DNA of 64,000 nucleotides from Lytechinus pictus (Eukaryota). The stretch spans positions 3,164,001 to 3,228,000 of the forward strand of contig NC_087245.1 of NCBI RefSeq assembly GCF_037042905.1, written 5' to 3'. The notes below the pieces were generated by a model. The model ran no database searches. It had not been told where the DNA came from and was given only the letters and a program-made list of their open reading frames with translations. The stretch's first letter is position 1; the number at the start of each line of letters is the position of its first letter. Shown piece by piece: positions 1 through 64,000 of this stretch. The translations under genes were made by a program, and so were the position numbers.

Positions 1-2157
1 ACATGAAATTGAAAACTGTATTTTCCTGAATTTTGGACAGGTAGGTCAATAAGGTAAAATGATGTTAGTCTTTTGTAAGGGCTTGTTAAGACTAATTTAT
101 TGACATGATCATGATGTGTTCACTCTTATAGATATATGTTTGATGCACCTTTTCACTATTATTGTGTCTGAATCTTCAAATTTGTATGTTGGTGAAATTG
201 ACACAATTGTATTAAAATGGTATTTTTCAAGTAAAAAGTATATGCATTTGTGTAATATGTTTTTGGTATGTCTACCTTTATTCTACTCTCATTTACCCTT
301 CCATTCCTATCCTTATCACTGTCTTTCTGTCTGTCTCTCTCTCTCTGCAGGTTGCTCTTTTTCACACAGAAGCACACACACTTATGATCATAAATATGAT
401 CTGGAATGTCGCTAACTGGAATTTAACTCTGTTTCATTTGAATAGTGAAAGTGTGGTAAATAAAACAATGAAATATTGGAACATTTCTCCCTTTTATCTA
501 GTACCTTTAAAGGTAAATTACATTGCCATTGACATGTTGAAGGATTCTGACTTTTACATTCAGGTCCTTTTACAATCAACTTTGAATTAGAGAAATCTTT
601 GTCCACCAATGCAGGGGTGTGAGAGTTCAGATTTCTATCTGATTTCAGATTTTTTTTGTTTTGATTTTCAGCTTAATTTCAGCTTATTTTTGGCCTTCCT
701 CTGTACAAAAAGTATGGGAGCTCTTTCTATTTCAGACTTTTTCAACACTCTTCAGCTTTTTTTTATTTGTGACCACTCACCCCTGCCAATGGAATGTCTA
801 AGAATAGTTAATATGATTAATGGATGGTATTATTATTCTACTAATAATAGCTATGGTAATTATTATTTCATCGTGTCGGCTGTCACACCACGGTAAATGA
901 TTAAGTATCGTTTTGAATATAGATGCTTTATCGGATTAGATATTATATTCATTATCTGTGGTGTGGTAAGCAGATAAAAGCATACATATGATGACGCACT
1001 TGGAATAGTTTATATTTTATTCACTTGCAACGCATCCGAGTACTGAAGGTTGGTGCCAAAAGTGGGGACGTTACGTTTTAGGTTTGCCCTTCCATTTAAC
1101 AAATTTTCGACCATTTTTTAGATAAGCTCAGAGGTATTGTTGATCTGATCACAGGGTATGTGTTTTTTTCTCCCCCTATTCCCGGCGTGTAAACATTTTT
1201 ATATTCTTCATTTATTGCTATAGATATCCAATTTAGGTTGAAGCATTCCACCACATGAACTTCAGGCTGGATGACAAGCTGATGATGGTAAATGTTCGAA
1301 GTAAAACGAGGCGGTGTTTTATGACTAAAAATCAGCTAGTACCGCAAAAGACAAGCTTGATTTTCAATATTTAGAAACAGAGGTCTACGATCAATCGATT
1401 GACTTTTTTTCGTGTGGAGAAAAAATATTCATAAATGGACGTGATCTATTCTTGCAACCCCCCCCCCCCTCCCGAATAGTCTCGATAATTTGCTGCACTG
1501 TATGTGTGTGTATGAGCAAGGGTATTTATGCGTTGAAAAAAGGTGAGGGTGTGCGTGTGTGTGTGATTGCTCGCGATTTGAAAATCATTCACAGACACAG
1601 TACAGAGCATCATCGTAATCTGAACGTGAGTTAATCCAGCTCGAGGTTAAATCGCTTTTTTTCGCTCTATGAGGGGTCGGGGGGTAAATTTAGAACGCGA
1701 CCCAAATTTTGACCAGTTCGTAGTTACTTCATGGACAATTTTGGTCAAATTACCTTTCATGTATTTTATTATGATAAGCAGATTTCAAACCAAGATATTA
1801 CGTAAGCATGCCTTACATAGCAGGATGAAGAAATTAAAAAGACCAGAGGACTAGAATAACCACCAATAAACACTCTATGAAGGTATTTGTTGCATTTCTA
1901 CTTTGAATGCATATTAGAGTATGTTGTAAAATGTACTTGGCAAACTGTAGAATACCATTCGTTCGTGGACGCATTGTTGTTTTTTGTGGAAAAACACAGT
2001 TCAAAAGAATATATGAATAATCAAGACATCAAAGTTGGTGCTTATCCCATTAAATTTTAAACCACCATGTCACTTTAGTACCAATGACCTTCCTTTGATC
2101 ATGCGCCGAATCTTCTGATCATGCGCAGAATGGAACTACGTGCATGAACTACACCTG

Positions 2158-2382
2158 GGGCCCGTTGCAGAAAGAGTTGCAATCAATCGCAACTCTAAAA
2201 ATCACGCGCAACTTGATTTTCAACCAATTAACCCCTGGGGCCCGTTGCAGAAAGAGTTACGTTTAAACGCAAGTCAAAAAATCAATCGCAAGTCCCAAAT
2301 GCACGCTGTTGATTGGTTGAAAATCAAGTTGTGCATGATTTTTAGAGTTACAATTGATTGCAACTCTTTCTGCAACGGCCCC
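2158..2382. mobile_element. PIF/Harbinger-like MITE
   Basis: ~70-bp TIRs beginning GGGCCCGTTGCAGAAAGAGTTGCAATC, 3-bp TSD CTG at 2155-2157 and 2383-2385, extra internal copy of the terminus near 2235. Confidence 0.85.
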
Positions 2383-3831
2383 CTGATCTGTAATGGACTG
2401 AAAACTGCGCTGTTAGGTAATGAACTTTATATTTAAGACTAATCAAGCGAGACCAATAAAATCCTCACGAAATAAAGTAGCTTTCCTAAAACTTAACACA
2501 ATTGAGAATGATAATTGATTCAAAATTAAATCAGGAACATTTTTCCCTGCATGGGTTTCTTTCTCTTATATTCAACATATGCGAATGTAATTTTTTTTTT
2601 AATCTGACTATGGAGGAGTCATTAATTCCCAATGACAATTGCCGAAAACCTCGTTTCTTGCACCACGAGCAGGAACTGATTTTTTGACGCATAAAGAAGA
2701 CCTTTCACCACTTTCTCTTCTCTTTCCATTTTGGTCTAACTTTTTTTTTAATTAGAGACTAAGATCCAAATGAATGAGCCGAAATAATTAATTTAATTTT
2801 GATGGAAGGAATTTCTTACGCACCACATACTTCAGCAAAACGAACTTAAAATGTTTATAGCCAAAACAATGCTATAACTGATATTGCATTTTCTTTTACC
2901 AAGATATTCAGCAAAAACTTTATCAAATTATGTTTTCCTAATGATCGTTCCCTTAATAGGTATCTTCGTGATTTTTTTAATTGCAAACTACAATTAATCC
3001 CCCCAAAAAATTGAGATGTCATGATTCTTTTCGAGCTTTTAGGGTTAATACAAAGACACATTCCTCACAGACTCCCCAAACATGTTCAGTCTTTTCTTTC
3101 CTTTTTAACGTTTCTTTATTCTTCCTTTATTTTATTACCAACATTCAAGTCGCCTTTCTTTTTCTTTCTCCCCAACGCCTTTTGCAAAATATTTTGAATT
3201 TGCCATATCCCATGCGCTTTCTCTCTCCCTCGCTATCTCTTTTCACCTCTTTTTTTTTACACTAATTGTAATATTATACATCCCTTGCCGCATACGCATA
3301 CACGGCATACTTTTCACTCTTCCAACTTGCGTAAGCTGTAGTACGCACTAAGCTTGAACATTATTAGAAATCAATTACGGGATTATAAAGAAAGCTATGA
3401 TCTATCCACCCATCATAGAAAGACAAACAATGTCAACGACAGAGAGGGAGAGAGAGGGGGAGAGAGTGAGTGAGGGTACCTCAGGGCGAATGAAATACAA
3501 TTAATCATAGTACGAGCGTGGGAGAATCTGGTAGTGAAAAGATCATCTAATCAATAGCAGAGGAGCTTTTAAAAGCAGTGCCATCTCATTTTATTTCATT
3601 TGAAAAGACGTAGAGCAGTTGCCGATTCTAAAGTGATTTTTAGGAACTACTGGTGTAACTTTTTTATCCATTTCATTTTGACTTGTGACCAAGCTAATTG
3701 ATATAGAGAGATATACCCGCACGGAGTTTTCTACGCCGTTATTTTCTCACTTTATGTAAACGACGTCGACAAAGCAGACGACACGTCCGCTCTTTCGTCG
3801 CTTCCCGGCTTATGTTGAGTGAACTCTCTCA

Positions 3832-4171
3832 ATGATGCTGGTTTTCCGAGCATGGACAATACCCGATGTAAATGTTTTTATTTTTGGTGCTCTTTCTCTC
3901 ATTTTCCTTCTTCCACCTACTATATCAACCTCGGTTGAAGATTCTTTATTCAAAAGGCTTCGTATATTAAACGAAGAGCCTAGAATATGGTACGAAGAGT
4001 CGACAGTTTACGAGCCTTCGCCATCAGCAGCCAAGACAGTGACCATCCGTACTGTCACGGAGAGTCAGCCTGAAGAACTTGTCACTCAAACTGTTTCCCA
4101 TCTTGCTAGATTTATAGGCCAACTTAATATCGGACACGATGACTTGCGCAGTATGATCACTAGATTATTTG
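3832..4171 (+). CDS. Exon 1 of a secreted LDLa-repeat/EGF protein: signal peptide plus ~80-aa region of unknown fold
   Basis: Starts at ATG, contains a hydrophobic stretch (VFIFGALSLIFLLPP), stays open for 340 nt and ends at a strong donor G|GTGAGT. Its phase 1 matches all downstream exons. Linkage to exon 2 is inferred from phase and strand only. Confidence 0.7.
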
Positions 4172-5217
4172 GTGAGTAAATATTTTTACTAACAAGAAAA
4201 CTAAAATTTCTGATAATCCTGAAGAATATTCATTCAAGAGAAATGTAAATGTACAACAGACAATGAAGAAGGTAGGAAGAAGAAGAAAAAGAACAACAAC
4301 AACAACGAGACGAATATGAAGAAGAAATGGAAGAAGATGAAAGAAATAGAAAGAAGAAGAAGAAGAAGAAGTTTGTCTATTTGACTAAGGCGAAAGGTGT
4401 TTATTCCAAATTAGATGGAACGATGTACTACGGGAGAAACGCACTTCTATACCAGAAACTGGACTTAGACGCAAAACTCACGTCTTCTGCGTTGGCAGAG
4501 ATAAGGATTGAGGTTTATTTATTTATGTTTCATAATGTGCTCATTGGTGAGATAATACAGAACAAAACTAATTTACGAATGGGGAGAGGGGTGCACCCAT
4601 TTATAATTTATGATCATGATCCGCATTTATTCCGCAACTTATCCGGATAAAATGAAATTAAATTTAATGAATACATTGCAATTACAATATATAATTTGTA
4701 TTTAATTCTTTAATTTAGTTATTTGTCAAATTATTCAGTGTAGCTCAATTTCTTATCCAATCGTAGACAAGCTCTTGCAGAGTGTCCTCCAATAATAAAG
4801 TAGTCAATTAAGATTCGAAACAGATATGTACACAATCAAATCAAATTATTGCATTATTATTTTTATTTCTTTTCTTTTATAATTTATATTGCAATGAATC
4901 AATTGAAATGATGATTGCAGATGGATCCGTGTTACATTTGTTTCGCCAAATTAACTGTTTCCAGTTTCAGATGTATACTTTTAATTCATATGTTTCTTTT
5001 TATGTTCTTATACTGACCTGGATGGAGGTAAAGGGGTGTGGGAAGGGAGACCTGTGGGTCATGGTAATTTCGTTAACCCTTTCCAAACCCAGGCAGCCCC
5101 TTCATCTCTATTCCAGGTCCTTTGTATTATGTCATGTATATCCTATTGTTTATGTAATTTGTATTGTACTATAATTCATGTATTTTGAAATGCCGAATAA
5201 ATAATAATGGTAATAAC

Positions 5218-5249
<32 letters not shown>

Positions 5250-5408
5250 TAATAATAATAATGTTCTTTGAAGTGTCCTCGAGCTACCTCTTGTTTGAGA
5301 GAGCGAAAAATGTCCGCATCCAAATGAGTAAAATAAAGAGAGACCCGAATATTGACTCAATGGCTCATTAGAGAGAACCTGCCGATGTCCGTAGGACAGC
5401 CCACTTGA

Positions 5409-6907
5409 TGCTACAGTCACACGGTCCATTACGGAAGCTGCGGATGCCTACGGATAAAAAATCTGTAGGCATCCGCAAGGATCCGTATTATCAGTAAGCA
5501 TCCGTATCCATCCAAGATTCAATCCGCAGGATCCGCAGCGGAAATTTTGAAAATCTCAAAATATACGTAAGCATCCGCAGAATATACGTTATCCATACGT
5601 AAAATACGTAACTCATACGTAAACCCATTTGAACAATTCGTAGAATACGTAACTGATCCGCACACTTAATGATCATTAAGTGACATGAAAGTTTAAATAT
5701 ATGCAAATGGGCTTAATAATTTTTTCTTTCAAAATTCTATGGCTTTTTTACACTTTCGGGGGGGGGGGGTGAATTCTTATAATCATTTAAACCATCTAAA
5801 ACCAACATTTTTTTCTATACAACATTGAAATAAAAACAACAACGTTTTTTTTTACCTTGATTCACAATTTCCAATCAGGCAGATTAATGCGGAAACATTA
5901 TTTTTCCATCACCGTGACACGGTATCACATATATATCACATTTCTGAACAATATTTGTTATCTTTTAAACCAAGCACTTAAAAAAAGGTTACCGAAATAG
6001 ATATTCATTGTAAGTTTCTTGGTTATTATTCTGTCATGTCTGGTATACCTGCCGAATGGAAAATGTTTGCGAAAAACCTCCTAAAAATGTTCATTACCAA
6101 AAAGAAACTGGCACGAACAAGCTTACGAAAGGATGTATATAGATTTATTTATAAATTCATAAACATATCAAGAACATTTAGATATTTGCAATATAAATTC
6201 TTCATAATATCCTTGGTGTTAAGAAGTATCTGAAAACTGTTGGTATATTAAATTTTGAATTTTGTTCCTTTTGCCCATTTATTTTGGATGATTAGATGAT
6301 TTAGAAAAATTCACTCTCAAAATTGAACTAATGTTATCTTTTAATTATGGATCGAGGCACGTCGGGCCTATGTTTTTCTATATTTTACTTTCTATACATG
6401 TATAATATTGCCTGTAATATATTACATTCACTTTGCAGAATAATTTTTTTTCATGGAAATATATTGAATACTTTTTGAAAAAAAACCACAGTTTTGCATA
6501 TCAGTTTGCATATCTGCAAGCAGCCTGTAAATATGTTAAAGCACATTGTGGTAAACATTTATTTAAAAAAAAGCATTCTAGCTCTCAGAATTGATGAAAT
6601 GCGACTCACGCAAGTTCCGATCCACGGGGGTTTATATGCGGATGGTGCGGTCGCCAGAGGAAGCTGACATGCGCAGACACGAGCGTAACTTATCTGTATA
6701 TCGTCCGTAAGTCATCCGTCCGTCACAAGTCATGTGCCAGCGGATGGGCTCATTCGCAGGATTGCATCCGTAATCAATCCGTATCTTCCGCAGAATATTG
6801 GTAACTTTTGCTAAAATTTCCGTTTTTTGGGGAAAAAATACGCATTTTCATTATCCAAATATACGCGGGCATTCGCAGGTCCGTAACATAACCGTTTGAT
6901 TGTAGCA
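5409..6907. mobile_element. ~1.5-kb non-autonomous DNA transposon, Harbinger-like
   Basis: Imperfect TIRs TGCTACAGTCACACGG / CCGTTTGATTGTAGCA, flanks TGA and TTA, many subterminal ATCCGCA/TACGGA motifs at both ends. Confidence 0.7.
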
Positions 6908-7423
6908 TTACTTGATCTCTTCCATACAAGATCATAAAACGGTCCACAGTGCGATCAGGTTCAATGCGGACCTATTGAAAATTAGCGCAGTCGTAATCGC
7001 CGCGTACATGGTGCGGACCTAACGCAGATAAGTTTGCGAAAAAGGTTAATTGAAAAATATAGTACAATTTTGATAAACTTTCAAATATTGAAATATTTAA
7101 AAACCCTCTGACAGAACTTTCATGTATACGAGTTACTTTTAAGCATTCACTTTTCCCCTGGGAGGAAAACTGTTTGGCCTGCCTCTGAAAAGGTCTCATA
7201 TTTTCTCAATAACAGAATCTGAATTAAAATGTTCTGGCTGGACCAGACCGCATGGAACCATTAAAGTATCGAGGAAAACATTGATCCGTCTATTAAAACA
7301 ACACAAATCTTTTCAGTATACGATTTTCCCACTTAATTACTTTCAATACCAACTTCTTTAACATCGATTACTGAAAGTAAAGTACTCGAGTTTCATGGAG
7401 ATGCTACGAGGAGATATGACTGC

Positions 7424-8310
7424 TCTATACTGCAAAGGTATTGGGTTGTTCTTTTACCTTATCGACAGTTAAACACTATTTTAAGTGGTTTTCAAGCTAT
7501 CTAATCAGTCTGTATAGTACTCACCTAATATCAAATATCATGAAGGAAAAAAAGGTTCCATCCAATATCAGCTGCAAATCAAAAGAACGACATTGTAGGA
7601 AAAATTAAAAATACCATCTAAACCCAGACTATAGATGTGGTATCTGGGTGCTGTAACGATGGTGTGGGTGTGGGATAGGTTCAATGATAGATGTGGTATC
7701 TGGGTGCTGTAATGATGGTGTAGGTGTGGGTGAGGTTCAATCATAGATGTGGGATCTCAGTGATGTAATGATGATGTGCGTGTGGGTGAGGCTCAATGAT
7801 AGATGTTGTATCTGGGTGTTGTAATGATGGTGTGGACTGTGGGTGAGGTTAAATGATAGATGTGATCTATACTGCAAAGGTATTGGGTTGTTCTTTTACC
7901 TTATCGACAGTTAAACACTATTTTAAGTGGTTTTCAAGCTATCTAATCAGTCTGTATAGTACTCACCTAATATCAAATATCATGAAGGAAAAAAAGGTTC
8001 CATCCAATATCAGCTGCAAATCAAAAGAACGACATTGTAGGGAAAATTAAAAATACCATCTAAACCCAGACTATAGATGTGGTATCTGGGTGCTGTAACG
8101 ATGGTGTGGGTGTGGGTGTGGGTATGGGTGAGGTTCAATGATAGATGTGGTATCTGGGTGCTGTAATGATGGTGTAGGTGTGGATGAGGTTCAATCATAG
8201 ATGTGGGATCTCAGTGATGTAATGATGATGTGCGTGTGGGTGAGGCTCAATGATAGATGTTGTATCTGGGTGTTGTAATGATGGTGTGGACTGTGGGTGA
8301 GGTTAAATGA
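7424..8310. repeat. Direct tandem duplication of ~442 bp covering unique flank plus the first minisatellite units
   Basis: The ~208-bp segment TCTATACTGCAAAGG...AAACCCAGACTATAG occurs nearly identically at 7424 and 7866, each followed by the same variant repeat units. Confidence 0.95.
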
Positions 8311-10487
8311 TAGATGTGGTATCTGGGTGTTGTAATGATGGTGTGGTTGTGGGTGAGCTTAAATGATAGATGTGGTACCTGGGTGCTGTAATGATGGTGT
8401 GGGTGAGGTTCAATGATAGATGTGGTATCTGGGTGCTGTAATGATGGTGTGGGTGTGGGTGAGGTTCAATGATGGATGTGGTATCTGGGTGCTGTAATGA
8501 TGGTGTGTGGGTGAGGGTCAATGACAGATGTGGTATCTGGGTGCTGAAATGATGGTGTGGGTGAGGTTAAATGACAGGTGTGATATCTGGGTGCTGTAAT
8601 GATGGTGTGGGTGTGGGTGATGTAAAATGATAGATGTGGTATCTGGGTGCTGTAATGATGGTGTGAGTGTGGGTTAGGTTCAATGATGAATGTGGTATTT
8701 GGGTGCTGTAATGATGGTGTGAGTGTGGGTGAGGTTCTATGATAGATGTGGTATCTGGGTGCTGTAATGATGGTGTGAGTGTGGGTGAGGTTCTATGATA
8801 GATGTGGGATCTCAGTGATGTAATGATGATGTGCGTGTGGGTGAGGCTCAATGATATATGTTGTATCTGGGTGTTGTAATGATGGTGTGGTTGTGGGTGA
8901 GCTTAAATGATAGATGTGGTACATGGGTGCTGTAATGATGGTGTGGGTGAGGTTCAATGATAGATGTGGTATATGGGTGCTGTAATGATGGTGTGGGTGT
9001 GGGTGAGGTTCAATGATGGATGTGGTATCTGGGTGCTGTAATGATGGTGTGTGGGTGAGGGTCAATGACAGATGTGGTATCTGGGTGCTGAAATGATGGT
9101 GTGGGTGAGGTTAAATGACAGGTGTGATATCTGGGTGCTGTAATGATGGTGTGGGTGTGGGTGATGTAAAATGATAGATGTGGTATCTGGGTGCTGTAAT
9201 GATGGTGTGAGTGTGGGTTAGGTTCAATGACAGATGTGGTATCTGGGTGCTGTAATGATGGTGTGAGTGTGGGTGAGGTTAAATGATAGATGTGGTATCT
9301 GGGTGTTGTAATGATGGTGTGGTTGTGGGTGAGCTTAAATGATAGATGTGGTACCTGGGTGCTGTAATGATGGTGTGGGTGAGGTTCAATGATAGATGTG
9401 GTATCTGGGTGCTGTAATGATGGTGTGGGTGTGGGTGAGGTTCAATGATGGATGTGGTATCTGGGTGCTGTAATGATGGTGTGTGGGTGAGGGTCAATGA
9501 CAGATGTGGTATCTGGGTGCTGAAATGATGGTGTGGGTGAGGTTAAATGACAGGTGTGATATATGGGTGCTGTAATGATGGTGTGGGTGTGGGTGATGTA
9601 AAATGATAGATGTGGTATCTGGGTGCTGTAATGATGGTGTGAGTGTGGGTTAGGTTCAATGATGAATGTGGTATCTGGGTGCTGTAATGATGGTGTGAGT
9701 GTGGGTGAGGTTCTATGATAGATGTGGTATCTGGGTGCTGTAATGATGGTGTGAGTGTGGGTGAGGTTCTATGATAGATGTGGGATCTCAGTGATGTAAT
9801 GATGATGTGCGTGTGGGTGAGGCTCAATGATATATGTTGTATCTGGGTGTTGTAATGATGGTGTGGTTGTGGGTGAGCTTAAATGATAGATGTGGTACAT
9901 GGGTGCTGTAATGATGGTGTGGGTGAGGTTCAATGATAGATGTGGTATATGGGTGCTGTAATGATGGTGTGGGTGTGGGTGAGGGTCAATGACAGATGTG
10001 GTATCTGGGTGCTGAAATGATGGTGTGGGTGAGGTTAAATGACAGGTGTGATATCTGGGTGCTGTAATGATGGTGTGGGTGTGGGTGATGTAAAATGATA
10101 GATGTGGTTATTGGGTGCTGTAATGATGGTGTGAGTGTGGGTTAGGTTCAATGACAGATGTGGTATCTGGGTGCTGTAATGATGGTGTGAGTGTGGGTGA
10201 GGTTCTATGATAGATGTGGTATCTGGGTGCTGTAATGATGATGTGAGTGTGGGTGAGGCTCTATGATAGATGTGGTATCTGGGTGCTGTAATGATGATGT
10301 GGGTGTGGGTGAGGCTCTATGATAGATGTGGTATCTGGGTGCTGTAATGATGATGTGGGTGTGGGTTAGGTTCAATGATGGATGTGGTATCTGGGTGCTG
10401 TAATGATGGTGTGGGTGAGGTTCAATGATTTGATTGGGTATATTGGTGCTGTAATGATGGTGTGTGGGAGAGGTTCAATGATAGATG
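7630..10487. repeat. GT-rich minisatellite, unit ~50-56 bp (ATGATAGATGTGGTATCTGGGTGCTGTAATGATGGTGTGGGTGTGGGTGAGGTTCA)
   Basis: Roughly 45-50 tandem units are visible. Identical or near-identical minus-strand ORFs 976 bp apart show higher-order repetition. Confidence 0.97.
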
Positions 10488-11809
10488 CTCACATAGTTAC
10501 TAAATCGACTTTATGTAAAATATGTTGAAAATGCTTCATTTTAATCGTCGAACGTCCTTGAAAATAAATTAAGTTGAAAAAGGGGATGCATTGAGCATCA
10601 ATGCTACACACATTGTCTTATCCTAATAACCGAATGATATTTATTCACCTTATTTGCATGACGTAGCACAAACTAGAGTGATCGTGAGTTTGAAAAATCA
10701 AAACCTTTATTCGTTATTACAATGTCATTAGATATGTAACAAGTTCAACTTTTCTGACTATTCTATGCCCTGTAAGAGGCGAGGGACATTTCAAGATGGG
10801 ACATTTCCGAAAGTTTTTTTTTGTACATTTGCACATATCTGGGCGTTGCTTACGCAAATAGACCCAATTTGAGAAGTAATTTAGGTTCGCTCTCAGAAAT
10901 ATCTGTATTTGGTGATGTAGTTGTGTATAACACAATTCACTTAGACTGTGTTTTCTCCAAGTGGTAGCACTTTATGCAATAACTTAACATGTGATAGACC
11001 ATGTATAATTATGAATGTGAATATGCATAACACTTTTATGAGATAACAATTTTTGATGGTGGGTTTCGGTTTACTCTAATCAAACCTAAAATAGGTATAT
11101 GGTTAGGCAGTAAAGCATATCATAAAACGGCTTCAAGGATGTAGCAAATGGCGAGTGCACATGCAAGTCACATATTCATTCTTTGATTTTACCCAACCTC
11201 CGGATCCCAGTCGTGCATTCTTTCGTGCAACACTGTGCATTTTTGGTGTATCATTTTACCATGCATTTTACCCACAGCGCGCTAAAACTGAATACGCATT
11301 CTATCAAAGAAAGGGCTACGGCAAGGAATTATGCGCTTAATTTTCGGCGCGCATTACTAGATACACCTGCGATGTCATTATGGAAAGCATGCGTGATCTC
11401 TTCCTAAATGCGATCCTCAAAAATTTTGAGAGACTCAAACCACATGTCCACTTCAAATTTTATAAACAGTAATGCGCATTTTAAAATTCGTGACGATGGA
11501 GGTTTCTCGTATAACAACATGCAAAAGCATATTGTAAATCCTCGAATGCGCTGCATCGCCACAACACAGTCATAATGTGCTTTATTTGTATATTCTGCTT
11601 TATATCCTACATGTATTTAATCTTCTCTAGTTATTGGTTCAAACAGCATCATGAAACCAAACATATTCTAGCTATACTACTGATACAGACCGCCAACTAA
11701 AGAAAATGTACTTTTCCGTGACGTCAATGATGGAATAGTGCACTTATCCATCATTGACGTCACAGATCTTGCAATCTCGCTGACGCACCGGACATCGAGG
11801 TGCCTTTAC

Positions 11810-13360
11810 CGGGCGCAAAATTATTTTTCCCACCGCAGTTCTGGAACAAAATATGAATATTCATGACTTGCGTCGTCAGAATAAGAGTACACATGCGCGT
11901 GGATATCTTTACAAAATTAATTGTCAGTGCCTCGATCAGTGGTCGTTAGCGTTCACGTTGCCACGAATGATGAATCAGCACCCTCAAATTACCGGTACGG
12001 TACCCTTACATAGTTACATAGGCCTTATAAGCTTAGATCTATCTAGATCAAATTCTTAAATACTTATCAAACTAGCTGTCACTAATGACAAGACAAAATG
12101 CTAGGCTAGGGCTCGCTTAGGCTAGCGCTTTAAATTTACCTCAAATCTGGACCTGTCTAATGCCTCATACTAGTAGCCGACTAATGCCATGGTTAACTTC
12201 GAAGTGGTTAATTCCGAAGTTTACGTTTAATTAGATTAGAACAATTAGCTTAGTAGCCATGGTTTAATAGGTCTAGTCCGTATACAGGACAAGTCCTAGA
12301 TCTAAATAAAGTTATCTTAGATCTAGTCTAGTCTCTATATCTTGATAGATTCTGATCTACACTGTATCATCATGGAACGTATTCTAACGTCAGGCACAGT
12401 GAACAGAACATAGCCTACATAACCCGTTTAACGCACGCGGCTCTGCAATCGCAGAGAGTAAACTCTCGATCTTGACGGATCTTGATCCCCGTACGCGTCT
12501 TGATCAACAATAGATCGATCTGCATTTTTTTACCAATTATTAAAGGGAAATGAAACCTTTGGAACAAGTTGGCATGTGTCGAAACAGAAAATAAAAGAAT
12601 AAGAACAAAGAAAGTTTGAGAAAAATAGGACAAATAATGAGAAAGTTATGAGCATTTGAATATTACAATCAATAATGCTATGGGGATCTTCCCATTGGCA
12701 ATGCGACAAGGATGTGTGATGTCACATGTGAACAACTTTCCCTTTGAGGGACTACAAAATACCCCCAAAATGCCTCTTTTTTGCTTTTTCTCATGCTGAT
12801 ACAAACTCTTCATCCATGATATATTTTTTATAAATCTGTATTACATGCTCTCCTATAGAAAGAACACATGATATACCGTTAGATGTGATAAAAGAGGCAG
12901 TTTAAGTGAAATATATACTTAAGTAATGGGGAGAGTTGTTCACAAGTGACACCACACATCTTTGTCGCATTGCCAATGGGAGGATCTCCATAGCATTAGT
13001 GATCGCAATATTCAAATGCTCATAACCTTCTCATTATTTGTCTGTTTTTTCTCAAACTTTCGTTGATCTGATTCTTTGATTTTTCTGTTTTCACACAAGC
13101 TATCTAGATATAGATCTAAGCCTATAAGGCCTATGTAACTAATGTAAGGGTACCGGTAATGATTCATCCGTGGCAACGTGAATGCTAACGTGTACGCACG
13201 TACGTACGTACGCGACCAGTACGTACGTACACGACCACTGAGTGAATTAATTTTGTTTATGCATGTCCACGCGCATGTGTACTCGTATTCCGAAGACGCA
13301 AGTCATGAATATTCATATTTTGTTCCAGAACTGCGGTGGGAAAATTTTTTTCGCCTACCG
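11810..13360. repeat. Diverged inverted repeat with arms ~11810-12047 and ~13103-13360
   Basis: TTTTCCCACCGCAGTTCTGGAACAAAATATGAATATTCATGACTTGCGTC is mirrored at ~13295-13344, and the TTACATAGGCCTTATA..TTAGATCTA block is mirrored at ~13103-13140. Confidence 0.88.
12544..13105. mobile_element. Kolobok-like TTAA MITE, right end truncated
   Basis: Starts TTAA|AGGGAAATGAAACC with ~200-bp imperfect TIRs. It is an inverted copy of the complete element at 58505-59069. Confidence 0.85.
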
Positions 13361-13368
13361 GGCGAGTC

Positions 13369-13402
13369 CACTGAACTGGAAATACGTATTTCCAGTTCAG
13401 TG
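13369..13402. mobile_element. 34-bp perfect palindrome with 8-bp direct flanking repeat
   Basis: GGCGAGTC|CACTGAACTGGAAATACGTATTTCCAGTTCAGTG|GGCGAGTC. Confidence 0.7.
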
Positions 13403-15542
13403 GGCGAGTCACGTGATGGGACGGCGCTGGCACTAATCCGCGTTCCGTGTGCCTCGGGAAAGATAGGTCAGTCAGCGCGGCGCGGTAGCCTATCTTAATT
13501 TTGGTTCAGATTAAAAAAGATGAACTGCGAGTATAATAACTAGATTATCGAGATCTATTGATCCAACTTATTAAAAGTAGGATGTAAAACAAATATACCA
13601 GGCCTTTATTTCGACAGTATAGAGGGAATTATTCATCCTTGGTTTTACTGGCAAAATTACTGTTTTTTCCTCGGGGCTTCGCCCCTCGTGTAAACTAGTA
13701 ATGCCAGTCAAACTTCCCGACAATTAATTCTCGCTATACTTCCTCAGAGCCTGATATTTATATAATATGTAGACTCTGATGGTTGAAAGGCTAGCATTTA
13801 TGACAATGTAGAAGTGATGGTACAATTAAATAATGACCGAAAGTTGTTTTGAAGATAGTGATCAAGTAAAAGTGTTTATCTTTGATCATGTAACAAAAAA
13901 TATATATATCAAACCAAGGATTCACCTTCTATTTTATTGCTTTGTTAACTTTATGAGCCTATTTGATTAAATTATTGTATGATTGTTCACCTGATTAGAA
14001 CGATACCAGAGACATTTTACTTCACAATCTGATAATTAATATAGAAATGTATATAAACCAACTCAAACGAAATATCCTTCGTTGAAATGAAACTACCCCC
14101 TTTTTTAAGGTCCCGTTTGAACCTGAATCATGATTTGAATGTGGATGCAAAATTCACAGATCTGTGACAAGGAATTATAAGATCAATTCCGGTTGCTCTA
14201 TACAGTATAGCAGCAGGTGATAAGGCGTTTACCGAACGGAAACAAGCTTTACACCTCAGCCACCAATCCTCATCACATCTGTATCCTCACACACTTCCTC
14301 CTTTTAAGATGTGAATGATTTTGAAAATAGATTGAATGAAATTGTTTATGATCTAGAATTAAGTGAGGCAAATCATAAAACTATCATTGATTTCTTTTTC
14401 TTCCAACAGGTAGTTAAAATATAATAAAAAATGAAGAGGGATGTTGACCGTATAGGGAACAGGCCTCACATGTTATTGGATTCTAAATAAATAAAAGAAT
14501 AATGAACAAAAGTTTGATGATGCATATAAGAAAATAAATGCCTATATTACATCAGTTAACGATCATATATTTTAAACATTAAATGAATGTTCCACTCTAA
14601 AATAATGAAGTTCTGATCATTAAGTGCTAAATTAGCATTTCATTTTTAGAGTGTAAATAGAGTGTATGGATTGTATCTTAAACTCAAATGACTTGCTATT
14701 TTTTCATGCCTCACAAGGCAAAAATTGTGGCTGACTCCTCCCCCAATATCCCAACTGTTGACAGTGCTATCGCGACAATAATCGGTCTGCAAGTTACTCC
14801 CAACGTTGTTTACAAAATTGTATACTTCATGATTTCAAAATGTCATATTATATACCCTTTTTATCATATGAATATTAAGTATGATGCGAATATTTAGGAA
14901 ATGTATAACATTCTACCATGTTTTTTTCTTCTATCTAATAATAGGTACAATATTTGTACGACTTTTAATTCTAAAAATATTCTGTAATCTGCCATTCCGT
15001 GAACCGTGAATTGATTACTTGATTTTTTTTATTATTAAACATGAGACCCAACATATAGTAACTGACAAATAAGTAATACTAGTAGTAAAATTGGTCATTG
15101 GTCAAGTACCAAGAAGTATAATCAATACTATTACAAAATATAAATATTTGACCTAACGTGCAGGAGAATGAGTATTGAGCAGTCGTTAGACCAAATTGAT
15201 ATTCGTCTAAAGTAAAGTAAGCTAGTCTGAAAAGAGGACAAAGTTGGTGAATGTGTCGTTGCAGTTCCAAAATAGTGTCCTTAGCAGATGGATATATTAC
15301 TTGAACTAGTTAGTCTGATTTTGGACAATGTCTCCTTAGAATCATCCATTCACATGGGATTTCCCGGAGGCCTGACTAGTCATCCAGGATAGTATAAACA
15401 CAACTTAGTAAACCAGGGGAGTCTCTTTAAATGGTCGCCAACTCTAGATCTACATGTTCTTGAGATACCGTCATTAGAATACATCGATGTTATTAGGGCT
15501 TTCATTCTCAGATATTTTCATTTTCATGTCTTTCCTTTTTAG

Positions 15543-15662
15543 AACACAGGCGCTGTCCAGATGATTCGGTTCCATGCAATAATGGCAGACAATGCTACCA
15601 GAAATTACAAATGTGTGACGGGTTTCCAAACTGCATAGATCTGTCAGATGAAGAAAACTGTG
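15543..15662 (+). CDS. Exon 2, LDL-receptor class A repeat 1 (EHRRCPDDSVPCNNGRQCYQKLQMCDGFPNCIDLSDEENC)
   Basis: Polypyrimidine tract plus AG, 120-nt phase 1-1 exon with six Cys and the C-x-D-x-S-D-E motif, donor G|GTACGT. Absent from the ORF track. Confidence 0.93.
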
Positions 15663-16094
15663 GTACGTATTTCCTTTCATAATGTATCAGAGTACTTTTC
15701 GGAATAGTAACATGTGTCAGATTCTTACAACTCTTTTCCATAGAGATGCTGTGTAAAAATGCCTAACCTTTTTTAACGATCCGCTTGAAACGAGTGTTCA
15801 AATTTTATATACTCACATTTATTTTTCGGGAACTTCTAATTTGTATACAGAAGAAAGCAATGTCAAAATAGGGTAGCCTGCACGCTATCCTATTTAATGT
15901 CCTGGTAGATGTTTATCAAACATGATCAAGCTGTATTCAAAGTAATCGATTTATTTTGTAAATTTCATTTTTTTAGATGTTCATGGACAGTTTCGGAATG
16001 GTAAGGAGACGGAGGGTGCTCAATCAACATGAGTCTTGTCCATTTTCTATCGCTCATATTAAAATAAGAAATGGTGGTTTATCCTGTGTAATTA

Positions 16095-16253
16095 TACCTC
16101 GGTCACATTTGCTCTACGGCGGCCGTGCGGCGAGTCGAAAACAGCCGTTTTATTCATTTTTATTCAAACCCCATTATGTAGCTGATACAAAAAATTAAAA
16201 CGGCTGTTTTCGACTTGACGTACGGCCGCCGTAGAGTAAATGTGACCGAGGTA
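16095..16253. mobile_element. Harbinger/Tourist-like MITE, 159 bp
   Basis: ~55-bp TIRs beginning TACCTCGGTCACATTT, TTA TSD on both sides. Confidence 0.9.
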
Positions 16254-17619
16254 TTAAGAATGAATCACAACCGACAAGGAATGGGCTGTTTTTTTTTATG
16301 ACGACAGTCCGGCATAGACGAATTGAAAACTGTTAGGCCCAATGGGGTATCTAGAGAGAGGGGACAATGTTTGCCCGAATAGTCTAGGTGATTGGTGAAA
16401 AAAATGTTCAGAAAATAGTACAAGCATGAAACTCGGCACAAAGGTAGAGTAAGTTATTCTAAACATTTTTAGCAGGGGGTGCCAACGTGAGTTCACCAAA
16501 CATAGCAATGGTTGCTAGGTAACATATTTACCTTAGTAACTGAGCTCAATTGGGCTTGAGTAACATTTTCTCAATCGATATGTCACACAAATTTTGATCT
16601 AAAGCATTTTCCTTTGTATCACATTAGTTTTGATCCATTTATTCATAACAACGGTTGCTAAGTGACCCTCTTTCGTAGCAACAAATACTTTATCTTAGTT
16701 TAGATCATTATAATTTAATCAGAATAGCTCAGAAATTAAATCTGGCCCATAGATTCCTCATGTGATGAATGTCTCCATAGGTAGACACAATGAGCACCAT
16801 AGCAACCGTTGCTAAGTAACATTTTCCACGATAACCAATTATTATAGGGTATCTTTTTTTATGATTATAATTTCTATGAATCTCATCTTTTCTATTAAAG
16901 CATTAATACATTAATCACAACAACCCAAGAACAATTATACCATGTATACAAGCCCATGCGAAGTATCAGTTGTTAAGTAATATGTTTTCTGTAGCAACCA
17001 ATGGTTAAAGGCCTTAAGGTAAGATTATTGATGTGTGTAAATCACGGAGGTACTAATAGATGCTTAAGAAGTAAAACCTTGCATAAATTAAAGTACCTCA
17101 TGATATGGTTCATATTATAAGACGATGTCTATGGGTTCCATATTATATTAGTACAATAATGCCTATTGCATGTTAAAAAAACCTCAATATTTATCCATTT
17201 GGAAACCATAATTATTATGGATTAACCTAAACATAAAATTATGTAAAAGATCGACCCTTGGAAAGAATTCCACAATATCAACATTTAGCAAGAGGTAACT
17301 CTGTTGAAGAACGGTCACAAGAGCTTCCCAGAGGTCATGGGTGCTTACAACCTAAATATCTCAGTCTGATCTTGGAGAGATAAACGAATGACCACCAATA
17401 ATTGACTGAGTCACTAAGTTTAGAATTATTTCAAACACCAAAAACTTGCCAGAAGTTAATTTTCAAATGAGTGCTTGTATACCACTTATCCCTTGCTAAC
17501 AGTAGTCGTTAGCTTGAAAGCCAACACACTTTGCCTTGGTTTACCCACTCCCTTCCGTAGCCTGAATGAAGATCATATCAGTTCTCCATGCCGTTCCCAA
17601 ACCGAATGCCACGGGCAGC

Positions 17620-18220
17620 AGTTGATTTTGACCAGGCGTTTTGACTTAGATCAATCCTGCGCAGCTGCGGGATCTATCATGAGGGGAAAGATCTGTTAGA
17701 AATGATTGGGACCATTCAGTTCCGTTTCCTGGCCTGTTGGCCTGGATCCTGCAGCTACATGATTTATCATGACTGCAGAAGTTGATTTGGACCTGTTAGT
17801 TCCGGGTGTTTTGACCTGGAACAGTCCTGCAGCTCCACGATCTATCATGACGTGACAGATCTTGCTAGAGTTGATTTGGACCCGTTCTGTTTCTATATAG
17901 GCATGATGGCCTGGATCCTGGTGCTAAATGACTTGATCCCGCTAAAGTTGATTTGGACCTTTCTGTTCTTTTTCCAGGAGTTTTGACCTGGAACAATCCT
18001 GCAGCTCCAGGATTTGTCATCACGTGAAAGATTTCGCAACAGTCGATTTGGACCAGCCAGTTCTATTTTCAGGCGTGCTGGCCTGTATCATGCAGCTATA
18101 TGATTGATCTATCATAGCTCGATCCTGCAGAAGTTGATTTGACCTGTTAGTTCCAATTGCAGGTATTTTGGCCAGGATCCTGCAGCTTCAAGATCGATTA
18201 TGACTTGATAGTTCTTGCAG
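17620..18220. repeat. Diverged tandem repeat, unit ~70-90 bp, inside the Academ-like element
   Basis: Recurrent GTTGATTTGGACC ... CCTGGA ... TCCTGCAGCT ... TCTATCATGA motifs, about 7 copies. Confidence 0.85.
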
Positions 18221-19189
18221 GACTATGCGCATCTGACTTTGTCACCTACGTATGTGAAGCACATGTGATATCAGGTTGGCTGGACGCGATCCATACTCGG
18301 CCACAGAACAGTCATGACAGTAGCATGAAGTTCTGATATGCTTCTTCCTTCCATATACCTCCAATACTTCTTGGCATGTCCAACTCAGATTGAAATGATT
18401 CTGCTGATGGCACTACCACCTTATCTCGCAATATAATTTCCTTATGGAGAGAAATGTTTCTTACACTTTGATTGATGAACAATTAATTGTCCCACCGAAG
18501 AGGATGATGACTGTAACTTTCTTGATGTATTCCTCTGTTGCATCTGATATTCTTTGTCAAGCATACTGCATGCTTCACAGTGGTCTTACTTTCCTGTACT
18601 TATGATAAACATTGACAGTCTTAACTTAAATTTCGGACTAATTATATGCCCTTCTTTGAGAAGGCATGTGCGACACATAAAATGTACGTTCGATTTATTC
18701 GCTAGAATTGTACCCAAAGTCCCAAGCTATTGGAAACTTACAGTGTAAATATAAATCATTAATGTTCTTTCATCATCTAGAAACTATTGCAAAATATCAT
18801 GTAAATTATGTAAATGACTCAGGTGCCCAGCATTATGATCAAATATATACAGATACATACAGTGGCAATTGCTCCTAGTAAACTTGGGATTGAATAATTA
18901 GTTGTTCTTTTTTAAAGATGCTCAAATGAGCAAGAATGATGAAAAAAATCATTCTAAGCAGGTTGGAAAGCTTTGTACCAACACCTTTACATTGCTTTCA
19001 ATTTTCCAACCATACTTTTTATGTCGACCTGTTACAACATACAATATCCTGCATATTACCGCTTCATCTTCATGATTTGTAGGATGCGGCGTTAATGATT
19101 AGTGTCAATTACAGAGATAACCATTTCTTTTAAAAGATTTTGTTGTATAAACGACAAATGTATTGCTTCGTGACATATTCACAAGTGGT

Positions 19190-19472
19190 ACATGTACAGT
19201 TGATGCTTGAAGCTGTTTCAGGTCTACTGTCCATGCTATACAGTAAACATACAGTCAATGATGCTTGAGGCTGTTTCATCAGGTCTACTGTCCATGCTAT
19301 ACAGTAAACATACAGTCAGTGGTGTTTGAGGCTGTTTTAGGTCTACTGTGCATGCTATACAGTGAACATAGTCAATGATGATTGAGGCTGTTTCAGGTCT
19401 ACTATGCATGCTATGTACAGTGCACATACAGTCAATGATGCTTGAAACCGTTTCAGGTCTACTGTACATGCT
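19190..19472. repeat. ~58-60-bp minisatellite, about 5 copies
   Basis: ATACAGTCAATGATGCTTGAGGCTGTTTCAGGTCTACTGTCCATGCTATACAGT repeated in tandem. Confidence 0.9.
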
Positions 19473-22400
19473 TTTCAAGTCAGTCAATAATATCAAAACT
19501 TTACTTACAAGTATTGTGTGTGGGCATTAATCGCCACTGCTTCCAAAATGAAGCTTTGTCATTTGGGAGCGATTAGTTCATATCAATCAAATTTCAGCTT
19601 CCCTTTGCCCCAAAATTTCAGTCTTTCCCAGTGTTCCATGTACATCCACTACGATGCCCTGTCACATTTTCATAACAGGCGAGATCCTATATAATTATTA
19701 AATAGCAAGCACATTCAATGACTCAGTGATTATTTTTGTCGGTGTGTTATTTATTTTATTTTATTAATTTTATTTCATTTCCAGGTACACATACTCATAA
19801 CAATAGTCAAATTCATTACAATGAAAATAATCATCATACAACATCCAATATACAATATCAATTAAAAAAAAAAAAAAAAAAAAAAGAGGAAAGAACACCA
19901 GCTAAAACCTGGGGATTATAAAAAAAAAATCAAGCTTCTGTTAAAAGACTCTCCTCATTAGCTGGTGCTAAAAAAGAACACGAACATTAAAATACAGTTC
20001 AACAAATAACAAATAACAAATAAAAATGACATTTGAAGACATAATTTGCTAATGCAGGTTTAGAAGGAAAGAAAGAAAGAAAGAAAGAAGGAAATAAGGA
20101 AGGAAGGAAAGAAAGAAAGAAAGGAAGAAAGAAAGAAGGAAGAAAGAAAGGAAAGAAAGAAAGAAAAGGAGAGGTTAGCTGTGTCATGTATGAGTAAAAA
20201 GTATGAAGAAAAATAATCAAATCATGTATATCAAAATTAGGTTTGTTACCTAGATACGATTATTATGCGGATATTATAATTATTTGGACTGCTTCTGAAT
20301 TTTTCAGGCTTATCAGATATTTTTTACTCGCAGGTTTCATATTTTGACCAATTTTCTAACCAGTTTCATTCAGTTATTATGACCAGATGTTGTATTCAGG
20401 ATTATTATCTATAGTTGCTATGGAAAATGTGTTGCTTAGCAACTGTTGCTGTACATGGTTGGAACGTTGCTTAATATGTGACTGTAAAATTGGCGCTTAG
20501 AAGTAAAAATATAGTTTTTAAAATGTAGATAACACCCTGAAATGGTGGTTGGTAAGGTAAATATGTTACCTAGCAACTGTTGCTATACGAAGAGAGATCG
20601 GGTTGGCACCCCCGGCTAAAAATGTTCAGCACTTTTAACTCTACCTGTCAGCCAAATTTCATGCTTGTACCATAATCTGAACAATTCTTGCTATTTTTTG
20701 CACCGATCATCCAGACTAGAACGCCACTTAGCTTCGGATATACACTGTAAAATCGATGTGCTCATTCTGGTTTACGACAGGGAATGAGAAGACCTGTTCT
20801 TAGATTCAAACAATATTTGAATGTCAAATGTTAAGTGCTCAAAATTCGAGCATTGGTGTTGAAAAGATTTCTTCATGGAAGATTGTCATAAGCTGACATT
20901 CATGGCACCAGCGTAAATTCTTGCGTCACATCTATTGTTCGGAGGGGATGGAATAATAGATTACTGATCACCTCCCAGAACAATTGGTGTGACGCAAAGA
21001 TTTACGCCAATGATTTAGGGAATGTAATAACCTGCTCTCCTATTTTTTATGATTAATTCATGATATTTTTACGATTGAGCGAATATTGAATTCCCCACAT
21101 TTCAAATTTTCTTTCTAACACCCTTCTTAAGAGAGCTGACATTTTGATTGAAATAATTTTCTAGGGGATTATCTTAGAATAATGGCCATGGGATGTAGTT
21201 ACTGTGTGTAGGGAACCCATCTCTGATATATGCTTAACATTGAGATTCTTCTGTTAAAAATGAATTCACAATAATGACGGAAAATGCAAACGAAACTTTC
21301 ATTTTTACATGCTAATTTCATTTGATTGATTTTCATTTAATTTGAACTGTCCACTTACTAAAATGCCTATTCATTAATTAGAATATGTTGCTAAGTTCAG
21401 ATTGTAGGATCAATCAAAATTTCTCAGTTCTAAAAAATGAAAGAGATGATTATGATCAGTCATTAATGAATACATAAGCCTCCATGAAGTATGAGCCTTA
21501 ACAGAAAGAAGGAAAATACCAGTCGATTTGATATTTGATAAATTGTAAATTGTAAATTTAATTTCATTTAAATCTATACAAGAAGGCAAGCTCTCAAAGT
21601 AGAGCAAAATTGTGATAAGACTTTAAATCGTTTCAAGTGATTTCATTTAATGCTTTATCAAGAAGTTGCCAATCAACCACTGAAACTATACAAATATTTT
21701 TCCAGTATTAAGAGACTTGCGGTCAACCAGACTTTTGGACTGAATAAATTTGTCAGTATAGGCACGTGGAACTGTAGTGGGTGCCAAATGTGCATCTTGT
21801 TGACATTTATTGTTTTGAAAATAAGGATGTCAAAGGTACAATATTCTTTCAATTGATAACGTTATCTTCGGAGGGTAGAGATTATGACATCACGAAAGAA
21901 GATGAGAAAAAAATGGGGGGGGGGGTATCTAAGTGAATTTCGCAAATACCATTTCGATATCTGAGGTCGGGTGTCCCGTTCATTACTTTAACTTCAGAAG
22001 ATTTTCACGCGTAACCCAGCTCACGGCATGAAAAAACGTTTTCCCATTCTCAATAGTAAGGTATGAAGTTATTCAAAAGCTTATTGACATGAATCAGATT
22101 CGGATCAATCATAACCAGTCAGATATGTTGCGCAATTTACCATACTGTGAAACTGAAATGAAAGAAAAAAATTCTAATACGAAAATTGTGACTTCTCCAT
22201 ATCAAAACTTCCTCTTCATTTGCAGTTTTTAGTTTTCCATAGGACCAGCGTCTGAGATGGGGTGTTTTTTAGCAGGGAATTATTGATTAAGTTTCATTTT
22301 CTGTTCCTCTTTTTTTCTTTGCTATTGTTTGTGAGAGTTGGATGCTTGGTATTGGAAATGTTTGGTGCATTTCGTTTCATTGAACAATACGCATGCTTGC

Positions 22401-24578
22401 CATATGTTTACTCTTTATATTAAACAAAAAAGTTGGTTAAAAGCTTTTGATAAAGCAAACAAAACATTTGAAAAATAAAATTGAATAGAAATTCGATCGC
22501 TTGCTACAGATGATAATTTCATGAGATTCAGGGAGATTCATTACCACGTCATCCAAGTACAATCGATGGTAAATTCAACGCTCAAGTTCACTCCATTCTG
22601 TGACTCATTGGCTCACTCACCTGGAAGATGATCCGAACATAACAGTAAGGATGAGTTTGATATCAAGAGATTACGATATTAAAGATCAAATATCTAAACA
22701 TTGATTCTGCGAATAGAAATTTACCCAATCGATCTCATGGTAAGAAGAAAGTTAACATGGATGCAGGAGAGGTATACGTTACACAAAGTAATAGAAAAGC
22801 TGAAAGGGGATGGTGATGCCGCTTGGAAACCGCCCCTCTCCTTCCGTCGAGCGAGTGCAAGCCTTCGTGATGTCCTAAAATATAACATTTGGATGCGCAT
22901 CACAAAGAAATATAGCGAACCTCTTTATAATATAGAAAAAAAATCAGCGAAAACCAATATACATGGTCTTATCATATTTTACAGGTGAAGTGTTATGTGC
23001 TTAGAGAGGTAAGTAGTAAGATCCTAGATTTTTGTGATACAAATGTTGTTTAACATAGCTGTGCATTTTTTTTTCAAATGGTCCTGACTTTATATCAGAA
23101 TAAATTACTTTCGGCAACCCTTGATACCGCTTAAACAAATTTGATACGATTAAGGAGAGATCTATCTGATTTGAATGGCTTTTATCTTTGAAAGTGTTGC
23201 TTAACCTTTAGTTGAAAGTTTTATATATACATGATCAAGTGTCAAATAGAAATGAATAATGTACTAACGCAAAGTTCTACTGTTTTACTTTTCCATAAAC
23301 ATTTACACACATCTCTTTACAATGTGTATAACGAATTACTATTCATTCAACAAAAACATAATCTTTGGTTGTGCACTTAGTTTATCTCTTCTCAGATATG
23401 CTACCGAATGTCAACTAGGTCATGATCTTGTAGTATATTTCTGTTAGAAATTAATAAACTAGAAATTCATTTTGAAATATTTTATCACTGTATTTTATCA
23501 CATTTCTAAATCAAAGGCGAACGCAATCATCTGGAAATGATATGTAGTTTCCTGAATTCATTAATAGAATATTTTAAACGATTTTATTATGTTCCTTCGG
23601 GTAATATAAGAATTGATGTACTTCTTCATGCCCACTCAATTTGACATTGACGTCATATTCAGTTGCGAACCAAATCTTGAAATATGAATGAAATAAAATA
23701 ATTTGTTCCTAAAAATAAAAAATCGAATTAACACTTTGATCAATATCCCACAAAGTAATATGAGAATCGGATGTGCCACTGTTCTCATAATTATACACTC
23801 ATTTGCAAAATGGATTAATTGAAATTTCTTGCTTTTTTATGTTTCTCATAATGCAAGTTGTAAATTTTCCACCCTGCCATTTCCTATTAACAGGATAGAT
23901 GTAATAATCTTTATATTACTGCAGAGCAATAAACAAACGACGCCCAAGTCCGTTTGGTTTTTCTAAGAAGTAACACACTCTCTATTTTTGTCTGCTCAGC
24001 CTATATAGCCAAATTTAATGATCTTTAACATAATAAATTGAAGAGATGAGAGAAAGTTTAAAGAACAATGATGAACAGAAAAATACATTAACACACACTA
24101 GCACTTACACCCTCATACACCCCAAAACAGACATAAATGCGAACACTAAATTAAAAATGTATAATCTTCATTTGATTTACGTTAGAAGAGAATGGCAGAT
24201 ACATGCAAAGGTCTTGCTCAAGGACAAGATTGCCCTGGCAGGACTAACTCCAGACTTTCTCTTTGAATTCCTGTATAAATAAATAAATGAATAAATAAAT
24301 AAATAAAAAATATGATAGGATTTATATAGCGCACGTATCCACCTTGCTAGGTGCTTAAAGCGCTCCTATACACTCCTATATCACTCCTGTATGACGTAAC
24401 TGTAGATTTTCTTATTCCCCTTCTTCTTCTTTTTACTCAACAAATGGTGTAGAAAATATATAAGCAATCATACATATTAAGAATATCTCTTAGGTCCCTC
24501 CGTATTTTTCGGTCTATTTCCTCTGTCCTGAACTTTCACTACATGATACAGTCATCAGCAAAGAGATGCACCGTATAC

Positions 24579-24734
24579 CAGGGGCCGCGGAACCGGGGGG
24601 GGGGGCTGGGGGGCTTCAGCCCCCCACTTTTTTCCAAAACCGTGTACAAAAAAATAAAAATGACCATATGATTGTGATTTTTAGCATGGTCAGCCCCCCC
24701 CCCCCCCACTTTGAAAACCGTTCCGCGGCCCCTG
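24579..24734. mobile_element. hAT-like MITE, copy 1
   Basis: TIRs CAGGGGCCGCGGAAC / GTTCCGCGGCCCCTG, 5-bp TSD TATAC. A second copy lies at 37321. Confidence 0.9.
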
Positions 24735-25417
24735 TATACTATGATGTTAAGTATTCCGAAAGATTGTACTCCAATGACGAGGACGAAGGGTATAGGGTCC
24801 GACCATGCAACCTTGGAGAACCTCTAAGATGACAGATGATTAATATGACGTAACTCATTCATCCAGACCCTATGGGAGTGGTCGCTGAATGGATTTTAAT
24901 GCCATGAATCGATATTGCCTCTAAATTACATACCTGTACTACTAGTATTCTTTATTAGTGAAGGCTCGAAAGTGATAGAAAAGGCTTGGTGTAAGAAATT
25001 ATTAATGTGTTGATAAACATGTGTGCGACCAAAACGGGGGTTAAATCAATTCAAAATGTCATGGTATACGTTTAACCGTTATTTTGATGTTAATGACCAT
25101 CAAAGTGATTTATCGTTTTTATTACATTTGGTCGGACTCATGTATTAACTGACACTTTAATATTTTGCATAAAAACATTTCGGTATTTCGTTCACATGCC
25201 GTCTGTTCCGGTTACCTATCTAGAAAATACGGTTTAAAAAGAAATCAGTTTTCATCTTAGCAATGATGCTTCCATCTGTTCATTATATATCAATTAAAAA
25301 TGGTTTGGAATTAGGAAATTCAAACATTCTAAAACGTTCATTATCACATACATACCAAATTATTTCCAAGTTAGAAATATAAATTTATTGTATATTTTTT
25401 GGTCATTTCAAGCTCAT

Positions 25418-25842
25418 TGGCCCGAATTCACAAAGGTGGTTTTGAAAACCCACGGTTGAGTCCATGGTTTATGCAGATTTCCTGTATAAATTACGCTTAT
25501 TTTACCGCGCATATTAAAAAATGTCCAATGCTGATGCGCGCTTTTGTCACAGTGCGCCAAATTGACGCCTGTTGCCGTGGTTATCCACGCTATTTTATTC
25601 ATGAGTCCACTGTTTTTATTCATGAGTCCACTCTTCAAACAGTGGACTCATGAATAAAATAGCGTATCTAACCATGGTAACAGGCGTCAATTTGGCGCAC
25701 TGTGACAAAAGCGCGCATCACATTGGACATTTTTATACACGCGCCCGATACGCGCTAAATTAAGCATAATTTATACAAGAAATCTGCATAAACCATGGAT
25801 TCAACCGTGGGTTTTCAAAACCACCTTTGTGAATTCGGGCCA
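25418..25842. mobile_element. Almost fully palindromic MITE, Harbinger/ISL2EU-like
   Basis: ~200-bp TIRs beginning TGGCCCGAATTCACAAAGGTGGTTTTGAAAACCCACGGTTGA, AT on both flanks. Confidence 0.9.
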
Positions 25843-26825
25843 ATATGACCGAATATTACATCCCCGATCCTGCAGTTGTATCACTATCTTTTTTTTTTTT
25901 TTTTTTTACAATTAACAGTTCATTTAAAAAAAATATTTTCTTTGCCATTAATGATTTTTTTTAGGCTTCATTATCATTTTCCAATTCATAATCCAAAGAG
26001 TTCAACAAGAGTTAATGACCTCTGATTTTATTTTGAAACAAGAATTCTGAAGATTAACACACATCTTCTTTGGCCCTCGTGCACAATATTATTATTTTGA
26101 TCTTACATTTTGCAGCTGTTTATTGCTTGCGCATTTTCTCACCCTACCTTCTGATTGGGTTTCCTTAATATAATCCCCCCCTTCATGTTTTTTCGTTTTA
26201 CCGAGATTTTTTTATTTAAGTAAATGCAAAGCTTCTGCTCCTTTCATTTAGGATACTATTCATTAGAACGTGATTTATCAATACCCTTTCACTGTTTACT
26301 TATATTTTGATCGTGCATTTAATACAAGACTGAATTGTGACATGTTTATCATTAGTTCATGCTCCATCTCCACTGGTTGGATTAGATTCAAGACTATTCT
26401 TACTTTCATGGATCATTCCTTTTATATTTGATCAATCGCAAAGACGAAGTATTTCAGTATCATTTCAAGCATTGAATGAGTTGCCATAATATTTCCATTC
26501 ATCAATTTCTTTATTAGAATTTAGGTTATGATGTACCTGTCTTTCTTTTTCAATCTATTTTTTGCCCGTAGTTCTTAATCAGGACTACATGAAATAGAAT
26601 AGAGTTTCTTTTTATTTTATCTAGCCATTAGCAAAACTATAGAGTAAGCATATCGGGTCTTATCTTGTAAAATACCATGTTATCTTCAAAGAACTAGGAG
26701 AAAATTTCTTTTAAATGAAAGTTACCTGTTCTCGTGACTGATGAAGGCTTGATCATACGTTTGATAACATGCCTTACACCTACGTGATTCGATTTCTTAT
26801 GAAAAAAATATTACATGGGGAAATA

Positions 26826-26829
<4 letters not shown>

Positions 26830-26885
<56 letters not shown>
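26830..26885. repeat. (TA)n microsatellite; other simple repeats at 4262-4370 (GAA), 5205-5260 (TAA), 20062-20168 (GAAA), 30736-30823 (C/CT/CA), 40260-40298, 55725-55803, 57890-58050 (TGA), 63124-63177
   Basis: Directly visible simple repeats. Confidence 0.97.
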
Positions 26886-26886
<1 letters not shown>

Positions 26887-27135
26887 GTTATCGAGACTGC
26901 TAAGAAAGCACGAACGCACGTAATAAACAACCAGAGAACTGAAGGCTTAAGATCCTCTCCAAGAATGCCAAGGTGATGTGATGACAACGATTAAACTGAC
27001 GATGGAAAGTCGCACGCTATTTATTTTAGACATTTTTAGATTCTGTAATCACACAAGATTATTGATTGAATAATAGTTACAAGAGTGGTAACTACGTTAC
27101 TACTAGGGATAATCAGACCATCATTACAGAAGGAT

Positions 27136-28745
27136 ATAATTATATAATATTGACTGGTCTTGAGGGGAACATCAAATATATTGCCAGCAAAAGAATCATA
27201 TTGGCCCGAGTCTTTAGACGAGGGCAATATGGGTCTTTTAAGGGCAATATATTTGATGTTCCCCGAAAGAAGAAAACACACTTCGCGTAACACTCTCTCC
27301 GCTCTTCATTCTATTCATCTTTATGCCGGTTTATGTTTTCAACTTTCAATTTAGTATTCATCACCAAGTGCACATATATCTTTTGTTTTTTATATATCTA
27401 TGTTTGTTAATACCGATGTCACTCATTTTTTTTTTTACTATTTACTATGTCTGAATTTAAATTGTTTAATGCATTTTTTTCTGTACATTGTTAGATGTTT
27501 ACTATGTCAACAGGACCATGTTGAAAAACAGTGTATATATTATCTGAACATGCTTATCCTGTATAAAGATTTTTAAATAAATAAATAAATAAATAAATAA
27601 GGGCAGTCAATATTTTTATTATCATCCAAATCAGATATCTAGAGCAAAAATTATGATAACAGTGATGTCTTTTAAGAATAGAGTTCTGTTGTGTCATGAT
27701 AAAATCAGTGTCTAGGCTCTGCACTTTACCATTATGACGTACTTGCAAGCGCCCAGATCCAGCGTTGTCTTTATTATGACGTAGATCGTTGGTGCGCGGA
27801 ACATGAAGCGTATCACTTCATTCGCATCCTCAAAGGCCCGGATGTGAGACCAGGGAAAATACAAAGGTATATTTTGCGTCGTCTCTGCATGCAAAGTCAA
27901 TGCGCGCATTGAGACCGAGGAAAATACAAACAATATACCTATCCCTTCCTGATAATAATAAAATACAGGGAAATGCGGTTTTGTAAATGACCAGCTCAGA
28001 TGTCTGATACGGGTGATAATTATATAATATTGACTGGCATAGAATCAGATACAAACCTATATTGCCCGATGTGAATCCAATATTGCCCAAGCCGAAGGCG
28101 CGGGCTATATTGGATTCAGAGAGGGAAATATAGGTTTGTATCTCATTCTATGCCAGTTAATATTATTATTATTACCTATATAGTGAATTGATTCAAAACT
28201 TCATAATATAAACATCTTTGCAATAGTCTATCAACACAGTCACACCCGCTATATTGAGAATTTTCACCACACATTTGACTTAACTTTTTTATAAAGGCTC
28301 CTCTGAAAAATCATCCATTGTAGGCCTACTTGTAATGCAGCATGCTCCATTAATGTGAGTTAAAATAGATGCAAACAATCATGAACACAGCAAATAAAAT
28401 TCGTCTGCACCATAACTAGCGAATCTCTTAGCCATTTTCTCACGTCATCTACACGCTGTGCATACACAATTTTCATAGTTATTTGTCTATGTGCATGTGC
28501 ATGGCATGCATCGCACTATGCGCTGCGCTGTACATATAGAGCCGCGCTGCGCTACGACTGCGGTCTCTTCACAAACTGGTTCCAACCAGATTTCGCGAAT
28601 ATTGCCCGCTGTTAAATTTACACACAAAGTCAACGGGAAAACCCGGAAGAGAGAAAATACGGCACGATATTGACCGCTGCGAAATCAGAGAACGCAAAAT
28701 ATGGATAATGATTGCAACGGAGAAACACCTCGTATAGGTAATAAT
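27136..28745. repeat. Two related long-hairpin repeats (27136-27270 and 28016-28170) with an associated short inverted repeat
   Basis: Both begin ATAATTATATAATATTGACTGG. Perfect 22-bp stem 27164-27185/27243-27264, long stem 28024-28165, and ATTATTACCTATA near 28168 mirrored near 28732. Confidence 0.7.
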
Positions 28746-30749
28746 GCAAAATGTTTCATAATTCATTTAATCAAGTACAAAATAAATATTGAGTGTGTAA
28801 TATATCAAAGACCTTCTTCATTTGCCCAGTTAATTTTAATATGCATGTCACTTCACTTTGATTTCGTTTTATGTGAAATAAAGTACAATTTTTTAAAATG
28901 CCATAGCTTTCTTATTCTACTTTTGATATAGATAAATTCGTCAGTATGTTGCTGGTTATATCATTCTGTATTTGTATGAAACATATTCAATGTAGGGATA
29001 GCGTGAAACCAAGTATCAGGAACGGTATAAGTTCCTACACATATCCATTTTCTTTTTAATTTTAATTACATTTTAAGGATGGAATGGGTAGATCTAGACA
29101 TGTAGGTTGTTTCATGGATTAGTCTACTTTCGAGATACAAGTATATAGACACAGTAGGGAGCACGATTGATTGATTTTAACGGTTTCCTTTGAAAAATTC
29201 ACCCGGGAAAATAAATACAATTCCTAAGGTAATGAATATCATGAATAGGAAATGTTAAAAGTTCATCAAAATGTTTAGTGTGTCAGGAGTGCCCCTAATT
29301 TGGCCAAATGCACCAAACATATAGAGGACTTGAATTGTGTTTTTCCTGTAAACTTAATCACAAATAATATTAGATTTATCGTCAACAAAATAATGTAGTA
29401 AATAAAATCCAGGGGAAAATGCAAATGGAGTTCGATTCAATCATGTTCAATTTTGAAAAAAAAATCATTATCCCTATTTATTTGTGATTGACTATTGATT
29501 TATATATATCATAATACATCATAAAATTCTGCAAATTACCGACCTTAAGACCGTTTTAACATTACAATATTAATAAAAATAAATCACATCCAAATCTGAA
29601 TATCTTAGTGAATATGTCTAGTTTCTCCTCGGTATTGTCTTTCTATATCCAGATTATACTCGTAAAATTGTCTTATAATGTTTCAATTTTTTTTTTTGGG
29701 GGGGGGGTTGGGGTTGTGTTCATGAAAGTTTACTCAATTAAACAAGGTTGTTTCAGAACTTGTAATCGAAATTGAAAATAAAATTGCTTTTTCTTTTCTT
29801 TTAACCAGGGGGAGGTGTAAATCAAAGTGCAAAAATACAAGTGGTATATAACAATGGATTTTTAATGCAAATTTGTAAAGGTTTGGAATAAAGGAAAATC
29901 AATCTAATGAATAAACTTAAAATACTGCTTGGTAAAAGATAATTGCTTTGATGCGAAAGACTTTGGTAACAACTTTGAACATCGAATCGGTATATGCTTA
30001 AACAAACTGAAAGACATCTGCCAACGTTGCTGGACTTGTTATGGCCAAACGTATTCTATCAAAATCAAATTTGTCAAGATATCTTACATCTTTGTTATCA
30101 AACCTATAAATATTAGCCTGGAAGGAATGTAATTAAAAGACACGAACAGAATATCAGTCTGTGTATAGTAAGAATCACTAATGGATATATAAATTATTGA
30201 TATACCTTTAAAAATCTGGATCTTGTACAATAGCACTGGGGGATACAATATAAATATTTCATTTTGAATAGAAAAACGACCAACGTTAGAGCTAAAGATT
30301 TCTATATCATCAAATTCTCCCTACAGCTCCAATGAGAGATTGATGGAGAGAGAGAGAGAGAGGGGAGGGGGACCAAACCAAAAATATCAGATGGTGTTGG
30401 TAGACATGTGCTTGGTAACTGAATATTTCAGACGGAAAATAACTATTAATATGATTTTTTATGTTGATTGAGATTAAATAAAACGTACGAAATACATGCA
30501 AATCCTTGAATAGCATGAATTTGCAGTTAAAGAGCAAACTTGAATTTAAGTAAGTAGGTAGCTTAACGTCAGACGTATATGCTATTTCTGTGTCCAAATG
30601 AAAATGAAGTACTGCAAATTAAATAAAATAGTATTGCAGTGTGTTTGGCGTGGTAAAAACTAGCAGCAATTGACGGGCGGGCGTTGCAATCAGTAACTTA
30701 ACTCTCATAGTTCTTAGGTCCCAGCGTCAGTGATGACCCCCCCCCCCCC

Positions 30750-30780
<31 letters not shown>

Positions 30781-30793
30781 ACACACCCTCCCC

Positions 30794-30824
<31 letters not shown>

Positions 30825-31716
30825 TTATACAGACCATACTACATTATTTCCAGATTAGAACCAATTTATAACAATTCTCAATTTCAAATCAGATATGTCT
30901 ACTCTAGTATCACATTAAGTATCAAGTAATTTCCTGTCTTCTTCCGTTCTCATTCGCTTGGATCAATGGGATATAGTTTACATGCTTTATTGACCATATA
31001 GCTAGAAAGAACATGTCAGCGGACCCCCCCCCCCCTCACAAAAAAAAGTTATTAAAAATAAAAGAAATTAAAGAGCATACAATATACAGATGGGAATCTA
31101 TTTAAAGAAATACAATGAAGTGAGCCGATTTCTGATTAACATGAACTAAATGTAATTATGTGAGGGAGATTCTGTGTTGCGATGGGTGGGTGTGAAGTTG
31201 GATGAGATGTTCCACTTACTCGACCAGCTATGCAAGAGACACTTCCCAAGATACCTAATATGTCCTTCCGTAAACAACTGTTTATTTCAGAGTATCTTCA
31301 ATACGTGATCCCAATTGATTCTATATTTAAGGTTTTTCCATTGGTAGGCTTATTTTCTCAAAAAACTGCTTAAAAACATATTAATTCAGTTCCCTTTGCC
31401 ATCGCTTGAAATGTATTTTGACAAGATACTGATAATTAACGCAGGCAATCTACAGGTGTCGGCATCGCCAATATCTACGAGATGGCGAAGACTTTCATAA
31501 TTAGGAAACGCATTCAGTTCGTTCATCTGATCTCCTTCCCCCAATGGCGTCAGCAAATATCAGGGAACAAATTATCTTCTTCGTAGAAATTGCATCCGTT
31601 TCGAGGGGAAAAACAAAAAGCCCCATTGATAAACAAGGCAGATAATTCATATGACCTGTTCTTTTAGTCTTTAACACAAGGTTAAACTGGTTGTATGTTG
31701 TAGAATTTCATTTTAA

Positions 31717-32765
31717 TATGAAAATATTAAAAAACAGTTTAATTTTACTACGAAAAAAAAAATGTCGAAAATGATGCAGAATTTAGAAAACAGAAAAAAA
31801 AGAAGAGGAAGAAGAAGAAGAAGACAAATAATAATAAGAAGAAAAGATGATAATGATGAAGAAGAAGAAAAAGAAAAAAAGATGATAAAGAAGAAGACGA
31901 AGAAGAAGAAAAGAAGAAGATGAAGAAGGAGAAAAAGAAGATGATGATGAAGAAGAAGAAGAATATGAAGAAGAAAAAGAAAAAAGATGATAAAGAAGAA
32001 GACAAAGAAGAAGATGAAGAAGGAGAAGAAGAAGATGGTGATGATGAAGAAGAAGAGGTTAGATATTGGAATAGAAACATCACTCAAACCGCGTTTGTCT
32101 ATAAGGAAGCTGCTCTCATATGACGTTACAGAATAATAACCTATTGTTTTGATAGGAAAATATGAAAAAATAGTTTAATTTTACTACGAAAAAACATGTC
32201 GAAAATGATGCAGAATTTAGAAAACAGAAGAAAAAGAAGAGGAAGAAGAAGACGACAAATAATAATAAGAAGAAAAGATGATGGTGATGAAGAAGAAGAA
32301 GAAAAAAGAAGATCATAAAGAAGAAGAAAAAGAAGAAGATGAAGACAAATAATAATAAGAAGAAAAGATGATGACGAAGAAGAAGAAGAAAAAAATAAGA
32401 TGAAGAAGGAGAAGAAGGAGATGATGAAGAAGAAGAAAAAGATGTTAAAGAAGAAGACAAAGAAGAAGATGAGGAAGAAGAAGAAGAAGAAGACAAATAA
32501 TAATAAGAAGAAAAGATGATGATGATGAAGAAGAAGAAGAACAAAATAAGATGAAGGAGAAGAAGGAGATGATGAAGAAAAAGAAAAAGGAAAAGATGAT
32601 AAAGAAGAAGACAAAGAAGAAAAAGAAGAAGATGAAGAAGGAGAAGAAGAAGAAGATGATGAAGAAGAGGTTAGATATTGGAATAGAAACATCACTCAAA
32701 CCGCGTTTGTCTATAAGAAAGTTGCTCTCATATGACGTTACAGAATAATAACCTATTGTTTTGAT
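31717..32765. repeat. Tandem duplication (units ~435 and ~610 bp) enclosing GAA/GAT low-complexity sequence
   Basis: The unique anchors AGTTTAATTTTACTACGAAAAAA and GAGGTTAGATATTGGAATAGAAACATCACTC...CCTATTGTTTTGAT each occur twice in the same order. Confidence 0.95.
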
Positions 32766-34948
32766 GGATTTTTAAAACCTTCATTGAATTTGATGCCAGT
32801 GGGGTGACTTCCACTTTATGGGAAATTTTATTTTTGTTCTTGATTCTTCCTCTTTATTTGCTCGTAAGTCCAAATTCATACGAAGATTGGTCAGTTTACA
32901 AGATATAGCCAACGTAGGAATTTTGATAAGATATCAGAATACGTCAGAGGCACTGCTCCGGCAAACTCTAATTAGAAGTCTAATTGCTGCAAGCTGAGAT
33001 TCCTTTTAAAAACTTTCCAATCCTTGATGCGAAAATTTAATTCGTATATTAGCTTCGCCTCTAGTCAGAGCGTGTTCCTTATATTATTAAATGTTACAAG
33101 TCCCCCCCCCTCTTTTTTATCCTTACAATTAGTCTTGACAGCAATACGAATCGTTAAAAGCATTTAGAATTAATAGCCTTGAACGATAAAAAGGAAAGAC
33201 GAAATGATGATAAAAAGGAAAATTGATGAAATGGAGAAAGAGACGAAGTAAACAATGGCGTAGTGTAGGATAAGGGACAAACGGGTGACTAAAGACCACG
33301 CCCTCGTCTTGAATGGCGGGATAGAGGGGAGGATGGTTGGAATTGTAAACCTTAAGCAATTATAAGAATACCTCAGTTTATATTAAAAAAACATACACAA
33401 TGCGCCAAGTGTGTCTAAAAAAATAGTGGTTGGAATAACAAAATGATTTTTTATAGATATAATATGTTGCATTTAAGAAGAATTTTTTTAAAAAGATTTT
33501 ATATAATTCAGTTTTATTGCTTAAATAATTATAAAACAACAATAAAAAAATTACAATGGCATTACAATATAAAGAAAAATTGAATAAATAAGAAAGGAAA
33601 AAGGAATAAAGGAGCGACATGAATTTTATCACATAGAGATTAATAAAGATGACATTGAACATTCACAGCAAATTACAGCTCAAATCTCCATTTGCGGAAA
33701 TGAAGAACTAGTTTAATTTGCTTTTTGGCTATCCTATACTATGTTTCTCTATCAACATTCGAATAAATGTTAAAAGCTTGGTAGGTGGGGGAGTTATTTT
33801 GGAATTTACAAATATAAATAACATATTTCAGTAAAAAAAATACAAGTCACAAATGTATCGCCTTTGTATCCAAACATTCTTTCAAAGGGTGTAAATTTAA
33901 TGTTATTATGCATTTTCATATTTATAGATTTTATCACTTCATTCCAAAGAGGTTAAATGTGGGTGCATTCCCTAAACAAATGTAAGAATAGTTTCTGGTT
34001 TGCTTTTAAAAAAATCGCACTTTAAGAAGAGAACTTGGTTTCGTGGTAAATGTTTCACGGCAATAAGTCTATTCATACGAAAGTGATTAGAGTGACATTA
34101 GCTTATAGCCCTAGTGGAAGCTCCACAAAGAAAATGTCTACAAAGACATCAACCAAAGTTTCGGGAAAATCAATCAAAAATTAATTTAATGGCAATAAAA
34201 AGTAGAAAATCATGCCGCACGAAAATCAAATGGGATTGTAGTAACTTTTTTCCAAATAATGGAGAAATGGAACCAAATGTGCGGAAAATGGTCAAGAATA
34301 TATAGATAGAAGAAGAAAAGAAACTGACCTTTGGATATCAGTACCGAGGAGATCGGACATGGAAGGTGTTCAGAAAATACCCAAAGGTCAACGATCTTCC
34401 ATTTAGAGAGATCTTTCATTCATTAAGTCCTTTGTAGAGATGTGGGCGTGGCGGATGACGAGGAAAGAGTACCAAGGGAGTCATTTGAAACCCCTTTAGC
34501 GTCTTCTTTCTGAGACGATTCACACATCAAACACCTCTCCAGTGACCGCGGTACAACATCGTCATTGATCAAAATAGATCTGTTGTGACACAGCTCAAAC
34601 TGACAAGTGATGCAGGAACTAGGTATTAAACACTTGAAATCCTTTTGTTCATTATAATTTTGTGCCAAAAATGATGGTGTAGATGATTGAATCACAGTAA
34701 CGTCGTCTTAGTTTTTATTTTTCGTTTTCACCTCATGAACTTTCCTTAATGGTATATCTACTTCGATAGTTGGCAGACTTATTAAAATTCATCTTGAAAA
34801 ATAAAAATGAGATATAAAAAGATGAAAATGATAATAATAAATACAAGAATGAATACCATTCCTTAAAAGATTGCAAAGAAAATGAATGCTGACCATGTTT
34901 TAGAAATGCCACATTCTTCAAGTGAGATGTTTAAGATTGAGAAGTTGT

Positions 34949-35113
34949 AGCCTCGTTCAGACGACGTGCGATCCTAGTCGCAGTAGAATTCTATGCATTA
35001 TTACGCAGGCTGCTTTGATCGGAGGAAGGGTCAGAGGAAGCCCAGTCGGAGGAAATGTCGGAGTAGTGCCCGGCTGGGCAGAGTTACTCCGACTTTAATC
35101 CGACCAAGATACT
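34949..35113. repeat. Dispersed repeat fragment (transposon end); second copy at ~45741-45941
   Basis: Both copies start AGCCTCGTTCAGAC and share GTCAGAGGAAGCCCAGTCGGAGGAAATGTCGGAGTAGTGCCCG. Confidence 0.8.
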
Positions 35114-36509
35114 CTTGGATACCAATAATGGTATTAATAGATGCTTATATATAATTTTGGATGGTTTTGCTTCGACATCATATTTTTAAAACCATATTAT
35201 TCACACGTATCTACGATGAACTCTCATCTCACCGTAAAGATACATAAATCATCTGATCATCACTTCTTAATGTCCTTTTGAATAGTATTTGCTTCTTTGT
35301 TCCAAAATATGGCAAATCACCTTCCTTCAACATGTAAACCGCGTTTTGGGTTTACTTGTAATTTGTTTTTAATGTATTTTCCTTCTTTTTGTTTTTCTTA
35401 TGATTTTGTTTCTTTCAAACGATCTTATTCTCTTATTTGATTAAAACCCGCATGCTATCAACGCACCTAATTTTCCTTTCCCATTTCTTATTCCTCTTTT
35501 CATATATACCCCGACCATGTCGACTTTCCGTTCGTTATTTTACAAGAGAATATGATTTATCCTTATTTTATGATTACTATTGGTGATTGATCATGAGGCT
35601 GATCTTTTCTGAATGGATACACAAGAATCGAGGCATCAATTGTAAAAGATCATCACCATGGTCAATCAGTAAACTCTGAGTTGGGTGGCCAAGGATTAAT
35701 GGCAATGCATGACGTTATCATGATAAACTAACAAACCAACATTCTTAATGTACACTCAAATACCGTATAATTTAAAAAATGTCATACAGAGATATCAAAT
35801 CAAATTACCCCTTTTTAACCAGCAATAGTCATCACCAGAGGCATAAGTTGTATTATCATCTTGTGTATTATCATCTTGTAATGCATAATATGGATTTCCA
35901 AATATCGTTAGAAGTCAGATGTTGGAACGAGTTTCCATTAAACAAACTGACGAGAGAAAAAAAAAACATCATAAACGAATATTAATTCAAAGGTAATTAT
36001 GGCAAAGAATCGAAATTCTAAAGCAGTTGAAAATTGATGATTTCTTTTTCTCGAAAGTTTCTTATTGAAAGCATGCATTAAAATGTACACTATGTCTTGA
36101 TATTGGTTGGTACAATAAAAAAAAACATTTCTGAAAAAATGAACAAAATCATGTTTTCACTGGCTGTTCTGCTTGTGCACATTTTTTTTTCAAAGATGTG
36201 AAAAATTTTCATGACTCGAGGAAATGTGAAAATCTTCTGGCGTTCTGTTTTCACGGGAAAATGTCACAAGTGGCAAATTCAGATATTTGCAATAATGCTC
36301 CAACAGTAAGTTTAATGCATAGTTTAAAAATATCACAAATTGTTAGCCAAAGATTAGGTTAATTTAAATTCAGCGGTCATTTGGACCATGAAATTAAAAA
36401 TAGAACTGTTGGATTTTGGAACGCATTCGATCTTCGAAACCTCTGGAGACATTTGGCAATTGGTGAACATGATGAGAGATGAAGTCCTCTTGAATCTTGT
36501 ATCTTACAG

Positions 36510-36632
36510 AAAACAAATCATGCCCTCTCGCGACGATGGAAAAATGTGCTGACGGCAAGCAATGTATTCTTGCTTCAGATATATGTAATGGAGAAGTGAA
36601 CTGTTTAGATGAATCAGACGAGTTTTATTGTG
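36510..36632 (+). CDS. Exon 3, LDLa repeat 2 (ENKSCPLATMEKCADGKQCILASDICNGEVNCLDESDEFYC)
   Basis: Acceptor TTACAG, 123-nt phase 1-1 exon with six Cys and SDE, donor G|GTAAGT. Confidence 0.93.
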
Positions 36633-36962
36633 GTAAGTTAACCTTTGGTTCATGGGTCATTTATATCATGTATTCAATCTAAAATCCGTCGGTTAGGCTT
36701 TACTTTGCTAAATCACACAATGCTAATGTTATGCTGAAAATCAATTATGCTGAAAATGAAATTATCATAATTACATTTGTCGTGTAAATTTGTTTTAGTC
36801 ACAGGAACATTATGTAAAATTCATTCTGAAAAATTTGGTTTTTTTTAGAACAAAAATTTAAATATTCATGAATAGCAAAAAGAATAGTGAGTGTTATTTT
36901 ACAGGAATCCCCATCAATACTCTCCATTATTGCATATCATTGTCTGATGAAACTAATAAATA

Positions 36963-39063
36963 TACACAACAAAAAAAGTAAGTCCCCCCTAAATCAAATT
37001 GCTGTAACTTTTGAACTGAGTTATTTTGAGATATGATATTTCGTATGTGGTTTTCTACACTCATTAAGCAACTTAACAAAAAACTTAACAAAAAAATGAG
37101 ATTGATCGGTTGAGTCATGCATTAGTAATTAAAGATTGAATTAAAAATGACAATTTTTGAAAGTCACAAGAGTCGTTTTTCAGATTGTGTAAATACAAAG
37201 TTGGGCAAAAGTTGTTTTTGGGTGAATTTTATGGTGTTATGCTGTTTTGCTATCCATCATTTAGCCACTCCACACACAATTTTGATATCGTATGTTCATG
37301 GTTGAGTGAGCACAATATCGCAGGGGCCGCGGAAGTGGGGGTGCGGGGGGCCCACTTTTTTCCAAAATCATGTACAAAAATGTAAAAATGACCATAGATT
37401 GTGATTTTTTGCATGGTCAGCCCCCCCCCTCCCCCCTCCACTTTTGGCTCAGCCCCTTCCCCACACTTTGAAAACCGTTCCGCGGCCCCTGTATTGTGAC
37501 GTATCATCATAGGGTTTTTGGTAGTATCCTCTACAACTTGTTAGGTCATATTAAAATTTGAAAATGTTGGTGGCTCCCCCGATTATAGGCCCCTCCCCCA
37601 TTTTAAATTCTGGATCCACCACTGATTTGTCCATAAATTAAACTGATCATGAGAAATTGCTAGGAAAATAATGCATTTATGCAGTATAAAGAGTATTCAT
37701 TCCTAAGTTTTCGAATGTGCTCGCTCAACCATGAAAATGTTAAGTTCGGTAAGTGTGTGGTGATAGAAATGATGGATGATAAAAACAACAGCAATTAAAG
37801 TCACATTTGAAACCGAATTTGCCCCCTATATTCACCTTATTACCCTTTAAAATGAGTCTGTGACATTGAAAATACCCATTTTCTCACTTTGATGCGTGCT
37901 CACTCATCCGTAAATAAACAAATCGATTTCATTTTTGCACAGAATTCTGCCCATAGGTTGATAAACATTACTTCCAAATGACATTGCTGTAGACATCCTT
38001 GAAAAAAAGTTCCACCATATTGAATAAGGGGTTACTAATTCTTAAACATATGCACCCATAATGTACACAAGTCTATGAGAGAGGAAGTCAAAATTTAACA
38101 AATATGAAATAAGGGGTTTGTTTCATGGACGGTTTTTGTTACTTCTGCCAACAGTTATTTCATGAAACTTCGCACATGGTTTCAGAGTAACACTATCCAA
38201 AAGGCGCGCAAACCAAAATAACAATTCGATGCGGCACAGAGTGGGGCCAAGGCCTTGAACTTTCTTCTCATTTGCATAATTTTCGAATATTGTGTGCTCA
38301 CTGATGCATTAAACATCGGGATTTTCATAAAAATCAAATCAAATGAACCATGCACGGAGGTTTGTGACAGATATCCATAGTTACAAATTGCATTTTTTCC
38401 AATAACGTAAAAAAGAGCTAATCACATTCCACATGTTCATTCAAGCGTGAATGTTTAATTAAACGCCTTTGAATCATTGAAGCATGTTAATTGGTCATGA
38501 CAATAACGAAAAAGTTGATAAAAGATCAGTTTCAGTTACCAAAATGAAACAATACTTGCCTATGATATTTGAAAATCGTATTTTTTGTTTTCAATAAATG
38601 TTCATTGAACCGTGAAAGGATGAATATTGTTGAAGATACTCTTCCCAAAAATAACTGTCATCATATTCTATCATTTTTATTGATGAAAATGTGTAAAAAA
38701 TCCAATTATAGCAAATTTGGACTTGTGTTTATTCAACCGTGAAATTTAGCCCAAAAAATTGTATCGTCTTTTAGAAAGTACCTTTTACAAGCCTTTTGAC
38801 TATTTTTCATGATGAGAATGTGGAATCAGTTCCAATAAAATGGAATCAAAGTCATGATTTTTGGCTTGTGACTTTTGAAAAGTGACATTTTTGCCTTCTG
38901 ACGGTGCTCACTGAAGCATGACGTAAAATACGTCCATAACATTTACTCAGAGGGTAGCTTATAAAATTACCTACACACTCGTGTAAAAATGTATCAAAAA
39001 CTCGCATTGGTTCGGAAATTATTGATGTTTGTTCAAGGGGGGACTTACTTTTTTTGTTGTGTA
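36963..39063. mobile_element. ~2.1-kb non-autonomous Tc1/mariner-like element
   Basis: ~27-bp TIRs TACACAACAAAAAAAGTAAGTCCCCCC, TA flanks, no ORF. It hosts a nested MITE. Confidence 0.85.
37321..37491. mobile_element. hAT-like MITE, copy 2, nested in the Tc1/mariner-like element
   Basis: Same TIRs and body as the 24579 copy. Flanks TATCG/TATTG fit a 5-bp TSD with one CpG-type change. Confidence 0.9.
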
Positions 39064-39556
39064 TACTTTGCCATAATTGTGTTTGTACGATTTTGATAAG
39101 TTTATAAGTATTCTGCTTTACTTTTTAATATATTATTGTTACCCACTTGATCTAGGAGTGGATGTATCTTGAGGATTCGTCCTTAAATCAGGGGAGATAG
39201 TCATGCACATATAACATACATGTAAATATATAAATGTAATTTTTCAAGGTTCTGTTTAGCATATAACCAAAAATATTGTCTTGGAATGTTGTGGTATAGT
39301 ATATCAGACTCATGCGTTGGAATTTTCCCAGTGGTGCGTGCGTCCTTTGGTAAGACATCAATCTACTCGTTGCTACTCTCTACTCCAGTCTTAAAGTGGG
39401 GGTAATAGGGGTTACAGAAATGTGTATATCCATTGGCATGGTAGCAATCCGCACGTGTCTCCCACAGAATGTCTTCAGTACAGTAACCAATATGAGACGC
39501 CCCTCCCCCTCCCCATGTCAATGACAAACCAAAAAACATAAAGAAACTGTCACTCA

Positions 39557-39819
39557 TAGGGCCCTGGGCACAATTTTTTTTTACAGAGGGTGCTGATATA
39601 ACTTTGACCCCCCCCCCAAAAAAAAAAAAAAAAAGGTTTTCTCAACAAATTGGAGGTCAAATTGGTCACGAGAAGTTGAAATGAAGGTCATTTTGGTTAT
39701 CATTTTCGATTTTTAGACATTTTCCAGAATACCTAGGGGTGTTGCCTAGGGAGAATGATACACACATCACCCCATATGATTTTTTGGGTACCCCAGCACT
39801 CCCGCTTCCCAGGGCCATG
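39557..39819. mobile_element. Degenerate hAT-like MITE
   Basis: Short inverted ends GGCCCTGGG / CCCAGGGCC. No clear TSD. Confidence 0.5.
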
Positions 39820-39885
39820 CACACATAGCCTAAAGAGATGAAAAAAAGTGGAATACTATTATAATCCGTGTGATACTCGTTTCAG

Positions 39886-39999
39886 ATACTGATGACTGTG
39901 CAGACGACCCTTGTGATAATGGAGGAACATGTAACGATATGGTCAATGATTACAACTGCTCGTGCCTACCTGGTTTCATTGGAATAAAGTGTGAAATAG
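39886..39999 (+). CDS. Exon 4, calcium-binding EGF domain ([38 protein letters not shown])
   Basis: Acceptor TTTCAG, 114-nt phase 1-1 exon matching the Notch/fibropellin-type EGF_CA consensus, donor G|GTAACA. Confidence 0.93.
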
Positions 40000-40257
40000 G
40001 TAACAAATTGGAAACGCTTTCAAAGTTGGGATTCGCGTTTTCTATAGGATGTTTTTGTTTTAATTTATTATTTTTTCTTGTTTGGTTTAAATTTCTGTTG
40101 AATTATCATTATATATTACCAGCTGGTCATTGCAGAAAATTAAGTTTTACATTAAAAAATGACAATTTAGTTAGAAGATTCATAACTTGAACATTACCTT
40201 TTCATCCATGCAAAGAAATACGACTGAGTTTAAAATCATTCAATATTTTGAAATCAA

Positions 40258-40302
<45 letters not shown>

Positions 40303-40396
40303 GTGTAAAGTTATACATGTACAACAGCTTTGGCAACTCTTTTTATTTAAATATTGTAAAGAAATGGATGAAGAGAACAATATATATATATATATA

Positions 40397-41049
40397 CATG
40401 TGTTGCAAAAGGGGTTAGGTCCTCTTTGGACTATTCCGAGAAAAATCATGTTTTTATTCTCACTAATTGCATGCAATATTCTTATGAATATATGTGATTC
40501 TTCTTTGCCACTTTTATTCACGTTTTAACCTGAATTTAAAATTTTCTTTGGTATCATCAGAGCGACTAAAGATCTATAGGTTTTGCGACAGAAAACAATA
40601 AAATTTATGAAAAATGGACCTAACCCCTTTTGACAAATGATCTCTTCAGAAGATTTTGGTTGCAAAAGGGGCTAGGTCCACTCCAAGAAAATCATTTTTT
40701 TTAACCCTCCCATATTGCAATATTCTTATGCGAAAATAAATTTTCATGATACCCTACCATGTGAATATGAAATTTGAAATAAAAGAAATCTACCAATCTT
40801 CATATTTTTTAAATATTCTTTTCCAAAAAAAATCTTTGTGGACCTAACCCCTTTTGCAACAAAACTGAAATGGACCTAACCCCTTTTGAAAAAAGGTGAT
40901 TTTTTGTTGCCATTTTTGTTCACTTCTTAATGGGAATTTCAACTTTTCTTTGGTCTCATCTTATAGAGCTACTAAAAATCTATATATTGAGACAACAAAA
41001 AATCAAATTTGATGAATAATGGGCCTAACCCCTTTTTGCAACTGAGCTC
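40397..41049. mobile_element. Non-autonomous TIR element between (TA)n tracts
   Basis: Inverted ends GTTGCAAAAGGGGTTAGG / CCTAACCCCTTTTTGCAAC and repeated internal GGACCTAACCCCTTTTG in both orientations. Confidence 0.7.
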
Positions 41050-41080
41050 ATCATATAAACATATATATATATATATATAT

Positions 41081-41251
41081 ATATTGTAAAGAAATGGATG
41101 AAGAGAACAATGGTAGGCGTAGCTTAAATCAAGGTTCCCCAGAGCTGTCTACCCTTTGGAAGGTCTACCCTTCCAAAGGGTAGACAGCTCTGGGGAACCT
41201 TGATTTAAGCTACGCCTACCATTGTTCTCTTCATCCATTTCTTTACAATAT
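41081..41251. repeat. Perfect hairpin with 83-bp arms and a 5-nt spacer
   Basis: 41081-41163 is the exact reverse complement of 41169-41251. The right side continues to ~41300 as an inverted match to 40303-40380. Confidence 0.95.
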
Positions 41252-41512
41252 TTAAATAAAAGAGTTGTCAAAGCTGTTGTACATGTATAGCTTTACAAAT
41301 ATATATATATATATATACAGAATTTTTACACTATATCTGTGTATTCAATTTTAGGCTATCGATTCTGCGGCGCTCTATTTCGTTTTCTATCTCATATCTT
41401 CCCCCTCTCTCACCCTTTCTTATATCTTTCTCCTTTTCTCCTTATAATACTCCCCTTCTCACTGGATAATTTACCACTAACTTGATATCTATTGTTTGAT
41501 TTGTTTTGCTAG

Positions 41513-41626
41513 CCCTGTGTCCTGAAGGTAATCTCATATGTATGGAAGGATCCACCTGCTACCCATCATCATGGCGGTGTGATGGTCTTCTTGATTGTCC
41601 AGATGGATCAGATGAATATAATTGTA
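41513..41626 (+). CDS. Exon 5, LDLa repeat 3 (ALCPEGNLICMEGSTCYPSSWRCDGLLDCPDGSDEYNC)
   Basis: Canonical WRCDGxxDCxDGSDE motif, 114-nt phase 1-1 exon, donor A|GTATGT. Confidence 0.95.
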
Positions 41627-43870
41627 GTATGTATATCATTCCATCTTACACATTCTGTGCTAGACAATGTTTAATACAGAAAATACATTATCATAGAGAA
41701 CTGGGGGACATTTAACCTGAATGGTATCCTGTGTTCAAGGCCAAGGCCAATCCCGAGTTTCTAATGTTAAACAAGTTTGACGCAACTCGTCTATGTGGTG
41801 GCACACACCCGTTCATTAATATCATTGAGTAACGCATTATTTACGAAGGAATGGAACATAGTACTCGCAGTATCACAGCCGCTTATAATTGAGTAATCAA
41901 AATCCTCAACAATTTTGTCTGGGTTAAAAAATTTCAAATTTTTCACACAATGACCAATGTTATTGCAACACATTTGGTGCTTCATATTCCAGTGATTCGT
42001 GACGTTATTTGTACCCTTAAGTTAAAAGACGGCTTTACGAATCATCCGGGTTGTGCAAATGCAAGATAACGTATTATTAGATGCTGGTGAGATAATCTGC
42101 CAGTAATTTTAATGACTAAATAATCGCAATTAGCATCTGTTATTAAATGCTCTAAGTGACGGAATAAACGCCATTGTCACCAAACGCTCGTCCTTATGAC
42201 CTCTTACATGGTAGTCAATATTACCTAGGCAGTATACCAGCCGAAGTTTCTGAAAATAGTACAAGGCTTACTCCCCAGTCGTTCCCAGTCGGGATTTTCG
42301 GTAAATTAAATAATGCGATATTTTGTGTCTGGGAGGGGTGGGGGGAGGAGGAGAATGGCAACCACTGATAAAACAAATCGTAAAGTTGGTGACCCTACAT
42401 TTAACGACCTTACTTATCCTTTATCTCCTTAAATAGCTAGATGATTATATGGAATCCGTTAGACAATATCTCAAGGCCATCCTTTCAATTAAACTTAATT
42501 TATTTGGGCTCCGCAGGGGGAAGTACGTTTCAAACCATCATGAATAGTATCAGATTTCTCCAGGTATATATTGCTTTTTATTCTGCTGTTACACCGGGCG
42601 GTGATTATTTTAAAAATAGGTACGATAATTGTAAAGATATTATCTTGAATTTTATAACAGTCGCGGACTAATTCTTTTCATATCACAAATAATAATCGAT
42701 GATAACAATAGCAATGGGCAAAGATTAATGTACGGCGCTGGCTCGATTGCGCATGACCAAATAAATTGACGCAATTTTGCTTGGAGTCATTTAGAAAGAA
42801 TAGTAATGCATGATACCACAAACAAAAACATGGTGGCCGTTTCGTGTGTTATATGTAAGGGAACTTTAATATAAAAAATATTCCCTGGGTCACTTTAAAA
42901 TTATGTTCTTCCTATATCATAGAAAGAATTTGAGAGCTCACAATAATTATTTTAATTTTATCTCTCAAGTGTAATATCTCTTACATTATTCATAAGTGAT
43001 CGGTTCATTCGGGAAAAGAAGGGATGTAAACTAAGAGTGTAAGCAAAGACAATTTCGGATCTATCTGTAAGTACAATGTTACACCCATGTGCACTGAACT
43101 GAAGTGCAATCTAATGTTGATTTAAATAAGTGTTTGGTACCGCAAATCGTAAAATAGCCTTAAAAACGGACATATTGAAGCTTTTCGACATGCACTCATC
43201 GTACTGTACTAGAATCGCATCAATTGGGACCTTTCGCAATCCTCACGGACGCTAATATTAGGGTCCCCTAACACAAAAGTTAACGCTTAATCATACACTT
43301 GATTTTTAAGATTGAATGTGCATTATAGTCAATAGAATCAAACGTAGAAAACTGCTCTACAATCAATGCTAAACTTTGTGTTACAGGGGGGTTACAGGCC
43401 CTACAGATCTGCTTTTCGTGTGCAAAATCCTTTTCTGCGACACTCGCACCATACATAGCATGTATATTACGACTGATGGTTTGAGATATTCGAAATGAAG
43501 ACCTAAAATAGATTATGACATGGATAAGAAAGTGGTTTTTCAAACAAATCGAGTACATATTGAGTGAGGAAAAACTTACTGAATGAAGGCTTAGATATAG
43601 ATCATTACAGTCCATCGAATCGATATTACATTTAATGTGGATTATTGGTGTATCACTGGCAATTGATTTCATGGGTCAGATCAACCTCTCCAGCCGAACA
43701 TTTCGCGTGAGTTGATATATGCACACCATTATGTAATACATTTGAACTCGTTTCTTTTTGTTTCTTTTGTTTCTTTTGTTTATTCCTTCTACACAAACGA
43801 TATGCCTCTCGCACACGATGTAATGGGCATTATGTTTTACTTCCCCCAGAAATGGGGATTAGATTCAAAT

Positions 43871-44171
43871 TCCGGGGGGACCACTTCCATTGATGAGTGG
43901 ATACCAGGCACGACCATGGGGTTTCGAAAAATACCCTAAACAAGCTGGGAAGTAATTCTTTTCCAGATTATGAAAATGCATCTCTTAACAAGAATTTGGC
44001 TTGTGAAACCCTACAAGTATTGGATATCCCTTTTTTGTCAGCATTTTAAACATCGTTTTGACACCCTTATAACGTTACATAGGCCTATACGTAACGTACC
44101 TGCCCACTCTGTCCCCTTTTACGCGTGGTCGCTCCTGGGATCCACTAATCAATGGAAGTGGGCCCCCCGGG
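43871..44171. mobile_element. MITE with CCGGGGGG termini, possibly EnSpm/CMC-like
   Basis: TIRs CCGGGGGGACCACTTCCATTGAT / ATCAATGGAAGTGGGCCCCCCGG. No TSD seen. Confidence 0.75.
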
Positions 44172-44930
44172 CGGCCTCTCGAGCTCTAGGAGGAGTCAAA
44201 TGTGGCTTTGGAAAGTCGTCCTCAATGAGATATATCGCTGTTACCATAGTAGCAACCAAAATTTTGCACACGAAACGCATATTGAATGTTTCCGTCGCAG
44301 ATGCGAAACGAAAAAAAAATCTCATGTCACACAATTTGCATTGCAGGACGACCATGATGACGGGCCCAAAAAGTCTCTTCCAAAATCAACTAACGTCGTA
44401 AATAAGCGTGCGCGTCCTCAAACGAAAGGTCCGGACTGACTAGAACGCTAGAGCGAAACAATATATAAAAGAACCGAAAGAGACAATGGACGCCAAACGG
44501 CGAGCCGCGATTGGCTGTCATGGTAAACAATTTAGGCTTAGTACCAGCCGTTTTTAAGTCTATTTTACGATGATGTCGATTTCGATATCATTTGCTTAAT
44601 AACATGCCTAATGATATGTTTCTTGTTACGTCATAAAGGCATATTTCACCGACGGATCCAGACACCATTTGGAGTTGGGGCCTATAGTTTCCAAAAGAAA
44701 CAGTTTCATAACCATCAACATAATTTTAACTTATATCAATTTTCAAGAATGTCATATATTGCAGTCCCTTGAACTACAATTTTTCGGACCCATACTAAGT
44801 GATGCAATCAAATACATGTAATGAGAAATGAAGATGACTGTTCTTTTTTACGACAGTCCCCTCCCTGAGTGAGACCATTGTGTTGCCTGGCGATGTATAA
44901 ACACTATTCGTTAAATTTTCTGCTATCCAG

Positions 44931-45050
44931 GTACATTTGAGTGTGAACCTGGTCAGATGAAGTGTGCAAATGATAAGCAGTGTATTCTACCTGACTGGCT
45001 TTGTGATAATTACACTCATTGTTCTGATGGAAGTGACGAGACTGCATGTG
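44931..45050 (+). CDS. Exon 6, LDLa repeat 4 (STFECEPGQMKCANDKQCILPDWLCDNYTHCSDGSDETAC)
   Basis: Acceptor ATCCAG, 120-nt phase 1-1 exon with six Cys and DGSDE, donor G|GTATGT. Absent from the ORF track. Confidence 0.94.
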
Positions 45051-45069
45051 GTATGTATATCCACTTTAA

Positions 45070-45674
45070 AGGACAAGTCCACCCCAACAAAAAGTTGATT
45101 TGAATAAAAAAAAGGAAAAAAATCCGATAAACACAACACTGAAAATTTCATCTAAATCGGATGAAAAATAAGAAAGTTATGACATTTTAAAGTTTCGCTT
45201 AATTTCACAAACAGTTATGCACATCCTGATCGGTATGCAAATGAGGAGACTGTTGATGTCATGCACTCACTGTTTCTTTTATATTTTATTATATGAAATA
45301 TAAAATATTCTAATTTTCTCGTCATTGTCTAGTGAAACAACGATTAATCCCTCCCTGAACATGTTGAATTTGCATTGTTTAATACCATAAATTTTTTATG
45401 GTTCACTCAACTTGGTACTTACTGTCAAGTATGTAAAGAATGAAATGTTGTATAATTCAAACAATAAAAAACAAAAGAAATGGTGAGTGATGGACATCAT
45501 CGACTGACTCATTTGCATGACACTGAGTTGTGCATATCACTGAAAAAACAAGCGAAATTTCATAATGCCATAACTTTCTTATTTTACATCCGATTTTGAT
45601 GAAATTTTCAGCGTTATACTAGTTTGATTTTTCTCTATTCATTTAAATCAACATTTTCTGTGGTCGACTTGACC
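45070..45674. mobile_element. Kolobok-like TTAA MITE, second family
   Basis: TTAA|AGGACAAGTCCACC ... GGTCGACTTGACC|TTAA with ~200-bp imperfect TIRs. Confidence 0.85.
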
Positions 45675-46917
45675 TTAAATGATACTAATACACGTATAAC
45701 AATTATAACCTGCTATTTACAATTCAAGATGGAAGTCTTCAGCCTCGTTCAGACATGAGATCCAAGTCGGAGTAAAATTTTGTTGTGCATTGATTAAAAT
45801 TCCAAAGATATTTCTCTTATCCCCACCAGGACAAAGGCTGCTTTGATAGGAGGAAGTGTCAGAGGAAGCCCAGTCGGAGGAAATGTCGGAGTAGTGCCCG
45901 TCTAAACAGATTTACTCTGACCTTTCTCCGACCAAGATACTTTTACTGATTTCCAAGAGTATCTTGACCGGAAAAATTAGTGGTAAGGTTTGGTTTCCCA
46001 GAGGAGATTTTTTTTCCTATTTTTATCCCTTTTTATAAATTTGCGTACTCTACTAACACTTCTTTTAGACACTGTTAGACCACTTCTTACTCCCAGGATG
46101 CTGCCAAATGGAATGTGTTCAATGAAAGTATCTGATAAGGGAAAGACACCATATATTTTGGTCAGTTAGATCATTATGGCCTCGGTGTCGACTTGTATTC
46201 ATGATGAAACAATGTCACGTAGCGGGTAAAATTTATCATCATTCTCTATAGAAAGATAAATATTCCGTGACAAAAGTCATATTTACATATTCAATATTTA
46301 ATGCAATATTTGCAGACATAACATTTTTGTTTTCAATATGACACTATCGAGAATAAGACCAAACGTACCACCATTTTTATTTTACTTTACAAGCGAGCGA
46401 CTATACATTCCTTGTTACGATTAAATTGCTGAGATAATGAAAGCTTTTGCTTATTTGTAATGCTGCATTTTTAGAAATTTGCATTCTTAAAAATTCCGGA
46501 TCAGGTCATTTCGACCCTGTCGGTGTCTCATCTGGCGTCATTTCGGGTTATTGTATGACCCAAACAAACTGAATCCCAGGTTAAATATGATCCGGTATTA
46601 TATAGAATGACTTATACAAGAAAGCTGAGCGACTAGGGAGGAACATCATGTTTATATTAAATTGAAAAAAAAAACATGAAACCATTTATTGCCGTCTATA
46701 TTGGCCTATCAATTTTTATGATATACCGGCACATTTCATCGTCAATTATCTTCCTTTATCATTTATGATGTTGGTCAATGATATAGGCTTAGCCTTTAGT
46801 TTGTCAAACATAATTTTCCGCTGCAAAAGAAATGATATGCTAAATCGGCCGAACCATAATTATCAGCTGTAATATACTGATATTTTATGCTGCAATTTCC
46901 ATTCATTTTCCTTACAG

Positions 46918-47079
46918 ACCATGATCCATTTAACATGTACCTTGGCGAGACGGACGTTTTCTGGGATTTCTGCCATGACCTGAATGGAACAAGATGCCTT
47001 CATGAAAGTGTCTGTTTTTTCTCACATCAAGAATGTGATAGATATACAGCGTGTCCAAACCACCATGATGAGTGGTTCT
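46918..47079 (+). CDS. Exon 7, linker plus atypical LDLa repeat 5 (DHDPFNMYLGETDVFWDFCHDLNGTRCLHESVCFFSHQECDRYTACPNHHDEWF)
   Basis: Strong acceptor TTTTCCTTACAG, 162-nt phase 1-1 exon, donor T|GTAAGT. The sixth Cys codon is completed by splicing (T+GT). Confidence 0.85.
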
Positions 47080-47786
47080 GTAAGTAGAGATGCCTACTGT
47101 AGAATAATAACCGAGAACATATATACTTATATCTAACTTTCATTGGTGCTGAACAAAAGATTCAAACATTTAATAATTCGGAAACTATCCGAGATCTCGC
47201 TATTTCTTTCTAGACGGTTTTGTAGCATTCTTCATGTTCTTGTTGATAACTCTTTATTTAACTAATTCAGTAGCGTAGACCATGACCCCGAGATATTGAA
47301 AAAAAAGAACAAGTTCAATATTTTGCTATTATTTGGGGGAATCTGTAGGAGGTTTGAAAGTTAGATTGGCATTAGACACTGCAAAAATATTGGTTAAAAA
47401 AATTATGTTACCAATGTCAGATGTCTGCGCTCATTGGAAGGAAAATTCGGTCGAAGGTTGTGCTTTTAATACACATATAGTGAAAACAATGACCAATTGC
47501 TTGTCAAGACACTAACAGATAATCAAAAGTTTGACCAATAGTTGAATAAAATATAGAGTTTCACAATTTTCTAAATTATGATTTACATTTATGATTAAAT
47601 AATGCTAATGATAATAAGTCATAAACAGATTTCTTGCGATCAAAGAATGTGACATCACTTTAAAAAGAAAAGTAATTGCCCTTGAGGGAAGAAATTAGGG
47701 TTTCTGGTATGCAAAGAAAACTCGATATTTTATAGATAGGCTTCTTTATTTCATATTACGAATTTCTTCATTATATTCTATTACAG

Positions 47787-47914
47787 GTTGTCCTGAGGGT
47801 CAAGTGCGGTGTAAAACAGTAGACAAGTGCTATTCTATATTTGGTATGTGCAATGGTGAATACGACTGTCCCGATCAAAGCGATGAAGAATGTGACTTTG
47901 GGGATTATTTATAG
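47787..47914 (+). CDS. Exon 8, LDLa repeat 6 and probable stop (CCPEGQVRCKTVDKCYSIFGMCNGEYDCPDQSDEECDFGDYL*)
   Basis: Acceptor TTACAG, LDLa consensus, in-frame TAG TAA at 47912-47917. The ORF track shows only a wrong frame here. The 3' boundary is uncertain because the stop overlaps a GTAAGA donor. Confidence 0.88.
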
Positions 47915-49601
47915 TAAGAAGTCGGATAGTGTATTCAGCCCTCTCCCGTCTATCAGTGACCAATCAGTTTTACATCACATTACGGTATATCAGCAAGTTC
48001 TGCTTCATATCAGGGAGGAGTGATTGCATGGAAGTTCTTATGTTCCAATAATTCCAGGGAATGCCTCATATTTATTTTAAAGATTTAATTATATTTCAAC
48101 CAGTCAACAGTATCTGCAAATATTCTCGAAAACAAATTTTAAGCGTGACATTGGTTCAAATGCATGTGCATTGATCTTTTGTAATATTTTTTTTCAGGAT
48201 GTATTTTTTTTCTTTCTCTAAACTCTCGGGCTAATTATGTGAAGTTATATTACTATCTTACACTCCCTTATCTTTGTAAGGAAAAGGAATTGAGGACAGT
48301 GACAATATTTCCCTTCAACCCTCGCTTTCCATTGAAAAGAGATCGATTCTATGTAACATGCATGCATAAGCCAACATGAGTCCTTCCTCATACCACGACA
48401 CCAAATTTTTGGATGTATGTTTTACGCTGTTCTATATTACTTTTCACTAACTCATTTCACACTTACCCTGACCGTTTTCTTATATCGGTGCCGGATGAGC
48501 ACACTTTCGTTTGATGAATAAAGATCAAAATATATTTAATTTATTGGAAAAAAATAAATCGAGAGAATGTTTACATGATATCAGAAGTTTTGTATAATTA
48601 TATGTGAGAGCTAAATAATTGATCGCACTATTAATTCGAACAAAAACGCTCAAAATGTTGGTCGAAGATAAGCCATCTTGGATTTTGGACATACTCAACC
48701 ACTGACTGTCATTGTTACCTGTCTCAATGTATTACTTGACTCTTGAATCATATTCCTCAAGCGTAAAATAAATGAACTATGTCGGTTTTTAAGTAGTAGC
48801 AGCCATTTTATACTCCATTTTTACTCAAACCTTGGGCATTAATTTTTATTATTTTTTTAATTCTATTTTTTGCAATAACCTTTTTTGTCAGGCTGAACCT
48901 CCCCTTTAAACGCCATCTTGAAAATAACCGCTTTTTCCTGACGTGGATTTTGATAGTATGATTTTTAGGATGTTTTTCCTGGGGTCAAATACTACAGAAT
49001 CAGTTGAAAAAAAAAAACCTTCTGTTGCAATTTGTGTGGAGTAAAACCATAATTGACCCGACAAGAACCGAATGCGTCCCATATCATTACCCTCTTCAAA
49101 ATTCAGAAAAAAAATATTTATAGTTGTGCGCCATCTTTTGACGACTTCAAAATAGTAATGATATACAACATAAAAAGAGATAACAATTTGATAATAATTT
49201 ACAGCGCATCAATATACATTTATGGAGGCGATATCAAGAAATTATGAATACACAAATTTAGAAGTGGAATTTACAAAAATATGAAAGAACAATTTTTTCA
49301 GGTTTCCATTGATATCTTACATGTGCCTCTAACAGTACGCATAACTCAACTAATGGAAATCTTTTGTCGAAGTTATGGCAGGTATCATTTTCACCCAGTT
49401 GAGTCATTGCTTTCTTACTGAGTATAAAGACTTCAAAGGCTGTGTTATTGAAGGCACTGTGAAAATGTTGCTTCTTCTGACGGACTGATAAGGTTCCATG
49501 CATTTTAACCTTTTAAGCCGGAACAAATTTTGGGGAAAAGAGTCTTTACATGTAGCCTATCAAATCAATAATTCATTCAGCCATGGGTTGTGTCTATTAT
49601 G

Positions 49602-52600
49602 TATGAGGCGCCGAATGTACCAATATTATATAGAACAATTATTTGTTATATAATCATTATTTATTAAATAATAACTATTATTTATATATAATTTACATTT
49701 TATTTGTAAATAACTACTATTATATAAAATATCATTTCTAATTATTTATATATAATTCCAAGTAATACTTCATTATTTGTAAATAATAATAGTTCGACAT
49801 TCCATTATTTATAAATAATGATTATTTGTTTTTCATTATTTATAAATAATGATTATTTGTTTTTCATTATTTATAAATAATGATTATTTGTTTTTCATTA
49901 TTTACAAATAATGATTATTTGTTTTTCATTATTTATAAATAATGATTATTTGTTTTTCATTATTTATAAATAATGATTATTTGTTTTTCATTATTTACAA
50001 ATAATGATTATTTGTTTTTCATTATTTATAAATAATGATTATTTGTTTTTCATTATTTATAAATAATGATAATTGGTTTTTCATTATTTATAAATAATGA
50101 TTATTTGTTTTTCATTATTTACAAATAATGATTATTTGTTTTTCATTATTTATAAATAATGATTATTTGTTTTTCATTATTTATAAATAATTTGTTGAGT
50201 TTTCCATTATTTATAAATAATGATTATTTGTTAAATAATGAAAACGTCTACTTCATTATTTATAAATAATTTTTTCGAGTGCACCATTATTCTCATTATT
50301 TATAAATAATCATTATTTAATGTTCGAGTTTTCCATTATTTATAAATAAAGATTATTTGTTAAATAATGAAATATCTACTTCATTATTTATAAATAATAA
50401 TTTTGTTTCAATATCCCATTAATCATTATTTATAAACAATTTTTACAGTTTGCCATTATATACAAATAATCATTATTTATATACAAATAACCATTATTTA
50501 TTAAATAATGCCATTATTTATTAAATAATGCCATTATTTATTAAATAATGCCATTATTTATTAAATAATGCCATTATTTATTAAATAATGGAAAACTCGC
50601 TATAACATGCAAATGTGGGACCGCCCATGATATGAATATTCATGATGCGATTTCCTTTTTCGTGATTTTTCTTCACAAATTTTTGTCCATTTCCTCTTCA
50701 TAATGACATTTCTTGAAGCAATTTTCTAGGGATATGGTCTGATTGTAATATTCTTCATTTTCTATATAACTTCGTCTTCGTAGAAATATCAAAAAGTGTA
50801 ATTTTATACGATTTTTCCTACAGTTCACAATCCCCATAGGCGCGCGTGTACGGTAGGGACAACCGGTGAATCGACGGAGTGCTCTTCATCGAAATACTAC
50901 GTTGGTTGGTCCCCGGAAGTGGCGGGCGGAATTTAGCCCGAATCCTCGATGGAAGTCGATCAAGTGCATATGAGCTGAGAGAGTGAAATATCAGTGTACT
51001 TGTACAGGCCCTTCTACTTTTTATAAATATTTCTTGTTGCTTTTTTTGTTAAGTTAATTTTTCCTGGTGTAGAGATAAGTTTCAGTTCTAATAGTGCACT
51101 TCAAATACATTTTGGAGTGTCTGTTTGAGGCGTTTGGGGCGATTTCACCCTGGCCCCAAAATGCTCGCAACGACAATACGGGGGCATGATGACCCCTAAA
51201 TTTTTAAAAACTTATTTTTCTATTGAAAATTATCTCAAAATTCACCAAAAGTGTGCACGAAAGCCTTCGTATTTCACTTTTAAAACTCCAAAAAGTGCCC
51301 AAATGACAAGCTTGGTCGCTTCGCTGTGTCGCATTCAACTTGAGAACGTTTACGCGTCTGCTTCGATATATCCCCCCCCCCCCCCCCCCCCCCCTCCTCC
51401 GAAAGAAATTCTGTATACGGCCATGCTCTAAAGAGCCTGGCACATTGATTTATGTATACTTTCATTTTCATTATTTTTATCTCATTATCAACATGGCCTT
51501 ACGCATAATTTTTTTCCAGGGGGGCCGGGGCCGGAGCATGACGCGCGTAAACTTTCTCAAAAAAATCTTGAAAGCGAGACAGCCACGGGACCAAGCCCAA
51601 ATGACAAGCTTGGTCGCTTCGCTGTCTCGCTTTCAACTTGAGAACGTTTACGCGCGTCTGCCCCCACCCCCCGAAAGAAATTCTGTGAACGGCCATGCTC
51701 AAAAGAGCATATGGCACATTGATTTATATGTACTTTTCATTTTCATTATTTTTATCACATTATCATCATGGCCTTACACAGAATTTTTACCGGGGGGGGG
51801 GGGGAGCAGCTAGGACGCGCGTAAAGTTTCTCAAAAAAATCTTGAAAGCGAGACAGCGACGCGACCAAGCTCAAATGACAAGCTTGGTCGCTTCGCTTTT
51901 TCAAGATTTTTATGAGAAAGTTTACGCGCGTCCTGCTCCCCCCACCCCCCCCCCCCGGAAAAAATTCTGCGTAAGGCCATGATGATAATGAGATAAAAAT
52001 AATGAAAATGAAGTATACATAAATCAATGTGCCAGGCTCTTTAGAGCATGGCCGTATACAGAATTTCTTTCGGAGGAGGGGGGGGGGGATATATCGAAGC
52101 AGACGCGTAAACGTTCTCAAGTTGAATGCGACACCGCGAAGCGACCAAGCTTGTCATTTGGGCACTTTTTGGAGTTTTAAAAGTGAAATACGAAGGCTTT
52201 CGTGCACACTTTTGGTGAATTTTGAGATAATTTTCAATAGAAAAATAAGTTTTTAAAAATTTAGGGGTCATCATGCCCCCGTATTGTCGTTGCGAGCATT
52301 TTGGGGCCAGGGTGAAATCGCCCCAAACGCCTCAAACAGACACTCCAAAATGTATTTGAAGTGCACTATTAGAACTGAAACTTATCTCTACACCTGGAAA
52401 AATTAACTTAACAAAAAAAGCAACAAGAAATATTTATAAAAAGTAGAAGGGCCTGTACAAGTACACTGATATTTCACTCTCTCAGCTCATATGCACTTGA
52501 TCGACTTCCATCGAGGATTCGGGCTAAATTCCGCCCGCCACTTCCGGGGACCAACCAACGTAGTATTTCGATGAAGAGCACTCCGTCGATTCACCGGTTG

Positions 52601-53838
52601 TCCCTACCGTACACGCGCGCCTATGGGGATTGTGAACTGTAGGAAAAATCGTATAAAATTACACTTTTTGATATTTCTACGAAGACGAAGTTATATAGAA
52701 AATGAAGAATATTACAATCAGACCATATCCCTAGAAAATTGCTTCAAGAAATGTCATTATGAAGAGGAAATGGACAAAAATTTGTGAAGAAAAATCACGA
52801 AAAAGGAAATCGCATCATGAATATTCATATCATGGGCGGTCCCACATTTGCATGTTATAGCGAGTTTTCCATTATTTAATAAATAATGGCATTATTTAAT
52901 AAATAATGGCATTATTTAATAAATAATGGCATTATTTAATAAATAATGGTTATTTGTATATAAATAATGATTATTTGTATATAATGGCAAACTGTAAAAA
53001 TTGTTTATAAATAATGATTAATGGGATATTGAAACAAAATTATTATTTATAAATAATGAAGTAGATATTTCATTATTTAACAAATAATCTTTATTTATAA
53101 ATAATGGAAAACTCGAACATTAAATAATGATTATTTATAAATAATGAGAATAATGGTGCACTCGAAAAAATTATTTATAAATAATGAAGTAGACGTTTTC
53201 ATTATTTAACAAATAATCATTATTTATAAATAATGGAAAACTCAACAAATTATTTATAAATAATGAAAAACAAATAATCATTATTTATAAATAATGAAAA
53301 ACAAATAATCATTATTTGTAAATAATGAAAAACAAATAATCATTATTTATAAATAATGAAAAACCAATTATCATTATTTATAAATAATGAAAAACAAATA
53401 ATCATTATTTATAAATAATGAAAAACAAATAATCATTATTTGTAAATAATGAAAAACAAATAATCATTATTTATAAATAATGAAAAACAAATAATCATTA
53501 TTTATAAATAATGAAAAACAAATAATCATTATTTGTAAATAATGAAAAACAAATAATCATTATTTATAAATAATGAAAAACAAATAATCATTATTTATAA
53601 ATAATGAAAAACAAATAATCATTATTTATAAATAATGGAATGTCGAACTATTATTATTTACAAATAATGAAGTATTACTTGGAATTATATATAAATAATT
53701 AGAAATGATATTTTATATAATAGTAGTTATTTACAAATAAAATGTAAATTATATATAAATAATAGTTATTATTTAATAAATAATGATTATATAACAAATA
53801 ATTGTTCTATATAATATTGGTACATTCGGCGCCTCATA
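49602..53838. mobile_element. 4.24-kb fold-back non-autonomous DNA transposon with IS3EU-like ends
   Basis: Termini TATGAGGCGCC...GGCGCCTCATA, 6-bp TSD ATTATG at 49596-49601 and 53839-53844. Arms 49602-~51573 and ~51898-53838 are near-identical inverted copies. Confidence 0.92.
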
Positions 53839-53999
53839 ATTATGGGCAAAGATTCGCTCTTTCATATTCTTTAATCTCTATACAACATAGTGACGATAAT
53901 AAAGAGGATGATACTGTTACGACTATTACTAGAAATTGCCCACTACTAATTTACGACGACGGCTATGATGATGACGATCATCATCATTGCCATCATTAT

Positions 54000-54064
54000 C
54001 ATTACTACTACTACTAACACAACTACGAATTCTACTATTACTATTACTACTACTTCTACTACTG

Positions 54065-54121
<57 letters not shown>

Positions 54122-54124
54122 TTA

Positions 54125-54165
<41 letters not shown>

Positions 54166-54170
54166 TACTG

Positions 54171-54213
<43 letters not shown>

Positions 54214-54231
54214 TACTACTACTACTACTAT

Positions 54232-54292
<61 letters not shown>

Positions 54293-54667
54293 GGAGCGTC
54301 TTAGCCCAGTGGATTATTCTCCGGACTTTGAAACAGAGGGTCGTGGGTTCAAATCCCAGCCATGGCGTAGTTTCCTTCAGCAAGGAATTAATCCCCGGTG
54401 TGCTGCACTCGACACTGCACAGGTGAGGTAAATGGGTACCGGCAGGAAATAATTCCTCAAAAAGCTGTGTGCACCTGAATCGGTAGCCCAGCTTAGGGTA
54501 ATAATAATAGTAGGGCCCGCTGGGAGAACAGTTTTAGGAACTGAAGTGGCCAGCCTGGGTAAATATACCGTTATTATTATTATCATTATTATGATGATTA
54601 TTATTACTACTACTACTACTACTACTACTACTACCCTTACTTCAACTACTATAATACTACTACTTCA

Positions 54668-54701
<34 letters not shown>

Positions 54702-54712
54702 TATACTGCTGC
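54000..54712. repeat. (TAC)n/(ATT)n microsatellite interrupted by a SINE
   Basis: Long TAC runs at 54004-54292 and ~54604-54700. Confidence 0.97.
54293..54585 (+). mobile_element. Full-length tRNA-derived SINE (SINE2)
   Basis: A box TAGCCCAGTGG, B box GGTTCAAATCC, anticodon-loop-like CTTTGAA (Gln-TTG-like), central body TTTCCTTCAGCAAGG...GTAAATGGGTACC, (ATT)n tail. Confidence 0.9.
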
Positions 54713-54834
54713 TGCTGCTGTTGCTGATGCTAATTGTATAGTGCGTATAAAAAATGCAGTTTGAAATATTCATATATTATGTAATTTCTTGAAGCATTTT
54801 ACTCATTTATACAATGGTCTCTTGATGACGATAT

Positions 54835-54905
54835 AATAATAATAATAATAATGGTGGCTACTTATATAGCGCACAGGTCCACCTTTCGGTGCTCATGGCG
54901 CTTCA
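54835..54905 (-). mobile_element. 3' tail fragment of an L2-type LINE/SINE; similar fragment at ~24315-24367
   Basis: Both show TTATATAGCGCAC..TCCACCTT..GGTGCT..GCGCT next to a simple-repeat tail. Family assignment is from recollection. Confidence 0.55.
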
Positions 54906-55726
54906 AGGAAAATAAACACAAAACACAACAACTATAGAAAACAAACAAGAATGGAATTTGAATGACTATCGACTATCGATATGACTATCGACAAATCATT
55001 ACGCAATTATAAAGAGTTCTAAAACAACAACGAATCTAGATAGGCCTTGTGCTTCTATCCAGTATATTACTTATTTAAACGCATACTTTTGCTTTAAAGA
55101 TAAATGAGCCAAATCATAGATAATAATTACCAAAAAAAAAAAATCGATATTCAATTATTTAATGAATGGTGCTCCAACAGAGAAGCCATTTCTTGAATCA
55201 CCTGGCTGTTTCCAGCTTATCTTGGATTAATCTATTATTGCCGATAATTGACCAAACAAAAAAAACTTTTTGTAAGCCAGTGGTTGCATTTATGTTTTAA
55301 ACGTTCGTAAATGGAAACACATTTTATTTGTATATAATGAAATATATTAATTATTTATTTTGCCATACGATGCTGTTAACTTATGCTGTTATTTATTTTC
55401 ACACGCATTTCAGTAACATCAACACAAATAATCATTTTTGCAAATAGTTCATGAGTGCACGGTTATGCTATTGTGTCATATACATGTACATTAAAATTTA
55501 TTGTATATAGATGCTAATTTAAAAGTGAAAGACGATTACTGCTCAAAGTATGGAAATTAGTAAACTGAATTCAAACTGTATTAGGATACATATTCCTTAA
55601 ATCTTATAATTCAAGGGATTTGTTAGTATGTTAAATCTATAGCCGTGTTTCATGTTATCATGATTATACCTTCTTGATGTTATTATGCTTGGACCGGAAA
55701 TAATAAACCAAGTTTAAACAACCCCC

Positions 55727-55782
<56 letters not shown>

Positions 55783-58504
55783 CATATATATATATATATA
55801 TATGTCGATCGTGGAGCTAAAAGTAGTAGGCCTATGTCATTTGGTTAATGAGAAAGCTTTGTAAAGGTGCATTTTAAAATGTCAAATGCTTAAACAATGA
55901 CATCAAAACACTTTCCTAAGACATAAAAGACCTTTTACAAATCTCATACATTACTATTACATACTTATACATTGCTTTATCTGTATCACCATGCTCACAC
56001 CATTAACCCGTTGAGTACTGAATTCTGTCATTCCATGCAGTATATTAAACAGGGATCAGCTACTCCCAGAAGGCAATAGGTTAAGTCACATTGTTTGATT
56101 TGGTTCAGTTTATTGTCTGTACGATGATTAGCTTAATGATACTGAAGCTTATTCAGCATTCAAACTTAATTATTTTAACTTGTTAACATTTTGTTGTTGG
56201 TTGATAATTATTACAATTGACATTAAACGAGTTCTTTGAAATATATTAGCATTATTAATTATATGCAGACATATAATGGTGGAAATTGACGTTATGAGAT
56301 CAAAAAAACCTTGTGATTATCAGAAACATTCTTCATATGTTATATTACTTTACCTCAAATTATTGAGTGTATATTTCTGTGTACCTATGTTATGATATCA
56401 GGGTGATGTATTCCATATTGCATTAATTTGTGAGAGATAAATAAAAGCTATCCTTGGATATCTATTCAATGCCAACGACTGTCATCTTCTTTTATCAAAA
56501 TATTGTTAAATGAATTAATAAAATGACTGACAAAATAACACGTAATGGTTACGCATGCCTGAAATCAATATAAATTGTATAAACCTTAGTAAAATTAAGG
56601 AAGCAAAACGCAGAAATTTAATTGAAATGTGAAAGAAAAGCACAGTTGTTGCATTCTTCAAAATTTGCATTATTTAGGGGGAACTGTAAGCATATACATT
56701 AGCCATTCATTTAGTCATTGCCCACTTGAGCCTCTCAATGCAGTCCATATATCTATAATATAATTTCTTAAATACTATTTCATAAGCTCGTTCACTGCAC
56801 AATATCCATACAAATGCCTCATCTAAATAATATAGAACTTAAATATCCCAACTGTATCATAAATTTCTTCTGATTTCGTAAATTTGTCCATATTGCTTGT
56901 TTAATTGTACTACAATTTTGTTAAAATCACAGTAATTTTTGACCAGAGAACTACTTTGAATAGAATATGAAAATTTCGCCTGAATTCATTGACTACTAAA
57001 TAACATGGTCACTATTTCTGTTCAAAAGATTAATTTTGAATATATTATTTTTCCTGTTCCAGATGGGTAATATCGCAAGACAAGATATCCATCAGTCTAC
57101 CTATTAATTAAGCACTTTGCTGTCAAAAATCCGTTTTATACAAACTAAACAAAATTTCCGATTCCGATTTAACCCGAAAATCAGACCTTTGACATTTCAG
57201 TCCGTTCAAGATCAATATATTTTTTTAGAGAATTTTGGCATGTGAATAAGAAATCACTCCTGTGGCCTGGCAATTTCTAGCGTTACAATAGGCTAGATAT
57301 AATTCATTTTAGATCAATTACAATTTCACCCAGATTGGTAGTTACATGTGTATGAAAATCTAATCGAAATCAGTGGTAAGTTAATGATGTTGATTTTTTT
57401 CATAGTATACATCAATTTTTCTCCCATGGTATCCAAACTGCATGGCACTTTTAAATCTGTGGTCAATTTTTTCCCACGGATGTAGATTCCGGCTTTATCG
57501 TTATTGAATAAACAAGATCATGAAAGACGAAAGAAAATACAGAATTGACATTTAAGATGTGCTTTGAATAAACGTGAATGTGGATATCCTAACTCTGGAA
57601 TTGCAGAAAGGGAAGTCCCTGCACAAATGCATTATGTATCAGTGCTCATCATCCTTAAAATGGAATCTGTTTCCATGGTAATGCTTACTGACTGAAACAC
57701 CAGAGTCCAATAAGGTACCTACTAATATACCCCCAGAGGCCAATGAATATCTGTATATGGAACCTAAACAGGGGGAAGGAGAATAAAAGTAGGTTGGAGA
57801 GCTGACTATAAGTTTTCAAAGATTCAGTTAATGAAAGGTGAGAAATTAAAAGAATAGTGAGATTTATGAAATGATTGATTTGCGTCAATGGTGGTGACGA
57901 TGATGATAAGGATAAAGATGATGCTGATGAAGATAACAATGGTTATGGTGATGATGCTGATTATAACTTCAGTGATGATGATGGTGATGATGATAACAAT
58001 GGTTAAGTTGATGATGATGATAATGATGATGTTCATGATTATGTTGATGATTGGATAAGACATCCAAGTTATCTTTTTTTTTATAATAAACTAAAGAAGG
58101 TGCTTTTATCATTTTTTAATGCATCTGGATATATATTAACAAAATATTAACACAATCTTTAATTTTGGCAGAATTGATTGCTGATTCTATTACGGAAGCG
58201 TTAAAAGACCCCACTTCCCCTGGCAAAAAGCAATATCTACGAAACAATTATATGTAATTGTCCTGAAATCGTTTATTATAGCAGAAGATAAAGGAGACAT
58301 GTGTTAGATGACTGCAATCTATTTGGGAATTATGATTGATTTATTGATTTACACAGATAGCAATATATGACTGTAAATACCATTCCACTGCTTATGTATG
58401 AAATTTGACGCCATGGATCCGGCTTGTTATGGTAAAGCAGGATAATAATAACACCATGACCTATTTACTACCAGTGTGTATGATGGTGCGAATAATTCGA
58501 TTAA

Positions 58505-59069
58505 AGGAAAATGAAACCTTTGGAACAAGATAGCTTGTGTGAAAACAGAAAAATCAAAGAAACAGATCAACAAGTTTGAGTAGAATTGAATGAACAATAT
58601 GTTATGAGCATTTGAAGTTTAGATCATTATTGTAATGTAGATCCTCCTATTGGCAATGCGACAAAGATGTGTGATATCACATGTGAACAACTTTCCCACT
58701 GCTTTTGTATATATTTCACTTAAAATGCCTCTTTTATCAGATCATTAATTCTTTCTATAGGAGGGCTTGTAATACAGATTTTCAAAGAATATATTATGGA
58801 TGAAGAGAGTGTATCACCATAAGAACGAGCAAAAGATACATTTTGGGGGTATTTTTATAGTCCATCAAAGGTAAAGTTGTTCACCTGTGACATCACACAT
58901 ATCTGTCGCATTGCCAATGAGAGGATCTCCATAGCATTAGTGATCGCAATATTCAAATGCTCATAACTTTCTTATTATTTGTCCGATTTTTCTCAGACTT
59001 TCTTTTATCTTAATCTTTGATTTGTCTCTTTCCACACAAGCCAAATTATTTCAAGGGTTTCATTCCCAT
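58505..59069. mobile_element. Complete Kolobok-like TTAA MITE
   Basis: TTAA at 58501-58504 and 59070-59073, long imperfect TIRs, same family as 12544-13105 in the opposite orientation. Confidence 0.88.
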
Positions 59070-61479
59070 TTAAAGATTTGAGAACATTATTAAGAGTGAA
59101 ATATAAATTTTCCTGCTTTCATTCTTCTGTTAAATGTACAAATAAAAGCGAAATTACCTTGACCCGGCCAATTTGCGTCTTATTTCGTCCATGGATCTAC
59201 TACAACGGCTTCGGCTACGCACAATATTTCTTGGGTCTTGACCACTACTGGTAAAAATGAGAATGAGCAAGTATATAGTTTAATTTTTCCTTTGCTTTTT
59301 TATTCACATTTCTCAGGCACATTGCACCCTAGTTTGTTTATGTGTAGCAGTGAAGACACAGTGATGCTACATCGTAGGCAGCCAGGCACTCCACAACATC
59401 ATATTCTGCACAAGTGGTGTAGATATGGGTCTTCATATCTGACAAATCGGCAAACTTCAAGTTATATATGTGTGTGGAGTGATGTGTCCGTGAAGGTGGG
59501 ATGAGGTTGTGTATGTACGGTATATATTTACATATATAATAACGTATAAATGAATATGAAATAGGCCTATATGGGTGTGTGTAAAGACATAATAGATAAA
59601 ACACTTTTAGAATTTCATAACAGGGCATACATGGCAAATTTTGACCTTTTCAAATCTCAATTTGTGATAGATTTTGACACTCAGAAAATGATATCATGTT
59701 TCACGTACTATTTCTTGCTTTCCTTTATTATCTAGTACTTGGTTGCGGAAATTTGTATTTACAAGGGAATATTAAGACTCAAAATTAATAACTCCGTAAA
59801 AGAATAAAGAATTATGTAAATTTATATGCCCTTTTTCCGCTTCCAAAATTATATATACAAGACAAATTTTCAAACCCATCATGAAATAATAAAAGGAACC
59901 CATCCTGTTTTTTAAGAGATAGAGAGAGAGACAGAGAGATGTTGAAGTGTGACAATGTGGCGAAATTTCAGTGTATAAAGGTCATAAAAATGAAAAAGAA
60001 ATCCTCTTCCAGAAAAGGGGGAAAAAGAGAGCAGAATAGAGTAATGCAATTTGAAGCTTGATAAAACCTTGTTAACTGTGTGGCATTGCCATACTGCTTT
60101 CCAATTCAATTTGTAGGCCCACGTAATGTCAATGCTTACGAACGACTGGTAGTTTTGCCCGTCGTTACCATGGATACGGCAACGTAAACAAATAGTTCAA
60201 ATTGAAATCCGAGTCCCTTGTCTAGCAGTGTACTGATATATTCGTGTTGTCAAAGGATAATGTTTAATCGTGATTATAAACACTTTTGACATATTTGATT
60301 AAGGTTTTATCATATTTTTGGATAAAAATTATATCCGTATATTTTATTTAATTTTCGGTTTGAGAACTAATTTCGTAGCCAATTGTGACGCATTATATCC
60401 ATATAATCAGTGGCATACCTGGCATATTTCGTCAGGGGGGGGGGGCAAGCGACAAGGATGAGCAAGGTCAGAAGGTGGGGGGGGGGGGGTAGTAGGCATG
60501 GACGTAGAGGCATACTTTTTCGAGGGGAGGTTATAATCATTGCCCAAATATCAACTTCAGTTTTTTATTTTCGAGCGAGCGAACATTTTTTCAATTATTA
60601 TTTAGCCTTCTTACATGATATGAAACTTGCAGAAATTATACATTCGGTCACAAAATTACCAATACACGAGGATATTTGGGCACCTCGCAGTCCTCGTTCC
60701 CTGCATTTTGCAGCCCACCCCCCTCCCATACACGTTTGGATGTGTAGGTCTTGAAGTGGCACTGGAGGTGGGAAAGGTTACTCATGGGTGCCCAATAAAA
60801 ACAGTTGGGATCTTGCTACTACTGATATTTGCTATCGGGCGATTGTACTTTATTGTCGAAATTAATTCTTTTTTTGTATATCATTCCAGAAATGAAATGT
60901 ATTGGATCGTGATCGATATATTTCTAATCAAGTGGTAATTGCAATGTTTATATTGAAATACGTCTTTTGTTCTTCTTTGAAGGTGTTGTATTCTTGTATT
61001 GATTCGAATTTGTTTTATTTCCATGTACACAATTAAAACAAAAAATAAATGCATCCATTCACTCATAAAAAATAAATATGAACGTGAAAATATATGCGAC
61101 AGTAACATGATATATCACTAGACATGGGGAAAATCACTCACTCACTGACAGGAATGTTAGAAGGTTGAGGGAATTGAAATTGGAAAAGATAGATTAGCGG
61201 ACGAAAGGATCGGGTACATAGGGTAGAAAGGGGGATGGTAATAACCAGAGGAATGTGTCAGCAGGGGTAATGCTACTTTGCTAGGCCTTTAGCGACAGAT
61301 TTCAGTACCGATTACTGACGTCCGACGACCAATACTCATCTATATCCAACCCAGGGGCAGATCCAGGATTTTCAAGGGGACAGTTTGTTTACAAAAAAAT
61401 GACAAGCTCCACCCCCAAAAAGTCTTCACTTTCACTTGCAAGTGCCTAACAATTTACACTAAGATTATATACAAATAAT

Positions 61480-62412
61480 AATTGCGAGCTGAAATTTTCT
61501 TAAAAAATTAGACCTAAAACGATACATTTTGTGCACTTAGCTATGAATAGGATGGGTATCTTCCTTAATAAATTATGCGAGCGCGAAGCGCGAGCTAAAA
61601 ATTTGATATTCCTAACTGGATATTAGACATTCTAAGCAGTTTTACAAGATGGGTATCTAAACAGTCGTACGGGCGCAAAGTGCGAGCTAAAACTTTTGAG
61701 ATTCCGACTTAAGAACTGGATATTCTAATCACTTTTAGTAACCATGAACAAATTGGTTTCTAACTGAATAATTAATTGATGCGATCGCGAAGAGCGAGCT
61801 GAAAATTTGCGATATTCCCCCCTGAAAAGTGGACATTCTAAGCATCTTTTTAAAAAACTATGAACAAGATGGTAGTTAAAAACAATTAATATGATATTAA
61901 TGAGCGCAAAGTGCGAGCTGAAAACCTTTTATATTTCGGCCTGAAAAGTTTACATTCTAAGCACTTCATTTAATTATGAACAGATGGAATTTTATGCAAG
62001 TGCGAAGCTCGAGCTGAAATTTTTGATATTCCGACCTATTCTAACTTGATATTCTACGCAATTTTTGTAACCGTGAACAAATTGGTTTCTAATGATATAT
62101 TTTTGATTTTTTATATTCCGACCTGAAAACCGGACATTCTATGCACTTCATTTACTATGAACAGGATGGATATACCTAAATAGTTATATGTGAGCACAAA
62201 GCGCGAGCTGAAAATTTTTATTTTCCGTCCTAAGAACTGGATATTATAAGCACTTTTTGTAACCATGAACAAATTGGTTTCTAACTAATCAATTGACGCG
62301 AGGGCGAAGTGCGCGAGCTGAAAACTTTTGATATTTCAACCTGAAAACTAGACATTATTTTAGGTACCCAACTGAAAAATTGATGCGAGTGAGTAGCGCG
62401 AGCGAAATTTTT
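61480..62412. repeat. Diverged ~95-120-bp tandem repeat, probably inside an hAT-like element starting CAGGGGCAGATCC at ~61352
   Basis: About 9-10 recurrences of GCGAGCGCGAAGCGCGAGCTGAAAATTTT...ATATTCCGACCTGAAAACTGGACATTCTAAGCAC. Confidence 0.88.
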
Positions 62413-63117
62413 ATTGTTATAATTATACTACCTAAAAGTTGTTCTCTACCTTTTTCCTGTCCCTGTTTAGCCCAGTCCATCCTTACTATTGGTACAGAGA
62501 GCTCTTAAAGTCGCATTGCGTAAAATCGCAATTTTCCGATAAAAGTGTACAGTTTAATAGACATTTACCGACAATGGCGGAACTAAAAAAACAAATCAGC
62601 TGGAACAGCCCCGTGTGCCCGACGGTTTATCATTTTTTTCGACAGTCTGCAGTCCAGGTTTTGTTTTCCCCTTTCTCTTAAACTCTTTCTTCTTTTTCCC
62701 CTTCCCCCTTTTTTCTCTCTTTCCTTTTTCCTCTTTTCTTTTTTCTTTCCCTTTTTTCGCTTCGCCTTTTTTCGCTTGTGACTCGTCAGGGGAGGGGCAG
62801 TCTGCCCCCTGCCCCCCGTAGGTACGCTAGTGCATATAATTCTGATTACGGAGAAGTTGTTCACCTTTTGCATGAATTGGGGTCTACCATCGTGAACTCG
62901 CACGTCGATGATTTTTTTAACTTTGACAAAAAATGCCCTTAGCCAATCAGGTACCCGGTACAATAATTTTTTAGCTTATCACAATGTGAAAGTAAAGTGA
63001 CAAATAAAAATACCAGAAGTTAACACACGTAAATCAGCTATCAGAGTTAGCCATAACATGTTTGCAAATAAATGGATGGAATAACAATGATTTGTGATGA
63101 AATGGAAAAAGCATCAG

Positions 63118-63180
<63 letters not shown>

Positions 63181-64000
63181 TAAAAGTTATATAGCACTAC
63201 TGAGAAATCAATCAGTAGGCCTATTACTATCATAACCTCTTTCACTGAACTATAGACTGCTTACCGAGAAATATTTTAAAAAATCTTTAAAAAAATCGCA
63301 TTCGAAACATAATTATGATTATTTTCAACCCCTCTTAAAAGCCCTTGAGACTAGTTACCAAATACTTTAACTGGTCATCATCATCAAAATTTCATATCGA
63401 TATCAGCACATGATTTATCAGAACTCGCCAAGCATGCAGAATAACGGCGGTCTGTCTACATAATAGATGAATATCAGAGCAAAGTGGTCATTGAAGCGAG
63501 ATCTACTGGACTACTCTCATACATCACAGCAATTCCAGTTGTGTGATTGGAAAATATCTGATATAAATCACTGCTTATACTCTCGTGACATGCGGTTGAT
63601 TTTACTGCAAAAGCAGCGAAAAAGAAAGACGAAATCATATTACTCCAAAAGTTTTCATATACTCTGCGCACGCCTGCTCCTGCAAAATAAGGAAGACATT
63701 TTCCTTGAGTAATTCCTTAACTAATTGTGTACCTAGGGCACTTCATGATTTATTTACCGATTTTGGTTATTAATATCATCTTCATCCATTGCCAATATAA
63801 AGGTTTTCGTCCTTGTTTTGTTTCTGTTTGATTATAAGTAATCAATTAGTTCAATAATAATTTGTGAGGTGTATCCTACAGCCATGTGAAAATCAGAGAA
63901 TAGCCTCACCGCAGTCGATATTGTACATGGATATTGTACACGAACATTGTATTACACACACACACACACACACAGAAAAGTTGCTACGGGTCAAGTAATC

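Follow-up and report, generated by a model that had tools for sequence, protein, structure and literature searches.

Is the 4.2-kb inverted repeat at positions 49602-53838 of the window (the whole 64-kb stretch of DNA analysed) a mobile element or a fold-back produced by assembly, and how did its two arms come to be almost identical? The first-pass annotation had described a 4.2-kb fold-back with near-identical arms and an exact 6-bp target-site duplication (TSD), and the coordinates that it gave proved to be exact. The element is 4,237 bp long, starts with TATGAGGCGCCGAATG and ends with CATTCGGCGCCTCATA, the reverse complement of that start; its termini read TATGAG..CTCATA. The hexamer ATTATG abuts it on the left (49596..49601, forward strand) and on the right (53839..53844, forward strand). 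Among 17 symmetric boundary shifts compared, a 6-bp direct repeat is found at this boundary only (shift +2 leaves a TA repeat, and at shift -1 the repeat is 4 bp long), and a match of the ATTATG hexamer at a fixed place is expected by chance at about 7e-4.

Four public sequencing runs were mapped on 46800-49765, which takes in the left flank and the first 164 bp of the element. One of them, X9, is DNA of a related organism (organism B); the other three are from organism A and comprise transcript contigs (X1) and RNA reads (X21 and X22). Loose ends before 49602 were seen in 26 of 77 reads of X21 (agreement 0.56), 11 of 64 reads of X22 (0.59), and 7 of 219 contigs of X9 (0.51), the low agreement being as expected for many different flanks. 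Because other copies contribute reads that break off at 49602 and have mixed flanks, the sequence belongs to a multi-copy family, which confirms that 49602-53838 is a real transposable element rather than a lone assembly fold-back. In X9, depth reaches 3,573 at 49639 versus 33-40 in the flanks, a ratio of 89-109 that is no measure of copy number; for the size of the family we go only as far as tens of copies. None of the mapped RNA reads of X21 (77) and X22 (64), counts that include reads on another repeat, is 99% alike. Reads from other copies diverge after 49638, 49677, or 49742, and divergence after either of the first two places implies that truncated or related members exist. The terminal contigs of organism B carry about 8-10 differences per 110 nt, and the terminus family occurs in two organisms. 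At the orthologous site, a flank contig of organism B (1,981 nt) stops aligning at 49584 and its remaining 307 nt do not fit the element; this site therefore appears to be empty in organism B. In one X1 contig of 2,045 nt, the terminus is represented by a piece of just 70 bp (49608-49677), flanked left and right by unrelated sequence, and X22 reads break at the same two places; we read this piece as a solo or miniature end.

Within the 64-kb window there are no further copies: blastn outside the element gave no match, and the terminus pattern with up to three mismatches matched three times, two of these being the element's own ends. Scans for the terminal pattern returned nothing from viral contigs and nothing from genome contigs. 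Metagenome contigs yielded two loci, L001 (6001-6019) and L002 (835-854), which we dismissed as chance matches, as they cover 19-20 bp only, have no second end, and lie in gene-dense, prokaryote-like sequence. The window holds several other repeats of its own. Two diverged inverted-repeat elements of about 600 bp (45066-45679 and 58501-59073) start with TTAAAGG and end with CCTTAAA and CATTTAA, and we take them to be possible TTAA-target MITEs. A small fold-back at 41074-41258 has 90-bp arms that are 98% complementary and 5 nt apart, and one of its arms recurs about 800 bp upstream (40284-40381). A 36-bp perfect palindrome (13368-13403) is flanked by a direct repeat of 6-8 bp (GCGAGT / GGCGAGTC), and a 56-bp satellite (7631-10487) with about 44 copies in its main array is strongly strand-skewed, with a GC skew of up to 0.76. 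Finally, a stretch of about 280 bp with a tRNA-like start (54293-54570) interrupts a TAC microsatellite; it looks SINE-like by eye and has no ARAGORN match.

The element consists of a left arm of 1,972 bp (49602..51573, forward strand), a loop of 325 bp, and a right arm of 1,940 bp (51899..53838, reverse strand), which is shorter than the left by one 20-bp unit and 12 C. Each arm is made up of a terminal segment of about 50 bp, an outer array domain, and an inner domain of 700 bp. In the left arm, the terminal segment (49602..49650), which starts with TATGAGGCGCCGAATGTACC, is common to other family copies. The outer repeat domain (49651..50590) has 13% GC and contains a 31-bp array of 15 copies (49769-50232) and a 20-bp array (50451-50590). 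Both arrays have the perfect 18-bp dyad CATTATTTATAAATAATG as their building block; 20 of 20 exact copies of this dyad in the window, together with all 55 loose plus-strand copies, fall inside the element, and we regard the dyad arrays as putative secondary transposase-binding sites. The inner domain (50591..51296) is non-repetitive, has 38% GC, and is not depleted of CpG (observed/expected 1.12 versus 0.77 for the window). It carries words that we take to be octamer-, ETS-, and GC-box-like motifs. The absence of coding capacity reported earlier agrees with our searches, in which the four longest frames of the element had no Pfam match at the curated cut-off. Across the whole window, a scan for IS3EU-like protein motifs gave seven loose one- or two-mismatch matches, none convincing and none in the element, and searches for Rfam families and for tRNAs (ARAGORN) gave no match.

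The two arms mirror each other closely, but not evenly along their length. As the earlier description had it, they match down to variant repeat units (all 12 of the 31-bp units tested, variant ones among them, have an exact mirror counterpart), and the outer 1.8 kb differs by a few single-nucleotide changes, one 20-bp unit, and the length of a poly-C tract. As far as 51459, arm identity is 99.89%, with two substitutions in 1,826 aligned columns (at 51065/52395 and 51325/52135); the 20-bp unit at 50491-50510 is present in the left arm only, and the poly-C tract differs by 12 bp. Assembly polishing might have exaggerated the likeness of the outer arms, and partial homogenisation of this kind is possible. 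Over the full arms there are 13 substitutions in 1,939 columns: the same two out to 51490, and then 11 in the next 82 columns, which form a diverged innermost segment (51491..51573 on the forward strand). With the boundary set at 51460, the contrast is 2 of 1,826 versus 11 of 112 columns (Fisher P 1e-12, for a boundary picked after inspection). The diverged segment holds a G-run, where alignment is uncertain and mutation is fast.

The centre of the palindrome consists only of three self-complementary units of about 275-300 bp. Two of them, U1 (51297..51594) and U2 (51595..51868), run forward, U2 forming most of the loop, and the third, U3 (51869..52158), is reversed except for its first 29 bp or so. 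Each unit is an imperfect hairpin (the DNA fold of U2 has -81.1 kcal/mol, z -12.35). Polarity switches at the U2/U3 junction (51855..51897), where a hairpin with a 17-bp stem (16 pairs) and a 9-nt loop folds at -18.7 kcal/mol (z -6.4). Because the centre holds nothing but U units, the element is the sequence of one end (arm A plus unit U) followed by its mirror image, in the order A-U1-U2-reverse(U3)-reverse(A). We considered whether the U units are nested MITEs with their own TSDs and rejected this, as the same 9-nt spacer joins the units at each junction. A comparison of U1 with reversed U3 gives one difference in 58 columns and none in a further 101 as far as 51490, and then 11 in 82. Over 51491-51573, U1 has nine private differences, U2 seven, and U3 two; these diagnostic sites interleave, for which reason we rejected a simple U1/U2 crossover as the origin of the centre. 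The inner half of U3 differs from U1 and U2 at 11 and 9 of 82 columns, respectively. A wholly recent fold-back would have copied U1 or U2 throughout U3; thus, the simplest reading of the identity step is that the palindrome centre is old and that the outer 1.89 kb or so of the arms was re-templated recently. The first-pass annotation had left a choice between a very young insertion and arms kept homogeneous by conversion. The 11 substitutions in the innermost 82 columns, set beside two in the outer arm, speak for homogenisation rather than for a palindrome that is young as a whole; the insertion itself may still be young.

Taken as a whole, the locus is probably a foldback cut-and-paste transposon mobilised in the IS3EU/GingerRoot manner, with an old palindrome centre and recently re-templated outer arms. 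A DDE transposase of the IS3EU/GingerRoot type would act in trans, recognise the TATGAG ends, and cut the target with a 6-bp stagger, and the dyad arrays might serve it as extra binding sites; in the excerpted text of PMC3573991, the tandem repeats of Galileo are stated to be secondary transposase-binding sites. The palindrome would have arisen at the hairpin between two self-complementary U units, either through fold-back priming or through an internal deletion that used the same short homology (the junction would be identical in both cases); short inverted repeats prime fold-back in yeast and mammalian cells, according to excerpts from PMC7999016. The outer 1.89 kb of one arm would later have been re-templated from the other arm or from a sister copy, much as TIR extension by end copying is proposed for Galileo (PMC3573991, in part). 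The insertion lies about 330 bp beyond the last base of the neighbouring gene for which transcription was seen. The 325-bp loop and the diverged core, itself hairpin-rich, may lessen the instability of the palindrome, since spacers lower palindrome recombinogenicity (PMC7999016, same excerpts).

The near-identity of the outer arms has another conceivable source, namely one recent event in which a fold-back, or recombination of one copy with another, brought paralogous U units together, with no recurrent homogenisation. Such a single templating event explains arms that are 99.9% identical as well as repeated conversion does, and one copy cannot separate the two. However, after a single recent fold-back U3 should match U1 or U2 in its inner half, where it differs from both, and the terminus family occurs in two organisms; we hold this account to be rather unlikely. 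The ends, too, can be parsed differently: the true termini could be TGAGGC..GCCTCA with a TA target duplication, as in a Tc1/mariner-like element of another superfamily, the outer hexamer then being due to chance. The +2 shift does give a TA duplication, and the loose ends at 49602 fit a terminal TA and an invariant TA target alike. On the other hand, under this parse the 6-bp direct repeat beyond the TA would have to be fortuitous (about 7e-4), and TG..CA ends are atypical of Tc1/mariner, which leaves it improbable.

The preferred reading of a mobile foldback with re-templated arms must also be set against an artefact, either a fold-back chimera or arms collapsed by consensus. Among the listed pieces, none spans even 46800-49765, as an artefact would allow. 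Against it, an exact TSD is followed by a return to unique sequence, substitutions, a 20-bp unit, and the length of the poly-C tract distinguish the arms, the centre is asymmetric, and reads and contigs from three runs bear out the terminus; we give the artefact almost no credence.

To which class does this foldback transposon belong? By its end features, it is provisionally a non-autonomous member of IS3EU/GingerRoot among the TIR transposons. The first-pass annotation had pointed to this superfamily, and its TA..TA ends and the 6-bp TSD of the copy at 49602-53838 do match the IS3EU/GingerRoot signature as worded in the portions drawn on from PMC10045372 and PMC6839031. Terminal inverted repeats are a further likeness. 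Fungal IS3EU elements (TET+ families) end in TAYGG..CCRTA, in the excerpt of PMC12730594, whereas the element has TATGA..TCATA, the motif being stated for fungal families only. GingerRoot of Selaginella has TIRs of 100-150 bp (PMC6839031, in part) versus arms of 1,972 and 1,940 bp here, a length difference to be read with the remark in part of PMC3573991 that TIR length is unreliable for classification. Unlike GingerRoot, moreover, the element has no transposase, and its arms of about 1.95 kb are internally repetitive and fill nearly all of it; its target is AT-rich, in contrast to the GC-rich bias of GingerRoot in Selaginella. Polinton/Maverick elements have AG-starting termini and Ginger2/TDD elements TG..CA termini with adjacent TSDs (PMC6839031, again in part), whereas the element has TA ends that its 6-bp repeat abuts, 4.2 kb of length, and no ORF; Polinton/Maverick elements also carry polymerase and integrase genes.

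In structure the element is a foldback, with long TIRs, an outer tandem-repeat domain plus an inner domain, and no coding sequence. Sea urchins reportedly harbour foldbacks of their own, the TU elements that Lieberman is said to have described in 1983. Like Drosophila FB, Tetris (PMC4079207), and Tm1 (PMC3169594), whose long modular TIRs and 8-10-bp TSDs are taken from extracts of these papers, the element has an outer array and an inner domain, unequal repeat numbers between its arms, and no ORF. Unlike them, it has an inner-arm unit in its middle instead of a separate middle domain, and its longest flanking direct repeat over the 17 boundaries is 6 bp, not the 8-10 bp of Mutator-type foldbacks. 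Galileo, of the P superfamily, has a 7-bp TSD and TIRs of up to about 1.26 kb, and in its non-autonomous two-TIR copies the TIRs are 98-100% identical within a copy (excerpts of PMC3573991). Its derivatives resemble our element in having two long arms only and, so far as those excerpts describe it, in the lengthening of one arm with a copy of the opposite end; the element differs in its 6-bp TSD and its arms of about 1.95 kb. Among the literature matches listed, none describes a foldback-shaped IS3EU/GingerRoot member, Repbase and most subscription papers lying outside the scope of that search, so that such a family may already have been described.

The neighbouring gene bears on what the element could do. 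A multi-exon LDLa/EGF gene lies on the forward strand at 15550-47914; at least four LDL-receptor class A exons and one EGF exon pass the Pfam cut-off (five of seven exon frames, with 47789-47911 just below and 46920-47078 without a match). A transcript contig of organism A, identical to the window sequence, splices from 47079 to 47787 (GT..AG) and then runs on unspliced as far as 48387, and further pieces reach 49274. The terminal exon (LDLa-like, stop at 47912-47914) and its 3'UTR thus span 47787..49274 on the forward strand as seen, outside the element. The intron to 59317 entertained earlier is not supported, because this spliced contig runs through the 47787 exon and its stop into the 3'UTR, and we rejected an intronic location of the element; the frame at 59319-59501 has no Pfam match at the curated cut-off. 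No splice joint leaving the 47787 exon was seen among the transcript contigs, which drop rare forms, and 49275-49571 has no RNA depth in any of the three organism-A runs (X1, X21, and X22), of which X21 and X22, with about 6 in 100 of each run read and zero depth at the host exons, are silent on gene structure. We therefore place the element beyond the terminal exon, about 330 bp downstream of the last transcribed base seen (49274); a minor isoform reaching past that exon is possible. ATTAAA/AATAAA words in the left arm, at 49663 and 50345, might terminate a transcript of the gene there. The 3'UTR itself contains repeat pieces (48670-48960), with an X9 depth of 25,490 in the bin 48780-48878.

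RNA from other copies, not from the locus 49602-53838, shows a skew in its mismatches. Of the 73 changed places in X21, 52 are A>G or T>C, and of the 46 in X22, 32 are; the corresponding figure for the DNA run X9 is 59 of 203. For changes from A or T, transitions and transversions number 52:9 and 32:7 in the two RNA runs versus 59:67 in the DNA run, an excess with P 3e-7 (X21) and 9e-5 (X22) for places that are not independent. The comparison uses DNA from another organism (B), mostly flank, and the counts pool the terminus with the repeat at 48670-48960, so that the skew is not localised. This excess is suggestive of ADAR editing of self-folding repeat RNA and lends the double-stranded-RNA idea of the first-pass annotation indirect support at the level of the family. 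Hyper-editing is reported in the purple sea urchin, and palindromic Harbinger repeats of Xenopus, about 200 bp long, are ADAR substrates with editing shown (both from excerpts of PMC5625713). Like those palindromes, the element is a self-folding DNA-transposon repeat able to form double-stranded RNA without a neighbour; unlike them, it offers an unlocalised mismatch skew.

Foldbacks are known, in sea urchins too, as are the extension of Galileo TIRs and the editing of palindromic transposons by ADAR, so that the ingredients of our account are not new. We also entertain, as a very unlikely extension of it, a one-ended, wholly palindromic IS3EU family with recurrent arm repair, in which an edited or diced hairpin RNA of about 1.9 kb brakes the family's own transposase. 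Mu killer is the model for such a hairpin-RNA brake on a transposase. If this were true, the read-through hairpin RNA would include the promoter-like inner domain of the parent element. IS3EU/GingerRoot is thinly described, and a foldback-shaped member would add a variant to it. The step from 99.9% to about 87% arm identity is probably the end of a conversion tract, and a family of tens of copies is a natural set for measuring arm-to-arm homogenisation and hairpin-RNA editing.
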